From: a virus
IMG/VR virus record: IMGVR_UViG_2558860454_000004
Length of the DNA stretch: 64,000 nt
Strand: one strand, 5' to 3'
In this document: positions 1 through 64,000 of the stretch, in pieces
Layout of the letters: every line of letters begins with the position of its first letter
How positions within the stretch are numbered: position 1 is the stretch's first letter
Program-made: the position numbers and the translations under genes
Notes under the pieces: model-generated
Databases searched by the model: none
Seen by the model: only the letters and a program-made list of their open reading frames with translations
What the model was told of the DNA's origin: nothing

Positions 1-931
1 CGGCAAAAACTTTTAAGGTGATTTTTCCGTAAACAGGGACATCAGTTGGTCGCGAAAAACTGATTATGTGAGGATTGCCATATTTATCCGGTACGGTTAC
101 GGATGTTTTTCCCCAGGTCCGGACCCCCTGCCCTTTATTTCCCCGGATGGTCCTGGCTATTTCGGTCACATCGCCACCATCAACAATGGCCGAGATGGAA
201 TGCGGAGGGAGCCCGTTACCGTCAGTCTTTCCTGTATCATTTTCATAGAGCTTGTGGCGCGTCACACCAGCAATATTAGCGATCGCCCCGTCCACACCTT
301 CAAATGGTGTGATGGATGGTATCGCGACACTCTGCCCCTGCCTGATGCGCAGTTCTGCGTCCGTTTCTGCAGGTGCGCCAACGGTGGCCGCTGCCGGGTT
401 GGTTACCGACGTCCAGCCACGGGTCGGTGTATTGATGGTGGTGATCGTCCCGGCAGGAGCTGCAACCGCTCCGCTTTTGGAACAAATTGCAGTTGCCGTC
501 ACGGTGCCATCAACACCAATCACCACTGAATCCGGAAGACGCCAGATCACGTTATTGGTGTCTTTCACGGTGCCGTTCGTAATGGTTGTTCCTGCGTTGC
601 CAGTGAGCAGTAAATCCACGGTAGAGTTCGTTGCACCTTTGCGCGCGATACCGTTAATTTTTACGTTACTGGTCAGCGCTGCGCCGTAACCCGTAGCAGG
701 TGAGAAGCAGTTATAGACGGAAATGGCTGTGTTATTGGCATCGTGAATAGCAAGCGCCACCAGCGCCACCATCTGGCCGTCTTTGCTGTCCGGCTCCAGA
801 TAAGCGTCACTACCATAAATCTGCTGGAAATAGCTCGTCAGGGTATCGAGTATCGTCTGGTAATCAGGCGCACTGATCCCCTCAGCGGTTACCGTTGCCG
901 ATAAGCCGAGTGTGTCCAAATTGAGGGCCAT
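1..931 (-). CDS. Baseplate J-like protein (runs off window; absent from ORF track)
   Basis: Hand translation from ATG at 931, directly after the TAA of the upstream gene: MALNLDTLGLSATVTAEGISAPDYQTILDTLTSYFQQIYGSDAYLEPDSKDGQMV; position after wedge gene. Confidence 0.85.
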   Translation of the reverse strand, partial: MALNLDTLGLSATVTAEGISAPDYQTILDTLTSYFQQIYGSDAYLEPDSKDGQMVALVALAIHDANNTAISVYNCFSPATGYGAALTSNVKINGIARKGATNSTVDLLLTGNAGTTITNGTVKDTNNVIWRLPDSVVIGVDGTVTATAICSKSGAVAAPAGTITTINTPTRGWTSVTNPAAATVGAPAETDAELRIRQGQSVAIPSITPFEGVDGAIANIAGVTRHKLYENDTGKTDGNGLPPHSISAIVDGGDVTEIARTIRGNKGQGVRTWGKTSVTVPDKYGNPHIISFSRPTDVPVYGKITLKVFA

Positions 932-1285
932 TTATGCCTCGCTGGTTACTGTCGTTGTTCCGTAGATAGTGTCGATTTCAGCGAAGAACTGGACGCGGCG
1001 CGTCGTCGTGTTCACTGTGGTATTGAAAGAGAGGATGGATTTCACGCCCCGCGTTTCGAGGATGCGCTTGCGGATCGCCAGATTGTAGGTTTCCGGCTTT
1101 TGCTTACCGAGCACAGACTGAATCCACGGTGTTCCCTCTGTCTTATCGAGGAACCACTGCCCGTACCACAATGCAAATCGTGTTTTTACCGCCTGCGCGA
1201 CAGCTTCTGGCGAGTTAATCAGCCAGGTATCATCGCCACTACCAAAAGTGTAATCACCTTCGCCGTCTTCACGTCTGTACCGCAT
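932..1285 (-). CDS. Baseplate wedge protein (gp25/W-like)
   Basis: 117 aa, GEWFLD-like motif (GQWFLDKTEGTPW), between spike and baseplate J. Confidence 0.75.
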   Translation of the reverse strand: MRYRREDGEGDYTFGSGDDTWLINSPEAVAQAVKTRFALWYGQWFLDKTEGTPWIQSVLGKQKPETYNLAIRKRILETRGVKSILSFNTTVNTTTRRVQFFAEIDTIYGTTTVTSEA

Positions 1286-2040
1286 TAGTTAGGCGCTCCT
1301 GTATTACCACCGCCAGTCTGTACCCCGCCGTGGGTATGCGTCATCAGGCTCTTACCGCCAGCCGTTACATCGTTTGTCACCGTGACAGGACCAAGCATCG
1401 TTGCGCTACCGCCGCCCTCACCCATCCCCTGCGACAGATTGCCGTTAATGGTTACGTCACCGTTTAGCGTAATGATGGGTGATGTGATCGTGGTTCCGCC
1501 TTCTGCAGTAGCCGTCAGCGCGCCGGGAGTTTTAACCGTGATGTTATGGCCTGCAGCCACTTCCACAAAAGCAGCTCCATCGTCGGTTCTCAACTGCGCC
1601 GCGCTGGTGCTGATACCGCTTATCTTTTGCGCCTGCGACTGTGGCCCGACGATACAGAACGCATCCGATAAATCATGCACCCGATCGTCGACAGGCTCTT
1701 GTACCCCGCCGTTCTGCCACCAGAAATCGATGCAGCGATCGGCAAAAATCACCAGGCATTCATCACCAGCTTTAACCGGGAACGTTAGCGTGCAGCCACC
1801 GCCGCGAGGAAATACCACGGGCACATCCACCAGCAGCGGGTAATTTTTGGTAATGCGGTTACCGTCGTTATCGGTCTCAACCGAACGGATAGCAGGCTGT
1901 ACAACCGCCGTAACCGCGTCAGGGGCGAATGACTGAATAATGCCGGGCAAAGCGACGCGGATTTGGTTCTTTGTGGTTTCCCGCTCAGATTTGAATGTTT
2001 CGGCAAGGTCGCCGCTGCGGGTTTGGTCAGATACTGCCAT
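1285..2040 (-). CDS. Baseplate central spike (Gp138-like)
   Basis: N-terminal OB-type region (VPVVFPRGGG...GDECLVIFADRCID), C-terminal HTHGGV metal-binding tip; start set at MAVSDQ. Confidence 0.85.
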   Translation of the reverse strand: MAVSDQTRSGDLAETFKSERETTKNQIRVALPGIIQSFAPDAVTAVVQPAIRSVETDNDGNRITKNYPLLVDVPVVFPRGGGCTLTFPVKAGDECLVIFADRCIDFWWQNGGVQEPVDDRVHDLSDAFCIVGPQSQAQKISGISTSAAQLRTDDGAAFVEVAAGHNITVKTPGALTATAEGGTTITSPIITLNGDVTINGNLSQGMGEGGGSATMLGPVTVTNDVTAGGKSLMTHTHGGVQTGGGNTGAPN

Positions 2041-2059
2041 TTGGTAGGCTCCAGAAAGC

Positions 2060-2083
2060 AAAAAACCCGCCAGGTGGCGGGTT
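2060..2083 (-). terminator. Intrinsic terminator on minus strand upstream of spike gene
   Basis: CCCGCCA-CC-TGGCGGG followed by TTTTTT on minus strand. Confidence 0.7.
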
Positions 2084-2262
2084 ACTGATCAAATATCAGG
2101 ATATAAATTATCAGGTGTTGGTGTTACACCTTTTTCGGCTCATCTTGATGGCAATAGTCTTTAAGAACGATTTTTGCCTCGCCATAAAAGACCAAAGCCA
2201 ACAAAGTTCCAGCCAGTGACCATATAGCATTAATTCTTTTCCGGAAGGAGCCGCCAAAGGTT

Positions 2263-2628
2263 ATGACTAAATCAGTTTTCAAAGTACGCCTCTCAAAATC
2301 CGTAGGGGAAGAGTTGATCCCTTATATCGAGGAGATCATCCCCGCTGAAGCCAGAAAAATGGGTGTAAGGGCGCGGGTAGGTGATTCAGCGCCTTCTGCA
2401 TCCTCACCCGCATCAGTGATACTCGGATACATTTTTGAATTTATCCAAAACAAAGATGTTTGTTATAGCGTCGCTGCTGTTGTGGCCGCATGGATTAGAG
2501 CAAAACACAGTAAGAAGATAATCATCAAAAAAGGCGGCTACAAAATCGAAGCAAGCAACCTCACCGATGAAGAACTTTTTAAACTATTCAGTGAGGCTAA
2601 AGACGAAATCGAAATCAAAAAGGAATGA
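2263..2628 (+). CDS. Antisense moron, hypothetical protein with EACC1-like pattern
   Basis: 121 aa, AT-rich, opposite to late operon; central hydrophobic helix then W-x-R and KIEASN motif. Confidence 0.7.
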   Translation: MTKSVFKVRLSKSVGEELIPYIEEIIPAEARKMGVRARVGDSAPSASSPASVILGYIFEFIQNKDVCYSVAAVVAAWIRAKHSKKIIIKKGGYKIEASNLTDEELFKLFSEAKDEIEIKKE

Positions 2629-2631
2629 TTA

Positions 2632-2665
2632 AAGAAAGTGCCTGCCTTCAACCAGGCACTTTCTT
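2632..2665. terminator. Bidirectional hairpin between convergent genes
   Basis: 13-bp perfect stem AAGAAAGTGCCTG / CAGGCACTTTCTT, 8-nt loop. Confidence 0.7.
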
Positions 2666-3001
2666 ACACGGGAAGGATCCAATGATCCTCGGCGCGTCCA
2701 TACTGTTCTGCAGCAGTTGGACATTCAGGAATCGCGTTTCGGTACCCGGACGGCGAATGAACTCGAAACCGTAATTGTTACCGTCTTTGGCTGGCATAAG
2801 ACCCATATCCGCCTTCATTCCATTGCCGTTACCGAGCGTTTTAATTTTCTGGGATGTAACTGTCTCACCATTAATCCTGAACAGTGAATCAGGAATCAAC
2901 TCTAATTTGTAGCCACCACACTGAAGCGTGATACCGCTGGGATTCGCAGCGAACGCTAACCCCGGAAGGAAACAGAGTCCGATAACAATCCACTTTTTCA
3001 C
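2648..3001 (-). CDS. Secreted/periplasmic hypothetical protein
   Basis: Signal peptide MKKWIVIGLCFLPGLAFA; start abuts stop of hub gene. Confidence 0.75.
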   Translation of the reverse strand: MKKWIVIGLCFLPGLAFAANPSGITLQCGGYKLELIPDSLFRINGETVTSQKIKTLGNGNGMKADMGLMPAKDGNNYGFEFIRRPGTETRFLNVQLLQNSMDAPRIIGSFPCKKVPG

Positions 3002-4068
3002 TATCCTACCTCACGCTGTAAAGACGACGCCGAACGGAGATCCGCTGCGCCACGCGCTTCGCACATCATGTCCATGTACCACGCCTGGCCCCTTGTATCA
3101 CCAGTATACATAATGCCTTTCACAACATAAACGCCATCCGTTGCGATGCTGGCAGGCTGCGCCGTGGTGCCGCTGAGTGTGATATTGCCGTCAGTGTTCT
3201 GGTCGGTGATGCGGCCACCAGCCATAGCAATATCGTTGTTCGACAATGCAGTACGGTACACCGAAGCCTGATCCAGTTGAATTAGCCCGTTAACCCGGAT
3301 GTTCAGGTTAATCAGCGCGCGGACGTTAACGCCATTACCGATGGTCTGCTGAGGCATGCCGATCAGCCCGGTGGCGCTGTTGAGCACAATCGCGTCGTGC
3401 ATGTATTCACCTTCGGGCAGCATATTAAGCTGACCATCCACGAACTGCCAGGTGGCGCCGCACTGAGCAGCAACGTTATCCATAAGATGCCGTGTCATGC
3501 CAAACAACACACGTCCCCGCGGGAAAACAGTCGGGGGGAATACCGGAGTGCGACCAACGGTCGCGCCTTTGGCTTCGAAGTCCTTCATCAACAGCCTGAA
3601 CATATCTTCTGTCGTGTAACCCGCTGCCAGCGTCTGATTGGTAATGCTGGTGGCAAATGCCAGATCCGTATCGGCGGCCTGAATCAGGACGTAGGAGTCA
3701 ATGGGACTGTCTTTTCCTGTGACCGAGTAGCGAATTTCCCCACTAAAAATCAGTCCGTAGTTGCGCCCGTCGCTCTGGCCCACCGTGTCGGCGTCGACTT
3801 CCCGCGCAATGCCGACATCGCTGGCTGCCACCTCCGGCGCGATACCGTCGTAACCGGCAATCAGCCGCACTTTCGAAAACTCCTGGCCGGTGATGCGGTT
3901 CACCGTATCAGCTGACAGGTTGTAGATTTTGAACGTTCCCACCCGGGACGCGCTGCTGATGTTGAACCAGTCGATCGTAAAGGTCACTTTAAAATCGCTG
4001 AGTTGAATACCCTGTCCGTTTTCGCCCACGAGCTGCAGCTCGAAATGCCTCATCCAGTTCTGTGACAT
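3001..4068 (-). CDS. Baseplate hub protein
   Basis: 355 aa, KVRLIAGY / FSGEI / ATGLIGMP motifs, position downstream of tape measure. Confidence 0.75.
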   Translation of the reverse strand: MSQNWMRHFELQLVGENGQGIQLSDFKVTFTIDWFNISSASRVGTFKIYNLSADTVNRITGQEFSKVRLIAGYDGIAPEVAASDVGIAREVDADTVGQSDGRNYGLIFSGEIRYSVTGKDSPIDSYVLIQAADTDLAFATSITNQTLAAGYTTEDMFRLLMKDFEAKGATVGRTPVFPPTVFPRGRVLFGMTRHLMDNVAAQCGATWQFVDGQLNMLPEGEYMHDAIVLNSATGLIGMPQQTIGNGVNVRALINLNIRVNGLIQLDQASVYRTALSNNDIAMAGGRITDQNTDGNITLSGTTAQPASIATDGVYVVKGIMYTGDTRGQAWYMDMMCEARGAADLRSASSLQREVG

Positions 4069-4070
4069 GC

Positions 4071-4373
4071 TTACTCCGTTAATACCAGTAAATGACTGCG
4101 ACCGCCCAGGTCGGTTTTCGTCGGATAATCCTGTGTACTGTCGTCACACATCACCACCAGCTTAAAACCCAGTCCCATGTATGCGTACTGTGCCAGCAGG
4201 TCGGCGCCAGTGACCAAAGGAATGCCGGAGATTACCGGCTCCCCCCTGTCGTTCTGCAGGTCCATGATCCAGTACAGGTCACGCCAGATGATGCGAATCC
4301 GCCACGTGATACCCGCCAGGATGATGCTGAACTGCTGGTTATCCGCGGTCAGCGGAATTTCCTGAATAGTCAT
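4071..4373 (-). CDS. Baseplate assembly protein (plug-like)
   Basis: 100 aa, IPL...Q.FSI.L...GIPLVTG.DLL pattern and synteny. Confidence 0.65.
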   Translation of the reverse strand: MTIQEIPLTADNQQFSIILAGITWRIRIIWRDLYWIMDLQNDRGEPVISGIPLVTGADLLAQYAYMGLGFKLVVMCDDSTQDYPTKTDLGGRSHLLVLTE

Positions 4374-4948
4374 TAACCCAGCCCCAGAAAAGCCGCACCA
4401 CTCTGCAATAAAGAAGTGTTGGGCGGTTTAGTTGTTTTGGTTCCGGTATTGAGGACTGGCGACGTGCTGGCCCCGTCCTTCATGTCGGTTTTATCCGCGA
4501 CGGTTACCTGCTGCGTCTGCGAGATGAGAACCTCCCTCAGGGTGAGGACGGCGGACAAGACATTTTCGGTCGTCCTGTCGGTCGTCACCTCCAGTGCGCG
4601 GATCAGCATGTTGCTGTACAGCCGTTTGCCGGTCACCACATCGAAGGGAATACGGCTTTCCTGCAAGTCGAGTATCTCCTGATACGTCTGCTGAGGACTC
4701 AGGCCCAGTAAGCTGGTGGCCGTCAGGTTACTGGCAAAATCCAGCAACGATCCGCCACCAGCGAAACCGACCTCCATCACCACTTCAGACGGTTTTTTGT
4801 AGGCATGGTCAGCGATGGCGGCACCGACCTCGACAGGGTGCTCTGTTATCTCTAGCGTGTCGGTGTGCTTCTCTGAAACAACCACACTGGGGATAAGCAC
4901 CCCAATTCTCCTGGACTGCTGATGAAAGAGAGTAGAGAGAATATCCAT
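4373..4948 (-). CDS. Baseplate/tail-tube initiator (Dit-like)
   Basis: EITEHPVEVGAAIADH motif, directly after tape measure. Confidence 0.7.
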   Translation of the reverse strand: MDILSTLFHQQSRRIGVLIPSVVVSEKHTDTLEITEHPVEVGAAIADHAYKKPSEVVMEVGFAGGGSLLDFASNLTATSLLGLSPQQTYQEILDLQESRIPFDVVTGKRLYSNMLIRALEVTTDRTTENVLSAVLTLREVLISQTQQVTVADKTDMKDGASTSPVLNTGTKTTKPPNTSLLQSGAAFLGLG

Positions 4949-6957
4949 TAACCCACCTTCGTTTGATTGCCGCGCATGAGCTGGGCATTTGCAGACTGCT
5001 GCCGACGTTCTACCTGATTCCCCACGGAGTGCGGATCACCACCACCGTAAATGTGATAGGTGTTCTGTTGCTGGACCTGAGCTCCGGGAGCAGGCATGTT
5101 GCTTAACACCTTCGGAATGTAGTTGCGGGTTTCCTGAGGCATAAGGGCCATCCCGTGTTTCTGTACATTCCCGATCCCCCAGTTATATGACGCCAGCGCC
5201 TTGCTCAGGTCACCGCCATTCGCCCGCAGCAACTGTGAAAGATATTTTGCTGCAGCCTGCGCAGCCTTCTCCGGATCGAAAACATCATTCCCGCGCAGCC
5301 CCATATCTCGTGCAGTGCCGTCCATAAACTGAAACAGGCCTTTAGCGCCGGCGCCGGAAACTGCAAACTGATTCCCGCCTGATTCAGTGATGGCCACACT
5401 GCGCAATAAACCTTCCGGAAGCCGGTATAGGTGTTCCAGATTGGTTAGCATCGGCTGCATCCATCCCAGCAGCTCAGCGCCAGCTTTTGTTGGTTGTGGC
5501 CGCTTAACTGACTGTCCGTGTTGTTCAGGGTCATCACCCCCAAACCAGCCGCGAACCGTTCGGCCTACGCTGCGGGGATCGAATCCCCAGTGCTCTTTAA
5601 TCCAGTCGGCGGCACCGTTGGCGCTGTCTGTTACCATTGGCATCGCTGACGAATTTTCGCTGCCCTGATTAAGCATCTGTTTGCCGATGCTGGCGGCATC
5701 GGCCCAGCGACCGTCTTTAATGGCATTGAGCAGGTCGGCGATCATGTTCAGCATTTTGCTGAACTCCCCCATCTGGTCGATGAAATTGCTGAAATCCCAT
5801 TTCAGGGACCACGATTTGGGGTCAATGTTGAGCAGTTTCGCCAGTGCTTTCGCCAGGTCGTTAACGGTCGCTTTCAGGTCACGAACCATCTTCAGCGCGA
5901 CGTCGACCTCCGGTTTCCATTTCTCCCAGTCAATCAGGCTCTGGCCGCCTTCCTTCCAGGTCTGATAGTCTTCCCACAGGAGGGCGATCCCCGCCGCCAG
6001 CGCGGTAATGAGGCCTATCGGCGACATCCAGAACGTGCTGTTCAGAATGCGCAGCGCAATCGTCAGTGCGCCAAACAGCGAGATCAGTTCCCGCGTTTGC
6101 TTATCCAGTGATTGCCACCAGGTGATAAGGCTGGATGTTCCCTCAATAAGCCTGAAGAACAGGCGCCCGATGATATCCCCGAGCGTCAGAATACCTTTTA
6201 TGGCTTTCGTCAGGGTCTGCTCGATGCGCGGGAAGTTATCCAGGATGTGGCGGCGCAGCGTGTCCAGCGAACCCGCCAGACCACCAGCAAGATTAGAGCC
6301 GATTTTGTCACGGGCCATACCCGCCATCGCGCCGAACTCGCGCAGGGAGGTCATGAACCTGTTGGAGCTTTTGGCCGCCTCGTCAGCATTGAAACCGATG
6401 GCCTTTGCCATCGCGCTGTACTGGCCGGAGAATCCCCCTACCCCCCGGCGAATCGCCATAAGGGTATTTTCATCAATGCCCAGCATCTGCGCATACTGGT
6501 TAGCCCGGTAATACGGCATGCTGCTGAGCTTCTGACCTACCCCCGTAAAAATGGCGGCCATATCGCGCATATTCCCGCTGGCATCACGGGTCTGTACGCC
6601 CAGGCGGTTCAGAAAGCCTTCCGCGCCGGGATTATTACGCACAAACCGGGAGAGGCTTTCCAGCGAAGTCCGCGCCGCGTCCACACTACCGCCCACCTGC
6701 GAAACTACGTAGCCAATCGACTGAATCCCCTGAACCGTCGCGCCGGTGCGTTGAGATGCCCAGTAGAGATTATCCAGACCGGAGGCAATTTTCGCCGTAA
6801 ACGCAACAACGGACAGCGCTGCACCTTCCACCGCCAGCCCTGTTTTTATGGCATTGGCGGTGACGCCAGCAAGAACAGATTCAAATTTCTCGTATCCGGC
6901 TTCATCAATACCAAAGCCAAGGGAGACGAGAAAATCTTTAATAGTCTCAGCGTTCAT
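4948..6957 (-). CDS. Tape measure protein with C-terminal lytic transglycosylase
   Basis: Helical body plus SLT motifs ITESGG, GLFQFM, ASYNWG, ETRNY; start set at MNAETIK. Confidence 0.9.
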   Translation of the reverse strand: MNAETIKDFLVSLGFGIDEAGYEKFESVLAGVTANAIKTGLAVEGAALSVVAFTAKIASGLDNLYWASQRTGATVQGIQSIGYVVSQVGGSVDAARTSLESLSRFVRNNPGAEGFLNRLGVQTRDASGNMRDMAAIFTGVGQKLSSMPYYRANQYAQMLGIDENTLMAIRRGVGGFSGQYSAMAKAIGFNADEAAKSSNRFMTSLREFGAMAGMARDKIGSNLAGGLAGSLDTLRRHILDNFPRIEQTLTKAIKGILTLGDIIGRLFFRLIEGTSSLITWWQSLDKQTRELISLFGALTIALRILNSTFWMSPIGLITALAAGIALLWEDYQTWKEGGQSLIDWEKWKPEVDVALKMVRDLKATVNDLAKALAKLLNIDPKSWSLKWDFSNFIDQMGEFSKMLNMIADLLNAIKDGRWADAASIGKQMLNQGSENSSAMPMVTDSANGAADWIKEHWGFDPRSVGRTVRGWFGGDDPEQHGQSVKRPQPTKAGAELLGWMQPMLTNLEHLYRLPEGLLRSVAITESGGNQFAVSGAGAKGLFQFMDGTARDMGLRGNDVFDPEKAAQAAAKYLSQLLRANGGDLSKALASYNWGIGNVQKHGMALMPQETRNYIPKVLSNMPAPGAQVQQQNTYHIYGGGDPHSVGNQVERRQQSANAQLMRGNQTKVG

Positions 6958-7186
6958 TATCCTCTCTCCATTTCTCAATACGGCGCTGGTTGTCAGCCTT
7001 AACGGCCAGATGGTCATTCATCAGCGCGATATCGCACAGATCGACAGACCCATCCTTCAGCGCGTAATAAGGGATTAACCCGGCATCAACCGGATCGAGG
7101 AGATAAGACAGCCCGTCAGGCAGGCTGTTAAGGATTAATCCTGAGACTGCCACGGCGTCGCGCTGGTAGGGTTCACGGGCAAAAAA
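6947..7186 (-). CDS. Tail assembly chaperone -1 frameshift extension (GT-like)
   Basis: T-TTT-TTG at 7180-7186; -1 frame stays open through the 6947..7153 ORF and overlaps tape measure start. Confidence 0.65.
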   Translation of the reverse strand, partial: FFAREPYQRDAVAVSGLILNSLPDGLSYLLDPVDAGLIPYYALKDGSVDLCDIALMNDHLAVKADNQRRIEKWREDNER

Positions 7187-7587
7187 TTTCCCAGAGAATC
7201 GGCGACCACCCGCGCCACCAGCTGCAGCATGGTCAGCAGGTCGATATCGTCAAACACCAACTGACCGCTGTTAAATACCGGGGTCCATCCACCCATATGT
7301 TTGCGTGACACCACAGCCAGGCAAGGATGAATAATCGCGTTGGTGTCATCTTCGGTCAGGGAAGACAGTTCATCGGCGATACGCGGCAGCAGGGTTTCAA
7401 ATACCGGCTTTAACGCATCAAATTTTGCGCCATCGATTTTGCCATCTGCAGGCAGAAGGGAGCGAATGCTCCCGAAATCTGACATCATGCCCGCCAGCAC
7501 CGGCAGCAGTTTGCGGGTCACTTTCAGCTGGTCAAAAACGCTGAGTTTTGCCACTCGGTAATCGTGGCCTTTGACTGAACATTCCAT
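7135..7587 (-). CDS. Tail assembly chaperone (G-like)
   Basis: 150 aa between tube and tape measure genes. Confidence 0.75.
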   Translation of the reverse strand: MECSVKGHDYRVAKLSVFDQLKVTRKLLPVLAGMMSDFGSIRSLLPADGKIDGAKFDALKPVFETLLPRIADELSSLTEDDTNAIIHPCLAVVSRKHMGGWTPVFNSGQLVFDDIDLLTMLQLVARVVADSLGNFLPVNPTSATPWQSQD

Positions 7588-7590
7588 CTG

Positions 7591-8034
7591 TTAAAACTCT
7601 CCGAGGATCTGGTCGATTTTGCCGCAGTCAAATACCCAGGGCATCGTATTACCGGCTTTCGCGTTGGCGTTATCCGGCTGTTTCTGGAACGCCACGCTGC
7701 GCGCCGTGATAATGTCACCGCTTACCTTATTTCGGATCACAATGACATTGTTCCCCCAGGTACCGGAGGACTGGCTTTGCGCGTTATACGCCAGAGACAG
7801 CTTTTTGTTTGTCGGCGAGGTCTTCAGCAGGTTGACGGTTACAGTGCCGCTCTTGTCTGCGTGAAGGCTGTGCATCACTTCACCATCAGCGCCGATTGTC
7901 ATGGTGTTTTTAGGGCCGGCCATAGCCACGGTGATCCCTTCCTCGGAGCTGGCGGAGCCGTAACCCAGATCAATCTCGCCAGTCGGGCCGGAGAGGGACG
8001 CCGTGACGTCCATAAAACTGTAAGTTGAACCCAT
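7591..8034 (-). CDS. Tail tube protein (DUF3277-like)
   Basis: 147 aa after sheath; GADGEVMHS...SGTVTVNLLKTSPTN. Confidence 0.8.
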   Translation of the reverse strand: MGSTYSFMDVTASLSGPTGEIDLGYGSASSEEGITVAMAGPKNTMTIGADGEVMHSLHADKSGTVTVNLLKTSPTNKKLSLAYNAQSQSSGTWGNNVIVIRNKVSGDIITARSVAFQKQPDNANAKAGNTMPWVFDCGKIDQILGEF

Positions 8035-8046
8035 ATTTATTTCCCC

Positions 8047-9192
8047 TTAGCGAACGACGTTGATCTGTACGTCAGCGAAATGCACTGCGCCAGCCAGCTT
8101 ACAGGCAACCTGAATAACCGGTGCCTTACGGGCTTCGCGGTCTGCCTGCGCCTGCTCGGAAATCGGCTGCGCGTAGACGTAATACCCTTTTGTCAGCGTG
8201 TCTCCGGAATCCAACTGCCCGATTGGGCCACCGTTCCATACGCCAGCAGCCACCAGCCCGTTCGTCACGGACTGATCCATAGACTGCTCAACATTGGACA
8301 GAAGACGTGTAACACCCGCATCGGTCTGAGGCACTTTGGTTGTACTGGTGTACAGCAGGTTATACAGGTTGGTCTGAACGTAGTTCTGCAGCCAGTCGAG
8401 CCCGTGGCGCTCATCAAAGAAATCACCGCTGGACATGACGCCCTGCTGCAGGATTGCCGTATCGTTCTGGTAATACACAAACACGTTGCATTTTTTGGCA
8501 TCCAGCGCCGCCGCCTGATCAGTCGTCAGAGTTTCGTAAGTGATCCCCGGCTCCTGTTTAAATTTCAGGGTAATGGTGGTATTGCTGCCGTTGAAATTCA
8601 CCGTAAACGCGCGGCCAAATGCAGACAGCGCAGCGTACTTGCTGCTGGAGGAATACTGTACGAACGTGCGCCCGTATTTTGCCGCCTTCAGCTTGTAGGC
8701 CAGATCCCCGGTTGAAGTGGCGTCAACGGTGGCGGGATCGCTGGTGGTAATTGCCAGAATGCGGCTGACGCCCGAAGCCTCTACGGCTGCAGCAACTTTC
8801 AGCCAGTCGTCATCTGCAATATCCTCTTTGTCTGCAATACCGAGACCATACCAGTTGGTGTAGCCCATTACGGCATTAACCGCATCCATCAGATTTTCAG
8901 CAGCACCCGCCTCACCCGTTGCCAATGTTTTAGCCCAGCGACCTACATACACCTCTTTAGGTCGTGGTGACTGGGAGAAATAGACTGTTGCTGCTTCATA
9001 TTCCGGGCTATCCACGCCGAAATCTGTGCCGATATCTTCCGGGGATGAGTAGAGGCGAATGCGCTCAGAAACCGGGATAACCGTTGAGCTCCCGAGAATG
9101 AGCAGTGAACCAAAGTTTCGACCAGTAGCCGCACGCGGCCCAATGATCACGTCGACATTAACGACGTTTGAGACAGGTAATCCCTGCGGCAT
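8047..9192 (-). CDS. Tail sheath protein (DUF3383-like)
   Basis: 381 aa; [29 protein letters not shown] motifs. Confidence 0.85.
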
Positions 9193-9195
9193 AAT

Positions 9196-9744
9196 TTACT
9201 CTCCGAAGAATGAAACGGGCGCATCTTGCAGCGCCAGGATGTTGTACTCTCGAACCACTTTCCGGCGCAGCCGCACTTTCATGTCGTAACGGCGTACCCA
9301 CTGTTGGTTAATAAGCTCGGGGAAAGGGACAATATCGCCATAGTCAACGAGCGAGAGATCCGACTGGTTCAGCTCGGCGTTGTTTTGCTCAACCGATATT
9401 CCGTCACGGAATCGCGAAGCAATTTGCATCCCCCCCGGGCCGTAGAACGACGCCATAGCGACAAAATCCTCATGCCGCCAGAGCTGTGTTCCGGTATCGG
9501 TCTGTTGAGTGAATGCGGGGCTGTTATCAATGGGCCATTCGATGATGCCAAACGCGCACCAGTTCGTTTCAACTGGCAGCAGTGGCGGCTGATCTTTCTG
9601 CCAGCGCGGGCGAACCATCCCAGCAGGCAAGCCGGAAACGTTGCGCATCCACTGGCTTAACAGCCTGTCTAGCGCTTCGTCATAATCCGGGTCGCCGCTG
9701 ACAGGTGTAAGCCATCCCGGCTCCGTACTGGAATTATTGCTCAA
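9196..9744 (-). CDS. Tail terminator/neck protein
   Basis: Position before sheath; probable TTG start at 9744 with GGAGG upstream. Confidence 0.65.
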   Translation of the reverse strand: MSNNSSTEPGWLTPVSGDPDYDEALDRLLSQWMRNVSGLPAGMVRPRWQKDQPPLLPVETNWCAFGIIEWPIDNSPAFTQQTDTGTQLWRHEDFVAMASFYGPGGMQIASRFRDGISVEQNNAELNQSDLSLVDYGDIVPFPELINQQWVRRYDMKVRLRRKVVREYNILALQDAPVSFFGE

Positions 9745-10123
9745 CGGGAAATCCTCCATCGAACGGCAGCAGCTCGCAATGCGCCTGTACAAAGCCGGCG
9801 CCATATGCGGTGTACGGGTCGACGAATGTCACACGATAATCACGGTTCTGATACGTCACGATATCGGCATCACGGCCAGTCTGCCCCTGCGTGAGTCGCT
9901 CAGTCGTCACGATAAGGATTGCTCCACTGATAACCTGCCCGGACTGCATGCGGCGGTTTTCCAGTGAACGGTCAACGGTAACAACTCCGGCAAACTGCGT
10001 TTTAACTTCGCTGTCGCTACCAATCCCGTCTTCGTCCACTGTCTGTACCCGACGCGTTACCCAAAGGTTGAAGTCACAAAAATCCGGGTCGAAAAGAACA
10101 TCGGTTACATCAAGAGTCGGCAT
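9734..10123 (-). CDS. Head closure / head-tail joining protein
   Basis: 129 aa, synteny in neck cluster. Confidence 0.65.
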   Translation of the reverse strand: MPTLDVTDVLFDPDFCDFNLWVTRRVQTVDEDGIGSDSEVKTQFAGVVTVDRSLENRRMQSGQVISGAILIVTTERLTQGQTGRDADIVTYQNRDYRVTFVDPYTAYGAGFVQAHCELLPFDGGFPVEQ

Positions 10124-10664
10124 CTTTATCCCTCACTACATGGGTTATTGAGGCGAGATATTTGCCAGTATCGTAAAGAGGCTTAGCCAAAGTGGTGCCC
10201 GGAGACTCACCTGCAGCACGCCGCGCAAGTTCCGCTTTCGCACCTTTACGCCCACGGCGCGCACGCGCTTCAACGGTGCTATCTGCAAGCGGAGTAAAAC
10301 CTGCTGCTTTGATGTAATTTTTCACACCTCTTGCAGCCACTGTACCTGCGCGGTTGAGTGCTCTTTCCGCTCCCGCCGCATTACCATCAATCGCAGCCTG
10401 TGCCGCAGCTTTAAGCTGTGGCATCGTCTGGTCTTCAACTGATTTAACGCCGGGTACAAGATGCGGACGTGGTGGGATGTTTTGCGCTGGTGAACCGTAT
10501 TCGTTGATATACCCAATCCCGGCATTACCGAACGGCACATCATCCCGATCGCTGTCTTCCGCAGGGATACCGACCAGCACATCCTTTTTGGTTAGCGACT
10601 TTAGCGCATCCAGTATTGCCTGAGCGTTATCAACCCTCGTTGTTACACCGCTTTTGAAACTCAT
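10110..10664 (-). CDS. Neck/tail-completion protein
   Basis: INEYG...IPPRPHL and PLYDTG motifs typical of phage neck proteins. Confidence 0.7.
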
Positions 10665-11080
10665 AGCTGGCGTCCCCCCGCACCGAACATCGTGATCAGC
10701 TGATAAAATTCAGCGCCATACCGGGTGTTATTCCAGAAGCCTGCGTCAGGGTTTAGCGTCGCGCTGGTGTCATAGCTGACGCTTACCTTGTCAACGGACT
10801 TAGAGGACTGAACACCATTGGTTGAATCGCCCGGACCGCCAACCAGCATCGCCCGGCTATCTGCCGCCCAGAGCGTCATATAGTGCGCAACGAACAACTC
10901 GGCAAAGTACGGAAACAACTTTTTGCCGGTGACGTTTTCGCTCAGCAGCACATCGGCCAGATTCAGACGAAACTGGATTTGTGCTTCAGGATATCTGGCA
11001 GGGTCAGCAAACTGCGGGAAGTCGCGGCGAAAATCACTTACTGTTGGCAGGCTTTGATTCTTTGGCATCTTTCGCCCCAT
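10661..11080 (-). CDS. Head-tail adaptor (DUF4054-like)
   Basis: [23 protein letters not shown] motifs. Confidence 0.8.
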
Positions 11081-11402
11081 TACCGCCAGTCCGGGCGGAA
11101 GTAATCTGCGCCTGAAGGCTGTCGTTCTGCTCCTGCAGCTTGAGCAGAGCGTCTTTCAGATCGGCAATCAGTTTATCTTTATCGGCAATCTGCGCCTGAA
11201 GGCTGTCAATAACGGGTTGCTGGTCATCAGTTTCATTCGATCCGCTTTCGGAAAGCTCAGCGTGCGCCCGGGTAAACCAGTGCGACGCGACCTCTTCTGG
11301 TACGTTATGCCGTCCCCGGCCAAACTCCTGTTTTGAGTGATCGCCGAGCGTCAGCGTAAACGGGGTGTGAACATGGATGGTAACCAGCTTTTCTTTCGCC
11401 AT
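11034..11402 (-). CDS. Hypothetical head-associated coiled-coil protein
   Basis: 122 aa after capsid gene; internal repeat DSLQAQI x2. Confidence 0.65.
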
Positions 11403-11443
11403 TTTCAGTTTCCTTCTGGCCCCTTTCGGGGCCGTTCTGGTTA

Positions 11444-12385
11444 TCAGATACCGTCCACGTAGGACAGGGTTTCTTTGTACACTGGCTCAACCGCACCGAG
11501 CTTGCCGTAGTAGGTCGCAATCTGGTACAGACCACGATACTGAACAGGAACGCTTTGCAGCGGAACCAGTGGATAGCGGACGTATTTCTTATCGTTGGTG
11601 TAGGCGACCATACGGTCTTTACCGCCAACCCCGCGCCCTTTCAGCCATTTGACCGCTTTGATTTCCAGCGGAACGCCGTTCTGGTGGAAAGCGATAGTGT
11701 TCACAGCCAGATAGGTCAGCAGTGACTGGTTACCCGCTTCGGAAACCTTACGGCTCGCCAGCAATGAATACTGCTCTGGCGGAATGCGCAGATCAGAAGG
11801 CACGACGGAATAACCGGATGCTGCCCAGGCATTCGACAGAATGCTGTTTACGCTGTCGAGGATCTCATCGTTGGTGGAGTTAGCCCAGGTCTTCGTCGCG
11901 TTGTTCAGCGTCACACCAACGAGATTCGTCAGACCTTTCAAACCAAGCGCTTCGTCTCCGACGTAAACCTGTTCGTCGTTATCCATCTGCCATTTAAGCT
12001 GCATCCCGTCGTACTTCTGAGTGTCGATCGGACGGCCTACCTGCTGTGCCGCAGCCAGCTCAACAACAGTCCATCCCAGCTCCATCCCCCAAAGGTTCAG
12101 CGGATTGCCGTCTTTACTGATATCAACATTAACGCCAGCAATGGCAGTTGAATCTTTGCCTACCCAGTTTTTACCATTCGGATTAGCGCCAGAACCCGCC
12201 ACGCCAAAACTGGTATTCGTCCAGCTGGAAATGTCATCTGCGATAGAGACGTCTTCGCGCAACTGGATATCACGTGTCCAGGTATAACCCACCAGTGGCA
12301 GATTCAGCCCCTGGTCGAGTCGCTCCAGCTCCCCGATGAGAAAGGCACCGGAGCTATCAACGGTTGCCTGATCAAAAGTAATCAT
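11444..12385 (-). CDS. Major capsid protein (DUF2184/encapsulin-like HK97 fold)
   Basis: 313 aa, position after protease and decoration genes. Confidence 0.85.
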   Translation of the reverse strand: MITFDQATVDSSGAFLIGELERLDQGLNLPLVGYTWTRDIQLREDVSIADDISSWTNTSFGVAGSGANPNGKNWVGKDSTAIAGVNVDISKDGNPLNLWGMELGWTVVELAAAQQVGRPIDTQKYDGMQLKWQMDNDEQVYVGDEALGLKGLTNLVGVTLNNATKTWANSTNDEILDSVNSILSNAWAASGYSVVPSDLRIPPEQYSLLASRKVSEAGNQSLLTYLAVNTIAFHQNGVPLEIKAVKWLKGRGVGGKDRMVAYTNDKKYVRYPLVPLQSVPVQYRGLYQIATYYGKLGAVEPVYKETLSYVDGI

Positions 12386-12396
12386 TCGTCTGTTCC

Positions 12397-12894
12397 TTAA
12401 ATCTTCCAGGAGATTTCTGCGTTGCCGTTAGCGTCACCGGCCCCCGTAAAAAAAGCATCAGGTAACGCGGCTGTTTTTCCTGTCACCTCTGCCGCCGTGA
12501 TCCCGCCAAGTGGAACCGGGATGGAAGCATCGGCTGATACCACGATGTACACCACGCCCCCTTTTTTAACGGACGAAGCATCAGCACCCACGTTTACCGT
12601 CATGTACCCACGCTTCATGGCGTCGCCCGGGAAATTCTTATCAGTACCCACCTGGCGAACCATGTCTGGTTGCGATGTGGTCGGATACGGACGAACGTAG
12701 ATACCCTTCACCTTGTCGACGGTGTCACCCTCCGCCAGCGGCACGAAAAAGCCGTCAGCGTCGTATTTGCCAGCCAGACCATACGCTGCGAAGGCGTTAT
12801 CGGATTTAAGGATCACCGGTTCGACGGTTAAGTCCTGCGGGCGAGAGATAGCCCCGGCAATGCCAACAGGCATCCGGTACAGATATGCAGTCAT
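12397..12894 (-). CDS. Head decoration/cement protein
   Basis: 165 aa between protease and capsid genes. Confidence 0.65.
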   Translation of the reverse strand: MTAYLYRMPVGIAGAISRPQDLTVEPVILKSDNAFAAYGLAGKYDADGFFVPLAEGDTVDKVKGIYVRPYPTTSQPDMVRQVGTDKNFPGDAMKRGYMTVNVGADASSVKKGGVVYIVVSADASIPVPLGGITAAEVTGKTAALPDAFFTGAGDANGNAEISWKI

Positions 12895-12898
12895 TGGA

Positions 12899-14131
12899 TT
12901 ATCCTTTGCGGTTAGACCAGAAGTCGGCGTTTTGTTTGTTCAGGGAAGCGATGCTGGTCATGCCCATGCCTGGACGTTGTGCATCGCCCGTGGTGCTGCG
13001 GGTGTTTCTCCCTTTGGCAATCTCAGATACGGCGTTAAACGCCATATCAACCGATTGTTTAGGTAATTTGCGGATATCAGCGTCACCGACAACCTGGCGA
13101 ACCAGTGTTTTGTCTGCTGCCGCCAGCACATCACGTTTAAATGCGGTCGGTTTCACCTTACGGCTCAGATCGATACCCGGGATAATGACTTCAGCGCGAT
13201 AGGCAGAATCACCAGTAATCGTGGTTTCCTCTTCGTTGTCCTCGCCGTCGCCGGTCGGGTCTTTCTTATCTTTATCATCAGGGGTGTCAGCATTATCGCC
13301 CGTTGCCGTTCCTTCCAGCTTAGCCAGCAGGGCCTTGAGCAGGGTTTTGATATCGTCCTCGCCATCGCCGGTCACATCTCCGCCCATCTCCGGCTTTTTG
13401 TCCGGCAATGGTTGTTGCGGTGAAAGGTTAATGTTGAGATTAACGCCGCCCGGCAGATCACCTTCATCACCCGTTACAGCCGCTGGCGCTGAGTCCAGCA
13501 GTTCGTTCATGGTGTCCGAGTCACCTGTTTTGATGGCCGTGCGCATGCGGTTCCACCAGCTTTTCTTTTGATTTGCCATTGTGTCTCTGTCTCCAATTGC
13601 ACAACGATTTCCGGCTCTGCCCTTAGGGACAAGAGCCACATGGTTTCCGGTAATATCGACCTGCCTAGCTTTGCCCGGTTCGGTCTGCTCGTACTCCGCG
13701 TCATAACCACACGACACTTCGCGCAGACCATCCTCGATTAGCTGAATGGCGCTTTCGTCTTTGACTATAAGGTCAGCCAGCATCAAATCAGACTGGTCTC
13801 CGGTCCCGCGTCGAACGTTCTGAAGATGCCCGACAGCAAGCTCTTTCCAGTTTTCGGGATTCACCAGCCGCACATTCCCGTCTTCATCTTCAGGATGCAG
13901 GATCGTGATGCTCATCCCTTCAAATGAGGCGAGCGTGGCCGGATGGAATACCTGCTCAGGAGAGCGCGTTACGACTATCTCACCGAACTTGTCAGGCTTG
14001 AGGTTTGGCAGATCAGCAGCGCCGTAAAGCTGCTTACCCGTTCGACCTATCGGCACGTCTTTACACAGCAGAGAGCCGTCAGCCAGCTGATAGCGGGTTT
14101 CCCCCAGCCGGGTATTGAAAAAATATTTCAT
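12899..14131 (-). CDS. Prohead protease/scaffold (DUF2213)
   Basis: HP...V..ENW, REVSCGY, GNHVALV..GRAG motifs plus acidic scaffold tail. Confidence 0.85.
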   Translation of the reverse strand: MKYFFNTRLGETRYQLADGSLLCKDVPIGRTGKQLYGAADLPNLKPDKFGEIVVTRSPEQVFHPATLASFEGMSITILHPEDEDGNVRLVNPENWKELAVGHLQNVRRGTGDQSDLMLADLIVKDESAIQLIEDGLREVSCGYDAEYEQTEPGKARQVDITGNHVALVPKGRAGNRCAIGDRDTMANQKKSWWNRMRTAIKTGDSDTMNELLDSAPAAVTGDEGDLPGGVNLNINLSPQQPLPDKKPEMGGDVTGDGEDDIKTLLKALLAKLEGTATGDNADTPDDKDKKDPTGDGEDNEEETTITGDSAYRAEVIIPGIDLSRKVKPTAFKRDVLAAADKTLVRQVVGDADIRKLPKQSVDMAFNAVSEIAKGRNTRSTTGDAQRPGMGMTSIASLNKQNADFWSNRKG

Positions 14132-14134
14132 GGG

Positions 14135-14917
14135 TTATGCTGCCCTTTTCATTGCGAATGGAACGCGAGCAAACACGATTTCTTTGTAACAGCGACAGTT
14201 AGGCAGTTCGCCAGCGTGTCCGGTCATGCCATCCAGAGTGGGAGGTTTATCCCAGCGAACAAACTTACCTTCCATCTCCGCGTGGGAGTGGCGAACATCG
14301 CCATCGTCGGCAGTTCGCCAGATATAACCATCAGACCCGATAGCGATCGCGCGGGACATATCCAGCGCCCCCGTAGCCCTGCCCAGCTCAGTCCGGGCAA
14401 TCAGATCTGCTCTGGACTTGGCAACGGCACCGGACGCAGCTATCTCTTTTGCAAAGGGCTCAGCACGCCCGCCAGTCACAACAGCCTCAATAGCCTTGTT
14501 CTGGATGCCGTACACCCTGTCAGCAGCCTCAAGGGGTAGCGATTTGATGTACCTGACCTGCTGTGCGATGATGGACTGCATCACCTGACCTACCGGGGCG
14601 CGGTCGACCATGTTGCGCAGCTCTGCGCTGATGTTCCGGCTGTGCTGACGCCACTGCTTTTCATTCTGGCGCGCAATGTCGGCGGTAAAGTTCTCAGCAA
14701 CCTTCGTCGCCCACGGCGTTATAATTTCGCTGTAGCGTTCCAGGGCCTCCATGATTTCGGTGACGCTATCGTTTGAACCATCGTAGTGCCCATTTACGAT
14801 ATCCCCGACCGCCCGCGCTATCTGCCGTAGGCTCGTTCGATATCGGATCTCCGCCTGTCGGCTCTGGCGGTTTGTCGACAAGTTCGCCGATGCCTGGTGG
14901 CGCTTCGTCTTCGGCAT
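14135..14917 (-). CDS. Mu gpF-like head morphogenesis protein
   Basis: IARTE, W...D.DVRHSH, AGELPNCRC motifs; start at MPKTK with GAGGA upstream, overlapping portal 3' end. Confidence 0.85.
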   Translation of the reverse strand: MPKTKRHQASANLSTNRQSRQAEIRYRTSLRQIARAVGDIVNGHYDGSNDSVTEIMEALERYSEIITPWATKVAENFTADIARQNEKQWRQHSRNISAELRNMVDRAPVGQVMQSIIAQQVRYIKSLPLEAADRVYGIQNKAIEAVVTGGRAEPFAKEIAASGAVAKSRADLIARTELGRATGALDMSRAIAIGSDGYIWRTADDGDVRHSHAEMEGKFVRWDKPPTLDGMTGHAGELPNCRCYKEIVFARVPFAMKRAA

Positions 14918-16235
14918 TCTCGATATCCTCGTCGGTAATGGATGCACCGATGCCAGTAACATCGGAGTTCTCACGCAGGTCGGTCATAGCGGCTTTGGTT
15001 GTCATCAGACCTGCATCCATCGCATTGACAATCGCCGTGGTGGTATTCACAGCCACCGTTGAGCGGTCCACATCTGACATCTGCCATAGCGGGTTAAACT
15101 CAAACGTGAAATCGTCCGGCAGCGGCTTACCGAGCTCCGAACGATGCATAATGTCCAGCACCCGGCGTACTGGCAGGCGTAAGCGACGTTCCTGCAATGA
15201 ACTGACCCGGTCATAATAGTTGGCAAGGTCTGCGTCCCCTGTCGAGAAACCTTTAGGGGACTGCCCGAACAGGCGCACCAGTGGGATACCAACAGCACCG
15301 CTAATCTGCTCGGCGAACTGCGAAAGAATGTCATCCAGACCGCTGAAACTGTACTGGTGGGTTTCGAAGGTATCCTTGGCATCCATTAGCGTCATGCCTT
15401 CATTGCTCTGAAACTGGCGGATCAGATCAATGTTTTTCAGCAACGCCTCGAATGCCGGGCCGCCCAGTGCAATAAGCTCACGGAGTTTTTCCACTTTGTA
15501 GGTCCGCAGATGCGCTTTGTAGACCAGCTGCGCCGCACCGACAGTGGCGCTGTCGAACGCAGTAAGCCGATCCCAGATACGCTCTACAACCGACATTCCC
15601 CATTCGTTCTCGGTCATCTTCTGCTGGAATGGCAGCGTCACCCCATCGAAGCGAATCAGGCGGCTATGGTGAATACGCCAGGCGGGGATGCCCGTTGCGG
15701 TGGTCACCACATCATAAAGCTCAGGCTTGCCGAGATTCGGCCCCATTTCTTTAATGCGGCGGGTCAGTACCGGGTTAATCATCCAGCGGTCAAGCGGAAG
15801 AATCCCCTTAAACTTGCCTTCACCAATGGTTTCGAGCCGTAGCGGGGTCATGGGCGCCTGACCTTCTATCATGATGAAGCCCACCGCGCCGCCGTAGAGA
15901 CGAGACCATTTCAGTACGTCGTTCAGCGCATCCCAGATTTGCAACTGATCCAGCTGCGCTTCGAGAGTGCCACGGTCTTTTGCGTCAATCTCAGAAGTGA
16001 TGCGAATGCCTTTGCGGGTCATGTCGTCGGGGATAGCATCTACCGCTTCACCGATGAGCCAGGATGAGCGATAGGACCATTCCACCAGCATACGGTTGCG
16101 GCTGGTGAAGTTCGCCCGGTAGGTCGATGCGGAGTGCTGGTTAGGCGTCTGCATCCCCACGCGGGCGACAAAGTTCTCGTAGCCGTCGGCAGTGGCCTGT
16201 ACCGTTCGTCGCGAGGCTTGTTTGTTTCGTGCCAT
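14766..16235 (-). CDS. Portal protein (DUF1073/Acb1-like)
   Basis: 489 aa after TerL; SRLYGG, IHHSRL, GIPLVRLFG.SP.G motifs. Confidence 0.85.
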   Translation of the reverse strand: MARNKQASRRTVQATADGYENFVARVGMQTPNQHSASTYRANFTSRNRMLVEWSYRSSWLIGEAVDAIPDDMTRKGIRITSEIDAKDRGTLEAQLDQLQIWDALNDVLKWSRLYGGAVGFIMIEGQAPMTPLRLETIGEGKFKGILPLDRWMINPVLTRRIKEMGPNLGKPELYDVVTTATGIPAWRIHHSRLIRFDGVTLPFQQKMTENEWGMSVVERIWDRLTAFDSATVGAAQLVYKAHLRTYKVEKLRELIALGGPAFEALLKNIDLIRQFQSNEGMTLMDAKDTFETHQYSFSGLDDILSQFAEQISGAVGIPLVRLFGQSPKGFSTGDADLANYYDRVSSLQERRLRLPVRRVLDIMHRSELGKPLPDDFTFEFNPLWQMSDVDRSTVAVNTTTAIVNAMDAGLMTTKAAMTDLRENSDVTGIGASITDEDIENAEDEAPPGIGELVDKPPEPTGGDPISNEPTADSAGGRGYRKWALRWFKR

Positions 16236-17857
16236 CAGGCCTGTCTCCCTAGCAGCTCCCAGATGTTGAGGGCTGAATTCATTGGCGCGTAGCTGATCAT
16301 CACCGAGTCGGCGAGGTTCGGCGACCTGGTGCCGTCAGGCTGTTTATCCACAACGATTTTCCCCACGCAGTTAATGGAGTAGGTTGGCTGCGAAAGCTCG
16401 ATGATGAGTTTGTCTTTGCTCTCCATCGTGCTGCTGATGGAGATAATTTCGTCCGGGTTGTAGGCCATACCCTCAACAACGGCGCGGTAGGTATTCCGGA
16501 AGAGCTTGCGTAAGTACCACCAGCTCTGTGCCTTGGCGTTGGCGAAGAAATCCTTGTTCAGGCGTGCGGCCTGCCCATTGTCGCCCCGTACGGCTTCGTC
16601 ATCAGGATCGAATACCGCGCCGCTACCGCGAAACGGTGTGGCAAGTATTGGCGGCCTGCGGGCAGCTTTGCGTAACTCGTTAATGGCGCGCGCATCGCCG
16701 CGAACGCCAGCGCCCAGACCGTCTTCGTCGAAGCGAAACTCTTCGATGTTATCCTGTTCACAAAAGCCGAAGACCTTCTCAACAGACTGGTAAATGTCGC
16801 TGCCCACGCCGGACCATTCCCGCACGTTCTCCAGAAGAAAACCGTGACGGGTCGAAAAGGCGTTTTTGTCCCGACCTTCGTCGGCAACGTCCATCGCGCC
16901 CAGTCGTTTGCCAGTTGGCTGGATGCCCAGCCTGATATGTGCATCAACAGCAGCCTGTACCCAGTCTGAGGGGATCAGGACACCTTCCGCTGATGCGCTG
17001 TAGTTCAGGTCAAGCTCCTGCGCCACTACCACCGGATTGTCGATTTTCTCGCATTCCCTGCGATACCACTCATCATCCTTACGGGGGTCGCTGCGCCAGT
17101 GGAATGTGAATACCGGTATCTTTCCGCCGTGGCGTTTCTGCGCAAACGGGTTCGCCATGCCGTTGACCGAACTCAGGTCAATACGGCAACGGGTGGTTTG
17201 CGATAACGCCGCATCAATCAGTAGCGGGCGTTGCAGAAATGCAGCCTCATCCACCAGATAGAGTGTGGTTCGGTCACCACGTCCAATATTGTCACCAGCC
17301 TCGCCCTTGATGACCGCGCCTGTCTCAGGAAATTCAACACGCATGTACGGTGCATGCTTCTTCTCATTCCACGACCCACGAAACTCGACGGGCAGCGTCT
17401 CTACAAACTTGCGCGCCTTCCAGAACAGCGCCTTAGGGTCACCAGTACTGTCGACATATTCCTCTTTACGGGAACCGAAGCCGATGACCATCTCTTTGTT
17501 AAACAGGCAAAGCGAGCAGGCCATCCCGATCGCCGTCCAGCTCAGCCCCATTTCACGGGATTTTTCGGTGATACCGTTCTCCCGCTTGCCCCAGCGTTCC
17601 ATAATCCAGTGAATCCACTCTTCCTGTTTCGGGAATAGCAGAAAAGGGATGGTGACCGGCAGGCCATAATCGATATTACGCGGATCCGTCGTCATGCCCC
17701 AGTCGATGATGAACTGAGCCGGGTTAGTACGATAAAACTGCTTCAACGCGGGCAGCATCTCAGGATGCTGGCGAATACGCAGCAAACGCTCCATTCGCCA
17801 TTCAAAAACCATCTGGTAATCAGGATTTTTGAAGTCAAAGGGGAACGGTAAAGGCAT
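16235..17857 (-). CDS. Terminase large subunit
   Basis: [21 protein letters not shown] Walker B, DVADEG nuclease, SPNLAD. Confidence 0.9.
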
Positions 17858-17859
17858 AG

Positions 17860-18432
17860 CTAACCCATCATCTTTTGATACGCCTCCGCAGCTTGCTCAG
17901 GCGTTAAATTGGTAACCTCGGTTCGGATTGACGTACCATCCGGGCCAGTTAGTTCATTTTTCACGTTGTCTTTAAACGCCTGAATAGCGACATGGCGCCC
18001 CAACAACTCAAGGTTTTTAACCTTGTCGGGCCACTTAATCTTTTTAAGAATACCCACCATTGCGCGGTCATCCCCGCGCCCCTCGAACATTTCGGCCAGG
18101 TTGAATCCGCTAAGGTACCGACGCCACGATTCCGGCCACTCAGAGAGTGGCTTAACGCTCAAATCGTCTTCGAGAATATCGGCCACATCGAGCTTGTCGA
18201 TCTCCACCAGCCGCATCAGCACATAATTCGCGTCGATGCCCAACTGGTCGATACGCTCCTGCTTTAGCTCGTTGATGCGGCCGCGTATTTCAGGTTTGCC
18301 GTAAAGCTCAGCCCCTGTAACATGCGCTCGCTTAGCGGCGTATCCTGCACGGATAGCGGCTTGAGTGGCATTCAGATCGACAAGAAACTCGCGGCAAAAC
18401 ACCTCATGCTTTGCTTTCAGCTTCTTGGTCAT
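17860..18432 (-). CDS. Terminase small subunit
   Basis: [13 protein letters not shown] motif; start set at MTKKLK. Confidence 0.9.
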
Positions 18433-18452
18433 ATTGATTGTCCTGTGTATGG

Positions 18453-18941
18453 CTACTGAGCCAGGCACTGTGTTCTGATATAGTCCTGCGCCCCTTCCAG
18501 TTGCTTTTGCATTGTTGTCACTCGCTCTTTGAGGGTGAAATAATCCCGTTGAGCGGAGTCTGCCAGTCTGGGGCGGGCTGCATTATCCACGCGGGCGGCG
18601 GAGGTGGATTTACCTGCCGGCACTGCGGGACAGGTGGCGTTGACGAGCAGGCGACGACGGCCAGCGGCGACATCACCGCGCAAAGCATCATTCTCAGCTT
18701 TCGCATCAGCGAGTTCCTTTGTATATCTTGCATCGAGGGCGGCAACTTCACGCTGGCGCGTTTGCATATCGGTAATTGTCCCGTTCGCCAGCGTCAGACT
18801 ACGGCTGGCGGTATCGCGCTGCGACTTATACTGAATGGCGTTGTCGCGGTAATGCTCTGTTGCCCATGCAAGTGCAGCAATCAGCAAAGTCACTGAGAGT
18901 TGCAACCAGTATTTTTTCAGCAATACAGGTAACAGATTCAT
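18453..18941 (-). CDS. rz: Rz inner-membrane spanin
   Basis: N-terminal TM helix, coiled coil, [13 protein letters not shown] motif. Confidence 0.9.
18518..18706 (-). CDS. rz1: Rz1 outer-membrane spanin lipoprotein (embedded)
   Basis: Lipobox VVAC, proline-rich PPPPPAWIM, embedded in Rz in another frame. Confidence 0.85.
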
Positions 18942-19552
18942 ACCAGCACCGATTTTGCTTTTTCAAAGCGCTCCCGCCGATCACCAATACCGTTCTGCCC
19001 TCCGTTGATGACCTGCGTAACACGTACCAAGTCGCCGGAGTATTTCAAGCATCCTTTGGTGGCGAAAAACCACGCTGCGGATCGGGCTGCATGACGTTCC
19101 AGCTCAAGCTGTCCCGGATTCGCCACCAGATCCAGTTTCAAGGCAACACCACATCTAGTGTAATTCTCCAGCCCAGTAATCTGGATAAGCCCACGCCCGC
19201 GATACCTCCAGCCATCTCCGGCGTCTTTGTTACCCATGCGGCCGCCATAAACCAGATTGGCTATTTGTGGTTGGTGGGCAACCTGACGACCATCAATACG
19301 CCCCAGCATTTCGCACTGATAAGACGTAAGGCGTTTACCAAACGTCTTTTTCAGCGCCTCCACCGAATAATTGAAGCTTTCCTTCAGAACAGTAAATCCT
19401 GCTGATTCATGTCCCGCTTGTGCAATAAACATGGCCTGATCGAGTGGAGCAGTAATACCGAATTCGCTCATTGCCGCATCAATGTGTGGAAACCAGCGCG
19501 CAGAAAGCCCGGCGCTAATACCAGCCGCCTGCTGAAATTGTGATTGGTTCAT
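18938..19552 (-). CDS. Endolysin, glycoside hydrolase family 19
   Basis: [28 protein letters not shown] motifs. Confidence 0.9.
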
Positions 19553-19833
19553 TATTGCCTCAGATGATCAACCAAGCGTGCCACATTACCGCGAGCCCAC
19601 AGCAAAGCGGCGCAGATAAGGATATTCACCATCACCACCAGCCAGTGGGATGATTCATATAAACCAAAAACAAACCGGAAAGGGACGCTGGCATACACCA
19701 GCACCATGACATAGGCCAGTAACGAAATCAGGGGGCGGTGTGTCGCATCACCGCGTCGGTAAAACATCAAAACGATGACTATCACCCCACAAATTACGGC
19801 ATTCAGAACTGCAGAAGGGTCATTTGCTACCAT
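19552..19833 (-). CDS. Holin (3-TM)
   Basis: 93 aa, three hydrophobic segments, ARGNVA C-terminus, adjacent to endolysin. Confidence 0.75.
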   Translation of the reverse strand: MVANDPSAVLNAVICGVIVIVLMFYRRGDATHRPLISLLAYVMVLVYASVPFRFVFGLYESSHWLVVMVNILICAALLWARGNVARLVDHLRQ

Positions 19834-20209
19834 CTGATCCCCCTCCCCTGATACGGGAGAGAATACTGAACAGAGTGTTCAGATCCTGACTGTTGAGAAA
19901 AGTGAGAAACTTTATACACATTGCAGAAATAATTACTGCGCCAAGTGCATCCAGTGGTTTTTCATAATGCGTTATTGCCGCAAGCTTAGTACCTATCAGC
20001 CCGGCGCCAAGCACTCCCACAATAAATGATGTAATAAAATAAGCGACCAGCCTGATCCGTCCGATGTTGGTTGCCGTGGCGACATAAAACACCGCGCCGG
20101 CAAAAGCACCGAATACCACACCATAATCGGTTCCGGTCGCCAGACCGAATACACTGGCCCCCATTAATCCACCAGCCAACACTGTCGCACTGGATACAGG
20201 TTCGGACAT
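19820..20209 (-). CDS. Putative holin/antiholin
   Basis: 129 aa multi-TM, GAFAGAVFYV motif, first gene of lysis cassette. Confidence 0.75.
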   Translation of the reverse strand: MSEPVSSATVLAGGLMGASVFGLATGTDYGVVFGAFAGAVFYVATATNIGRIRLVAYFITSFIVGVLGAGLIGTKLAAITHYEKPLDALGAVIISAMCIKFLTFLNSQDLNTLFSILSRIRGGGSDGSK

Positions 20210-20298
20210 TCATCCCCCTCTGGTTATGTGGGTCCTCTCAGTTATGAGGGGAAATAAAAAAGGCTGCCTGATGGCAGCCCTGATAAGGTTTAAGTCAT

Positions 20299-20487
20299 TT
20301 AAACTGGCGATTGTAACGGTCCGGAAAGTACTTCTGCTTCGCCGTTATGGCAGATATCATCGCCCCTTGTCAGATGCCAGACACCGACAATAAGCTGTCC
20401 TGATTCCAGATCGTCAACTGTGTCATTCGTATAGTATGCCACCTGAACAACACCGTTATGCTGAATCCAGTAATACCCTTCTTTCAT
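20299..20487 (-). CDS. Hypothetical protein in late leader
   Basis: 62 aa with strong GGAGGTG SD. Confidence 0.6.
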   Translation of the reverse strand: MKEGYYWIQHNGVVQVAYYTNDTVDDLESGQLIVGVWHLTRGDDICHNGEAEVLSGPLQSPV

Positions 20488-20821
20488 TCACACCTCCGCA
20501 AGACTAAGCAAATAGTATAGGGCGAAGCAGAAAATGCCGCGGTGCAAGAAGCCACAACTCAAATCCTGTTGTACAGGCTGCTCTTTCCAGTCATAGCCTC
20601 ACCTCCGATTGTTCGGATGGTGCAGAGTGGGTTAAAGAGATCAGGCTCTCGGGCAGCGTTTGCTACGTAGGTAATATCGAGGGTGGTTCCCGGAGCCTGA
20701 TATAGCGGACAGGCTCTACGCAAGCGCCTGTCGGATTGGGTTATGAGCCGTCCGCCAGTGAGCCCTGAATACGGAAAAGGCCCACCGAAGCGAGCCCCAT
20801 AATTTGTTAAAAAACAGCCCT

Positions 20822-20849
20822 ATTTAACATAATGTACGTTATCGGCACC
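20822..20849 (-). other. XerCD dif-like recombination site
   Basis: Minus strand GGTGCCGATAA-CGTACA-TTATGTTAAAT vs enterobacterial dif GGTGCGCATAA-TGTATA-TTATGTTAAAT (24/28; XerD arm 11/11). Confidence 0.85.
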
Positions 20850-21023
20850 ACGCGATCCGCACTCGCCACAGGTTTGCGGTGAAAGGCGTATTTACGCGGG
20901 TTAAGTGGTTCGAAACGGACAAAAGCGAGTGAATAAATCGTGCATAAAACAGGGTGCAAAATGCATAGCGTTTTTTCGCAGCGTAAGCCCTGTTTTATTA
21001 ACTTTTCCCCTGAACGGGGCAAG

Positions 21024-21046
21024 AAAAAAGCCCCCACACGGGAGCC
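21024..21046 (-). terminator. tR'-like terminator after Q
   Basis: GGCTCCCGTGTGGGGGC followed by TTTTTT on minus strand. Confidence 0.7.
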
Positions 21047-21071
21047 TCTTCGTTGAGGTCAGAAATTCAAC

Positions 21072-21506
21072 TCATACCAGCGTAGCGCACTTTTTGCGGC
21101 CCGCACTAATACTTTTTTCACTTCGTTGTTTTTCAACCTCAGGATCCATTTGCAAACGCACATTCAACATGCAAAGACACCCTTCGATAAACCCTTCTGC
21201 GGTAGACATGAGGCGGCGGACCTCACGTTCGGAAATTTTAGCCCTTCGCCCTATCTCGCGTTTGGTCAACCCGTGGACGTAGTACAGCATGATGACGTCC
21301 AGCTCCTCGGGCTTGCGCACCTGCTGCAGACGGCAGACACAGCTATCAATAACCAGCCCGTCGTCATCGCAGCAACTCAGTCTGTTGGACGAACTGCTGA
21401 CCACAAGTCCTTTAAACCCGGCAGCGACCGGAGCCCAGCTTACTGCGGTGTTGCTATCGGCAGCCCAGCCGCCCCAGCGCTCTAAAACCTGTTGAATATT
21501 ACGCAT
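21072..21506 (-). CDS. Q: Late antiterminator Q
   Basis: VLERWGGW, CCDDDGLVID, AEGFIEG motifs; upstream of lysis genes. Confidence 0.85.
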   Translation of the reverse strand: MRNIQQVLERWGGWAADSNTAVSWAPVAAGFKGLVVSSSSNRLSCCDDDGLVIDSCVCRLQQVRKPEELDVIMLYYVHGLTKREIGRRAKISEREVRRLMSTAEGFIEGCLCMLNVRLQMDPEVEKQRSEKSISAGRKKCATLV

Positions 21507-21575
21507 AGCTCTGACCTCTACGTTTTGCTACAGAAAATTTTTCAGGGAACCGCGCCCGCCTCTCCGTGGGCGTGC

Positions 21576-21881
21576 TTAAAAACTCGATTTGCTCTCGGGA
21601 TTGCCAAGCGCTACAAGCGCTACAACCTCTTTCACCATCCCCAGCCGTATACGACCGAATCCTTTCTCGCCGAGGGTGATACGCAGGTGGCTGATATCTG
21701 TATCGTTGAATAAACGCCATTCGCCCGTCCCAAAAGGAGCACATTCGAGCGTCGTTCCGGTGTATCGCAGATGCATTCCACAATGTTCAGGTGAACTGAT
21801 CGCTTTAAACACATTGCTGATGCTTGTTTCGATTTGGCCCTTTGCATTCTTTGTAAATTCTAAAGCTGTATTATTTTTCAT
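21576..21881 (-). CDS. Hypothetical protein resembling the N-terminal part of VapE-type primase-associated domains
   Basis: W..F.DTD...LR..L...GF pattern; between origin and Q. Confidence 0.5.
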   Translation of the reverse strand: MKNNTALEFTKNAKGQIETSISNVFKAISSPEHCGMHLRYTGTTLECAPFGTGEWRLFNDTDISHLRITLGEKGFGRIRLGMVKEVVALVALGNPESKSSF

Positions 21882-21931
21882 ATTTCGATTCTCTAATTAG
21901 TTATTTGCTAAATTTCCCAAGTTAATTTCCG

Positions 21932-22196
21932 AGGTGACGGATAGGTGACGCGTAAATACCTATCCGTCACCTGCTGTAAAGCGCTCCACATAAGGCTTGA
22001 GAGTATTTCAGGTGACAGGTGACGGCTGATTTGAGTTCTATATACATAAAAGATCGTATAATACCTAAAATATAAGTTCTCGCGTATATAGTTTTAAATT
22101 CTGCCGTCACCTGTCACCTTTTAGCATTTCAACTCTGATTTAATTGACTTTTTTAAGGTGACGCTTAACCGTTTTGCCGTCACCTAGCCGTCACCT
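21932..22196. repeat. Putative replication origin: ten AGGTGAC iterons in dyad symmetry around an AT-rich core
   Basis: Forward copies at 21932, 21943, 22010, 22017, 22156; reverse copies at 21966, 22106, 22113, 22179, 22190; directly 3' of primase. Confidence 0.8.
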
Positions 22197-22198
22197 TT

Positions 22199-24454
22199 TT
22201 ACAATCCAGATTGCAAAATCTCGCAAGATTTATATATTTCGCGCAATTCTTCGTTGCTGAACTCGTTATCTTTTACAAGAATCCAAATCCTATATACAAA
22301 CCCGTCAATTTTTACGCGTACAGGTTCCCGCTTTGTTCTTTCTTTCAAAACGCGAGTTATATGCTTCTGGTTAATTTCCACGTCCATACCTGCTTCTGCC
22401 AGTATCGCGTTAACGATTTGCTGGTAGGTCATTGCAGGCGCTGGCGGGTTATTCAGGATTTCGATAAGAGCAGACTCCACATCGCTCTTATTGCTTTCAA
22501 TCATCAACAGACGTTCTTTCGTCTCAGGTGCGCGCTGCCAGTTGAAGCGGGACAGGTCAACGCCCATCAGATACCAGTACACCTGCGCGATAAAGTCACT
22601 GTCGCTTAGCGCGCCGTACAGGCTGGCGTAATGCTCTTCGCTTGCAGCGAAGTCAGGGCCACCAAGCACGGCGATACGGCGGTCTTCCTCTGGCAGCGCC
22701 AGCGCATCAAAGTGGTTGGTGTAGAACAGAAAGCCGGTATAAATATCCATCGTCTTTTTGCTGCCATATTTGCGGTTCACTTCAAACCGTGGTTCTGTCA
22801 GCACGTCGCGGATCTTATCGTTCACCTCATACCGCTTATCGTTTTCGCGCACCTCGTCAATGGTGCAAAGCAACGTGTTGTACAGATAATCATGGAACTG
22901 GTTATCGCACAGGATCTTCATTCTGGTGCGAGCACAGTTCCATGGGCCGAGCACGCGCTCCATCAACTGGCTGACCCATCCCCTACCCGTACCATGTGCG
23001 GTAGCCACATGCAGAACGGAAATCGGGCAACGCCTTTCAGGGCGCTGTACCATCCAGCCCAAGCGAGCGATGAAGAACTCGCGTTGCCAGGCGTCAGGTA
23101 CCAGATAGGCCATATGGTTAAGGAACGTGGACACCTTACTCGTATCCGCTGTACGAGGATGTTCGGGCATATAGAATTCGTTAATCTCGTACCTGCCATC
23201 GAAACGCTCGATAATACGACCTGAGCCAGGCTTATAGCCTGTCGTCTCAGCTATTTTCTTATGCCGGTGCTCTATCCAGCGCTTTGTCGCGGGTACAGGT
23301 TGCCCCTTCCCTTCTGGCGGGAACTGGTAAGGCGCCATCAGGTTTTTGAACGACTTCATATCCATCATGCACTGATATGGCGGTCGGCTAAGATCACATA
23401 CCTGATCACCCTCGATAACGTAGATAAAGCGCTCAAGGAAGTGGCTGGTCATATCGGTGTTAATATCCACAAACTCTGGTTTATCACCTTCTTCATCTGC
23501 AGTCAGGTCATCGAAATCGTCGTTGCGGACCCCAATGGCATTAAGGAAATCCCCATCGTCGCGGTGCGCACAGCTGGCGTGCAGACACTTGAAATGCCCC
23601 TGCTCAAAGCCCGCAGTACCACCCGGAAAGTAAACTGTGCTGGTCGGGTCTCCGCTGGTGCTGTGACCATCCTCAAACGGGCAGCGGATATAGCGCTCGC
23701 CGTTCGCGCCGTCCAGCAGCGTCCAGCCATTGGCGTCGAGGTATTCGGCTGTATCATCCGTGGCGCCGGGCGTGAACGTTGAGCGGTCGCGCATCTTCGT
23801 GCTGCCCGCTTCGGTGGTGACCGACACAGGCAACTGGTCCGCCAGGCGCTGCCACAGCGTTTCGAACTGGTCAGCAGTAACGACGGGTGGCTCATCCGGC
23901 AGACCACCGTCCCATTCAATACGCGCGCCGCTGCTGTGCGTACCGCAGGCAACGAACTGCTGCCCGTTCGCCAGCAGCTCGATAATCCCCATATCACCCG
24001 CCAGACGGTGAATGCGCTTACGGAAATCGCCGTCAACGGCCAGCAGGTACAGACATTTATTGCTGTTGGCGCGCCAGCGTCGTGGCGGCAGCTCGCCCAG
24101 CAGCTGCACCAGCGTTTTGCGAATATCAGCCTGGATGTCTTCGTCTTCGCTGTCACAGTCCAGCGCAAGCCAGCCGTGACCTGTACGCACGCAGATCCCG
24201 TAATCGGGCTCTTTAGACCATCGGGCAAAGTCATGCTCAGTTACGACGTGTTCTGTCCAGTGTGAAATACCGGCGACCTGACGGTCACGGTTATAGCGGC
24301 TCGGTGTTTTGCCAAGCGCTTTCAGTTTACTGTCGGGGGAAATGGCCGCGTCCGGGTTGCAAACGACTGGCAGCAACTGGTCAGTACGTCCCAGCACCAG
24401 ATCGAAGTGAAACCATTCATCAGGCGTCGCCCCCCAGCTTTTGTTTTCTGGCAT
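22199..24454 (-). CDS. Primase-helicase (Prim-Pol domain, Zn-binding domain, SF3/DUF5906-like helicase)
   Basis: GICVRTG..WLALDCD, CPFEDGH..FKCLHASC, GTGRGW Walker A variant, TIDE Walker B, FYTNH. Confidence 0.85.
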   Translation of the reverse strand: MPENKSWGATPDEWFHFDLVLGRTDQLLPVVCNPDAAISPDSKLKALGKTPSRYNRDRQVAGISHWTEHVVTEHDFARWSKEPDYGICVRTGHGWLALDCDSEDEDIQADIRKTLVQLLGELPPRRWRANSNKCLYLLAVDGDFRKRIHRLAGDMGIIELLANGQQFVACGTHSSGARIEWDGGLPDEPPVVTADQFETLWQRLADQLPVSVTTEAGSTKMRDRSTFTPGATDDTAEYLDANGWTLLDGANGERYIRCPFEDGHSTSGDPTSTVYFPGGTAGFEQGHFKCLHASCAHRDDGDFLNAIGVRNDDFDDLTADEEGDKPEFVDINTDMTSHFLERFIYVIEGDQVCDLSRPPYQCMMDMKSFKNLMAPYQFPPEGKGQPVPATKRWIEHRHKKIAETTGYKPGSGRIIERFDGRYEINEFYMPEHPRTADTSKVSTFLNHMAYLVPDAWQREFFIARLGWMVQRPERRCPISVLHVATAHGTGRGWVSQLMERVLGPWNCARTRMKILCDNQFHDYLYNTLLCTIDEVRENDKRYEVNDKIRDVLTEPRFEVNRKYGSKKTMDIYTGFLFYTNHFDALALPEEDRRIAVLGGPDFAASEEHYASLYGALSDSDFIAQVYWYLMGVDLSRFNWQRAPETKERLLMIESNKSDVESALIEILNNPPAPAMTYQQIVNAILAEAGMDVEINQKHITRVLKERTKREPVRVKIDGFVYRIWILVKDNEFSNEELREIYKSCEILQSGL

Positions 24455-24457
24455 GGG

Positions 24458-24670
24458 TTACGCCTTTTTGTCGTTTTGGAGGCCGTGCAGCAACCAGTTA
24501 GGATCGCAATCAAGCGCAACGGACATTTCAAGAAGATAACGAGGGCGGGAGATAACACCGCTTTCAATTCTGTTTATCGCCTGCTGACTAACCCCTGTTA
24601 GCTCTGCCAGCGTGACCTGTGTCATTTTGAGCTCTTTACGTCGCTCTTTTACTCGAGTAGCCAGAGTCAT
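24458..24670 (-). CDS. cro: Cro repressor (434-like)
   Basis: HTH KMTQ..LA...GVSQQAI..IESG...RPR; divergent from cI; start at MTLATR with GAGGTG SD. Confidence 0.85.
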   Translation of the reverse strand: MTLATRVKERRKELKMTQVTLAELTGVSQQAINRIESGVISRPRYLLEMSVALDCDPNWLLHGLQNDKKA

Positions 24671-24683
24671 CGTCATCACCTCA

Positions 24684-24744
24684 TACAATTTTAGTGGTAT
24701 TTAGCAACAACTAATGATGTTTGTCAAATACAACAAAAATTGTA
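24684..24744. promoter_or_regulatory. OR region: three operators plus PR
   Basis: TACAA-N6-TGGTA (24684), AACAA-N6-ATGTT (24706), TACAA-N6-TTGTA (24729); TTGACA on minus strand at 24722-24727. Confidence 0.8.
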
Positions 24745-24790
24745 TTTAATAATAGAGGGTCATAATTTCAACTCTTAAAAGGTATTAACA

Positions 24791-25414
24791 ATGTCTCTCG
24801 CAGCACGCTTCAAAGCCCGCCGCCTCGAGCTCGGAATGACACAAGTAGAAGTCGCGAACTCTGCGGGGGTGAGTCAACAATCGATTGAGTCTATTGAAAG
24901 TGGACGGACCCGAAAGCCTCGCAACCTTTTGGACCTTGCCAAAGCGTTAAAATGCAGCCCGGACTGGCTTCTGAATGGCAAGAACATCATGCCGCTTACC
25001 GAAATAAGCACCAGAAGAATACCTGTACTGAGCTATGTGCAGGCAGGTTGCCTCACAGAAGCAAGAGACATAACCGATCTGACAGGTGATTTTGAATATA
25101 TTCTGGCTGACTCCGATGTACCAGAGACGTGTTTTGCACTGCGTATAGATGGCGATAGCATGCAACCTGAATTTAAAGAAGGGGATATTGTTATTATAGA
25201 CCCCGACCTATGCCCTGCTCCCGGCGAATTTGTCGTCGCCAAAAACAACGGACATGAAGCAACGTTTAAGAAGTACCGCCCGTTAGGAATAGGGATTGAC
25301 GATTTCGAACTGGTACCACTTAACCCTGACTATCCAGTATTACGTAGCGCGGAGCTGCCATTACGCGTTATTGGAGTGATGATTGAGCACCGCATTTACC
25401 GCCGTAAGCGTTAA
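24791..25414 (+). CDS. cI: CI repressor with S24 autopeptidase domain
   Basis: 434-like HTH (VSQQSIESIESGRTRKPR), VQAG cleavage site, GDSM serine, TFKK lysine. Confidence 0.92.
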   Translation: MSLAARFKARRLELGMTQVEVANSAGVSQQSIESIESGRTRKPRNLLDLAKALKCSPDWLLNGKNIMPLTEISTRRIPVLSYVQAGCLTEARDITDLTGDFEYILADSDVPETCFALRIDGDSMQPEFKEGDIVIIDPDLCPAPGEFVVAKNNGHEATFKKYRPLGIGIDDFELVPLNPDYPVLRSAELPLRVIGVMIEHRIYRRKR

Positions 25415-25488
25415 TTTACCCCTTCAGGAGGGTCAGAAGATCCTCCCTTCCCTTACTTGTAAAATTCTACAAACTAAATTCATTTAAA

Positions 25489-25562
25489 TATCAATAACGT
25501 GGTATTCACACGACACAAAATACCACATTTGTGGTTTACAAAATACAACTCAAATTGTAGAT
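25489..25562 (+). promoter_or_regulatory. OL/PL region
   Basis: Operators TACCA-N6-TGGTT (25521) and TACAA-N6-TTGTA (25543), possible third at 25489; TTTACA-16-TAGATT. Confidence 0.7.
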
Positions 25563-25860
25563 TTAACCCCAAGTCGAACGGCGCGACTCTAAACCATGCG
25601 TCGGGACCGTGGCGGGACAGGATGTCGGCAATACGGATCAATTTAAAAATATCAAACGTAAGAATCCCCGTCGGCACCTTGAATCGGTCGACGGCTAATA
25701 CCGGGAAGGTAAACAAAGTGGATAGTTGGCAAAGGAAATCGAGGGAACCGCTCACAGGTCACACGTGGGTATCTGGAAGGCTTAGAACAAAGGCAGATAG
25801 CTTCCATCCTCTGTAACAAGGCGAGTTCCACCATGGGCACAGCTTACGTTTGATAGCTCC

Positions 25861-25931
25861 CTTTGGGGTGCGGTGAATTGCAGTCCACCGAGACAAGCCG
25901 AAGATCAGCACCGGCCACCGCACCACCAAAG
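25861..25931 (+). ncRNA. C4-like structured RNA
   Basis: Closing stem CTTTGGGGTGCGGTG/CACCGCACCACCAAAG enclosing AATTGCA linker, GTC/GAC hairpin and GCCG-AAGATCAGCAC-CGGC hairpin; family name recalled, not searched. Confidence 0.55.
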
Positions 25932-25957
25932 TGAACTGACCAACGCAGGAATACATC

Positions 25958-26482
25958 ATGATCACTGTTAAAAGAGCTGAATATCTGTCTGCGCTGACAT
26001 GCGCTGGCGTGAAGGAGGTCCGCTATTACCTGAATGGCATTTTCTTTGACCCTGAAGGTTTTGTTGTGGGTACAAACGGGCATCGCCTGTTTTGCGGTAG
26101 GGCCATAACCGAAGGGGAAAGCGCTATTGTCAACGTGAAAGCAAAGCCTCCCACAAAATTTGAGCAGGTCCGTATAGATACGGTATTGAAAGCGGCCACT
26201 TTTCTCAATAACGAAGGTCAGACCGTCATGACATCGCCTGTCGAAGTTATCGACGGACATTTTCCAGACTGGCGACGGGTGGCTGACTTTAAACCCGGGA
26301 AAGTGGATGCCATTGGTATACATCTGCCCTATCTGGCAGACGCTGCGAAATGCTCAAAATATTTCGATAAAAAGGCCAACGCCATTATCGAAACACAAGG
26401 CGTATCTGACGCGATACGCCTTCAGTTAAGCGCTGACGCTTATATGCTCATTATGCCAGTCCGTATGCCGTCCCCCATCTGA
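25958..26482 (+). CDS. Compact beta-sliding-clamp (DnaN) homologue
   Basis: EVRYYLNGIFF, GTNGHRL, IDGHFPDWRRV, IMPVRM match DnaN DVRYYLNGMLF, ATDGHRL, VDGRFPDYRRV, VMPMRL. Confidence 0.8.
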   Translation: MITVKRAEYLSALTCAGVKEVRYYLNGIFFDPEGFVVGTNGHRLFCGRAITEGESAIVNVKAKPPTKFEQVRIDTVLKAATFLNNEGQTVMTSPVEVIDGHFPDWRRVADFKPGKVDAIGIHLPYLADAAKCSKYFDKKANAIIETQGVSDAIRLQLSADAYMLIMPVRMPSPI

Positions 26483-26512
26483 ATAAATCATCCATTGCTG
26501 TGTGTAGTCTTT

Positions 26513-26538
26513 GCCCGCCGCTACTGACGGGCTTTTTT
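26513..26538 (+). terminator. Intrinsic terminator in early operon
   Basis: GCCCG...CGGGC followed by TTTTTT. Confidence 0.7.
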
Positions 26539-26594
26539 ATGTCTGAAAACGCATTCAGCGGAGTGCGTTCCCCGACATAAAAGGAGCACCACCG

Positions 26595-26745
26595 ATGAAA
26601 CCTGAACACCTCCACCGGCTGACGGGGCGCGACGTGCTCCGTTACCGCCGAAAAACTTTCGACTTAATTACCGGTCTTGGCCCTCGCTACTGCGCTCGGC
26701 CTGATCATAACTTTCATTCTCCTTGTAGCGAGGACTGCAGTATGA
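26595..26745 (+). pseudogene. Small membrane-protein gene (~49 aa) with apparent 1-nt insertion
   Basis: Shifting frame at GGTCTTGGCC (~26677) gives a TM helix ALATALGLIITFILLVARTAV* whose TGA overlaps the next ATG. Confidence 0.6.
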
Positions 26746-27644
26746 GCTTAGAAACAAACCTGGAGCTTAATAACCAACTGGTAACCCGTAATAACGAACT
26801 GCTGGAACGTCTAATCAGCACGCTGGCATCAGGCGTTGTCATGCGCCCGGATGCTATAGCGCAGGTGCAGGAATACCATGAAACAGTGGCTAAAACAAAA
26901 GCGGCACTGACACTGGACGACCTGACATTCAGCGACGTTATCGCGCTTGCAGCCTTCTATCCGGTACCGCAACAAATCACCGAAGAAATGTTGCAGCGCG
27001 CCGTCGCGTACCGCGACGCAACCGGTGAAGCACGCGTGGTGCAAATCGATGCACTGGACAGCGCGTTGCAGGGTGTGAAACGTGCAAAAGAGTTGTTTAA
27101 ACCCGCACTGCTCGACCTGTCCCGCAACATTCTGAAATTCTGGGACGACCTGCCGACCATCGGCGAGCGCCGTGCTTTTGCCGAGCGCCTGCTTGATGCT
27201 CCGTCAGCCGGGCGCGATGAAGTAAAGCCGAAGAAAGGCAGCAGCAAAGACAGTAAAACCAAAGAACGTACAGGGCCGTTTTACATCAAAAGCCCAGACG
27301 GTTCAGCCGCCAGCGAGCTGCACACTTTACGCAAGCTGAATGCAATGCTTGAGAAAGGCCACATCGAGATTAACCGGGTTGAATATCTCCAGTTGCAGGA
27401 AGAATTCGCACGTAAAAACGCAGCAAATAGCAATCAGCAAGTGACCACTGATACTGACGATCAGCCTGAGTATGCGGCGCTGCGTAAACAGGCCGAAAGG
27501 TTGATCCTCCAGCTCGCGAAAGGCGGATACCGTGCCGAAGCCATCGCCATTCTGGACAAACAGGGTGCCAAAAAACTCGGCGAAGTCGCTGACGAGCACC
27601 TCGCAGACGTGATCGCCCAGGCCGAAAAAGCGCTGGAGGGCTAA
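26742..27644 (+). CDS. Hypothetical early protein (300 aa)
   Basis: Start MSLETNLEL with AGGA SD; C-terminal GAKKLGEV motif typical of genes preceding DUF2800. Confidence 0.7.
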   Translation: MSLETNLELNNQLVTRNNELLERLISTLASGVVMRPDAIAQVQEYHETVAKTKAALTLDDLTFSDVIALAAFYPVPQQITEEMLQRAVAYRDATGEARVVQIDALDSALQGVKRAKELFKPALLDLSRNILKFWDDLPTIGERRAFAERLLDAPSAGRDEVKPKKGSSKDSKTKERTGPFYIKSPDGSAASELHTLRKLNAMLEKGHIEINRVEYLQLQEEFARKNAANSNQQVTTDTDDQPEYAALRKQAERLILQLAKGGYRAEAIAILDKQGAKKLGEVADEHLADVIAQAEKALEG

Positions 27645-27646
27645 TT

Positions 27647-28165
27647 ATGCCGGAAGCCTGGAAAGATATTTCAGGCTTTGAAGGCATTTACCAGATTTCA
27701 GACGCTGGAAACCTGAGAAGCCTCGACAGAACTGTATTAAACAAAGGTTCTGGCTGCACCTATCCCGTTAAAGGTAAGCCACTAAAACCACGCTATGACG
27801 CAGACGGCTATCTAATCACCGACTTATGGAAAGCGGGTAATAAGGTAACCGTCAAAATCCACCGTCTCGTTGCCGCAGCATTTATCCCCGGGTCTGCCCC
27901 TGAAGTTGACCACATTAACGGTCGTCGCGATGACAACCGGGCGGTAAATCTTCGCTGGGTCTCTCTTTCACAAAACAGGGCTAACTCTCACACCAGAAAG
28001 AATAAATCTGGAGTGGTTGGCGTTCGGTTCAGCGAAGGTAAGAAAAACCCGTGGCAGGCCTACGGACGAGTGAATGGCAAATTCAAATCTCTCGGTCATT
28101 TCCCTACCAAGCAACTCGCAGCGGCTGCGCGGCGAAAACACATTCAGGAGGTCATGAATGCCTGA
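27647..28165 (+). CDS. NUMOD4-HNH homing endonuclease with AP2-like C-terminus
   Basis: [43 protein letters not shown]. Confidence 0.9.
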
Positions 28166-29459
28166 TGTTCATGCACGATTATCACCATCATCTGCGCACC
28201 GTTGGCTAAGGTGTGCGGGTAGCCTGGCGCTGGAAGCCACTCAGCCAGACAAAGAAACGTCCTTTGCTTTAGAAGGTACCGCAGCACATGCACTTGCCGA
28301 AAAGGTGCTGCGCAACCGCCAGAGCCACCCGGAATACTATGCGGGCTTCAATGTCGCTATGTTCCTCGGTTCTTACCCGCTCGCTGCACATCCTGATGAT
28401 ACTACCGGCCCACAGGTAGGTGAGGAAATGGTCGAAGCCGTTGGCCGTTACGTCGATACAGTCTGGGCACTGTCACAGGGCAATGAGTTGCTTGTCGAAC
28501 AACGTGTCGACTTTTCGCACATTGTCGGAGTGCCTGAGTCATTCGGTACCGCTGACGCCGTCATCATCGCGGGCAACGAGCTGCAGATCCACGACCTGAA
28601 ATACGGTAAGGGTGTGCGGGTCGATGCTGAGCAGAACGAGCAACTGCAGCTATATGCCCTGGGCGCACTTGAGCAATTCAGCATGCTGTACGACTTCGAA
28701 ACGATACGCCTGTTCATCCACCAGCCGCGGCTTAACCACGTTTCAGAGTGGGCCCTGACGGTGGAAGAGCTCCAGACGTTCGGCGAACGGGCGCAGGAGG
28801 CCGCCGCTCATGTGATCGTGATGTTCAACATCGCTGATTGCGAAAGCGTCGAAACACTGCCACTGGAGAATTTCACCCCGGGCGAAAAACAGTGTCGCTT
28901 CTGTAAGGCAAAAGCCGTCTGCACTGCTCAGAAAATGCAGCATATGCAAACAGCTGCCAGCGATTTCGAAGATCTGTCTAAACCTGTCAGCGAGATAATC
29001 GCCGATGCCAGCGCACGTGTCCCCCTGTTAACCGTCGAACAACTGGCGGAGATCTACAGCCAGGCCGACTTTATCGAATCGTGGCTAAAGGCAGTACGCG
29101 ACCGTGTAAACGCTGAGCTGAACGCCGGGCATCCGGTACCAGGCTTTAAGCTGGTTACTGGTAAACAGGGAAATCGTGCCTGGAGCGATGAAGAAGCCGC
29201 CCGCGCGCTGCTGAAAGACCAGTTCCGCTATAAAACCGAGGAAGTTTTCGACCTTAAACTAATTAGCCCGACCAAAGCCGAAAAGCTCATTAAAAAGGCC
29301 AGCCCCCGCCGCTGGACGAAAGTCGAAGCGCTGATCACCCGCGCTGACGGTAAGCCCACCGTCGCCCCCGAATCCGACCCGCGCCCAGCGCTCAATATCA
29401 ACCCTGTTAACGATTTCGACGACGTGCCCGACGACGCGTGCGCCGCAGACCTCATTTGA
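28158..29459 (+). CDS. DUF2800 Cas4-like PD-(D/E)XK nuclease
   Basis: [38 protein letters not shown]. Confidence 0.88.
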
Positions 29460-29473
29460 TTAAGGAAATACCC

Positions 29474-30022
29474 ATGAAAATTAAACTGAACAACGTCCGC
29501 CTGGCCTTCCCTGCTCTGTTCGAAGCAAAAACTGTGAATGGTGAAGGCGACCCGCGCTTCTCAGCTGTTTTCCTGATGGATCCAAAGCACCCTCAGCTGG
29601 ACGAAGTCCGCAAAGCGCTGAAGCAGGTAGCGAAGGAAAAATGGGGTGAGAAGTGGGAAACCATTTACAACCAGCTGGAGAAAAAGCTCAATCTCTGCCT
29701 GCATGACGGTGACGAGAAAGCTGAATACGAAGGCTTCCCGGGTAACTTCTTCCTGAACGCAGCCAACAAAGCGCGTCCGGCAGTTCTTGACCGTGACCGC
29801 TCCCCCCTTATTCAGGCTGACGGGCGACCTTATGCAGGCTGCTATGTCAACGCAGTTATCGACATCTGGGCGCAGGACAACAACTTCGGCAAACGTATCA
29901 ACGCTTCGCTGGGCGGTGTTCAGTTCCTGCGCGATGGCGACGCCTTCGCTGGCGGAGGTGTGGCAAGCACTGACGACTTCGACGACATCAGCGAAGGTGC
30001 CGATGCCGACGCGTTGATTTAA
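29474..30022 (+). CDS. ssDNA-binding protein (DUF2815)
   Basis: NVRLAFP, YAGCYVN, GVQFLRDG, acidic C-terminus. Confidence 0.88.
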   Translation: MKIKLNNVRLAFPALFEAKTVNGEGDPRFSAVFLMDPKHPQLDEVRKALKQVAKEKWGEKWETIYNQLEKKLNLCLHDGDEKAEYEGFPGNFFLNAANKARPAVLDRDRSPLIQADGRPYAGCYVNAVIDIWAQDNNFGKRINASLGGVQFLRDGDAFAGGGVASTDDFDDISEGADADALI

Positions 30023-30112
30023 CCCTCCTTCATAGCCGCCCGGTTACACGCCGGGCGAAATCCAAAAAGCTATTGGAATTTTTACGGCTATTTGTTTTTA
30101 TAAGGGTATTAC

Positions 30113-31615
30113 ATGTCAACTTTGAGAATCGGTATGGAAATCCAAGAGTTTGTAAGCCACTACAAAAACCACCCTGTTCTATTCATTGGGACAGGATTTA
30201 GCCTACGATACCTAGAAAACTCATTTAGCTGGGATGGTCTTCTTTTGAGTGTCGCTATGGAACTAACCGGTAATGCTGAATTCTACTACGATTTGAAAGC
30301 TGAAAGCCTGGAAGGTGACGAGTACCGATACGATATCTTAGCTACAAAACTTGAAAGTGTTTTTAACAAAAAGCTGGCAGAAGATCGGAACGGTAAGTTC
30401 AAAGATATCAATGATGTTTTCTATGAGCACATGAAAAGGGGCAAAAAACTAAGTCGATTCAAAATTTATTTAACCTCCATACTTAAAGACCTAAAAATAA
30501 AAGAGTCAATGATGGAGGAAATAAATAGCTTAATAAAAACAAGAAAAAACATAGGCTCTATCATTACAACAAACTACGACCAACTCGTAGAGAATATCTT
30601 TGATTTTAATCCATTGATTGGCAACAACATTCTTTTAAGCAACCCGTACGGTTCAGTTTACAAAATACATGGCTGCGTTAGTGACCCTAACAACATAATT
30701 ATCACAGGGGAAGACTACGCAAACTTTGACAATAAGTATGAGTTAATTCGTGCTCAACTACTCTCAATATTCATACATAACCCTATCATATTCATAGGGT
30801 ATAGCATTAGCGATAAAAACATTAAGTACTTATTAAAAACAATATTCTCATACGTTGACTTAAATACCGAACTTGCCAAAAGAATCAAAGATAATTTTCT
30901 TTTGGTTGAATACGAAAAAGACAGCATGTCTACTGAAATTACGGAGCATGACATAGATATAGAAGGCATGTCTATTATAAGAATAAATAAAATAAAAACA
31001 AATAATTACAAAGCCGTATATAATGCCATCTCGGGACTGGTTTTACCAGTATCCGCAATGGACATAAGAAAGGTTCAAAAAGTTTGGAGTACCATTAAAA
31101 GCGGTGGTGAGATAAAGGTTAAAATTACAGAAAATTTAGATGAACTTCGTAATGATGAAATGGTCATTGCTGTTGGTTCAGAAAGAACAGTACAATATGT
31201 TTATCAAACAAAATCTGAAATGATACAGAACTATTTTAAAATAGTTGACGAAGCAAATTCTCAACTTATCGCACTACTGAATAAGCAAACCATAGCTAAT
31301 AGCGAACACTTTCCAATATACGCTTTTAGTTCTATCTGCCCTGAATTAGAAAATACCGAGACATACAGAAAACGGCAACTAGATAAAATCATTGATAACA
31401 TTTCTCGAATTAAAGCATGTAAGAGTGAGGCTGTGTCTATTGATGAAATACTAAAAGAGACAAAAGAGTATAAAGTTGCTAACACGATTATGTATTGCGT
31501 ACTAAACGACACCATTTCATTAAAACAACTACGAGACTATTTAACCACACCAGGGCATAAAATTGATACTCAATATAGGCGACTTTTATGCTTATATGAT
31601 TATTTATCATATTAA
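30113..31615 (+). CDS. SIR2-family (SIR2_2) protein, candidate NADase defence effector
   Basis: FIGTGFS, ITTNYD, YKIHG, FIGYSISD motifs; markedly AT-rich insert. Confidence 0.88.
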   Translation: MSTLRIGMEIQEFVSHYKNHPVLFIGTGFSLRYLENSFSWDGLLLSVAMELTGNAEFYYDLKAESLEGDEYRYDILATKLESVFNKKLAEDRNGKFKDINDVFYEHMKRGKKLSRFKIYLTSILKDLKIKESMMEEINSLIKTRKNIGSIITTNYDQLVENIFDFNPLIGNNILLSNPYGSVYKIHGCVSDPNNIIITGEDYANFDNKYELIRAQLLSIFIHNPIIFIGYSISDKNIKYLLKTIFSYVDLNTELAKRIKDNFLLVEYEKDSMSTEITEHDIDIEGMSIIRINKIKTNNYKAVYNAISGLVLPVSAMDIRKVQKVWSTIKSGGEIKVKITENLDELRNDEMVIAVGSERTVQYVYQTKSEMIQNYFKIVDEANSQLIALLNKQTIANSEHFPIYAFSSICPELENTETYRKRQLDKIIDNISRIKACKSEAVSIDEILKETKEYKVANTIMYCVLNDTISLKQLRDYLTTPGHKIDTQYRRLLCLYDYLSY

Positions 31616-31636
31616 TCGCTCTTAACTTCGGTTATG

Positions 31637-31662
31637 AAAGCCGCCATTTTTGGCGGTTTTTT
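31637..31662 (+). terminator. Intrinsic terminator after Sir2 gene
   Basis: CCGCCA-TTTT-TGGCGG followed by TTTTTT. Confidence 0.75.
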
Positions 31663-31691
31663 ATTTATTAAATCCAAATGGTTCTTACTTG

Positions 31692-33752
31692 ATGCAAAAA
31701 CTTTGGTTAGACCTCGAAACTTTCAGCGAAATCCCAATAAAAAACGGCATCCATGTCTATGCCGAAGGTGTCGAGATCATGTTATTCGCATGGGCAATCG
31801 ACGAAGGCCCCGTCAACGTACACGATTTAACCGCCGACTATAACTTGCCGACACGACTACTGACTGCCCTCAGCGATGAGAGCGTACTAATATACGCACA
31901 CAACAGCCATTTCGACCGTACCGTTCTGCGCCACGCTCACCCTCGGCTGGCACCCGATGTTACCCGCTGGCGCGACACGATGGTGCAGGCGCTGGCGCAC
32001 GGACTCCCCGGCGCACTGGGAGGGCTCTGCGAAGTACTGGGCGTTCCGCAGGACAAGGCGAAGGATAAAGAGGGTAAAGCGCTGATCCAGCTTTTCTGTA
32101 AGCCACGTCCGAAGAACAGCAAACTGCACCGGGCCACCAGCAAAACGCACCCGGAGGAATGGCGGCGCTTTATTGCTTATGCTGGCCTTGATATCGAAGC
32201 CATGCGCGAAGTCTATAAACGGCTGCCGAAATGGAACTATCAGGGGACCGAGCTGGCGCTCTGGCATCGTGACCAGCAGATCAATGACCGCGGCGTCTGC
32301 ATGGATGTGCAGCTCGCGCAGGCAGCAATCGAAGCTGTAGACCTGGAACAAAAGCGCCTTGCGAAGCGCACGCAGGTGATGACCGACGGCGAAGTGCAGG
32401 CGGCGACGCAGCGCGATGCCATGCTCAAACACATTGTAGAATCCTACGGCGTGGAGCTGCCGGACATGCAGCGCAGCACGCTGGAACGCCGTATGGCGGA
32501 TCCTGATTTTCCGTCGGCGGTGAAAGAGCTGCTGGCTATCCGCCTGCAGGCCAGCACCACCAGCACCAGTAAGTACAAATCACTGATGAAGGGTGTGAGC
32601 AGTGACGGGCGTCTGCGTGGCACACTGCAGTTCTGCGGCGCATCGCGAACCGGGCGCTGGGCCGGGCGATTATTCCAGCCGCAGAACCTGCCCCGCCCTT
32701 CTCTTGAGCAGGAGCAGATAGACGAGGGCATCGAAGCGCTGAAAGCCGGATGCGCCGATCTGCTGTTCGATAACATCATGGAGCTGACCAGCTCGGCGCT
32801 GCGCGGCTGCATTATGGCGCCCGAAGGTAAAAAACTGGTGGTTAGCGACCTGTCGAACATCGAAGGGCGCAAGCTGGCCTGGCTTGCCGGTGAGCAGTGG
32901 AAACTGGACGCGTTCAGGGAGTACGACGAGGGGACCGGCCACGACCTCTATAAACTGGCCTACGCCCGCGCCTTCAACATCTCGCCGGATGATGTCGACA
33001 AATACCAGCGTCAGATCGGCAAGGTGATGGAGCTCGGCCTCGGCTTCGGCGGTGGCGTTGCGGCGTTCTTGACCTTCGCCCTGGTCTATGGCCTTGACCT
33101 CGACGAACTGGCGAACGCCGCGCTGCCGAACATCCCCCGCGATGTTATCCGCGAGGCGAAAAGCTGGTACGACGAATCGGTTAAACGCAAGTCGACCTAT
33201 GGCCTGTCAGAGCGTGTTTTCATCGCCTGTGACTCGCTTAAACGTCTCTGGCGCAGAGCGCACCCGGCAACCTGCGATTTCTGGTACGAGCTCGAGCGCA
33301 CCGTCCGCGCCGCAATAGCCACACCGCAAAAAACGCTGTACTGCGGTTATCTGAAAATCCGCCGCGATGGCGCATGGCTGCGCATACAGCTGCCATCTGG
33401 GCGAGCACTCTGCTACCCGTCCCCGTCCATCGAGAAGGGGAATATCACCTATCAGGGCATTAACTCCTACTCGCGCAAATGGCAGCGGCTCAAAACCTAC
33501 GGCGGAAAGCTGGTGGAAAACGTCACACAGGCGGCCGCCCGTGATGTTCTGGCCGGAAACATGCCGCTGATCGAGGACGCCGGTTACAGCATTGTGCTGA
33601 CGGTACACGACGAAGTTATTTGCGAAGCACCGGACACCGACGATTTTAACGATGAAGCGCTTTCTGCACTGCTCTCCACTAACCCCGAATGGGCGCCCGA
33701 TATCCCACTGAACGCTGGCGGCTTTGAGGCGTACCACTACCGTAAGGACTAA
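31692..33752 (+). CDS. Family A DNA polymerase with 3'-5' exonuclease
   Basis: DLET Exo[10 protein letters not shown] motif [15 protein letters not shown] motif B, VHDE motif C; start set at MQKLWLD. Confidence 0.93.
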
Positions 33753-33757
33753 TCGCT

Positions 33758-33970
33758 ATGGCACAAGGCAACGTAGAAAATTTCGCAATCATTGTGTTAG
33801 TCAACGGCCGCACATCACAGGTCGAACTAACCACATCGCAAAAACGTTTGTTCGCAAAATTAACACTCGGCGCGCTAAAAGATAGCGGCACACTGAAACT
33901 TATGCCAATCGACGACATGGTCCAGTTACAACCCGACACCGAAGCATTTTCAGACGGAGGTCCGCTATGA
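33758..33970 (+). CDS. Hypothetical protein
   Basis: 70 aa, stop overlaps next start (ATGA). Confidence 0.55.
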   Translation: MAQGNVENFAIIVLVNGRTSQVELTTSQKRLFAKLTLGALKDSGTLKLMPIDDMVQLQPDTEAFSDGGPL

Positions 33971-34170
33971 AATACATTTTTATGGTCATGGACAGTCGAG
34001 CGCAGCTCGATATAGATAGCGCCGCAATCCTGGAATGCTGCGGCGATAAACAACCTTCATGGCGCACCCTGCGCAGAGACTGGGGCGATCAGGGCGCAGT
34101 TCTGGTCCGCTTCCGTCTGGTTAACAGCGATATGGCTACCGACCCCGAGGTTGTCGGCACCATCAACTGA
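33967..34170 (+). CDS. Hypothetical protein
   Basis: 67 aa, coupled within early operon. Confidence 0.55.
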   Translation: MKYIFMVMDSRAQLDIDSAAILECCGDKQPSWRTLRRDWGDQGAVLVRFRLVNSDMATDPEVVGTIN

Positions 34171-34180
34171 GGTATCCCCT

Positions 34181-34393
34181 ATGTCATTCGAAAAACACGA
34201 CAGCCCATTGTATTTCCGGTCTGCAAGAGAGGCTATGCGCCTTGAGCAGGCTGGCGAGTACGACCGGGCGGCAAAGGTATGGGCGAAAGCGAATCGGGAA
34301 TCACGCAACCCGGCAAACCAGCAGTGGAGCGATAACCGCGCTGACTTCTGCATCATGCAAAACATCCGCAGCAAGCGAACGGAGGCTGTATAA
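34181..34393 (+). CDS. PerC/ANR-like small regulator
   Basis: A..LEQAG.Y.RAA.VW.KA...N..W...RA.FC pattern; GAGGT SD. Confidence 0.65.
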   Translation: MSFEKHDSPLYFRSAREAMRLEQAGEYDRAAKVWAKANRESRNPANQQWSDNRADFCIMQNIRSKRTEAV

Positions 34394-34582
34394 ATGTGGA
34401 TTCTCATTTTTTGGATGTCGTCGCCGTTCTCAATCACCCAGAGTGATGCAGCGCAACCAACTCTGCAAGTACAAACACAGGAATTTACCAAAGAGCAATC
34501 CTGCAAAGATGCTTTCTCAGCTATCAAAAAACTCAATGACGGCGACCTTAAGCTGCGTGGCGTTTGCGTACCAAAGGACTAA
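34394..34582 (+). CDS. Hypothetical protein
   Basis: 62 aa; QEFT....C and C-terminal CVPK. Confidence 0.55.
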   Translation: MWILIFWMSSPFSITQSDAAQPTLQVQTQEFTKEQSCKDAFSAIKKLNDGDLKLRGVCVPKD

Positions 34583-34584
34583 AG

Positions 34585-34854
34585 ATGGCCTACGAACGTG
34601 AAAGCATTATCGAAAAGCACCTCGTCGCCGAAGTGAAAAAAGCTGGCGGTGAGGCTTATAAGTTTATATCGCCCGGTCACCGTTCAGTACCTGATCGCAT
34701 TGTTCTGCTACCCGGCGGTCGCATCGTCTTTGTCGAATGCAAAGCACCCGGCAAACCACCACGCGCCGACCAGCTGCGCGAGCATGAACGGCTGCGTGCG
34801 CTGGGCTTTACCGTGGTGGTGCTGGCCAGCAAAAATCTGGAGGGGATATTGTGA
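34585..34854 (+). CDS. VRR-NUC nuclease
   Basis: SVPDRIVLLPGG...FVECKAPG. Confidence 0.88.
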   Translation: MAYERESIIEKHLVAEVKKAGGEAYKFISPGHRSVPDRIVLLPGGRIVFVECKAPGKPPRADQLREHERLRALGFTVVVLASKNLEGIL

Positions 34855-34868
34855 CGCTATCTCTCCTC

Positions 34869-35567
34869 CTAGCTCCTCTTGGATATAGTTGCGTTTAAAA
34901 AGCATACTTTTAGCTGCTGTGTTTCATTTGTACTTACGGGAATGAGTCTGCCCTCAACTCCATCCACACTCATATACTCTGCATTATTTTTTCTACAACT
35001 CCCTAAAACAAACTTGCCATTATAACTTTCAATAACGTATGCGTTGTATTTTTTTGAATAAAATAATGGCTCATCTGATATATACGCCCACGTCCACCCA
35101 AGCACCGAAGGAAGCAATGCTAAGGAGAGTAAAAGCAGACCCCCGTGAGTTTTATTTTTTATCTTATATTCATTTCTAATGAAGACAGATATAGACCTTA
35201 CAGCTATAGGACTAAAAAAGCCTAGTAGTAATGCCTGTGTAACCACACTTCTTTTAGCATGCTCATAAAGATAAGTACTTCCATACGCATATAGCGTCCA
35301 GTAGGAAAGCAAAGAGGCACAGGCGAAGATAAATAAACATGCCCGCAACGGGACATTTTCCTCTTCGGTATCGATATGCAACAAAGCAACTAAAGCGAAG
35401 AGAATACCTAATGCAATAACAGAAAATTTAACTATATCCCCTACCCCAATAGAAATAAAACTCACAGGGAAACCATAAAATGCACTGTACCCCCTATAAA
35501 AAGAGAACGTCATAAAATATAGAGTGGCTAACAGAACCGTTGTGATTGATAAATCTTTTACATTCAT
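34869..35567 (-). CDS. Antisense moron, multi-pass membrane protein
   Basis: 232 aa, about six hydrophobic segments, AT-rich, inserted between VRR-NUC and SNF2 genes. Confidence 0.8.
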   Translation of the reverse strand: MNVKDLSITTVLLATLYFMTFSFYRGYSAFYGFPVSFISIGVGDIVKFSVIALGILFALVALLHIDTEEENVPLRACLFIFACASLLSYWTLYAYGSTYLYEHAKRSVVTQALLLGFFSPIAVRSISVFIRNEYKIKNKTHGGLLLLSLALLPSVLGWTWAYISDEPLFYSKKYNAYVIESYNGKFVLGSCRKNNAEYMSVDGVEGRLIPVSTNETQQLKVCFLNATISKRS

Positions 35568-35605
35568 GATGTTCAGAAGCGCCTTTCTAATACGGAATTA
35601 TAACC

Positions 35606-36997
35606 ATGATAACTTTTAAACCGCGGCCGTACCAAGACCTCATTATCAATCATGAAATCGATATTCTGCGCTGCAACATCTGGGCTGGTATGGGGATGGG
35701 CAAAAGTGTGGCGACACTTACCGCACTGGAAGACCTCTTCATGGCAGGAGCGGAGACACAGCCCGCGCTGGTACTCGCACCGCTGCGCGTGGCCGCCAGT
35801 ACCTGGCCGGATGAAGCGGTGAAATGGGGACATCTGCGCAATATCGAGGTGCAGCCAATTGTCGGTAATGCCAAAGCGCGCGCTGCGGCGCTGGCGAACA
35901 GCAACGCGAGCGTGTTTACCATCAACTACGACAATCTGGTCTGGCTGGTTGAAACGCTGGGCGACGGCTGGCCGTTCGGTACCGTGATTGCAGATGAAAG
36001 CACCAGGCTGAAATCCTTCCGGCTGCGCGGCGGTGGTAAGCGCGCGGCGGCGCTGGGCAAAGTGGCACATAAGCACGTCCGGCGCTGGATGAACCTCACC
36101 GGTACGCCAGCGCCTAACGGCCTGGTGGATTTGTGGGGGCAAGCGTGGTTTGTGGATCAGGGGCAGCGCCTCGGACGCACTTACGGTGCGTTCACCTCCC
36201 GCTGGTTCAACTCAATTCAGTTTCCGGGGCAGAGCTGGACGAAGCTGGAGCCGTTCGCACACTCGCAGGACGAAATACAGCGCGCACTGGCCGACGTGAC
36301 TATCTCCCTTGATGCCGCCGACTGGTTCGATATCAAAGATCCCATCCATAACGTGATCCGCGTGGATATGCCGCCGAAGGCAAGCCAGCAGTATCGCGAA
36401 ATGGAAAAGGAAATGTTCCTTGAGCTAAACGGCGAGGGCATCGAAGCGCCAAACGCCGCGGCAAAGACCGTGAAGTGTCTGCAAATTGCCAGCGGTGCGG
36501 TATATACCGACGACGCCGGAAGCTGGTCAGAACTGCATGACGCGAAGCTGCAGGCGCTGGACAGCATACTGACGGAAGCAGCTGGTGCGCCGGTGCTGGT
36601 GGCCTACCACTGGAAACACGACCTTGAACGTTTGCTTAAAGCATTCCCTCGCGGCCGCCACCTCGACCAGGGTCCACAGACCCTTCGCGACTGGAACGCC
36701 GGAAAGATACCGGTCCTGTTCGCGCACCCGGCAAGCGCAGGCCACGGCCTGAATATGCAGGATGGCGGCAACATACTGGTGTTTTTCTCGCACTGGTGGG
36801 ATCTGGAGCAGTACCAGCAAATTATCGAACGCATCGGGCCAACCCGGCAGATTCAGGCCGGACACAACCGCCCAGTGTTCATTCACCACATTATCACCGC
36901 CGACACTATGGACGAAATGGTGATGGAGCGACGTAACTCAAAACGAACAGTGCAGGACATCCTGCTCGATGCCATGAAAAAGAGAGGTATAGCATGA
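35606..36997 (+). CDS. SNF2-family helicase
   Basis: GMGMGKS, ADES, LTGTP, HGLNMQ, ERIG motifs. Confidence 0.9.
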   Translation: MITFKPRPYQDLIINHEIDILRCNIWAGMGMGKSVATLTALEDLFMAGAETQPALVLAPLRVAASTWPDEAVKWGHLRNIEVQPIVGNAKARAAALANSNASVFTINYDNLVWLVETLGDGWPFGTVIADESTRLKSFRLRGGGKRAAALGKVAHKHVRRWMNLTGTPAPNGLVDLWGQAWFVDQGQRLGRTYGAFTSRWFNSIQFPGQSWTKLEPFAHSQDEIQRALADVTISLDAADWFDIKDPIHNVIRVDMPPKASQQYREMEKEMFLELNGEGIEAPNAAAKTVKCLQIASGAVYTDDAGSWSELHDAKLQALDSILTEAAGAPVLVAYHWKHDLERLLKAFPRGRHLDQGPQTLRDWNAGKIPVLFAHPASAGHGLNMQDGGNILVFFSHWWDLEQYQQIIERIGPTRQIQAGHNRPVFIHHIITADTMDEMVMERRNSKRTVQDILLDAMKKRGIA

Positions 36998-37182
36998 CAC
37001 CGGTTATCTCTGATACTGACCTGATTAACATCAAAGAGGTTGAGCGCTCTGTTGGCCTGAAAAAATCCAGCATTTATGAGCGCATCAGTAATAACGAGTT
37101 TCCGAAGCCCAAGAAGCTCGGGAGCCGGACCTCCCGCTGGGTACGCGGCGAGGTTGAAGAGTGGAAAAAGCAGTTTTTATAA
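36994..37182 (+). CDS. AlpA-family excisionase
   Basis: 62 aa; GLKKSSIY...FPKP.KLG.R.SRW. Confidence 0.85.
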   Translation: MTPVISDTDLINIKEVERSVGLKKSSIYERISNNEFPKPKKLGSRTSRWVRGEVEEWKKQFL

Positions 37183-37188
37183 TTCCTA

Positions 37189-37656
37189 TTATTTTTTTAT
37201 CCGTTGAACTTTGTCAGATAATTTTTCAATTGCTTTCACGATGCTTTCACTTTCAAGGAGTAAAAAGTGTTTGCATGAAATAAGCTTTCGTTGCATTACG
37301 ATAAGTTCCTTTTCAGGAAGTTTTTCTACGGAATTTTTATCAATACAAAGTGTCTTTCGGTATTCATCCAACAGTTTTGAGGCCAAACCACCTAATGTTT
37401 CAGCCTCTTGCTTGAACTCTAAATCGATTTTAGAATTTTCCTTATAAAATTCCGAGTTTCCCGAAATTAAAGATTCAGCCCTTAGCTTTATGGTAAGTAA
37501 TCGGCTCTCTAATTCGTGATAAGTACTTAAGACTTCAAGTCTTAATAAGTTAATAGACCTGAACTCCGCCTTTTTGTTAGCTCGCCAAGCATTGAATAAA
37601 CTAAGCGCCGATACTAATAACGCAAATATAGAAATTGCAAAACTATATTTATTCAT
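37189..37656 (-). CDS. Integrase-coupled cargo protein (N-terminal TM plus coiled coil)
   Basis: ATG directly follows integrase TAA; AT-rich; ISIFALLVSALSLF helix. Confidence 0.75.
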   Translation of the reverse strand: MNKYSFAISIFALLVSALSLFNAWRANKKAEFRSINLLRLEVLSTYHELESRLLTIKLRAESLISGNSEFYKENSKIDLEFKQEAETLGGLASKLLDEYRKTLCIDKNSVEKLPEKELIVMQRKLISCKHFLLLESESIVKAIEKLSDKVQRIKK

Positions 37657-38829
37657 TTAAATCAACCTCAGTTGATCAATAAAATCCGCATACCATTGCA
37701 TCATTCCCCGACGCCCTTCCATATAGAGGGCATGGTTATAAACCCCGCGAATATTATTCTTGTCCACATGAGCGATTTGGAGTTCAACCCAGTCAGAGTT
37801 GAATCCTCTATCGTTCAGTATGGTGCTAAACGTATGCCGGAAGCCATGCCCTACAACCCTTCCCTTATACCCCAGCGTGTGGATCATCCTGTTTATTGTG
37901 TTCTCGCTCATGACCTTTGACGGGTCATTCCTGCCGGGGAACATATTCACGAATCGACCTGTAAGACCGTGCAACTCTTTCAGCAAGACAACAAGCTGAT
38001 CGGAGAGCGGTACCAGGTGCGGGCGATCCATCTTCATAAATTCGGCGGGTATCTCCCATAGCCGATTATCGAAATCTACCCATTCCCATTTTGAGTGCCG
38101 CAGTTCGTAGGTACGCAGCCCCGCCAGCATCATGATCTGCAAACCCAGCCGGGGAAGCGGACTCCCCTTGTAACCCTCAAGCGCCGCCAGAAAATCGGGT
38201 AGCTCTTCCGCTGTCAGGAACTGGAAGGATTCACCTTTATGGCCGGTCATTGCGCTATTCAGTTCGCTGACGGGGTTGTACTTCGCGCGCCCGGTCGCAA
38301 CAGCATAACTGAATACCTCGCCGCACCATCGGCGCGTTTTAGCTGCTTTCTCAGTTGCGCCGCGATTCTCAATTTTACGCAGCGCCGTCAGCATCTGGAC
38401 GGGCTCAATCTCAGCAACCGGTAACTTACCAACCGCCGGAAAAATATCCTTATTGAATGCTTCGAGAATGTCAGAGGCATAGCCAGGCGACCAGCGCGGC
38501 TTCTTAAACTCATGCCACTCGATGGCAATATCTTTAAAGGTAATAGAGTTTGCTGCGGCAGCTGCAACGTGGCTTTTGACCTTTACCGGATCCACACCAG
38601 CTGCAACATTTCGCCGGGCTTCATCTCGCTTTTCGCGAGCCGCGGCCAGTGAAACAGCCGGGTATACACCGAGCGCCAGCATCTTTTCTCTACCGGCGAA
38701 GGTATAGCGATATCGCCAGTATTTCGCTCCACTGGTTTTCACCAGCAGAATAAGCCCGTTACCGTCTGGCAGTTTGTAGTCTTTCTCGCCTGGCTTTGCC
38801 GTCTCGACCTGTCGCGCATTTAGTTTCAT
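37657..38829 (-). CDS. int: P4-family tyrosine integrase
   Basis: Arm-binding N-terminus (DGNGL.L.V...G.KYWRYRY), LRTYEL, HGFRHT, VYNHA; start set at MKLNARQV. Confidence 0.93.
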   Translation of the reverse strand: MKLNARQVETAKPGEKDYKLPDGNGLILLVKTSGAKYWRYRYTFAGREKMLALGVYPAVSLAAAREKRDEARRNVAAGVDPVKVKSHVAAAAANSITFKDIAIEWHEFKKPRWSPGYASDILEAFNKDIFPAVGKLPVAEIEPVQMLTALRKIENRGATEKAAKTRRWCGEVFSYAVATGRAKYNPVSELNSAMTGHKGESFQFLTAEELPDFLAALEGYKGSPLPRLGLQIMMLAGLRTYELRHSKWEWVDFDNRLWEIPAEFMKMDRPHLVPLSDQLVVLLKELHGLTGRFVNMFPGRNDPSKVMSENTINRMIHTLGYKGRVVGHGFRHTFSTILNDRGFNSDWVELQIAHVDKNNIRGVYNHALYMEGRRGMMQWYADFIDQLRLI

Positions 38830-38832
38830 AGG

Positions 38833-38869
38833 TACCCGCCTCAAACTCAGATACCCGTCTATGTACCCG
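38833..38869. repeat. Putative arm-type sites of left-prophage integrase
   Basis: Three direct TACCCG repeats (38833, 38852, 38864) upstream of int. Confidence 0.55.
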
Positions 38870-38982
38870 TTTTAAATTTGGATTGCAACGGTAAAAAGTG
38901 GATAACACTGGACAAACAGAACGGTCAACCACAAGAAAAACAAGAAAAAATGGAAAGTTGGGGATGATACTGGAGGAAAAAA

Positions 38983-39028
38983 TGGTGCCGATAATAGGAG
39001 TCGAACCTACGACCTTCGCATTACGAAT
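38983..39028 (-). repeat. thrW: 46-bp att core = 3' half of tRNA-Thr thrW (not an intact tRNA); junction of the two prophages
   Basis: Minus strand ATTCGTAATGCGAAGGTCGTAGGTTCGACTCCTATTATCGGCACCA; 5' half of the tRNA replaced by phage sequence. Confidence 0.95.
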
Positions 39029-39153
39029 TATAAGAACTACCTTTTAAGTCAACAACATACCGCGTCATACCTGCGCTCACACGTCCCATCTTCGAAAAAC
39101 ATGCAAAGCCTTGCAAGCCGATGCAAAGCTTTGTGTGTCCCGTTTTTGTCCCA
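39029..39153. promoter_or_regulatory. P22-type attP arm
   Basis: GTCCC repeats (minus strand TGGGACAAAAACGGGACAC), three TGCAA(A)GC repeats, IHF-like AAGTCAACAACATA. Confidence 0.6.
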
Positions 39154-39181
39154 AACCACTTAGCAATCAGCAATAAAAATT

Positions 39182-39285
39182 GATCGGTAACAACGATCAA
39201 TTAACGAGCAAACAATAACTTTAAACTATCAAAGTTTACATTATTGATCGTTTATATCGATCAAAGTAATTTGTAGTGCTACACT
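39182..39285 (+). promoter_or_regulatory. gtr promoter with Dam/OxyR phase-variation switch
   Basis: Four GATC sites in two pairs spaced 13 bp (39182/39195; 39246/39259); -10-like TACACT. Confidence 0.85.
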
Positions 39286-39316
39286 CCAGACCTTTCCGAA
39301 TCCGCTGATTTTCATA

Positions 39317-39679
39317 ATGTTGAAGTTATTCGCTAAGTACACATCGATCGGTGTTCTTAACACGCTTATTCATTGGGGCGTATTTGCTTTTTGTGTGTAT
39401 GGGATGCATACGCATCAGGCGCTGGCGAACTTTTCCGGTTTTGTTATCGCCGTATCGTTCAGCTTCTATGCCAATGCGCGTTTCACCTTTAATGCCACCA
39501 CCACCACGCTTCGCTACATGATGTATGTGGGATTCATGGGAACACTGAGCGCTGTTGTTGGCTGGATGGCTGACCAATGTTCCTTGCCACCATTGATTAC
39601 CCTTATCACTTTCTCGGCAATTAGCCTGGTATGCGGCTTTATCTATTCCAGATTCATTGTTTTCAGGGATATAAGATGA
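39317..39679 (+). CDS. gtrA: Bactoprenol-glucose flippase GtrA
   Basis: 120 aa, [20 protein letters not shown]. Confidence 0.97.
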
Positions 39680-40608
39680 AAATCTCTCTTGTCGTTCCAG
39701 TTTTTAACGAAGAAGACACGATACCGATTTTCTATAAAACGGTACGTGAGTTTAATGAGCTAAAAGAATATGAAATTGAGATCGTTTTTATTAATGATGG
39801 TAGTAAAGATGCGACTGAATCAATAATTAACAAAATAGCCGCATCTGATCCGCTCGTTATTCCGCTTTCGTTTACGCGAAACTTCGGTAAAGAACCTGCT
39901 CTTTTCGCGGGTCTCGACCATGCAACCGGAGATGCGGTCATTCCTATTGATGTCGATTTACAGGATCCGATAGAAGTTATCCCTCATCTCATTGAGAAGT
40001 GGCAGGCTGGCGCGGATATGGTGCTGGCTAAGCGCTCAGACCGCTCAACTGATGGGAGGTTGAAGCGTAAGACAGCTGAGTGGTTTTATAAGCTGCACAA
40101 TAAAATCAGCAATCCAAAAATCGAAGAAAATGTTGGCGACTTTCGGTTAATGAGCCGTGCGGTTGTCGAGAACATCAAACAAATGCCAGAACGCAACTTG
40201 TTTATGAAGGGTGTGCTCAGTTGGGTTGGCGGAAAAACGGATGTTGTTAAATATGCCCGTGCCGAACGCGTGGCCGGTGATTCGAAATTCAACGGCTGGA
40301 AATTATGGAACCTGGCGCTGGAGGGAATAACTTCTTTCTCAACATTTCCGCTCCGCATATGGACTTACATTGGATTGTTTATTGCAGGTATGTCATTCCT
40401 TTACGGTGCATGGATGATTATTGATAAATTAATATTTGGAAATAATGTTCCTGGCTACCCGTCTCTTCTTGTTTCTGTTCTTTTCCTGGGTGGCGTTCAA
40501 TTGATAGGAATAGGTATTCTTGGAGAATATATTGGTAGAATTTACATAGAAACCAAACAGCGGCCTAAATACATATTAAAGCGTAAGGGTTTTAAAAGTG
40601 AAATTTAA
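39676..40608 (+). CDS. gtrB: Bactoprenol glucosyltransferase GtrB
   Basis: [24 protein letters not shown]; 310 aa. Confidence 0.97.
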
Positions 40609-42055
40609 TAGTAATGACAGGATATTTATATCAATCTTTCTTGGATTGGCGATTATATATACATTTCCTTTATTGACACATCAATCATTTTTCGTTGATG
40701 ACTTGGGTAGGTCTTTATATGGCGGGTTGGGTTGGTCAGGCAATGGTCGCCCACTTTCCGACTTTATTTTCTATATCATTAATTTTGGAACCCCAATTAT
40801 AGATGCTTCTCCGCTACCTTTAATGCTAGGGATAGTTATTTTAGCATTGGCACTATCCTGCATCAGGGAAAAGCTGTTTGGAGATGACTACATCACAGCA
40901 TCTCTTTGTTTTATGATGATTTTGGCAAACCCATTCTTTATTGAAAATCTATCATATAGATATGATTCATTAACAATGTGCATGAGTGTGGCAATATCTA
41001 TTATCTCATCGTATGTCGCTTATCAATACAAGCCTATAAATATCATAATATCATCCATTTTAACCATTGCATTCCTTAGTCTTTATCAGGCTGCGCTGAA
41101 TACTTACGCAATATTCTTGTTGGCCTTTATAATTTCAGATGTGGTTAAGAAAAACTCAATTTCAAATATCACAAAAAATACAGCATCTTCTGTCGCTGGT
41201 TTAATAGTAGGATATTTTGCCTATTCTTACTTTATTGCAAAAAGACTTGTAACAGGTTCTTACAATATCGAACATAGTAAGATTATAGAGATAAACTCAA
41301 GTTTATTTGAAGGGATAATTTCTAACGTCTTATCATTTTATAGAATGTTTAGCACGATCTTGAATGGCGATAATTACTTAATCTACTACTCGCTATTCTT
41401 TGCGCTAATCATTTCTTTGATAGTCATAGTTTTAAAAGTAATCAAAAGAGATGAAAATAAGAAAACAAAGTTCTTGCTAGTAGTTTTAATTTTATTGGCA
41501 TCAATGTTTTTCATCATTGGACCAATGATTTTTCTAAAATCACCAATATACGCACCGAGGGTATTGATTGGTATGGGTGGCTTTATGTTTTTTTGTTGCC
41601 TATGCGTATTCTATGCTTTTGAAGATAAGCAGTTAATATCAAGAATATATTTTTCTTTTATTCTTTTAATATCAACAATATTTTCTTATGGTGCTTACAA
41701 TGCCATAAATGCACAGTTTCAGCTTGAGGAAAGCATTGTAAATAGAATATCTCAAGACATAGATCATCTTGGATTTGGAAGAGACAAGAAAAATATAAAA
41801 TTCATTGGCACAGAACCGTATGCATCAATAAATGAAAACATAGTAATAAAGCATCCTTTAATGAGAGAGTTAATACCACGCATTATTAACAATAATTGGA
41901 TGTGGTCAGAGGTGTTAATGCAAAGAAATGTGTTCTCCAGAAATTACAGACTATATGACAAAGAGGTGAAACTTGAAAATGGGTGGAAAAAATCTGGTAA
42001 TAACGTATACGATATTGGTGTTGTAGGGGAAACCATAGTTGTTAGGTTTAATTAG
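40598..42055 (+). CDS. gtrC: O-antigen glucosyltransferase GtrC (P22 type)
   Basis: 485 aa multi-TM, AT-rich, third gene of gtr operon. Confidence 0.92.
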
Positions 42056-42075
42056 CTATAGAACATTTACCATAA

Positions 42076-42107
42076 AATAAAAATGGGTGTTTACACCCAT
42101 TTTTATT
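42076..42107. terminator. Bidirectional terminator between gtrC and tailspike
   Basis: 15-bp stem AATAAAAATGGGTGT / ACACCCATTTTTATT. Confidence 0.85.
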
Positions 42108-42113
42108 ACATAT

Positions 42114-44117
42114 CTAAAGTGTTGCTAAGGTTAATCTAACTAATTCTCCATTGGGTTTTTTCACTAAAGCCTTTAAAGAAGTAGAATTATTTTCCCAATA
42201 TGGCAAAAAACATGAGGAATCCTTTATAAAATCATCTGACGCGATGTCAGGGACAAATGGTATCTCTGCCCCCCTGCAATCTTTGTGGTTAACTTTTAAT
42301 GATACAGCGTCAGGTGTGTTACCTGAAATAGCAGTAAGTTGAGTCCACGCTGAGCCAGAACCGGGCCCCCCGTTAATGTGGGAGTACAATGCTCCGCTAT
42401 CTAAGGTCTTTGATAACTTATGAATCCGCAGTTTAATCGCTGCGCTATCATAGCCGAAACTATTAGCGCGGATATTACCTAACCCTTCTTCTGCCAAATT
42501 AGCAACATTAATTCTAGAGGGGTCTACCATCCCGGTGATACCGCTTACGGTAGAGTTAGGGGCGTCTATGGTTAGACCCTGCCCATCGGTTGAGCGGATC
42601 CCAATTAAACGTAAACCGTTCACACGGCAAGCCCCAGATATATAAATCTGATTAGCCTGGAAATCCTTAGTATTGGTATCAATTATGGCTATATTGGTAA
42701 ATACTGATTCATGGGTGAGTAGGTACGCGCCAGAGCCAGCGCAATCTTCTACGGTAATATTAGACACATACATGCCCTTACCATCCATACCAAAACCTAC
42801 ACCTAACGCCCCGCGAACCAGAAGATTATCAATCAGGTGATTTAGGGGTAACTGATGCAGTGGGTATTGGGTTATAGGGTAGTCCCCAGGCCTGTCCAAC
42901 TCCGGATTCATGTCAGTGTCAGCACCTAAATCGAATCCGTCCCATACGGGGTAAATAACGACCGAGTCGCGGAATTGCAGATTATAGTTGCGAGAGGTTG
43001 TCGAGCCCACAGTACCTTGCCAAGTTTTAACACCACTCTCCCCAGCGCGATATGAAGTAAACCCAATAACTCCACCATCACGTTCAAAGCCACCATTATT
43101 ACGTAAAAATTGGGCGCTACTTACTGATCCATAGCTGGTTCGTCCGCCAATGACATAGTTACCCTTACCCCAATCGCCGCTAAGGTTTTCGAAGGTTATA
43201 ATGCCATCTTTACCTCCGCTTGGATTATTGGCGTCTACCATCTTGCAGAAGTGACACCCTCTAAACAAAAAACCAGCCATTAGACCGCTAGCCCGATGAA
43301 CTTCGACCCCTATACATTCTCTAATTTCTAACGTAGACGTTATGTTTTGCCCTTTTGCATTAGGTGGGAGTAACGTTTCTATTCCTGGGAATTTAACGTA
43401 ATCGCTTACGGTTGGCTGATACCCATCGGTTTTCGATTGTTTTAAAGTGGCAACGACCGCTGCGGCATCCGTTAGCCACTGATTGTCATCCGTCCAAGGC
43501 TTGATAACCCATGGTGTTGTAGTGCTTTCCATAAAAACCCCGGCAATGCGGGAACCTTTGCCTAATTTCGTAAAAATAAGATTTCCATCTCCTATAAACT
43601 TAGCTTTACATTCTATAGTCAGAACCTTACCACCAAAATCAACTTTCTCTCCATTATAAAAATGATAATCAACATCGATAAGAAGGCCATCAACCGCAGC
43701 AGATGCTGCATCCTGCAATGTTGGATAATCTGATAATTTTACTGAATACTTAAATTTTTTATCAGCTTCTATTGAATATTGATCTGGATCGTACTTCAAT
43801 ACGTTAGCAATATAGTCAACCTGAGAACCATTGGCATCATAGATAGCCATGCTATGACCCTGAACGGTGACAATTTTCACCAGTTGGCCGTTGTATACGA
43901 TTTTACCGGCTGCGTTGATAATTAGCGGCTGAGCAATCTGGACGTGAGAGCCATCCTCATTTTCAATGTATACGGGTATCTGATTGGCAGGATTAACAGG
44001 ATCGGTATCAATCTGACCAATGTAAATTTTCCCATTCGCAACAGCTTTAAACGAACGGGATTCAGTGAAGACGGGACGAGGGTTAGAAACAACTACGTTT
44101 GCAGTGATATCTGTCAT
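42114..44117 (-). CDS. Tailspike endorhamnosidase (P22 gp9)
   Basis: 667 aa, [15 protein letters not shown] head-binding domain, P22-like beta-helix through VRLTLATL. Confidence 0.97.
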
Positions 44118-44172
44118 TTAATGTGCTCCAGATGAAAGTAATCGTCGCAGCGTGGCTACGGCAATGCGTCAT

Positions 44173-44191
44173 TAAGACCACGGTGGTCTTA
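44173..44191. promoter_or_regulatory. Mnt-type operator variant
   Basis: Perfect palindrome TAAGACCAC-G-GTGGTCTTA; P22 Omnt core is AGGTCCACGGTGGACCT. Confidence 0.8.
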
Positions 44192-44252
44192 TTGTGGATA
44201 CAACCAGTAGATCATATGATGCCGATCCACTTACAAAAGTGAGGCATCAGAA

Positions 44253-44501
44253 ATGGGAAGAGATGACCCGCAATTTAACCTCAGGCTACCCTACGAGCTG
44301 AAAGAAAAGGTTAAGCAGAGGGCAAAGGCAAACGGAAGGTCACTAAATGCAGAGCTAGTGCAGATAGTGGCTGATTCACTTGAAAAGCCTACGCCTGTAA
44401 TCGGATACAGGGATGATGCTGAACGCGAAGCAGACATCGTATCCAGAGAAATTCAAGAATTAGTATTCGAAAAGTTGAAAGATTTCTATCGAAAAAAATA
44501 G
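44253..44501 (+). CDS. mnt: Mnt-like ribbon-helix-helix repressor
   Basis: 82 aa, RDDPQFNLRLP...RA.ANGRSLNAELVQIV...GYRDDAER. Confidence 0.9.
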   Translation: MGRDDPQFNLRLPYELKEKVKQRAKANGRSLNAELVQIVADSLEKPTPVIGYRDDAEREADIVSREIQELVFEKLKDFYRKK

Positions 44502-44521
44502 CCCGGCGAACCGGGCTTTAC

Positions 44522-44824
44522 TCATTTTTTGCAAGCTATATACATGCTTCTTGATATGGTGTTTGTTGCAAATGCGTTGCCAGTACTTCCGTCAATGTTT
44601 GCAATAGCTCCCTGATCACTACCAGTGCTAATCAGGTCATAGCCTTTTGAACCACAAAGATCTCCGGCCTTGGCCTGACACATAGCCCATGAACCACCTA
44701 CTCCAGAGCATTCTATGGTATATGCCTCTCTTCCATCTGGAGCATACGTTTTTGTTGCTGTAGCGCACCCAGCGAGAAATACACAAAAACAGCCAACCAT
44801 CACACCTTTTTTCATTATCATCAC
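44522..44824 (-). CDS. Small lipoprotein in the sieA slot
   Basis: Lipobox FLAGC, four further Cys; between gene 16 and mnt. Confidence 0.75.
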   Translation of the reverse strand: MMIMKKGVMVGCFCVFLAGCATATKTYAPDGREAYTIECSGVGGSWAMCQAKAGDLCGSKGYDLISTGSDQGAIANIDGSTGNAFATNTISRSMYIACKK

Positions 44825-44893
44825 CCAATTAAGTAAGGGATTCAGATAATATATAGATCAAAGAATGATCTCTATTGGTTCCTACGAGGATTT

Positions 44894-44965
44894 ATGAACA
44901 GAGACTTATTGAACTTTGCATTCCTTATCTTCGGCATCGTAGTTGGTAGACTGCTATTCGCTTAA
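44894..44965 (+). CDS. 23-aa hydrophobic peptide
   Basis: GAGGA SD then MNRDLLNFAFLIFGIVVGRLLFA*; converges on gene 16 stop. Confidence 0.55.
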   Translation: MNRDLLNFAFLIFGIVVGRLLFA

Positions 44966-46930
44966 TGCATCTGATTTAGCACCTTGAGCAACAGAGTTAA
45001 CAGCCCGCTCAACTTCGGCTAACGCTTTCTCGAATGCGGTAGAACCACGTGGAGTATTAGCCAGGCGAAGCATTGCATTACGTGCTGGTTCACTCTCATA
45101 CATTCTTGCCAGCAAACCATACCCGCCACCAACACCTACCAGAGCAGGGGTAGTTACCGTTCCAATACCTAGGATGAACGGTATAGTTTGCTGACCTGTA
45201 GGCGTTGTTACTCCTGCCTGACCAGCACGCTTGGTTGACTCAAGATAGTTCTTCAGTCCTTTCAGATACGCAGCATCTCGTCCTTTAAAAGCGATTCCCG
45301 TCTGGGTAGACATTAAATTAACCTGGCGCAGGAACTGATCCGGAGAACCGCCTGATTTCTCCATAGCCTTTCCGATGATGCCGTTACGCATCTGAGCGCG
45401 TCCCACCTGACCGACTGACCGGTACAGATTCTGAACTTCTGATTTATTCTTGCTGAACAACATGTTGTTGACAACTTCAGGAGTTAGATCCCCTTTCATC
45501 AGAACGTTCTTCAAGCGGGTATTCTGGAGCTTACTAGCCTCATCTGCGTATACCGCATTGGCCTGCTTGTATCTGCGCAGAGTGTCGTTTCCAAGGTTCT
45601 GGCCAATGGAGTTATCAATGTCTCCTGTCATTGCCCTGTATACACGCTGCACTGCCGCCTCAGCTGGCGGTGGCATTTGTGTCCTTTCTCCTCTGACATC
45701 CATCCTAAACTGCGTTCTCAGTCTGCTTAACTGTTCCAGGTTAACATCACCTTTAGCCAATTCATTCCTGTATGCCTGAAGTTTGCTAATTGTATCCGTG
45801 TCGGCAACTTGTCCTAATTTTTGCAGTTTTCCAATCTCATCATCTATCTGCTGAATTGCTCGCGTTGGCTGAATGTTGACTCCTGTCATTGCGCTCTGAA
45901 CTTGCTCAAGACGGTTCCCTGCTGCTTTCCGAATTCCTGATGTTTTTGCCTTCAGGCTGCCAATAACAATTGACGGATCATACTCACCAAACCGTGATGC
46001 AAATTCATCTACCAACTGGCTGCGCGCTTCTTGCTGATTAGCTCGCATAGTGCTTGTTCCAGCAAATGGGATGTTTTCAGCGGTGGTCTGTGCCATGCGC
46101 CCGACGCGGGAATTTGGCTGCAAAACGTCAGTTGTATGCAAAGGAACATCAGCAGCATTAGCGAACTGAATAGCCTGCTGCGCTTCTGGTGCGATCGTCC
46201 CGCGAATCCCACGATAAGCAGCACCAGCGGCACGGCCTAACTGATTTATTGCCCCGCCTAATGCAACACCAGTTCCTAAGTCTGTTGCCAGTGCTCCTGG
46301 ATTATCACGCTCACTGTTTGCAGCCAATGAACCAACAGCGTTCTCCGCCAACAAGCGTGATGCACCCTGAGCAACTCGACCGGCAATAGATGATGCCTGC
46401 GCTGCAATTCTCTCGGCCCCAACAGGAGTCAAATATGGCAGTGCTTCAGAGAAGATTTTGCCTTCTGTCGTCTGTGGAGTAAGCGCACCTTGTTGCAAGC
46501 CAAAGTCCTGCTCAAGTCCTTGTGTCGTGACGCGAGGCGATGGCTGATAAGTTCCGTCACCAATGCCAAGCTTCTGACCAGCCCATGCCCCGGCGCTGGC
46601 GACTGCATCAGCCATTGATGCCGGGATATTTGCCAGATTAACGCCAGCCTGAAGCAATCCACGCCCCGTCTCCGCAGCAGCATTGCTAAGGTCAGACATG
46701 AAGCCACCTTGTTGCTGTGGCTGCGCCGGTCCATGTGGTTGTTTTGCTGGTTGTTGAGCCGTTGGAGGTGGATAAGCAGCATAGAAAGCCTGTTTAGCCT
46801 GTTCGGCATCGTTTCCGGCTTGCGGTGCTACTACTTCATTGAAGTATTGCTCCTGCGCCTGTGCTTTCTGCTCTGGTGCTAATGCCTGGTACTTTTGAGA
46901 GGCAATAACGTCTTTCCATGCCTTAGCCAT
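44954..46930 (-). CDS. DNA ejection protein gp16
   Basis: 658 aa, third ejection gene by synteny. Confidence 0.85.
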   Translation of the reverse strand: MAKAWKDVIASQKYQALAPEQKAQAQEQYFNEVVAPQAGNDAEQAKQAFYAAYPPPTAQQPAKQPHGPAQPQQQGGFMSDLSNAAAETGRGLLQAGVNLANIPASMADAVASAGAWAGQKLGIGDGTYQPSPRVTTQGLEQDFGLQQGALTPQTTEGKIFSEALPYLTPVGAERIAAQASSIAGRVAQGASRLLAENAVGSLAANSERDNPGALATDLGTGVALGGAINQLGRAAGAAYRGIRGTIAPEAQQAIQFANAADVPLHTTDVLQPNSRVGRMAQTTAENIPFAGTSTMRANQQEARSQLVDEFASRFGEYDPSIVIGSLKAKTSGIRKAAGNRLEQVQSAMTGVNIQPTRAIQQIDDEIGKLQKLGQVADTDTISKLQAYRNELAKGDVNLEQLSRLRTQFRMDVRGERTQMPPPAEAAVQRVYRAMTGDIDNSIGQNLGNDTLRRYKQANAVYADEASKLQNTRLKNVLMKGDLTPEVVNNMLFSKNKSEVQNLYRSVGQVGRAQMRNGIIGKAMEKSGGSPDQFLRQVNLMSTQTGIAFKGRDAAYLKGLKNYLESTKRAGQAGVTTPTGQQTIPFILGIGTVTTPALVGVGGGYGLLARMYESEPARNAMLRLANTPRGSTAFEKALAEVERAVNSVAQGAKSDALSE

Positions 46931-48366
46931 TAATCACCCCATAGTGAAGAAAAGTTGCTGTTGGATGCAGGCTGTGATTCCTGTACAGGTTGAGATTGCT
47001 GATACTGCGATTTACCAACATTAACGTTGTACTGCTTGTTATAATTGTTGGTGTATTCCTGAATCTCACGAATCGACTGCTGCATAGCCTCCGGGCTTGA
47101 GTAGTCAACCTGCGGCATACCCTGAAAATACATCTTTGCTTCTGCAATGGTGTTGATACCGCTAGCACCCATATCTCTTGCTGCTGCCACGCCCTGATTC
47201 TGCATTCTTCCCTGAATACGTTGTGCGGAGTTATATAACTGTCGTTGTTCTTTGCCTGTGAGTCGGCTGCGAACATCTGCACCAATTGCCGGATTTCCTG
47301 CTCCGCCAGTCATTCCAGTCATGAAATCGAGAGCAGAAGCATCTGCGTTTGCGATTGCATCGATATCTTTCTTCATCGCGTAGTTCTGTGCGCTTGCCGC
47401 AGACGTTGGAGGTGCTGCAATAGCACTTGCCGGGACACGAACCATATTTCCGTTATCGTCAGTACCTTCGTAAAATGCACTAGCGCCAGATCCATGCAGC
47501 TTGCCATTGACATTAACAGTACGCCCGTCTGCTAATTGCACAACATTTTCCCCACCTGCATCCGGCCTGCCACGAACACGAAGATAATTTTTTTGTTGTT
47601 CTGGCGACAAACTATTGAAATACTGATATTCACGGACTGATGCCGGAACCGCCCCGCCCGCAGAACGTAGCGAGTTTTGGGTACTAATATCCTGCCCCCT
47701 TCGAGCGGTAGCGGCACTAATATCCTGCCCTCTTGCGGTTAACTGGTTTCTTTCTCCTTCAAGTTGGCGACCAACCATCTTATCCTGAACAGCAAACGCC
47801 TTTTCTGTCCCAAGCGCACCGAGAGACATCGTAGTCAACATGTGTGATAGCTGTTCTGGATTCTGTACTCCAGTCTGGATCATCCAGTCTGGATTAGCGC
47901 CAACACGGTTTAACCTGTCCTTGTTATCAGTAATGAATTTACTGTAGGCTTCCGGCCCCTGAGAAAGAGCGACGTTAGCCTTCATGGCTAAATCGCCCAT
48001 ATCGTTACGCTGCTGCTCATTAAGACCGGAAAACGCCTGTTGTGCCTGTGCAACAAACGCCGGGTTTTCCTGCGCGAACTTGATGAGTCCTGAATTGTCG
48101 CCAGTAGCCCATGCGTTGGCATGAACCTGATTGAATGCGTTTAGCGCTTTCTGTTGCTGTTCCTGGTTATAAATATCAGCAACTCCAGCCAGACCACGCA
48201 GCCCTGTTAAAGCCACATTATTAGCGCCTGAACGGGCCAACTCATTGTTTTCGCGAATCAGTCCAAGCGTTGCGTTAATGTCGCTTGCCTTTGGCGCGTT
48301 CTCATTTTGCGCACCAATGCCAGCCAGAAAACCACCAGAATTAATACCCTGTTGCCACGTAGCCAT
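46930..48366 (-). CDS. DNA ejection protein gp20
   Basis: [19 protein letters not shown]-terminus. Confidence 0.88.
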
Positions 48367-48376
48367 TGATTACCCC

Positions 48377-49066
48377 TTAAAACAACGAGCCAAGCAGACC
48401 AAGACCGCCGCCGATCGCAGCCCCCCACGGAGTTGATGAACCAATTAATTTCGCAAGTCCAGCCCCAGCAATAGCACCAGACGCACCTCCGCCAATAGCA
48501 GATTGCATTGCTGATGGTCTGTTGGCATTTGCCGCTGCAAGAGCCGCGCTTTGCTGTGAAATCTGGCTCATATTGTTGGCATATGTCTGTCCGGCGTTTG
48601 CCTGCCCCTGAAGCGCACCAAGACCAATATTTGCAAGGTTCTGATAGTTATTCATCTGACCTGACAGCCATTGCTGACCAAGTGTTGGGGCGATTGCTGC
48701 AAGCTGGTTACTGGTCGCTGTAGAACCAAGGCCACCTGTTGCTTCTGCCGCTGCCAGATTCTGATAGCGAGCCTGCCCCACAAAGTCCTGGTATTGTTGG
48801 GAGTTATAGTAATTATTAAGCGCCTGCCCCTGACCTTCGAGAGACGATAAACCTTCAAGACTGCCGATATACTTATCTGCCAGAGGAGTAAACGGCTTCA
48901 GGTTGTTCATGATGGTGTTGAACTGCTGGTTTTGCAGGTCTGCGGCATACTTTTGCGCTTCTGCTGCATACTTTGCGCTTTTATCTGCGCCACCTTTTCC
49001 GCCTTTTTCAGGATAATAAGGTTCCTCACCGCGCAGTTTTCTGCCCAGCGTAAATGCATATAACAT
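48377..49066 (-). CDS. DNA ejection protein gp7
   Basis: MLYAFTLGRKLRGEEPYYPEKGGKGG; 229 aa. Confidence 0.92.
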   Translation of the reverse strand: MLYAFTLGRKLRGEEPYYPEKGGKGGADKSAKYAAEAQKYAADLQNQQFNTIMNNLKPFTPLADKYIGSLEGLSSLEGQGQALNNYYNSQQYQDFVGQARYQNLAAAEATGGLGSTATSNQLAAIAPTLGQQWLSGQMNNYQNLANIGLGALQGQANAGQTYANNMSQISQQSAALAAANANRPSAMQSAIGGGASGAIAGAGLAKLIGSSTPWGAAIGGGLGLLGSLF

Positions 49067-49068
49067 GT

Positions 49069-49524
49069 TTATCTCCCGTGATTCAGGAAGTCGATTAGTT
49101 CTTCGCGTGTGGCGCTGTAAAACGTCACGTCATCCACGCCTTTGAAGTATTTCTTGATGGTTCCTACACGCTTAAGACCAATCATTGCGCAGTACATCTG
49201 ACCGTGGCGAAATTTGCGTGCAGCAAATGATGTAACGCACTGAACGGTGGTATTGGTAAGAATATATCGCCAGAACGTCAGCCCGATTTCCTTACTGAAT
49301 CCGCGAATCTCAGGCAGGTACATGGCGTGGCAGTCAAAGGTCAGCGGCTGAATCTCGTTGTAATACACGATGCCACCGAACTGACCATGTACGTTCACTT
49401 CGAAATAGCGGCACTCAGGTTTGTAGTCGTATCCGTCACCGTTGTTACTCCCGGCGATGATGTCGGGATGATTGCCGACCGTTTCTATCAGGTCGATGTT
49501 GCGTGTTGGAATGAATGTAATCAT
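49069..49524 (-). CDS. gp14 (virion assembly, acetyltransferase-like)
   Basis: 151 aa, [14 protein letters not shown]. Confidence 0.9.
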   Translation of the reverse strand: MITFIPTRNIDLIETVGNHPDIIAGSNNGDGYDYKPECRYFEVNVHGQFGGIVYYNEIQPLTFDCHAMYLPEIRGFSKEIGLTFWRYILTNTTVQCVTSFAARKFRHGQMYCAMIGLKRVGTIKKYFKGVDDVTFYSATREELIDFLNHGR

Positions 49525-50225
49525 CAGTTGATTAATCCATGAGTTCGTATTGCATCTTCGAGAGCTTTGATACGCTGTCGCGCCTGCTGCAATCCGGTAG
49601 CCAGAGCTGATACCTCAGACTGCGTATATGTGGCACTGACCGTGTATGCCTGGTTAGCGTTGAATGCACCGAGAAGCGCAGCGCCTGTTGCTGCTGTCCA
49701 TCCGGTCTGTCGAGCACCGATAACTTTAGTACCGCCAACTGAATAGGACGTTGTCACGTTGAGAGGTGACGCCAGCGATTGTGTTGCGGTAGCTGTTTTC
49801 GATACGTAATCAACCTGCAATGCAGAAATATTTCCTTCAGCCGTCGTCACTCTACCATCAAGAGCACTGACATCAGCCTGCAAGGTGACTATTTCTCCTT
49901 CAGCCGTGGTTAGTCTGACATCCAGCGCCGCAATTGCATTGGTATTTGCAGTAATACGGATTTCATGGTCGTCTACGTCGATGCGTAACTGCTGAATTTT
50001 CGCTTCGTGGTCTGCAAGCTCAACATCCTGCTCATCGTTCTTTACCTGCGCGTCATAGGCACCTTGCCCTGCTTCGTTTGCCTTTCCCGCAATAGCGCCA
50101 ACGTCAGCCCCCTGCGCGATTACGTAGAGCAGATAAGACTGGCTGAAGACGTTGCGGGGGAGGATTGAGGCATCAAGACGAGTGGCCTGAATAATGACAG
50201 GCTTATTAAGTGACGGGTCTGCCAT
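49524..50225 (-). CDS. Tail needle gp26
   Basis: 233 aa, [10 protein letters not shown], heptad repeats. Confidence 0.95.
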
Positions 50226-50228
50226 ATG

Positions 50229-52651
<2,423 letters not shown>

Positions 52652-52663
52652 GTGTCACCTCAA

Positions 52664-52686
52664 ATAAGAAAGGGGCCGAAGCCCCT
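52664..52686 (-). terminator. Hairpin/terminator after coat gene
   Basis: AGGGGC-TTCG-GCCCCT then TTCTTATT on minus strand. Confidence 0.7.
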
Positions 52687-52691
52687 GTTAG

Positions 52692-58562
<5,871 letters not shown>

Positions 58563-58585
<23 letters not shown>

Positions 58586-59051
58586 GGTTGAATAGCTCCT
58601 TGATACGAGAGCGGCGCTTATCGCGATCTCCCTTATCAGGTGTCACGTCTTCAAATTGCGACTGCTCTTTGAGGCCCAAATCGCGGGCGATGATGTTAGC
58701 GTTGAGAAGATCAGCGGCTGCGCCGGAGAATTTCTGGTCGTAGATGATTTGCTCTGCTCGCGTAACGACCTCAGATAAGTCTTCTCTCACCCTGTATTGT
58801 CGCCATGTCTCAAGCGTCACATCGAGGAATAGCGTTAGCCCAGTGATGGTCATCGCCCTCATCTTGGCAATAGGCTCTTGTGTAACTTCTCCTTGATATG
58901 AGAAAGCCTTCATCTCCCATAGTGGGTTAGCCTCCACCCACTCGAAGTATTCACAACAAGCAGCCCACAGCGCCTCAGGCGACTCGAATTTCGGGTTACG
59001 CCCATGGCTACTGCGGGCCTCCCAGAATCGGTTGCCCTTTGGTGCTGCCAT
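58563..59051 (-). CDS. Terminase small subunit gp3
   Basis: 162 aa, [18 protein letters not shown]. Confidence 0.97.
58766..58787 (-). other. pac site within gene 3
   Basis: AGAGAAGACTTATCTGAGGTCG, 20/22 to the P22 pac sequence AGAGAAGATTTATCTGAAGTCG as recalled. Confidence 0.8.
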
Positions 59052-59054
59052 AAG

Positions 59055-59459
59055 TTAACTTCCTGATGTTGTTTCGATAGTCACGTTAGCCGAACCATCA
59101 AAGGACGCTGAACCTGTGACCGCTCCGGTTAGTGTGATAGTGCGGGCAGTAGATAACTTATCCGCCGTCTCTGCATTAGCTACTGAACCGCTTGCAGAAG
59201 TGTAGTTAGCTTCAAATGCTGTCTTGCTCATATAGAGCAGCTCGCCGTACTGGCTCCGGAACAGATATCCGCCAACCTCCGGCTTGAATACGGCTACTGT
59301 TTGCGCTGACATGTACTGGTCAGCATACGGGCCGTCGAATTCTGCGTTTGCACTTCCGTCATTAGCGTATTTGATAGCTTTAATCGGAAGCGCAGACACA
59401 TATACACCGTCAGCATCTTTGTATAGAGGCCATGATGGCGTGAAGTTTGGGTTTGCCAT
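59055..59459 (-). CDS. dec: Capsid decoration protein Dec (phage L type)
   Basis: 134 aa, MANPNFTPSWPLYKDADGVYVSALPIK. Confidence 0.9.
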   Translation of the reverse strand: MANPNFTPSWPLYKDADGVYVSALPIKAIKYANDGSANAEFDGPYADQYMSAQTVAVFKPEVGGYLFRSQYGELLYMSKTAFEANYTSASGSVANAETADKLSTARTITLTGAVTGSASFDGSANVTIETTSGS

Positions 59460-59848
59460 TACTTGGCTCCTTCTTTTTCTGGTTCATGAAAGAACGGCAG
59501 GAAGTGACTGAACATTCTGTCAAGCATGTAGCAGTAGGTTTCGTTTGCGTCGCCAGGATAAGTGGTTACACCAACATCTCGGCAGACATAAAATGCAACG
59601 TGAGCGCATTCATGAACCAATGTGGCCGCCTCACCATTGAATACACCAAGCAGGTAAAGATTCTCGCCTGTTTCGGTATTGCAATATGACTGTGTTGCCC
59701 CCGCCAGCATCTCATTCCCGCCGCTACCAACTCCAAGATGAATGCAAGCCTGATCCCACTCTTCCTTTGAACGACACAGGTAGACATTGGCGCTATGGAA
59801 CAATGGCACGAAGAACCGGGGAAGTTTAGGCCACTTCGTCTTTGCCAT
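59459..59848 (-). CDS. Hypothetical protein with HExxH motif
   Basis: 129 aa, LVHECAHV...ANETYCY. Confidence 0.75.
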   Translation of the reverse strand: MAKTKWPKLPRFFVPLFHSANVYLCRSKEEWDQACIHLGVGSGGNEMLAGATQSYCNTETGENLYLLGVFNGEAATLVHECAHVAFYVCRDVGVTTYPGDANETYCYMLDRMFSHFLPFFHEPEKEGAK

Positions 59849-59851
59849 TCG

Positions 59852-60094
59852 TTATGCTCCGGCAGTGAACAGGTCTAACGCTTCTTTTGCCTCACGAATA
59901 GCCTTTTCTGCGCGAGCTAATGCCGTTCCTTCACCCTGCGCCAAAACCAGTTGGTCTTTGAACAGTTCGAAGTTCAGCTTACTTCCAGCAACGAATGCGA
60001 TCGCTTTCTCTGCTGCTGCGGTATCGCTTTGAACTAAACGGAGGATATCGAGGTTCATCTGCTGTAATTCTGTCAATGCTGTAATCTCTGCCAT
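59852..60094 (-). CDS. P22 orf80-like protein
   Basis: 80 aa from MAEITAL. Confidence 0.75.
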   Translation of the reverse strand: MAEITALTELQQMNLDILRLVQSDTAAAEKAIAFVAGSKLNFELFKDQLVLAQGEGTALARAEKAIREAKEALDLFTAGA

Positions 60095-60316
60095 TGTGTT
60101 GGCTCCGGTTGTTGGGATAAGCCATTGTCTAGACCACTCATTGAATGGCCTCTGCAATAACCGATGTCTTTCCATCAGTCCGCCACCACAAAGAATCTTT
60201 TTTGCCATAAGGCTGGAGGTTCATCTTTCAGTGGCTGCCAGTGTTATTTCCCCACTTACTGGCTTGGGTTGTTTCGCGGTACTGCCGTAATGTACAAACT
60301 GGATTAACCAGCAGAA

Positions 60317-60847
60317 TCACACCATTCCGGGCAAATACATTTGCACTTCATTTGCTGCTCTCTCACGTGCAACATGAAGCAATCTTGTTCGCCCACCAAC
60401 GCCCCACTTAGCCATTTGACTTGCACACTGGCTTATCGCTTTGGTTTCAGTGCTGATGATGTGGTCAATTTTGTTCAGGCGAGACATGGCACCAACGCCG
60501 AGACGGACAATCGTTTTAAAAACTTCATAAACCTCGATTTCAAATTCCGGCTTAATCCATGCTGCATATCTGATTGCCAGTAGTTCAACGCCCCACACAC
60601 CAGGTTCGGTACCACCTTTAATGATTTTAAGTGGTTGAATTTGTTTCAAAGTGCTTTTTTGCACTTTGGCCTCTAGTGCTTTTATGAAGCGTTTTATCTG
60701 CGCGCTACACAAAAACTTGCTTGGGCGCTGTTGCTCTGTAGCCTCTCCATTTGCAACTGCTGCTGCATGGAGATCGTTTAAGTTGTAGCGTCCGTCCTCA
60801 TCAACACGAACGGACACACCATTGACCATAACTGTTGGGTACTTCAT
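60317..60847 (-). CDS. KilA-N domain protein
   Basis: YNLNDLHAAA...GG...GVW...LAIRYAAWI.PEFEI. Confidence 0.85.
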   Translation of the reverse strand: MKYPTVMVNGVSVRVDEDGRYNLNDLHAAAVANGEATEQQRPSKFLCSAQIKRFIKALEAKVQKSTLKQIQPLKIIKGGTEPGVWGVELLAIRYAAWIKPEFEIEVYEVFKTIVRLGVGAMSRLNKIDHIISTETKAISQCASQMAKWGVGGRTRLLHVARERAANEVQMYLPGMV

Positions 60848-61059
60848 CAGTGATCACCTTTAAGTGATGAACCTTGTCACACAGGATTCCGGCCCACAGA
60901 AAGGTACCGATCACCAAACCGGCATCCTCAAGGGTCATCCTGAAAGGTTCTGTGTTCAGAAGTCGCGCGTGTGAAGCGCATTTACTGCGGATACAAAAAA
61001 GCCCGGCATTACGAGGCATTTTCATGAAAGTCACTTGTCAAATTTCTATGTGATGGAAA

Positions 61060-61527
61060 TTATTTCAGGCATTGCGTCCTGATGTACTCCTGAAGCGTTC
61101 TCAGTGCTGCTTGGTCGCTGATGATTCCGTCCCGGATACCGAGAACGTTTCGTCCAGCAACTGGAGAGAGTTCGACGGTGGCATCATTGCCCATGCCGGA
61201 GGCGCTGGAGGTTTCGGCTGAGGATGACACAGGGCATTTTCCTTTGACGAGCACCCGACCACCATTATCAAGCTTGCGCCGAAGAGCATCATTCTCAGCT
61301 TTCGCATCAGCAAGCTCCTTTGTGTATCTGGCGTCAAGTTCTGCTACATCACGCTGGCGCGTTTGCATATCGGTAATTGTCGCGTTCGCCAGCGCCAGCT
61401 TTTGAGTAACAGTGTCGCGCTGGACTTTGTAGGTGATGGCGTTATCACGATAATGATTAACAGCCCATGACAGGCAGACGATGATGCAGATAACCAGAGC
61501 GGAGATAATCGAGGTTAATCTGCTCAT
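61060..61527 (-). CDS. rz: Rz spanin
   Basis: N-terminal TM helix, [13 protein letters not shown] motif. Confidence 0.9.
61101..61307 (-). CDS. rz1: Rz1 spanin lipoprotein (embedded)
   Basis: Lipobox VVGC, proline-rich PPAPPAWAM. Confidence 0.85.
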
Positions 61528-62027
61528 TGCTTACCCCACAAACAGACATCACGCTCAACCTCACGACGAGTCATCAGGCCTTTCCATTGCTTACCGCCAG
61601 CGTATGTCCAGCGACGTAGCTGATCACATGCACCTTTGATATCACCCTGATTGATTTTGCGAAGAAGCGTCGATGTTCTGAAATTGCCTGCGCCCACATT
61701 GTAAACGAACGAGTAAAGAGCGCCGCGCGTTGTTTCCGGTATATCTACTTTGATGTACGGGTTAATTTGTCTGGCGACAGTGATAAGGTCTTTATTCAGG
61801 AGGGCTTTGCATTCTGCTTCGGTATACGTTTTACCAGGCATGATGTCTTTTCCGGTGTGGCCATAACACACAGTCAACACACCGACTACGTCCTTATATG
61901 GTTTGTATCTGACACCTTCCAGACCATCGTTACCACCGGGGCCAGTGATTAACACAGATGCTATAGCAATAGCCCCGCCACTTATCGCCGCCATTACGCT
62001 ATTTCGTAGTGCCGGTGACATTGCCAT
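61524..62027 (-). CDS. SAR endolysin (GH24 lysozyme)
   Basis: Gly/Ala-rich N-terminal SAR helix, E-8-D-5-T triad (LEG...[15 protein letters not shown]). Confidence 0.9.
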
Positions 62028-62202
62028 TCAATCTGTCCTCACGCTCTTTGCGTTTGTAGTACCAGTTGATGCCAAATGTGCCGACAGTACAAAGAATACC
62101 AATGATGACAGCCCAGTCATTCAGGGAGAGAATGCCACCCATCGCAGTCAGTCCTCCGAAGCTGTAACTGAACCATTCTCTGATTTTGTCCATACGGTAC
62201 AT
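61999..62202 (-). CDS. Pinholin with dual-start motif
   Basis: 67 aa, Met-Tyr-Arg-Met start, two TM segments, basic tail; CCCC..GGGG hairpin over the SD. Confidence 0.8.
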
Positions 62203-62503
62203 GCTCTACCCCTTCATTGAGGGGATTTGCTCTATTTAATTAGGAATAAGGTCGATTACTGATAGAACAAATCCAGGCTACTGTGTTTAGTAATCAGATT
62301 TGTTCGTGACCGATATGCACGGGCAAAACGGCAGGAGGTTGTTAGCGCAACCTCTTGCCCCCATCCTCACGAAGCCCAGCCATAGTGCTGGGTTTTCTTT
62401 TGTGTAAAACGCCCTACCCAGTCGCCACGAATGAGCAAGGGTATCTGGATATGTTCTGGTGATTGGTGATAGGGCGCTTTCAGAAATGTCGTTCTTAAAA
62501 CGC

Positions 62504-62530
62504 AAAAAGCCCCGCATCATTGCAGGGCCT
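62504..62530 (-). terminator. tR' late terminator
   Basis: GGCCCTGC...GCGGGGC followed by TTTTT on minus strand. Confidence 0.7.
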
Positions 62531-62578
62531 TTTTTTTAAATCCACCTTAACAAAGCACGGATTTCTACTGTTAGGGTT

Positions 62579-62607
62579 ATGATATTCTACTTTTCGTCAT
62601 TTTGCAA
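62579..62607 (-). promoter_or_regulatory. Late promoter pR'
   Basis: TTGCAA-17 bp-TATCAT on minus strand, just 3' of Q. Confidence 0.65.
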
Positions 62608-62632
62608 GATACAATCGTTATCGGAATAAAAC

Positions 62633-63406
62633 TTAGCTGGTAACTTTCGATAAAACTACATTTGCAGCAGACTCCTCCATTTCAACCTTGCTAATTAATG
62701 ACTCATAGAATGGCTTAATAGCCTTATCCCATACGCCTGGTGAAATTGCAGCGGTGAACTGACATATCGCACGAAAGCATGAGGCCGCAGGTATGCGCTC
62801 ATACCCACGCCCTGAGCACTGCTTGCAGGATGAATAAACTGGAGCGCCCTGTAGTTCTGATTTCTTCCTGTCCAGCGCTACGCCACGCCCACGGCATTTA
62901 ACGCAAGATGTAGATACAACACCTGCACCATTGCATTTAGTGCATAGTGATTCCGTTACCTCCACAGCCGTCTTTGCAGGAGTTTTCTCTCCACACCCAG
63001 GATGTTTAACGATCCGCTTCTTATTCCTTAATACTCCGCGCCCCTTGCAGCACGAACACATGACATTACTAGCTGCCGACCGGCAGTAATCCTGATACGC
63101 GAAAGTTGCGAGCGTTTGCACTACTTTCCCTTTAACATTGGTATCAAGTTTGCGTAAGGCAGCCACCTTGTCGCAATGCTTCATCCCATGCTGTACCAGT
63201 AACTGAATTGCCTTACGCTTATCGTTGTCGCTCAGGTTCATCTTGCCGCTGAAAGCACTGAACCCGAGCGGAGCGCGACTTTGCGCCATACCAAATGCTG
63301 CCATCACATCGGTATTAGTCAGTGAGTCTGATGCCGTTGCTCTCGGTGAATCTGATAGTTGAGGAGACTTCGGAGAGTGGAATTTCACAGTGTTTTCCAA
63401 ATTCAT
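62633..63406 (-). CDS. Q: Late antiterminator Q (Cys-rich type, in the gene 23 position)
   Basis: 257 aa with four CxxC motifs; between nin genes and lysis cassette. Confidence 0.85.
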   Translation of the reverse strand: MNLENTVKFHSPKSPQLSDSPRATASDSLTNTDVMAAFGMAQSRAPLGFSAFSGKMNLSDNDKRKAIQLLVQHGMKHCDKVAALRKLDTNVKGKVVQTLATFAYQDYCRSAASNVMCSCCKGRGVLRNKKRIVKHPGCGEKTPAKTAVEVTESLCTKCNGAGVVSTSCVKCRGRGVALDRKKSELQGAPVYSSCKQCSGRGYERIPAASCFRAICQFTAAISPGVWDKAIKPFYESLISKVEMEESAANVVLSKVTS

Positions 63407-63582
63407 GCAGCATCGCCTCCCGATGTCTTGTTCAATCCAAGCCGGTTCACCAGTTCACGCTCTCGCTCATGCAGATAATCCATCGCCTTCTGGTGTTGCT
63501 CCGTCATCTCTCTGACGCTGCGCAATTCAGCTTCGTCACGTTCACACTGCTGTTTCGCCTGGTTAATGCTGGTTACGGTCAT
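63403..63582 (-). CDS. NinZ-like protein (absent from ORF track)
   Basis: Hand translation: 59 aa MTVTSINQAKQQCERDEAELR...GGDAA*, TGA overlaps Q ATG. Confidence 0.7.
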   Translation of the reverse strand: MTVTSINQAKQQCERDEAELRSVREMTEQHQKAMDYLHERERELVNRLGLNKTSGGDAA

Positions 63583-63766
63583 AGATACCTCTCCCGCCCT
63601 GATGAATCATTAAAACGCCGTTAACGATGGCGTGATACCTGGCTTCTTTGTCGTACAGATAACGCCTGACTGTGTTTCGATGGCACGACAATCGCCTGGC
63701 TACTTCTGTCTGGTTTCCGTATGTCTCAATGAGCATGTCTGGAATGGTTTTGATAGTGTGTGTCAT
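63563..63766 (-). CDS. ninH: NinH
   Basis: TIPDMLIETYGNQTEVARRL...HAIVNGVLM. Confidence 0.88.
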   Translation of the reverse strand: MTHTIKTIPDMLIETYGNQTEVARRLSCHRNTVRRYLYDKEARYHAIVNGVLMIHQGGRGIYDRNQH

Positions 63767-63987
63767 GCGGCCTCCCGGATAACCTGCTCATGGCTCAGAT
63801 ATTGACCCCAGCAACTGACCAACAATCTCGCTTTCACAACGGCTTTCTCTTCGTTGCGCCACCTGCAGAACCAGTTAACAGCGCCTTCCATTTCTTGCCT
63901 GACCTTGCCGGCATTGTCGAAATGCAGCGGATAGACAACATCATCGAAAATTGCCGCAGTGGTCATTGGGTATTGGATTTTGCTCAT
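63763..63987 (-). CDS. NinY-like protein
   Basis: 74 aa directly upstream of ninH, ATGA overlap. Confidence 0.65.
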   Translation of the reverse strand: MSKIQYPMTTAAIFDDVVYPLHFDNAGKVRQEMEGAVNWFCRWRNEEKAVVKARLLVSCWGQYLSHEQVIREAA

Positions 63988-64000
63988 GCTGCCTCTCTTC

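What the first reader, a model, noticed from the sequence alone, without database searches (positions are those of the whole stretch)
20822..20998. XerCD dif-like site with a possible accessory region inside a tRNA-integrated prophage
Seen: GGTGCCGATAA-CGTACA-TTATGTTAAAT, 24/28 to chromosomal dif, with a perfect XerD arm and a 6-bp spacer. On the XerC side are an imperfect ARG-box-like element (TGAAT-N5-GTGCA at ~20930; canonical spacer is 4) and an 11-bp inverted repeat ATAAAACAGGG/CCCTGTTTTAT (20944-20998). Established: plasmid cer/psi sites place PepA/ArgR or ArcA accessory DNA on the XerC side, and IMEX elements integrate at dif. The phage already has its own integrase. Inference: the site probably resolves multimers of the replicating circle, supports an episomal state, or offers a second integration route using host XerCD. 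I cannot say from sequence alone whether this has been described for this phage group.
Basis: partly seen in the sequence, partly recalled or inferred. Interest (0 to 1): 0.72.

Follow-up and report, generated by a model that had tools for sequence, protein, structure and literature searches.

The report
Plasmid-type Xer site in prophage
Between this prophage's late-gene regulator Q and its lysis genes lies a real, strongly conserved docking site for the host recombinases XerC/XerD, built like the pSC101 plasmid site psi, which is unexpected in a tailed phage that has its own integrase and is not described in the papers I could search.

Summary
A 28-bp dif-like core lies at 20822-20849, with XerD arm 11/11, a 6-bp spacer and 24/28 matches to dif. 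It is the only such site in the window: 36.8 bits against 3.5 for the next best and 12.3 for the best shuffle.

The ~155 bp on the XerC side align without gaps with the accessory sequence of pSC101 psi (42% identity in register against 25% out of register, z 4.7). They carry a conserved box exactly where psi has its ArcA box, 80 nt after the XerC arm. That box is neither a canonical ARG box nor an ArcA box.

I scanned 185,579 species genomes with the box alone. This found 39 loci, nearly all labelled Enterobacterales, and every one has a Xer core 70 or 80 nt away. The 24 other stretches with readable upstream DNA, all from other taxa, had none.

The site sits in late operons of integrating tailed phages, almost always in one orientation. 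Its spacers never match dif, so integration at dif is unlikely.

Most likely it lets host XerCD recombine two sister copies on one phage DNA molecule, turning dimers into monomers. Why an integrating phage needs this is open.

This scan has found the same module before on other DNA. I found no paper describing it in tailed phages.

The parts
20797..20821 (-). Flank on the XerD side, moderately conserved (ATAATTT..AAAAA..CCCT). In many relatives it holds the ribosome-binding region of the next late gene.
   Evidence: 0.67 bits per position against 0.15 further out; in at least 16 of 39 species the TerL start codon lies 23-38 nt from the XerD arm.
20822..20832 (-). XerD-binding arm, identical to the XerD arm of dif.
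   Evidence: Mean 1.89 of 2 bits per position in 39 species that were found without using the core.
20833..20838 (-). 6-bp central (crossover) region; TGTACG on the + strand.
   Evidence: It is always 6 bp, with 19 different hexamers in 39 species and none equal to dif.
20839..20849 (-). XerC-binding arm (GGTGCCGATAA on the - strand), 9/11 to dif.
   Evidence: Mean 1.32 bits per position, with the inner TTA best kept.
20850..21003 (-). Accessory sequence on the XerC side. It aligns without gaps with the psi accessory sequence and includes CACTCGCCACA (20860-20870), which psi shares.
   Evidence: 63/150 identical in register against a mean of 25% for 80 other registers, z 4.7.
20930..20948 (.). 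Conserved box: TG(A/C)AT AAA N3 TGCAT AAA, two pentamers 11 bp apart. It starts 80 nt after the XerC arm, exactly where psi, pMET1 and p48 have their ArcA box. A third TGCATAG follows at 20961-20967.
   Evidence: a box-only scan finds a core at 70 or 80 nt in 37 of 39 loci, and at 78 or 81 nt in the other two.
20944..20998 (.). 11-bp inverted repeat with a 33-nt loop. The distal arm overlaps a motif (GAAAGCCCT.TTTT-like) also present at the far end of the psi, p48 and pMET1 accessory DNA.
   Evidence: It is not kept as an inverted repeat in other subfamilies. RNA folds are unremarkable, z -1.5 to -1.9.
21018..21051 (-). Strong intrinsic terminator just after the Q stop codon; it bounds the site on the upstream side.
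   Evidence: 12-bp GC-rich stem followed by a U run.
21072..21506 (-). Antiterminator Q gene, the upstream neighbour.
   Evidence: PF06530, E 1.4e-49.
19820..20209 (-). First holin gene, the downstream neighbour and start of the lysis cassette.
   Evidence: PF16931, E 9e-40.

Best explanation
This is a psi-type Xer recombination site. Host XerD and XerC bind the 28-bp core. Host accessory proteins (PepA, plus a factor that recognises the TG(A/C)ATAAA-N3-TGCATAAA box) assemble on the ~155 bp next to the XerC arm. As at psi and cer, this complex should allow strand exchange without FtsK, and only between two directly repeated copies on the same supercoiled molecule. The site would therefore convert dimeric or multimeric circles of phage DNA into monomers. 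Such circles could form during theta replication from the phage's own origin, after excision, or from tandem prophages. Shown here: the core, its selection, the psi-like layout and the phased box. Inferred: the binding proteins, the reaction itself and its benefit to an integrating phage. I put 0.85 on this being a selected Xer site and about 0.5 on dimer resolution as its role.
For: The core is unique in the window and far above chance. It follows the published rules for Xer sites (Fournes 2025, read): the XerD arm is better kept than the XerC arm, the inner bases are best kept, and the spacer is 6 bp and variable. The accessory DNA aligns in register with psi at z 4.7. The box starts at +80, as do the ArcA boxes of psi, pMET1 and p48. 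In the test that did not use the core, all 39 box-only loci have a core 70 nt (9 loci), 80 nt (28), 78 nt or 81 nt away. The 10-nt step between 70 and 80 is one helical turn, as expected for a phased nucleoprotein complex. The 24 other readable stretches, all from other taxa, have no core. The nearest published site is the xrs of pECO-b75, whose core differs at 1 of 28 positions. It is listed as an ArcA-type site in the Fournes 2025 supplement. On the phage-plasmid p48 and on the plasmid pMET1 the same module lies beside toxin-antitoxin and partition genes. In the four viral contigs I found with two sites, the two spacers always differ, which would prevent deletion of the essential genes between them.
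Against: The phage has its own integrase and is integrated. Its family is essentially never seen as a free plasmid. Phages that package from concatemers do not obviously gain from monomerisation. The box is neither a canonical ARG box nor an ArcA repeat, so the accessory protein is unknown. Dimer resolution does not predict the strong bias for late operons and for one orientation. There is no experimental or read-level evidence of recombination.
Confidence: 0.5

Rival explanations
1. Cyclisation site, by analogy with Cre-loxP of P1. In headful-packaging phages a site just downstream of pac is present at both ends of the terminally redundant DNA of an early headful. XerCD would join the two copies and circularise the injected genome without RecA.
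For: In species found independently of the core, the commonest location is immediately upstream of terL, between terS and terL, with the TerL start 23-38 nt from the XerD arm in at least 16 of 39. Other copies lie at the TerL|portal and head-morphogenesis|DUF2213 junctions. Some phages carry two sites in direct orientation 2.3-6.2 kb apart in this region, so several successive headfuls could each carry a duplicated site.
Against: In this window the site lies about 2.4 kb upstream of terS, behind the usual packaging direction, so it would not fall in the redundancy of early headfuls. From established knowledge, psi/cer-type recombination needs negatively supercoiled DNA, which an injected linear molecule lacks. 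Neither pac nor the size of the redundancy is known for these phages.
Confidence: 0.12
2. Module-exchange junction. The sites mark borders of late-gene blocks and let XerCD, or ordinary homologous recombination at the conserved ~60 bp, swap blocks between co-resident phages, much as pdif modules move in Acinetobacter plasmids.
For: The same module sits at four or more different gene junctions in otherwise unrelated contexts. Identical cores occur with different accessory DNA and flanks.
Against: Accessory-sequence control biases Xer recombination strongly towards reactions within one molecule. The diversity of spacers would block most exchanges between different phages. Breakpoints at a conserved sequence cannot be distinguished from homologous recombination.
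Confidence: 0.1
3. Inherited plasmid or phage-plasmid DNA that is tolerated in a gene-free leader and has no present function in this integrating phage.
For: Close relatives of the core are on phage-plasmids and plasmids. In pE76_003 the core has been separated from its accessory DNA by an ISKpn21 insertion without loss of the phage.
Against: The XerD arm is almost invariant, and the core-to-box distance is fixed, across 39 species whose flanks have diverged to near randomness. The site is present in 318 of 5,426 complete E. coli genomes.
Confidence: 0.1
4. Regulatory DNA or RNA element of the late leader that does not recombine. This could be a protein roadblock, or an antisense promoter over the XerD arm giving an Rcd-like RNA.
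For: A sigma-70-like TTGTTA-18-CATAAT pair overlaps the XerD arm on the + strand. The element is nearly always co-oriented with late transcription: 27 of 30 loci with both neighbours called. ColE1 cer contains the promoter Pcer (PMC4393325).
Against: The -35 element is not conserved in the family. There is no Rfam match. RNA folds are ordinary. The module also works in non-phage settings next to partition genes. An 11/11 match to the XerD arm of dif, a strict 6-bp spacer and unlike spacers in two-site phages all point to catalysis.
Confidence: 0.07
5. IMEX-type attachment site giving a second, XerCD-driven integration route into the host dif.
For: Similarity to dif. Filamentous phages and other IMEX elements do integrate this way (abstracts).
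Against: The phage has an integrase. The window holds only one Xer site, so nothing is flanked by two. The spacer matches dif at 4 of 6 positions here and at 0-4 of 6 in 39 species. Accessory DNA is a hallmark of resolution sites, not of IMEX attP.
Confidence: 0.03

Closest known systems
psi, the multimer-resolution site of pSC101 (XerC/XerD with PepA and ArcA; FtsK-independent)
   Same: A 28-bp core with a 6-bp spacer. Accessory DNA on the XerC side that aligns without gaps over 150 nt. A shared CACTCGCCACA motif about 10 nt from the XerC arm. A regulatory box starting exactly 80 nt from the arm, made of two pentamers 11 bp apart. A similar distal motif.
   Different: The box sequence is TG(A/C)AT..TGCAT rather than the TGTT(A/G)..TGTTA ArcA repeat. 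The site lies in the late operon of an integrating tailed phage, not on a small plasmid. Its activity is untested.
xrs of E. coli pECO-b75 and p48-type phage-plasmids, and of pMET1 (ArcA-type accessory sequence; pECO-b75 is listed in the Fournes et al. 2025 supplement, NAR 53:gkae1300)
   Same: The core is identical at 27 of 28 positions, and the XerD-side flank and first accessory bases are homologous. The replicon is also phage-related in the case of p48.
   Different: Those elements are plasmids without an integrase, and the site lies beside toxin-antitoxin and partition genes. They keep a psi-like ArcA box. The window's core, and the phage-type box, are absent from the supplement text held for that survey.
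cer of ColE1 and mwr of pJHCMW1 (XerC/XerD with PepA and ArgR)
   Same: The same logic of a core plus about 200 bp of accessory DNA on the XerC side. The half-sites TGAAT/TGCAT resemble ARG-box halves.
   Different: The cer spacer is 8 bp. The ARG box starts at +99 to +101 rather than +80, and has 4-nt rather than 5-nt spacing between halves.
Cre-loxP of phage P1
   Same: A phage-borne site-specific recombination site that keeps circular phage DNA monomeric (abstract of PMC2409434). From established knowledge, it also cyclises terminally redundant DNA.
   Different: P1 encodes its own recombinase and lives as a plasmid. Here the recombinase would be the host's, and the phage integrates.

Membership tests
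psi/cer-type plasmid Xer site (xrs with accessory sequence) | Core made of an XerC arm, a 6-8 bp central region and an XerD arm; XerD arm better conserved; inner bases best conserved | tested here: met
   The rules are as stated in Fournes 2025.
psi/cer-type plasmid Xer site (xrs with accessory sequence) | About 150-200 bp of accessory sequence abutting the XerC arm and related to a known accessory sequence | tested here: met
   In-register identity to psi is 42% against 25% out of register, z 4.7. The alignment is gap-free.
psi/cer-type plasmid Xer site (xrs with accessory sequence) | ArcA or ArgR binding site at the defined distance from the core | tested here: inconclusive
   A conserved box lies at psi's exact offset of +80 and is phased at 70 or 80 nt in 37 of 39 species. 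Its sequence fits neither the ArcA repeat nor a 4-nt-spaced ARG box. In one E. coli chromosome the only match is the prophage copy itself.
psi/cer-type plasmid Xer site (xrs with accessory sequence) | Recombination between direct repeats that depends on XerC, XerD and PepA but not on FtsK | not testable with these tools
   This needs the two-site plasmid assay in mutant hosts.
psi/cer-type plasmid Xer site (xrs with accessory sequence) | Carried by an autonomous circular replicon that needs dimer resolution | tested here: not met
   The element is an integrated prophage with its own integrase. This phage type occurs in only one plasmid record, trapped there by IS26. The 'plasmid' records of GZ7-like phages are excised integrase-bearing phages.
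Chromosomal dif | The host's single 28-bp site, without accessory DNA | tested here: not met
   There are 4 mismatches to dif. The site lies between Q and the holin inside a prophage and has accessory DNA.
IMEX attachment site (CTXphi, VGJphi, TLCphi, GGI) | No recombinase of its own; central region able to pair with dif; integrated copy flanked by two Xer sites | tested here: not met
   An integrase is present. The spacer matches dif at 4 of 6 positions here and 0-4 of 6 in the family, and the window holds a single site.
cer with Pcer/Rcd checkpoint RNA | Promoter inside the site that drives a small regulatory RNA | tested here: inconclusive
   A promoter-like pair lies at 20804-20833 on the + strand, but its -35 is not conserved. 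There is no Rfam match. The RNA runs laid down do not cover the site.

The most novel reading that the evidence does not exclude
Tailed temperate phages of Enterobacterales use host XerCD as a built-in DNA-topology switch in their packaging region. Sites placed just downstream of pac, sometimes two with unlike spacers, would circularise terminally redundant genomes or monomerise circles early in infection, and would be silenced when Q-dependent late transcription runs through them. A so far unidentified host factor reading the TG(A/C)ATAAA-N3-TGCATAAA box would define a third class of Xer accessory sequence, beside the ArgR and ArcA classes.
Probability: 0.15. Interest if true: 0.8.

Novelty: new variant of a known kind. 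Interest (0 to 1): 0.6.

Why it matters
Xer sites with accessory sequences are textbook features of small multicopy plasmids. The 2025 survey of enterobacterial replicons covered plasmids only and reported just two accessory types, ArgR and ArcA.

Here the same machinery appears in the late operons of many integrating tailed phages. I found it in at least 120 viral contigs, 39 species genomes and 318 of 5,426 complete E. coli genomes. It carries a third, phased box type.

If the site is active, host XerCD, PepA and an unknown factor become host factors for a large group of temperate phages. Annotation pipelines should then mark these "empty" leaders. It also opens a directly testable question: why should a phage that integrates and packages concatemers want monomeric circles?

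Tried and rejected
- **RNA evidence.** The two RNA runs that share words with the region, and one raw-read run, cover only the holin/isrI side, up to about 20609, in a relative. They do not cover the Xer site, so nothing can be said about its transcription.
- **Whole genome.** None is held for this window. I could therefore not check the host dif, xerC/xerD or the chromosomal position.
- **First box-only scan.** The 19-nt pattern was swamped by chance hits in AT-rich genomes, with 3 true sites in 122 matches. I replaced it with a longer pattern.
- **Gapped alignment of accessory DNA.** With harsh scoring it gave no signal for window against psi (z 0.9). The ungapped in-register test is the appropriate one.
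- **pE76_003 as an unresolved phage dimer.** Rejected. It is a SopAB plasmid with one trapped phage copy, and the "two places" are one site split by ISKpn21.
- **GZ7-like "plasmids" as true phage-plasmids.** Rejected. The record begins with an integrase and is an excised prophage.
- **ARG-box scoring.** The phage box scores 12/16, the same as the genuine cer box, but 14% of random 200-nt windows do as well, so the score does not discriminate.
- **Structured RNA in the accessory region.** Fold z-scores are only -1.5 to -1.9.
- **Literature.** Five full-text searches found no paper on psi/cer-type sites in tailed phages. The pMET1 paper does not mention its site.

Full report
**Anatomy**

The + strand at 20822-20849 reads XerD arm ATTTAACATAA, spacer TGTACG and XerC arm TTATCGGCACC. 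In the usual orientation this differs from E. coli dif at four positions, two in the XerC arm and two in the spacer. Consistent with that, a search allowing three mismatches finds nothing.

The site lies in a 560-bp gene-free stretch of a prophage.
- Upstream on the - strand are the antiterminator Q gene (21072-21506, PF06530) and a strong terminator (about 21018-21051).
- Downstream are an isrI-family small RNA (20295-20391, E 8e-23) with its terminator, and two holin genes.
- The prophage has a P4-type integrase at 37657-38844.
- It abuts a P22-like prophage, with the tailspike at 42114-44117.

No complete tRNA is in the window.

**Is it more than chance?**

I avoided judging the core by itself. 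The accessory region carries a conserved box: TG(A/C)ATAAA, three bases, TGCATAAA, then TG(A/C)ATAG 12-14 nt later. I scanned one genome from each of 185,579 species with that box alone, which returned 64 stretches.
- 39 stretches, nearly all labelled Enterobacterales, have a Xer core upstream. The distance is 80 nt in 28 cases, 70 nt in 9, and 78 or 81 nt in one each.
- 24 stretches from other taxa had readable upstream DNA, and none has anything better than 12 of 19 matches to the core consensus. One further Enterobacterales stretch was too short to read.

In the 39 loci, information per position is as follows:

| Region | Bits per position |
|---|---|
| XerD arm | 1.89 |
| XerC arm | 1.32 |
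| Spacer | 0.88 |
| Flanks | 0.15-0.84 |

A matrix built from these cores scores the window's site 36.8 bits. The next best place scores 3.5 and the best of 20 shuffles scores 12.3. The jump from 70 to 80 nt is one helical turn, which is what a phased protein-DNA complex predicts.

**What it resembles**

I oriented the sequences XerD arm, XerC arm, accessory DNA and aligned them. The window then aligns without gaps with several other sites:
- pSC101 psi;
- the sites of the conjugative plasmid pMET1, where it lies between a RelE/ParE toxin-antitoxin pair and parFG;
- the 48-kb phage-plasmid p48, where it lies beside a toxin-antitoxin pair.

Over the 150 nt after the XerC arm, the window and psi are 42% identical in register. 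The mean for 80 shifted registers is 25% (SD 3.7, maximum 34), giving z 4.7. A motif about 10 nt from the arm (CACTCGCCACA) is shared with psi.

The position of the box is the most telling detail:

| Site | Box type | Start after XerC arm |
|---|---|---|
| psi, pMET1, p48 | ArcA box | +80 |
| This window | phage box | +80 |
| cer | ARG box | +99 |
| mwr | ARG box | +101 |

Like an ArcA site, the phage box is two pentamers 11 bp apart. The pentamers, however, are TGAAT/TGCAT rather than TGTTA. Read as an ARG box, the half-sites are 5 nt apart in every relative instead of 4. I therefore class the site as psi-type in architecture with an unassigned box.

The core of pECO-b75, a p48-type element, differs from the window's core by one spacer base. 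It is listed as an ArcA-type site in the supplement of Fournes et al. 2025. Neither the window's core nor the phage-type box occurs in that supplement.

**Where else it occurs**

- The 221-bp module matches prophages and phage-plasmids in 318 of 5,426 complete E. coli genomes, at 221 chromosomal and 110 plasmid places.
- It also matches 23 deposited phage records, including E. coli vB_EcoM-606R2, Klebsiella GZ7-like phages, Yersinia phages and Pectobacterium ZF40.
- A core pattern found at least 120 viral contigs, with about 37 distinct cores.
- The module sits at different junctions: Q|holin, terS|terL, terL|portal and head-morphogenesis|DUF2213.
- In the 39 independent species the commonest place is directly upstream of terL.
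- Orientation is nearly constant. In 27 of 30 loci with both neighbours called, late transcription runs from the accessory DNA through the XerC arm to the XerD arm.
- Four viral contigs carry two sites in direct orientation around the portal gene, with or without TerL. In each contig the two spacers differ.

**How it most likely works**

The simplest reading is that the site does what psi does. XerCD, together with accessory proteins, would recombine two sister copies on one supercoiled molecule and reduce multimers to monomers.

Several observations fit a catalytic site used between identical sister copies rather than with other elements:
- a strict 6-bp spacer;
- 19 different spacers in 39 species;
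- no spacer equal to dif (0-4 of 6 matches);
- unlike spacers in two-site phages.

These observations also argue against integration at dif.

Dimer resolution leaves several things unexplained:
- The phage integrates with its own enzyme.
- Its family is almost never a free plasmid. The one plasmid record is a SopAB plasmid with the phage trapped between IS26 copies, where ISKpn21 has split the core from the accessory DNA.
- The "plasmid" records of GZ7-like phages are excised integrase-bearing prophages.
- The site prefers the packaging region and one orientation.

A Cre-loxP-like cyclisation of terminally redundant DNA would explain the terS|terL location and the paired sites. It does not fit this window's position upstream of terS, nor the known need of psi/cer for supercoiling.

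My confidences in the competing roles are set out under the best and rival explanations.

**Status**

Earlier follow-ups in this scan reached the same psi-type reading for Q-holin gaps and packaging regions in other genomes. I reached it independently, before looking them up. This report adds:
- the test that does not use the core;
- the 70/80-nt phasing;
- the exact +80 match with psi;
- the orientation count;

Five literature searches found no description of such sites in tailed phages. No RNA or read evidence bears on the site.

Noticed in passing
window 20295-20391 (-), terminator 20260-20281: A full-length match to the Salmonella island sRNA isrI (Rfam RF01392, 101 bits, E 8e-23) lies between the Xer site and the holin. 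The flanking DNA resembles Gifsy-1.
   Followed up: no
window 20733-20770: A ~40-nt stretch downstream of the core is conserved between this phage and E. coli phage vB_EcoM-606R2. It follows a 20-codon ORF that starts about 20 nt after the XerD arm, the same range in which TerL starts (23-38 nt) in many relatives. This may be a remnant of an earlier terL-adjacent location.
   Followed up: no
L005 / L133 (Enterobacter pE76_003), core at L005 693-720, accessory DNA from L005 3001: In this plasmid-trapped copy of the same phage type, an ISKpn21 and a 210-aa ORF separate the Xer core from its accessory sequence. This is a natural disruption of the site.
   Followed up: partly
L058, L097, L099, L120 (viral contigs): Each contig has two different Xer sites in direct orientation, 2.3-6.2 kb apart, bracketing the portal gene with or without TerL. 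One site has the TGCAT-type box. The other has an ArcA-like repeat in inverted orientation (AACATTTT.ATAACA).
   Followed up: partly
L004 (pMET1) 3013-3200: The published plasmid pMET1 carries an unannotated psi-like Xer site, with a near-consensus ArcA repeat, between its toxin-antitoxin genes and parFG. The 2008 paper on pMET1 does not mention it.
   Followed up: partly
window 21932-22196 and 38829-39160: First-reader notes on this window report an iteron origin next to the primase gene and a partial thrW att copy. I did not verify either. A theta-type origin would fit a need for dimer resolution.
   Followed up: no

Follow-up and report, generated by a model that had tools for sequence, protein, structure and literature searches.

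We found that the window (the whole 64,000-nt stretch of viral DNA analysed here) carries a gene for a 500-aa SIR2-family protein, lodged between the genes for a single-stranded DNA-binding protein (SSB) and a family A DNA polymerase (PolA). The gene is foreign, horizontally acquired cargo of an E. coli prophage, and occupies a swappable slot between replication genes. We put at about 0.65 the probability that its product is an NADase that brings about abortive infection on its own, its C-terminal domain serving as sensor or regulator. Over its full length the protein belongs to PDC-S25, a family that is catalogued as a candidate but not characterised.

The SIR2 gene is exchangeable cargo in the prophage replication module

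The gene, the parts of its product and the elements around it lie in the window as follows:

29438-30022, forward strand: Enc34-type ssDNA-binding protein (DUF2815; Pfam PF10991, E = 4.2e-44), left flank, phage backbone
30037-30057, forward strand: hairpin with a 7-bp perfect GC-rich stem (30037-30043 with 30051-30057) and a 7-nt loop, read from the sequence
30058-30066, forward strand: left copy of the 9-bp direct repeat AAATCCAAA, left cassette edge (9-mer search)
30113-31615, forward strand: SIR2-family gene, 500 aa (P0001; ORF and translation)
30134-31042, forward strand: SIR2 (ThsA-type) domain, residues 8-310 (Pfam, HMMER, Foldseek and pLDDT)
31043-31207, forward strand: linker region, residues 311-365 (pLDDT and identity in close relatives)
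31208-31612, forward strand: family-private all-helical C-terminal domain, residues 366-500 (AF2 model and null fold searches)
31636-31661, forward strand: intrinsic terminator of the cassette, an 11-pair stem followed by a T run
31670-31678, forward strand: right copy of the 9-bp direct repeat AAATCCAAA (9-mer search)
31692-33752, forward strand: family A DNA polymerase (PolA; Pfam DNA_pol_A), right flank, backbone

As the first-pass annotation had noted, an intact AT-rich gene splits a GC-rich DUF2800-DUF2815-PolA run: the GC content of the SIR2 gene is ~0.32 (0.31-0.36 along the gene) as compared with 0.55-0.62 in the flanks, where a DUF2800 gene precedes the SSB (DUF2815) gene (GC ~0.55). 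The slot between SSB and PolA is occupied by the SIR2 gene in only 5/159 sibling prophages and by unrelated genes in the others, such that the SIR2 cassette is missing from ~97% of the siblings; the nearest virus record (G001) likewise holds no homolog. Where the cassette is present it is 94.6% identical to that of the window, as compared with 85.7% for the whole 5.6-kb stretch, which places the identity of the flanks at ~82%. A second slot, located after PolA, holds the TIR-domain candidate PDC-S35 in one sibling prophage.

The borders of the cassette could be placed by comparison with the siblings. Similarity to prophages with other cargo stops at the left repeat (30058-30066) and resumes at ATG 31692, the likely start of PolA, whose reading frame was checked; the repeat AAATCCAAA occurs only twice in the 64-kb window, once at each cassette edge. 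The hairpin and terminator described by the first-pass annotation as flanking the gene both exist, although only the terminator is the cassette's own. The hairpin, which directly follows the SSB stop codon, has no T run behind it and was not called as a terminator in a terminator scan, is retained by sibling prophages with other cargo and is thus part of the phage backbone. The terminator, in contrast, was found in the alignment only in the window and in a SIR2-bearing sibling (L003), and belongs to the cassette. Among the ORFs within ~5 kb of the SIR2 gene, Pfam and PADLOC detected no HerA, TIR, Argonaute or STAND partner, in agreement with the earlier reading of the locus.

The N-terminal part is an immune-type SIR2 domain with intact catalytic residues

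All four Sir2 motifs reported by the first-pass annotation were found in the 500-aa protein: GTGFS (residues 26-30), TTNYD (152-156), KIHG (184-187) and GYS (229-231), with G26, G28, T153, N154, D156, K184, H186, G187, G229 and Y230 invariant in 54 homologs. Most homologs align from residue 8, and the ATG at 30134 (M8) is an alternative, family-typical start. The protein matches Pfam SIR2_2 (PF13289; E = 3.6e-22), and HMMER alignment to the Bacillus ThsA structure 6lhx places N154 (codon at nt 30572-30574) and H186 (codon at nt 30668-30670) on the catalytic residues N112 and H152. The predicted structure of the domain (pLDDT > 90) was matched by Foldseek to ThsA, DSR2, KomC and SIR2/HerA at E values of 1e-10 to 1e-7, and by sequence the domain groups with the defence NADases ThsA, KomC and FAM118B. 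Canonical sirtuin deacylases, in contrast, carry a zinc-ribbon module with two CxxC pairs; no such pair occurs in the window protein, which has only five cysteines (residues 188, 408, 435, 461 and 492). The protein thus contains an immune-type SIR2 domain in which the catalytic residues are intact, from which we infer NADase activity.

The C-terminal domain has a fold private to the family

Downstream of the SIR2 domain, the linker opens with a predicted helix (residues 315-329), and the remainder is modelled with low confidence (pLDDT 45-69 over residues 320-360); it is 82% identical in the close group, and G355 is retained in 47/54 sequences. The C-terminal domain is modelled with high confidence (AF2 pLDDT ~93 over residues 370-500) and has conserved residues at P401, Y495 and D496, while diverging faster than the SIR2 domain (57% versus 75% identity to close relatives).

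The first-pass annotation had recognised no motif in this part of the protein, and the fold search that it had called for bore this out. No consistent Pfam match to the domain was present among 54 members, and a search of 48,161 PDB chains with VIA-align returned no relative (best Z 4.1, helical noise). AFDB clusters yielded only fragments of the same family; in the ESM Atlas, only the same family was found by shape, and nothing was found by features once SIR2_2 was excluded. Neither Pfam nor fold search detected a SLOG, Macro, SAVED or CARF signature. We dropped the idea of a sensor module common to other effectors, as the fold matches the same family alone, and nucleic-acid binding, judged from charge, was unsupported (pI 6.65). 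Module swapping inside the family was rejected as well, with 115/117 representatives having a homologous C-terminal region; a C-terminal swap was seen only in the P4-hotspot relative discussed below.

Because its fold is absent from other effectors, comparison lends no support to a sensor role for the C-terminal domain, and the function of sensor or regulator is one that we purely infer. A more specific version, in which the helical domain and the conserved linker form a new direct phage sensor that would switch a ThsA-clade SIR2 domain without messenger or partner, is a tentative proposal to which we give somewhat less than even odds.

The protein belongs to a catalogued candidate family

A PADLOC check, also suggested by the first-pass annotation, matched the PDC-S25 model PDLC04968 to residues 4-500 (E = 1.7e-158, 527 bits), and phrog_2695 matched residues 8-500 (E = 3.9e-155). 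PDC-S25 is represented in PADLOC by the models PDLC04968 and PDLC04967, its PHROG equivalent is phrog_2695, and its NCBI name is 'SIR2 family protein'; a protein 98% identical to that of the window is the lead sequence of a 180-member cluster. The family was published as a guilt-by-embedding candidate, one of 145 predicted PDCs whose members are embedded in BREX, DISARM or type I restriction-modification (RM) loci (bioRxiv 10.1101/2024.01.29.577857). The window protein is a full-length member, is likewise encoded by a single gene and shows no structural difference from the family; what is particular to it is its position, in a slot for cargo within the replication module of a prophage. In the literature we came across no experiment on a PDC-S25 member, and the one mention of the family by name was a PADLOC listing of an O157 strain.

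The first-pass ranking of this gene as the window's best candidate for an undescribed system therefore falls: because the family is already catalogued as PDC-S25, the gene is a sound lead and not a new system. The first-pass annotation had itself proposed that a full-length match to a characterised system would refute its reading. The match found is indeed full-length, and since PDC-S25 is catalogued but not characterised, that objection applies only by half. The broader suggestion of a prophage-borne defence candidate keeps the support of the SIR2 domain, the cargo status of the gene and the genomic contexts of its relatives, having lost its undescribed status.

As to these contexts, full-length homologs were located in the P2 gpQ|gpA hotspot, beside a type I RM island, in an integrative element and next to gop-beta-cII-like genes. 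Members also occupy moron positions in the Firmicute phages BK5-T, phBC6A51 and Javan227, where they lie in the lysogeny or moron region and not in the replication module. Among 26 loci spanning more than 8 phyla, 5-6 have type I RM gene sets that contain or adjoin the homolog, placing PDC-S25 relatives inside or beside type I RM loci as the embedding definition describes; in three of these (L017, L018 and L023) it lies between or directly beside Pfam-confirmed hsdM, hsdS and hsdR, and in three others (L012, L026 and L029) HsdM/HsdS-like neighbours were recognised by clustering only. Across the 26 loci no neighbour of the homologs is conserved, TIR and cyclase genes included. The occurrence of relatives in the P2 hotspot, in type I RM loci and in defence islands favours a defence function. 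The P2-hotspot homolog WP_021514374 has been listed, with no test of it reported (Rousset et al. 2022, PMC9122126).

Comparison with known SIR2 systems

By both sequence and fold, the closest SIR2 domain is that of the type I Thoeris effector ThsA, for example from Bacillus cereus (PDB 6lhx and 8bto), in which the catalytic Asn and His are aligned with those of the window protein, the SIR2 domain is likewise N-terminal and the overall length is similar (~480-500 aa). However, the PADLOC ThsA1 model matches the window protein at residues 129-305 only. ThsA has a SLOG domain that binds gcADPR, whereas the C-terminal part of the window protein is an unrelated helical module, and ThsA has a ThsB/TIR partner, which the ORFs near the window gene do not include. 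With neither a SLOG domain nor an adjacent ThsB/TIR, activation by gcADPR is not expected.

In general layout the window protein resembles the defence-associated sirtuins DSR1 and DSR2, single-gene systems in which one protein is both sensor and effector and that combine an N-terminal SIR2 NADase with a helical C-terminal region, which in DSR2 binds a phage protein, the tail tube. DSR2 may, by this analogy, be the best model, together with DSR1, for how the window protein could work. The likeness has limits: DSR1 and DSR2 are ~1000-1260 aa long, with middle and alpha-solenoid C-terminal domains, whereas the window protein is half that size, its C-terminal domain is not detectably homologous to theirs, and its Foldseek similarity to DSR2 is confined to the SIR2 part. 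Consistent with this, its score against the NCBIfam Dsr1 model is 10.5 bits, as compared with a cut-off of 1400. SIR2-HerA (Nezha) and SPARSA (SIR2-APAZ/pAgo) differ in requiring neighbours of another kind to be recognised as such, an adjacent HerA or short Argonaute, neither of which lies within ~5 kb of the window gene.

Two further single-gene SIR2 proteins bear on the defence reading in opposite directions. The P4-hotspot SIR2 protein WP_001133507, also encoded by a single gene in a mobile-element hotspot, is homologous in its SIR2 half (residues 20-308, 32% identical) and aligns with positions 10-358 of the PDC-S25 profile, whereas the two C-terminal regions are unrelated (hhalign probability 1%) and its length is 452 aa. 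It was cloned as pFR88 and is absent from the validated systems (Rousset et al. 2022, PMC9122126). That this relative, which shares the SIR2 half only, stands outside the validated systems counts against a defence function. The CRISPR-supervised (CRISIS) sole-Sir2, on the other hand, serves as a precedent for defence by a lone Sir2 protein: E. coli was protected from T2 and T4 by a homolog, and the protein turns NAD+ into ADPR in vitro (bioRxiv 10.1101/2024.12.27.630466). By description it is set apart from the window protein, being ~440 aa long with a C-terminal Sir2 domain behind an unknown N-terminal part, the reverse of the order seen here.

A proposed model for single-protein defence, and alternatives

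We propose that the protein would be inactive in the lysogen until another phage infects, the C-terminal helical domain, perhaps with the conserved linker, holding the enzyme off. A phage-derived trigger meeting the C-terminal domain would then release the enzyme, probably through a change in oligomeric state as in ThsA, DSR2 and FAM118B. The ThsA-type SIR2 domain, with N154 and H186 as its catalytic residues, would hydrolyse NAD+, and the loss of NAD+ would arrest or kill the cell before the invading phage can finish its cycle.

Such a role presupposes expression in the lysogen. As a promoter scan upstream of the SIR2 gene found no good sigma-70-like promoter, this expression is only presumed, and the gene, which runs in the same direction as the early operon, could be one of the lytic phase. 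We found no pure-culture RNA run containing the SIR2 locus. Four wastewater metatranscriptome runs yielded contigs ~92% identical to the window that span the 3' part of the SSB gene and the SIR2 gene, and that end at 31632-31748, in three of the runs within or at the terminator (31632-31650); contigs from RNA libraries are no proof of transcription, as DNA carry-over is possible.

The position in the replication module, on the early-operon strand between the SSB and polymerase genes and with no strong promoter of its own seen, would also suit a gene that serves the resident phage during its replication, either by NAD-dependent modification of proteins (as an ADP-ribosyltransferase or deacylase) or by modulating NAD metabolism. 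We consider this unlikely: ~97% of the siblings do without the gene and fill the slot with unrelated ones, type I RM operons and chromosomal islands carry members of the family outside phages, its Firmicute-phage members lie away from the replication module, and the zinc ribbon of deacetylase sirtuins is missing. The failure to find a promoter, together with the possible silencing of AT-rich foreign DNA, would fit a passenger that is silent or decaying and currently functionless, a reading that we regard as very improbable given that the 500-codon frame is intact with every family-invariant residue kept, that a 98%-identical protein heads the 180-sequence cluster and that conservation is higher in the cassette than in the flanks.

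Membership of the SIR2 domain in the ThsA clade, and the TIR candidate PDC-S35 after PolA in one sibling, raise the alternative of a ThsA-like effector whose C-terminal domain binds a second messenger made by a sensor elsewhere in the genome, such that the gene alone would be inert. The domain carries none of the SLOG, Macro, SAVED or CARF signatures, however, the surroundings of the 26 homologs share no TIR or cyclase gene and none was found within ~5 kb of the window gene, and the family spreads as a one-gene cassette over more than 8 phyla, so that this alternative too appears improbable. Related genes in the P2 and P4 hotspots, which are sites of phage-satellite competition, and the many kinds of mobile elements that carry the family would be in line with a weapon or counter-measure directed not at lytic phages but at other targets, such as satellites, plasmids or host immune signalling (for example, by hydrolysis of ADPR-derived messengers). 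Embedding in type I RM operons points instead to host-side defence. We know of no SIR2 enzyme that degrades immune messengers, and the chances of this explanation seem slim. Defence by abortive infection through a single NADase is thus the reading that we favour.

As it stands, the window gene adds a well-documented instance to a catalogued candidate family. Should it prove protective, PDC-S25 would be another single-protein NAD+-depletion system, small, widespread and often phage-borne, and, having a sensor module without a known fold, a convenient system in which to study the activation of SIR2 effectors. If the C-terminal domain were indeed a direct phage sensor, the family would represent a compact equivalent of DSR2, 500 aa long, whose recognition module is unrelated. 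Protection would also mean that, in this family of E. coli prophages, the cargo slots of the replication module hold defence candidates.

An intact SIR2-family gene within the prophage early operon

The 500-aa SIR2-family protein P0001 is encoded in the gap, hereafter the slot, between the genes for the single-stranded DNA-binding protein (SSB) and the DNA polymerase. As the first-pass annotation had remarked, an AT-rich ORF here interrupts the GC-rich DUF2800-DUF2815-PolA run, with a GC content of 0.31-0.36 as compared with 0.55-0.58 in the upstream genes and 0.59-0.62 in the downstream gene.

Features in and around the slot
28158-29459, DUF2800/PD-(D/E)XK gene, left neighbour (Pfam)
29438-30022, Enc34-type ssDNA-binding protein (SSB, DUF2815), left neighbour (Pfam)
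30037-30057, hairpin with a perfect 7-bp stem
30113-31615, + strand, SIR2-family ORF (P0001), intact, 500 aa
31636-31661, intrinsic terminator downstream of the SIR2 ORF
31692, ATG start codon of the family A DNA polymerase gene (PolA), right neighbour (Pfam)
37657-38844, integrase gene

Farther from the gene lie a CI/LexA-like repressor, an HNH/NUMOD4 homing endonuclease, a SNF2-type helicase, an AlpA-like regulator and the integrase (Pfam, PHROGs), and this neighbourhood, together with SSB and PolA, identifies the setting as the early or replication operon of the prophage. The SIR2 gene is oriented with that operon, and a promoter scan found no sigma-70-like promoter upstream of it. RNA-library contigs cover the gene, although contigs by themselves cannot show transcription.

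Other genes of the region were also characterized. The homing endonuclease gene (27647-28165, + strand) sits between a 349-aa ORF and the DUF2800 gene, a position at which the sibling prophages L001-L003 carry no gene. The 174-aa ORF at 25958-26482 (+ strand) matched phrog_3007, a RusA-like Holliday junction resolvase, over its full length (E = 3.9e-53), with no match in Pfam or PADLOC. A 232-aa ORF (34869-35567, - strand), of low GC (~0.38), antisense to the early operon and matching nothing in Pfam, PHROG or PADLOC, is a second piece of cargo in the window, located between the small ORFs following PolA (to ~34854) and the SNF2 helicase gene. Adjoining the integrase gene, a 155-aa low-GC ORF (37189-37656, - strand; phrog_32015, E = 4.6e-103; no Pfam or PADLOC match) is another moron candidate.

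P0001 belongs to a catalogued family of defence candidates

The four Sir2 motifs noticed at first reading are present at residues 26-30, 152-156, 184-187 and 229-231, and residues 149-246 match Pfam SIR2_2 (E = 3.6e-22). Over residues 4-500, that is, essentially end to end, P0001 matches the PADLOC candidate family PDC-S25 (E = 1.7e-158), and it also has a full-length match to the equivalent phrog_2695, a family annotated as of unknown function; on every testable point it is a member. The proposal that the gene is a defence candidate stands, but not the proposal that it is an undescribed one: P0001 is a fresh member of a known, catalogued family. A literature search found no experimental test of PDC-S25.

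AlphaFold2, given 54 aligned full-length homologs (23-86% identity), produced a model with a mean pLDDT of 86.9, in which a SIR2 domain extending to residue ~310 is followed by a poorly modelled stretch (~330-365) and an all-helical domain (~366-500). Foldseek aligned the SIR2 part of this model with ThsA, DSR2, KomC and SIR2/HerA in the PDB, and with ThsA, DSR2 and FAM118A/B in Swiss-Prot; sequence searches of solved structures retrieved only the SIR2 domains of ThsA, KomC and FAM118B. When P0001 was aligned to B. cereus ThsA with HMMER, its N154 and H186 fell on N112 and H152, the catalytic residues according to the Thoeris literature. Both are among the residues invariant in the 54 homologs (G26, G28, R32, W40, T153, N154, D156, K184, H186, G187, Y202, G229, Y230, D234 and D496); P401 and Y495 are nearly so. 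Since its sequence contains no CxxC pairs, P0001 lacks the zinc ribbon of deacetylase sirtuins.

P0001 is distinct from ThsA: it lacks a SLOG domain, no ThsB gene accompanies it within about 5 kb, and its match to the PADLOC ThsA models is confined to the SIR2 part. DSR1 and DSR2 are twice as large, and P0001 falls short of the family HMM (10.5 bits for Dsr1 against a cut-off of 1400; no NCBIfam family recognized the protein), so it is neither of them. Nor is it SIR2-HerA or SPARSA, because no HerA or pAgo partner gene is present within about 5 kb, in agreement with the first-pass description of a gene standing alone. The sole-Sir2 system is set apart, by its description, by a reversed domain order. 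A P4-hotspot SIR2 protein (WP_001133507, cloned as pFR88) shares only the SIR2 half with P0001, at 32% identity, its C-terminal part being unrelated. This gene is absent from the validated systems of Rousset et al. 2022 (PMC9122126), which is weak negative evidence, and for this sister family only. In E. coli E47 (L088, 604-5359) the 452-aa WP_001133507 occupies the hotspot of a P4-like satellite, adjoining an integrase-domain gene; just past the latter comes a gene for an anti-phage dCTP deaminase and, near that, a second one for a site-specific integrase.

The SIR2 gene is exchangeable cargo

Of 5426 complete E. coli genomes, 159 have the DUF2800-DUF2815-PolA module, but the SIR2 gene fills the slot in only 5. 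The sibling prophage of E. coli IAI1 (L001) instead carries a 209-aa hypothetical gene on the opposite strand, another sibling an Nmad5 gene with a hypothetical gene, and further siblings antirepressor genes. Junction alignment showed that similarity to siblings stops just past the hairpin and restarts only at the PolA start codon, so that the terminator belongs to the cassette. The hairpin, which follows the SSB stop codon, is conserved in IAI1 and has an analogous counterpart in the Nmad5 phage, and is therefore backbone; of the two structures reported to flank the gene, both exist but only the terminator travels with it.

Each edge of the cassette bears one copy of the 9-mer AAATCCAAA (30058-30066 and 31670-31678), which is found nowhere else in the 64-kb window; 8 of its 9 bases recur at the right edge in the SIR2-bearing sibling L003. 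The pair may be the trace of an insertion (target duplication) or microhomology for recombination or cassette exchange. At the DNA level the SIR2 gene shares 94.6-94.7% identity with that of its closest complete-genome siblings, as compared with only 85.7% for the whole 5.6-kb stretch, implying ~82% identity in the flanks, the same level as in siblings lacking the gene. This excess of identity indicates that exchange of the cassette between diverged backbones postdates the split of those backbones.

In the IAI1 sibling, the slot directly after PolA (L001, 6223-6984) encodes a 253-aa TIR-domain protein matching PADLOC PDC-S35 (E = 7e-109) and Pfam CAP12-PCTIR_TIR; this phage family thus has at least two replication-module cargo slots with defence candidates.

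Relatives occur in defence-type contexts

Among the candidates scored, more than 1700 proteins match the family at E <= 0.001, and the 50%-clustered library contains 2616 matching representatives; nearly all are ~490-560 aa long. At 42-60% identity, close homologs come from Pseudomonadota, Bacillota, Bacteroidota, Thermotogota, Campylobacterota, Deferribacterota and Mycoplasmatota. The gene had a lower GC content than its flanks in all 26 close loci (e.g., 0.32 vs 0.62), and no neighbour was common to them. HsdM- and HsdS-like genes lay nearby in 5-6 of the 26; in three (L017, L018 and L023), HsdM, HsdS and HsdR were confirmed by Pfam, with the SIR2 homolog between or directly beside them. This embedding reproduces the criterion defining the PADLOC PDC set, in which location within BREX, DISARM or type I RM loci yielded 145 candidates; the tests in that study concerned separate, Hma-embedded candidates only (bioRxiv 10.1101/2024.01.29.577857).

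Full-length E. coli homologs were found in four further settings. One, WP_021514374, occupies the P2 gpQ/gpA hotspot and is entered in Table S5A of Rousset et al. 2022 as a SIR2_2 arrangement of a single gene. A second adjoins restriction genes in the interval from yecA to a type I RM locus, a third is carried by an integrative mobilisable element, and a fourth has an integrase and gop-beta-cII-like genes as neighbours. Temperate phages of Firmicutes also carry distant full-length relatives (27-31% identity), in moron positions: ORF30 of BK5-T, for which a promoter and terminators of its own are annotated, is flanked by the lysin and integrase genes, the phBC6A51 relative follows the amidase gene, and that of Javan227 is between the integrase and repressor genes.

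A putative single-protein system with a private C-terminal domain

On the predicted fold, catalytic residues, cargo status, lack of a partner gene and defence-type contexts of relatives, the best-supported reading of the PDC-S25 protein is a single-protein abortive-infection system acting by NAD+ depletion. A trigger would activate the protein, its SIR2 domain would deplete NAD+, and phages would be countered by abortive infection. The C-terminal domain would serve as sensor or autoinhibitor, and switching on may involve a change of oligomeric state, by analogy with the helical assemblies, tetramers and filaments of ThsA, DSR2, KomC and FAM118B.

Modelled alone, the C-terminal part, in which the first reading had recognized no motif, reached a pLDDT of 83. 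Pfam gave no consistent match to it, and a PDB structure search no meaningful one (best Z 4.1); in AFDB clusters and the ESM Atlas, it matched nothing outside the family. It is neutral in charge and homologous in 115 of 117 diverse family representatives. Its fold was not found joined to other effectors in the ESM Atlas, so the comparative argument that can be made for STAND or TPR sensors is lacking here. The C-terminal domain evolves faster than the SIR2 domain (57% vs 75% identity among close relatives, 31% vs 52% in the next tier), which is compatible with a role in recognition without proving one. Were this private domain indeed a new direct sensor, the significance of the family would grow.
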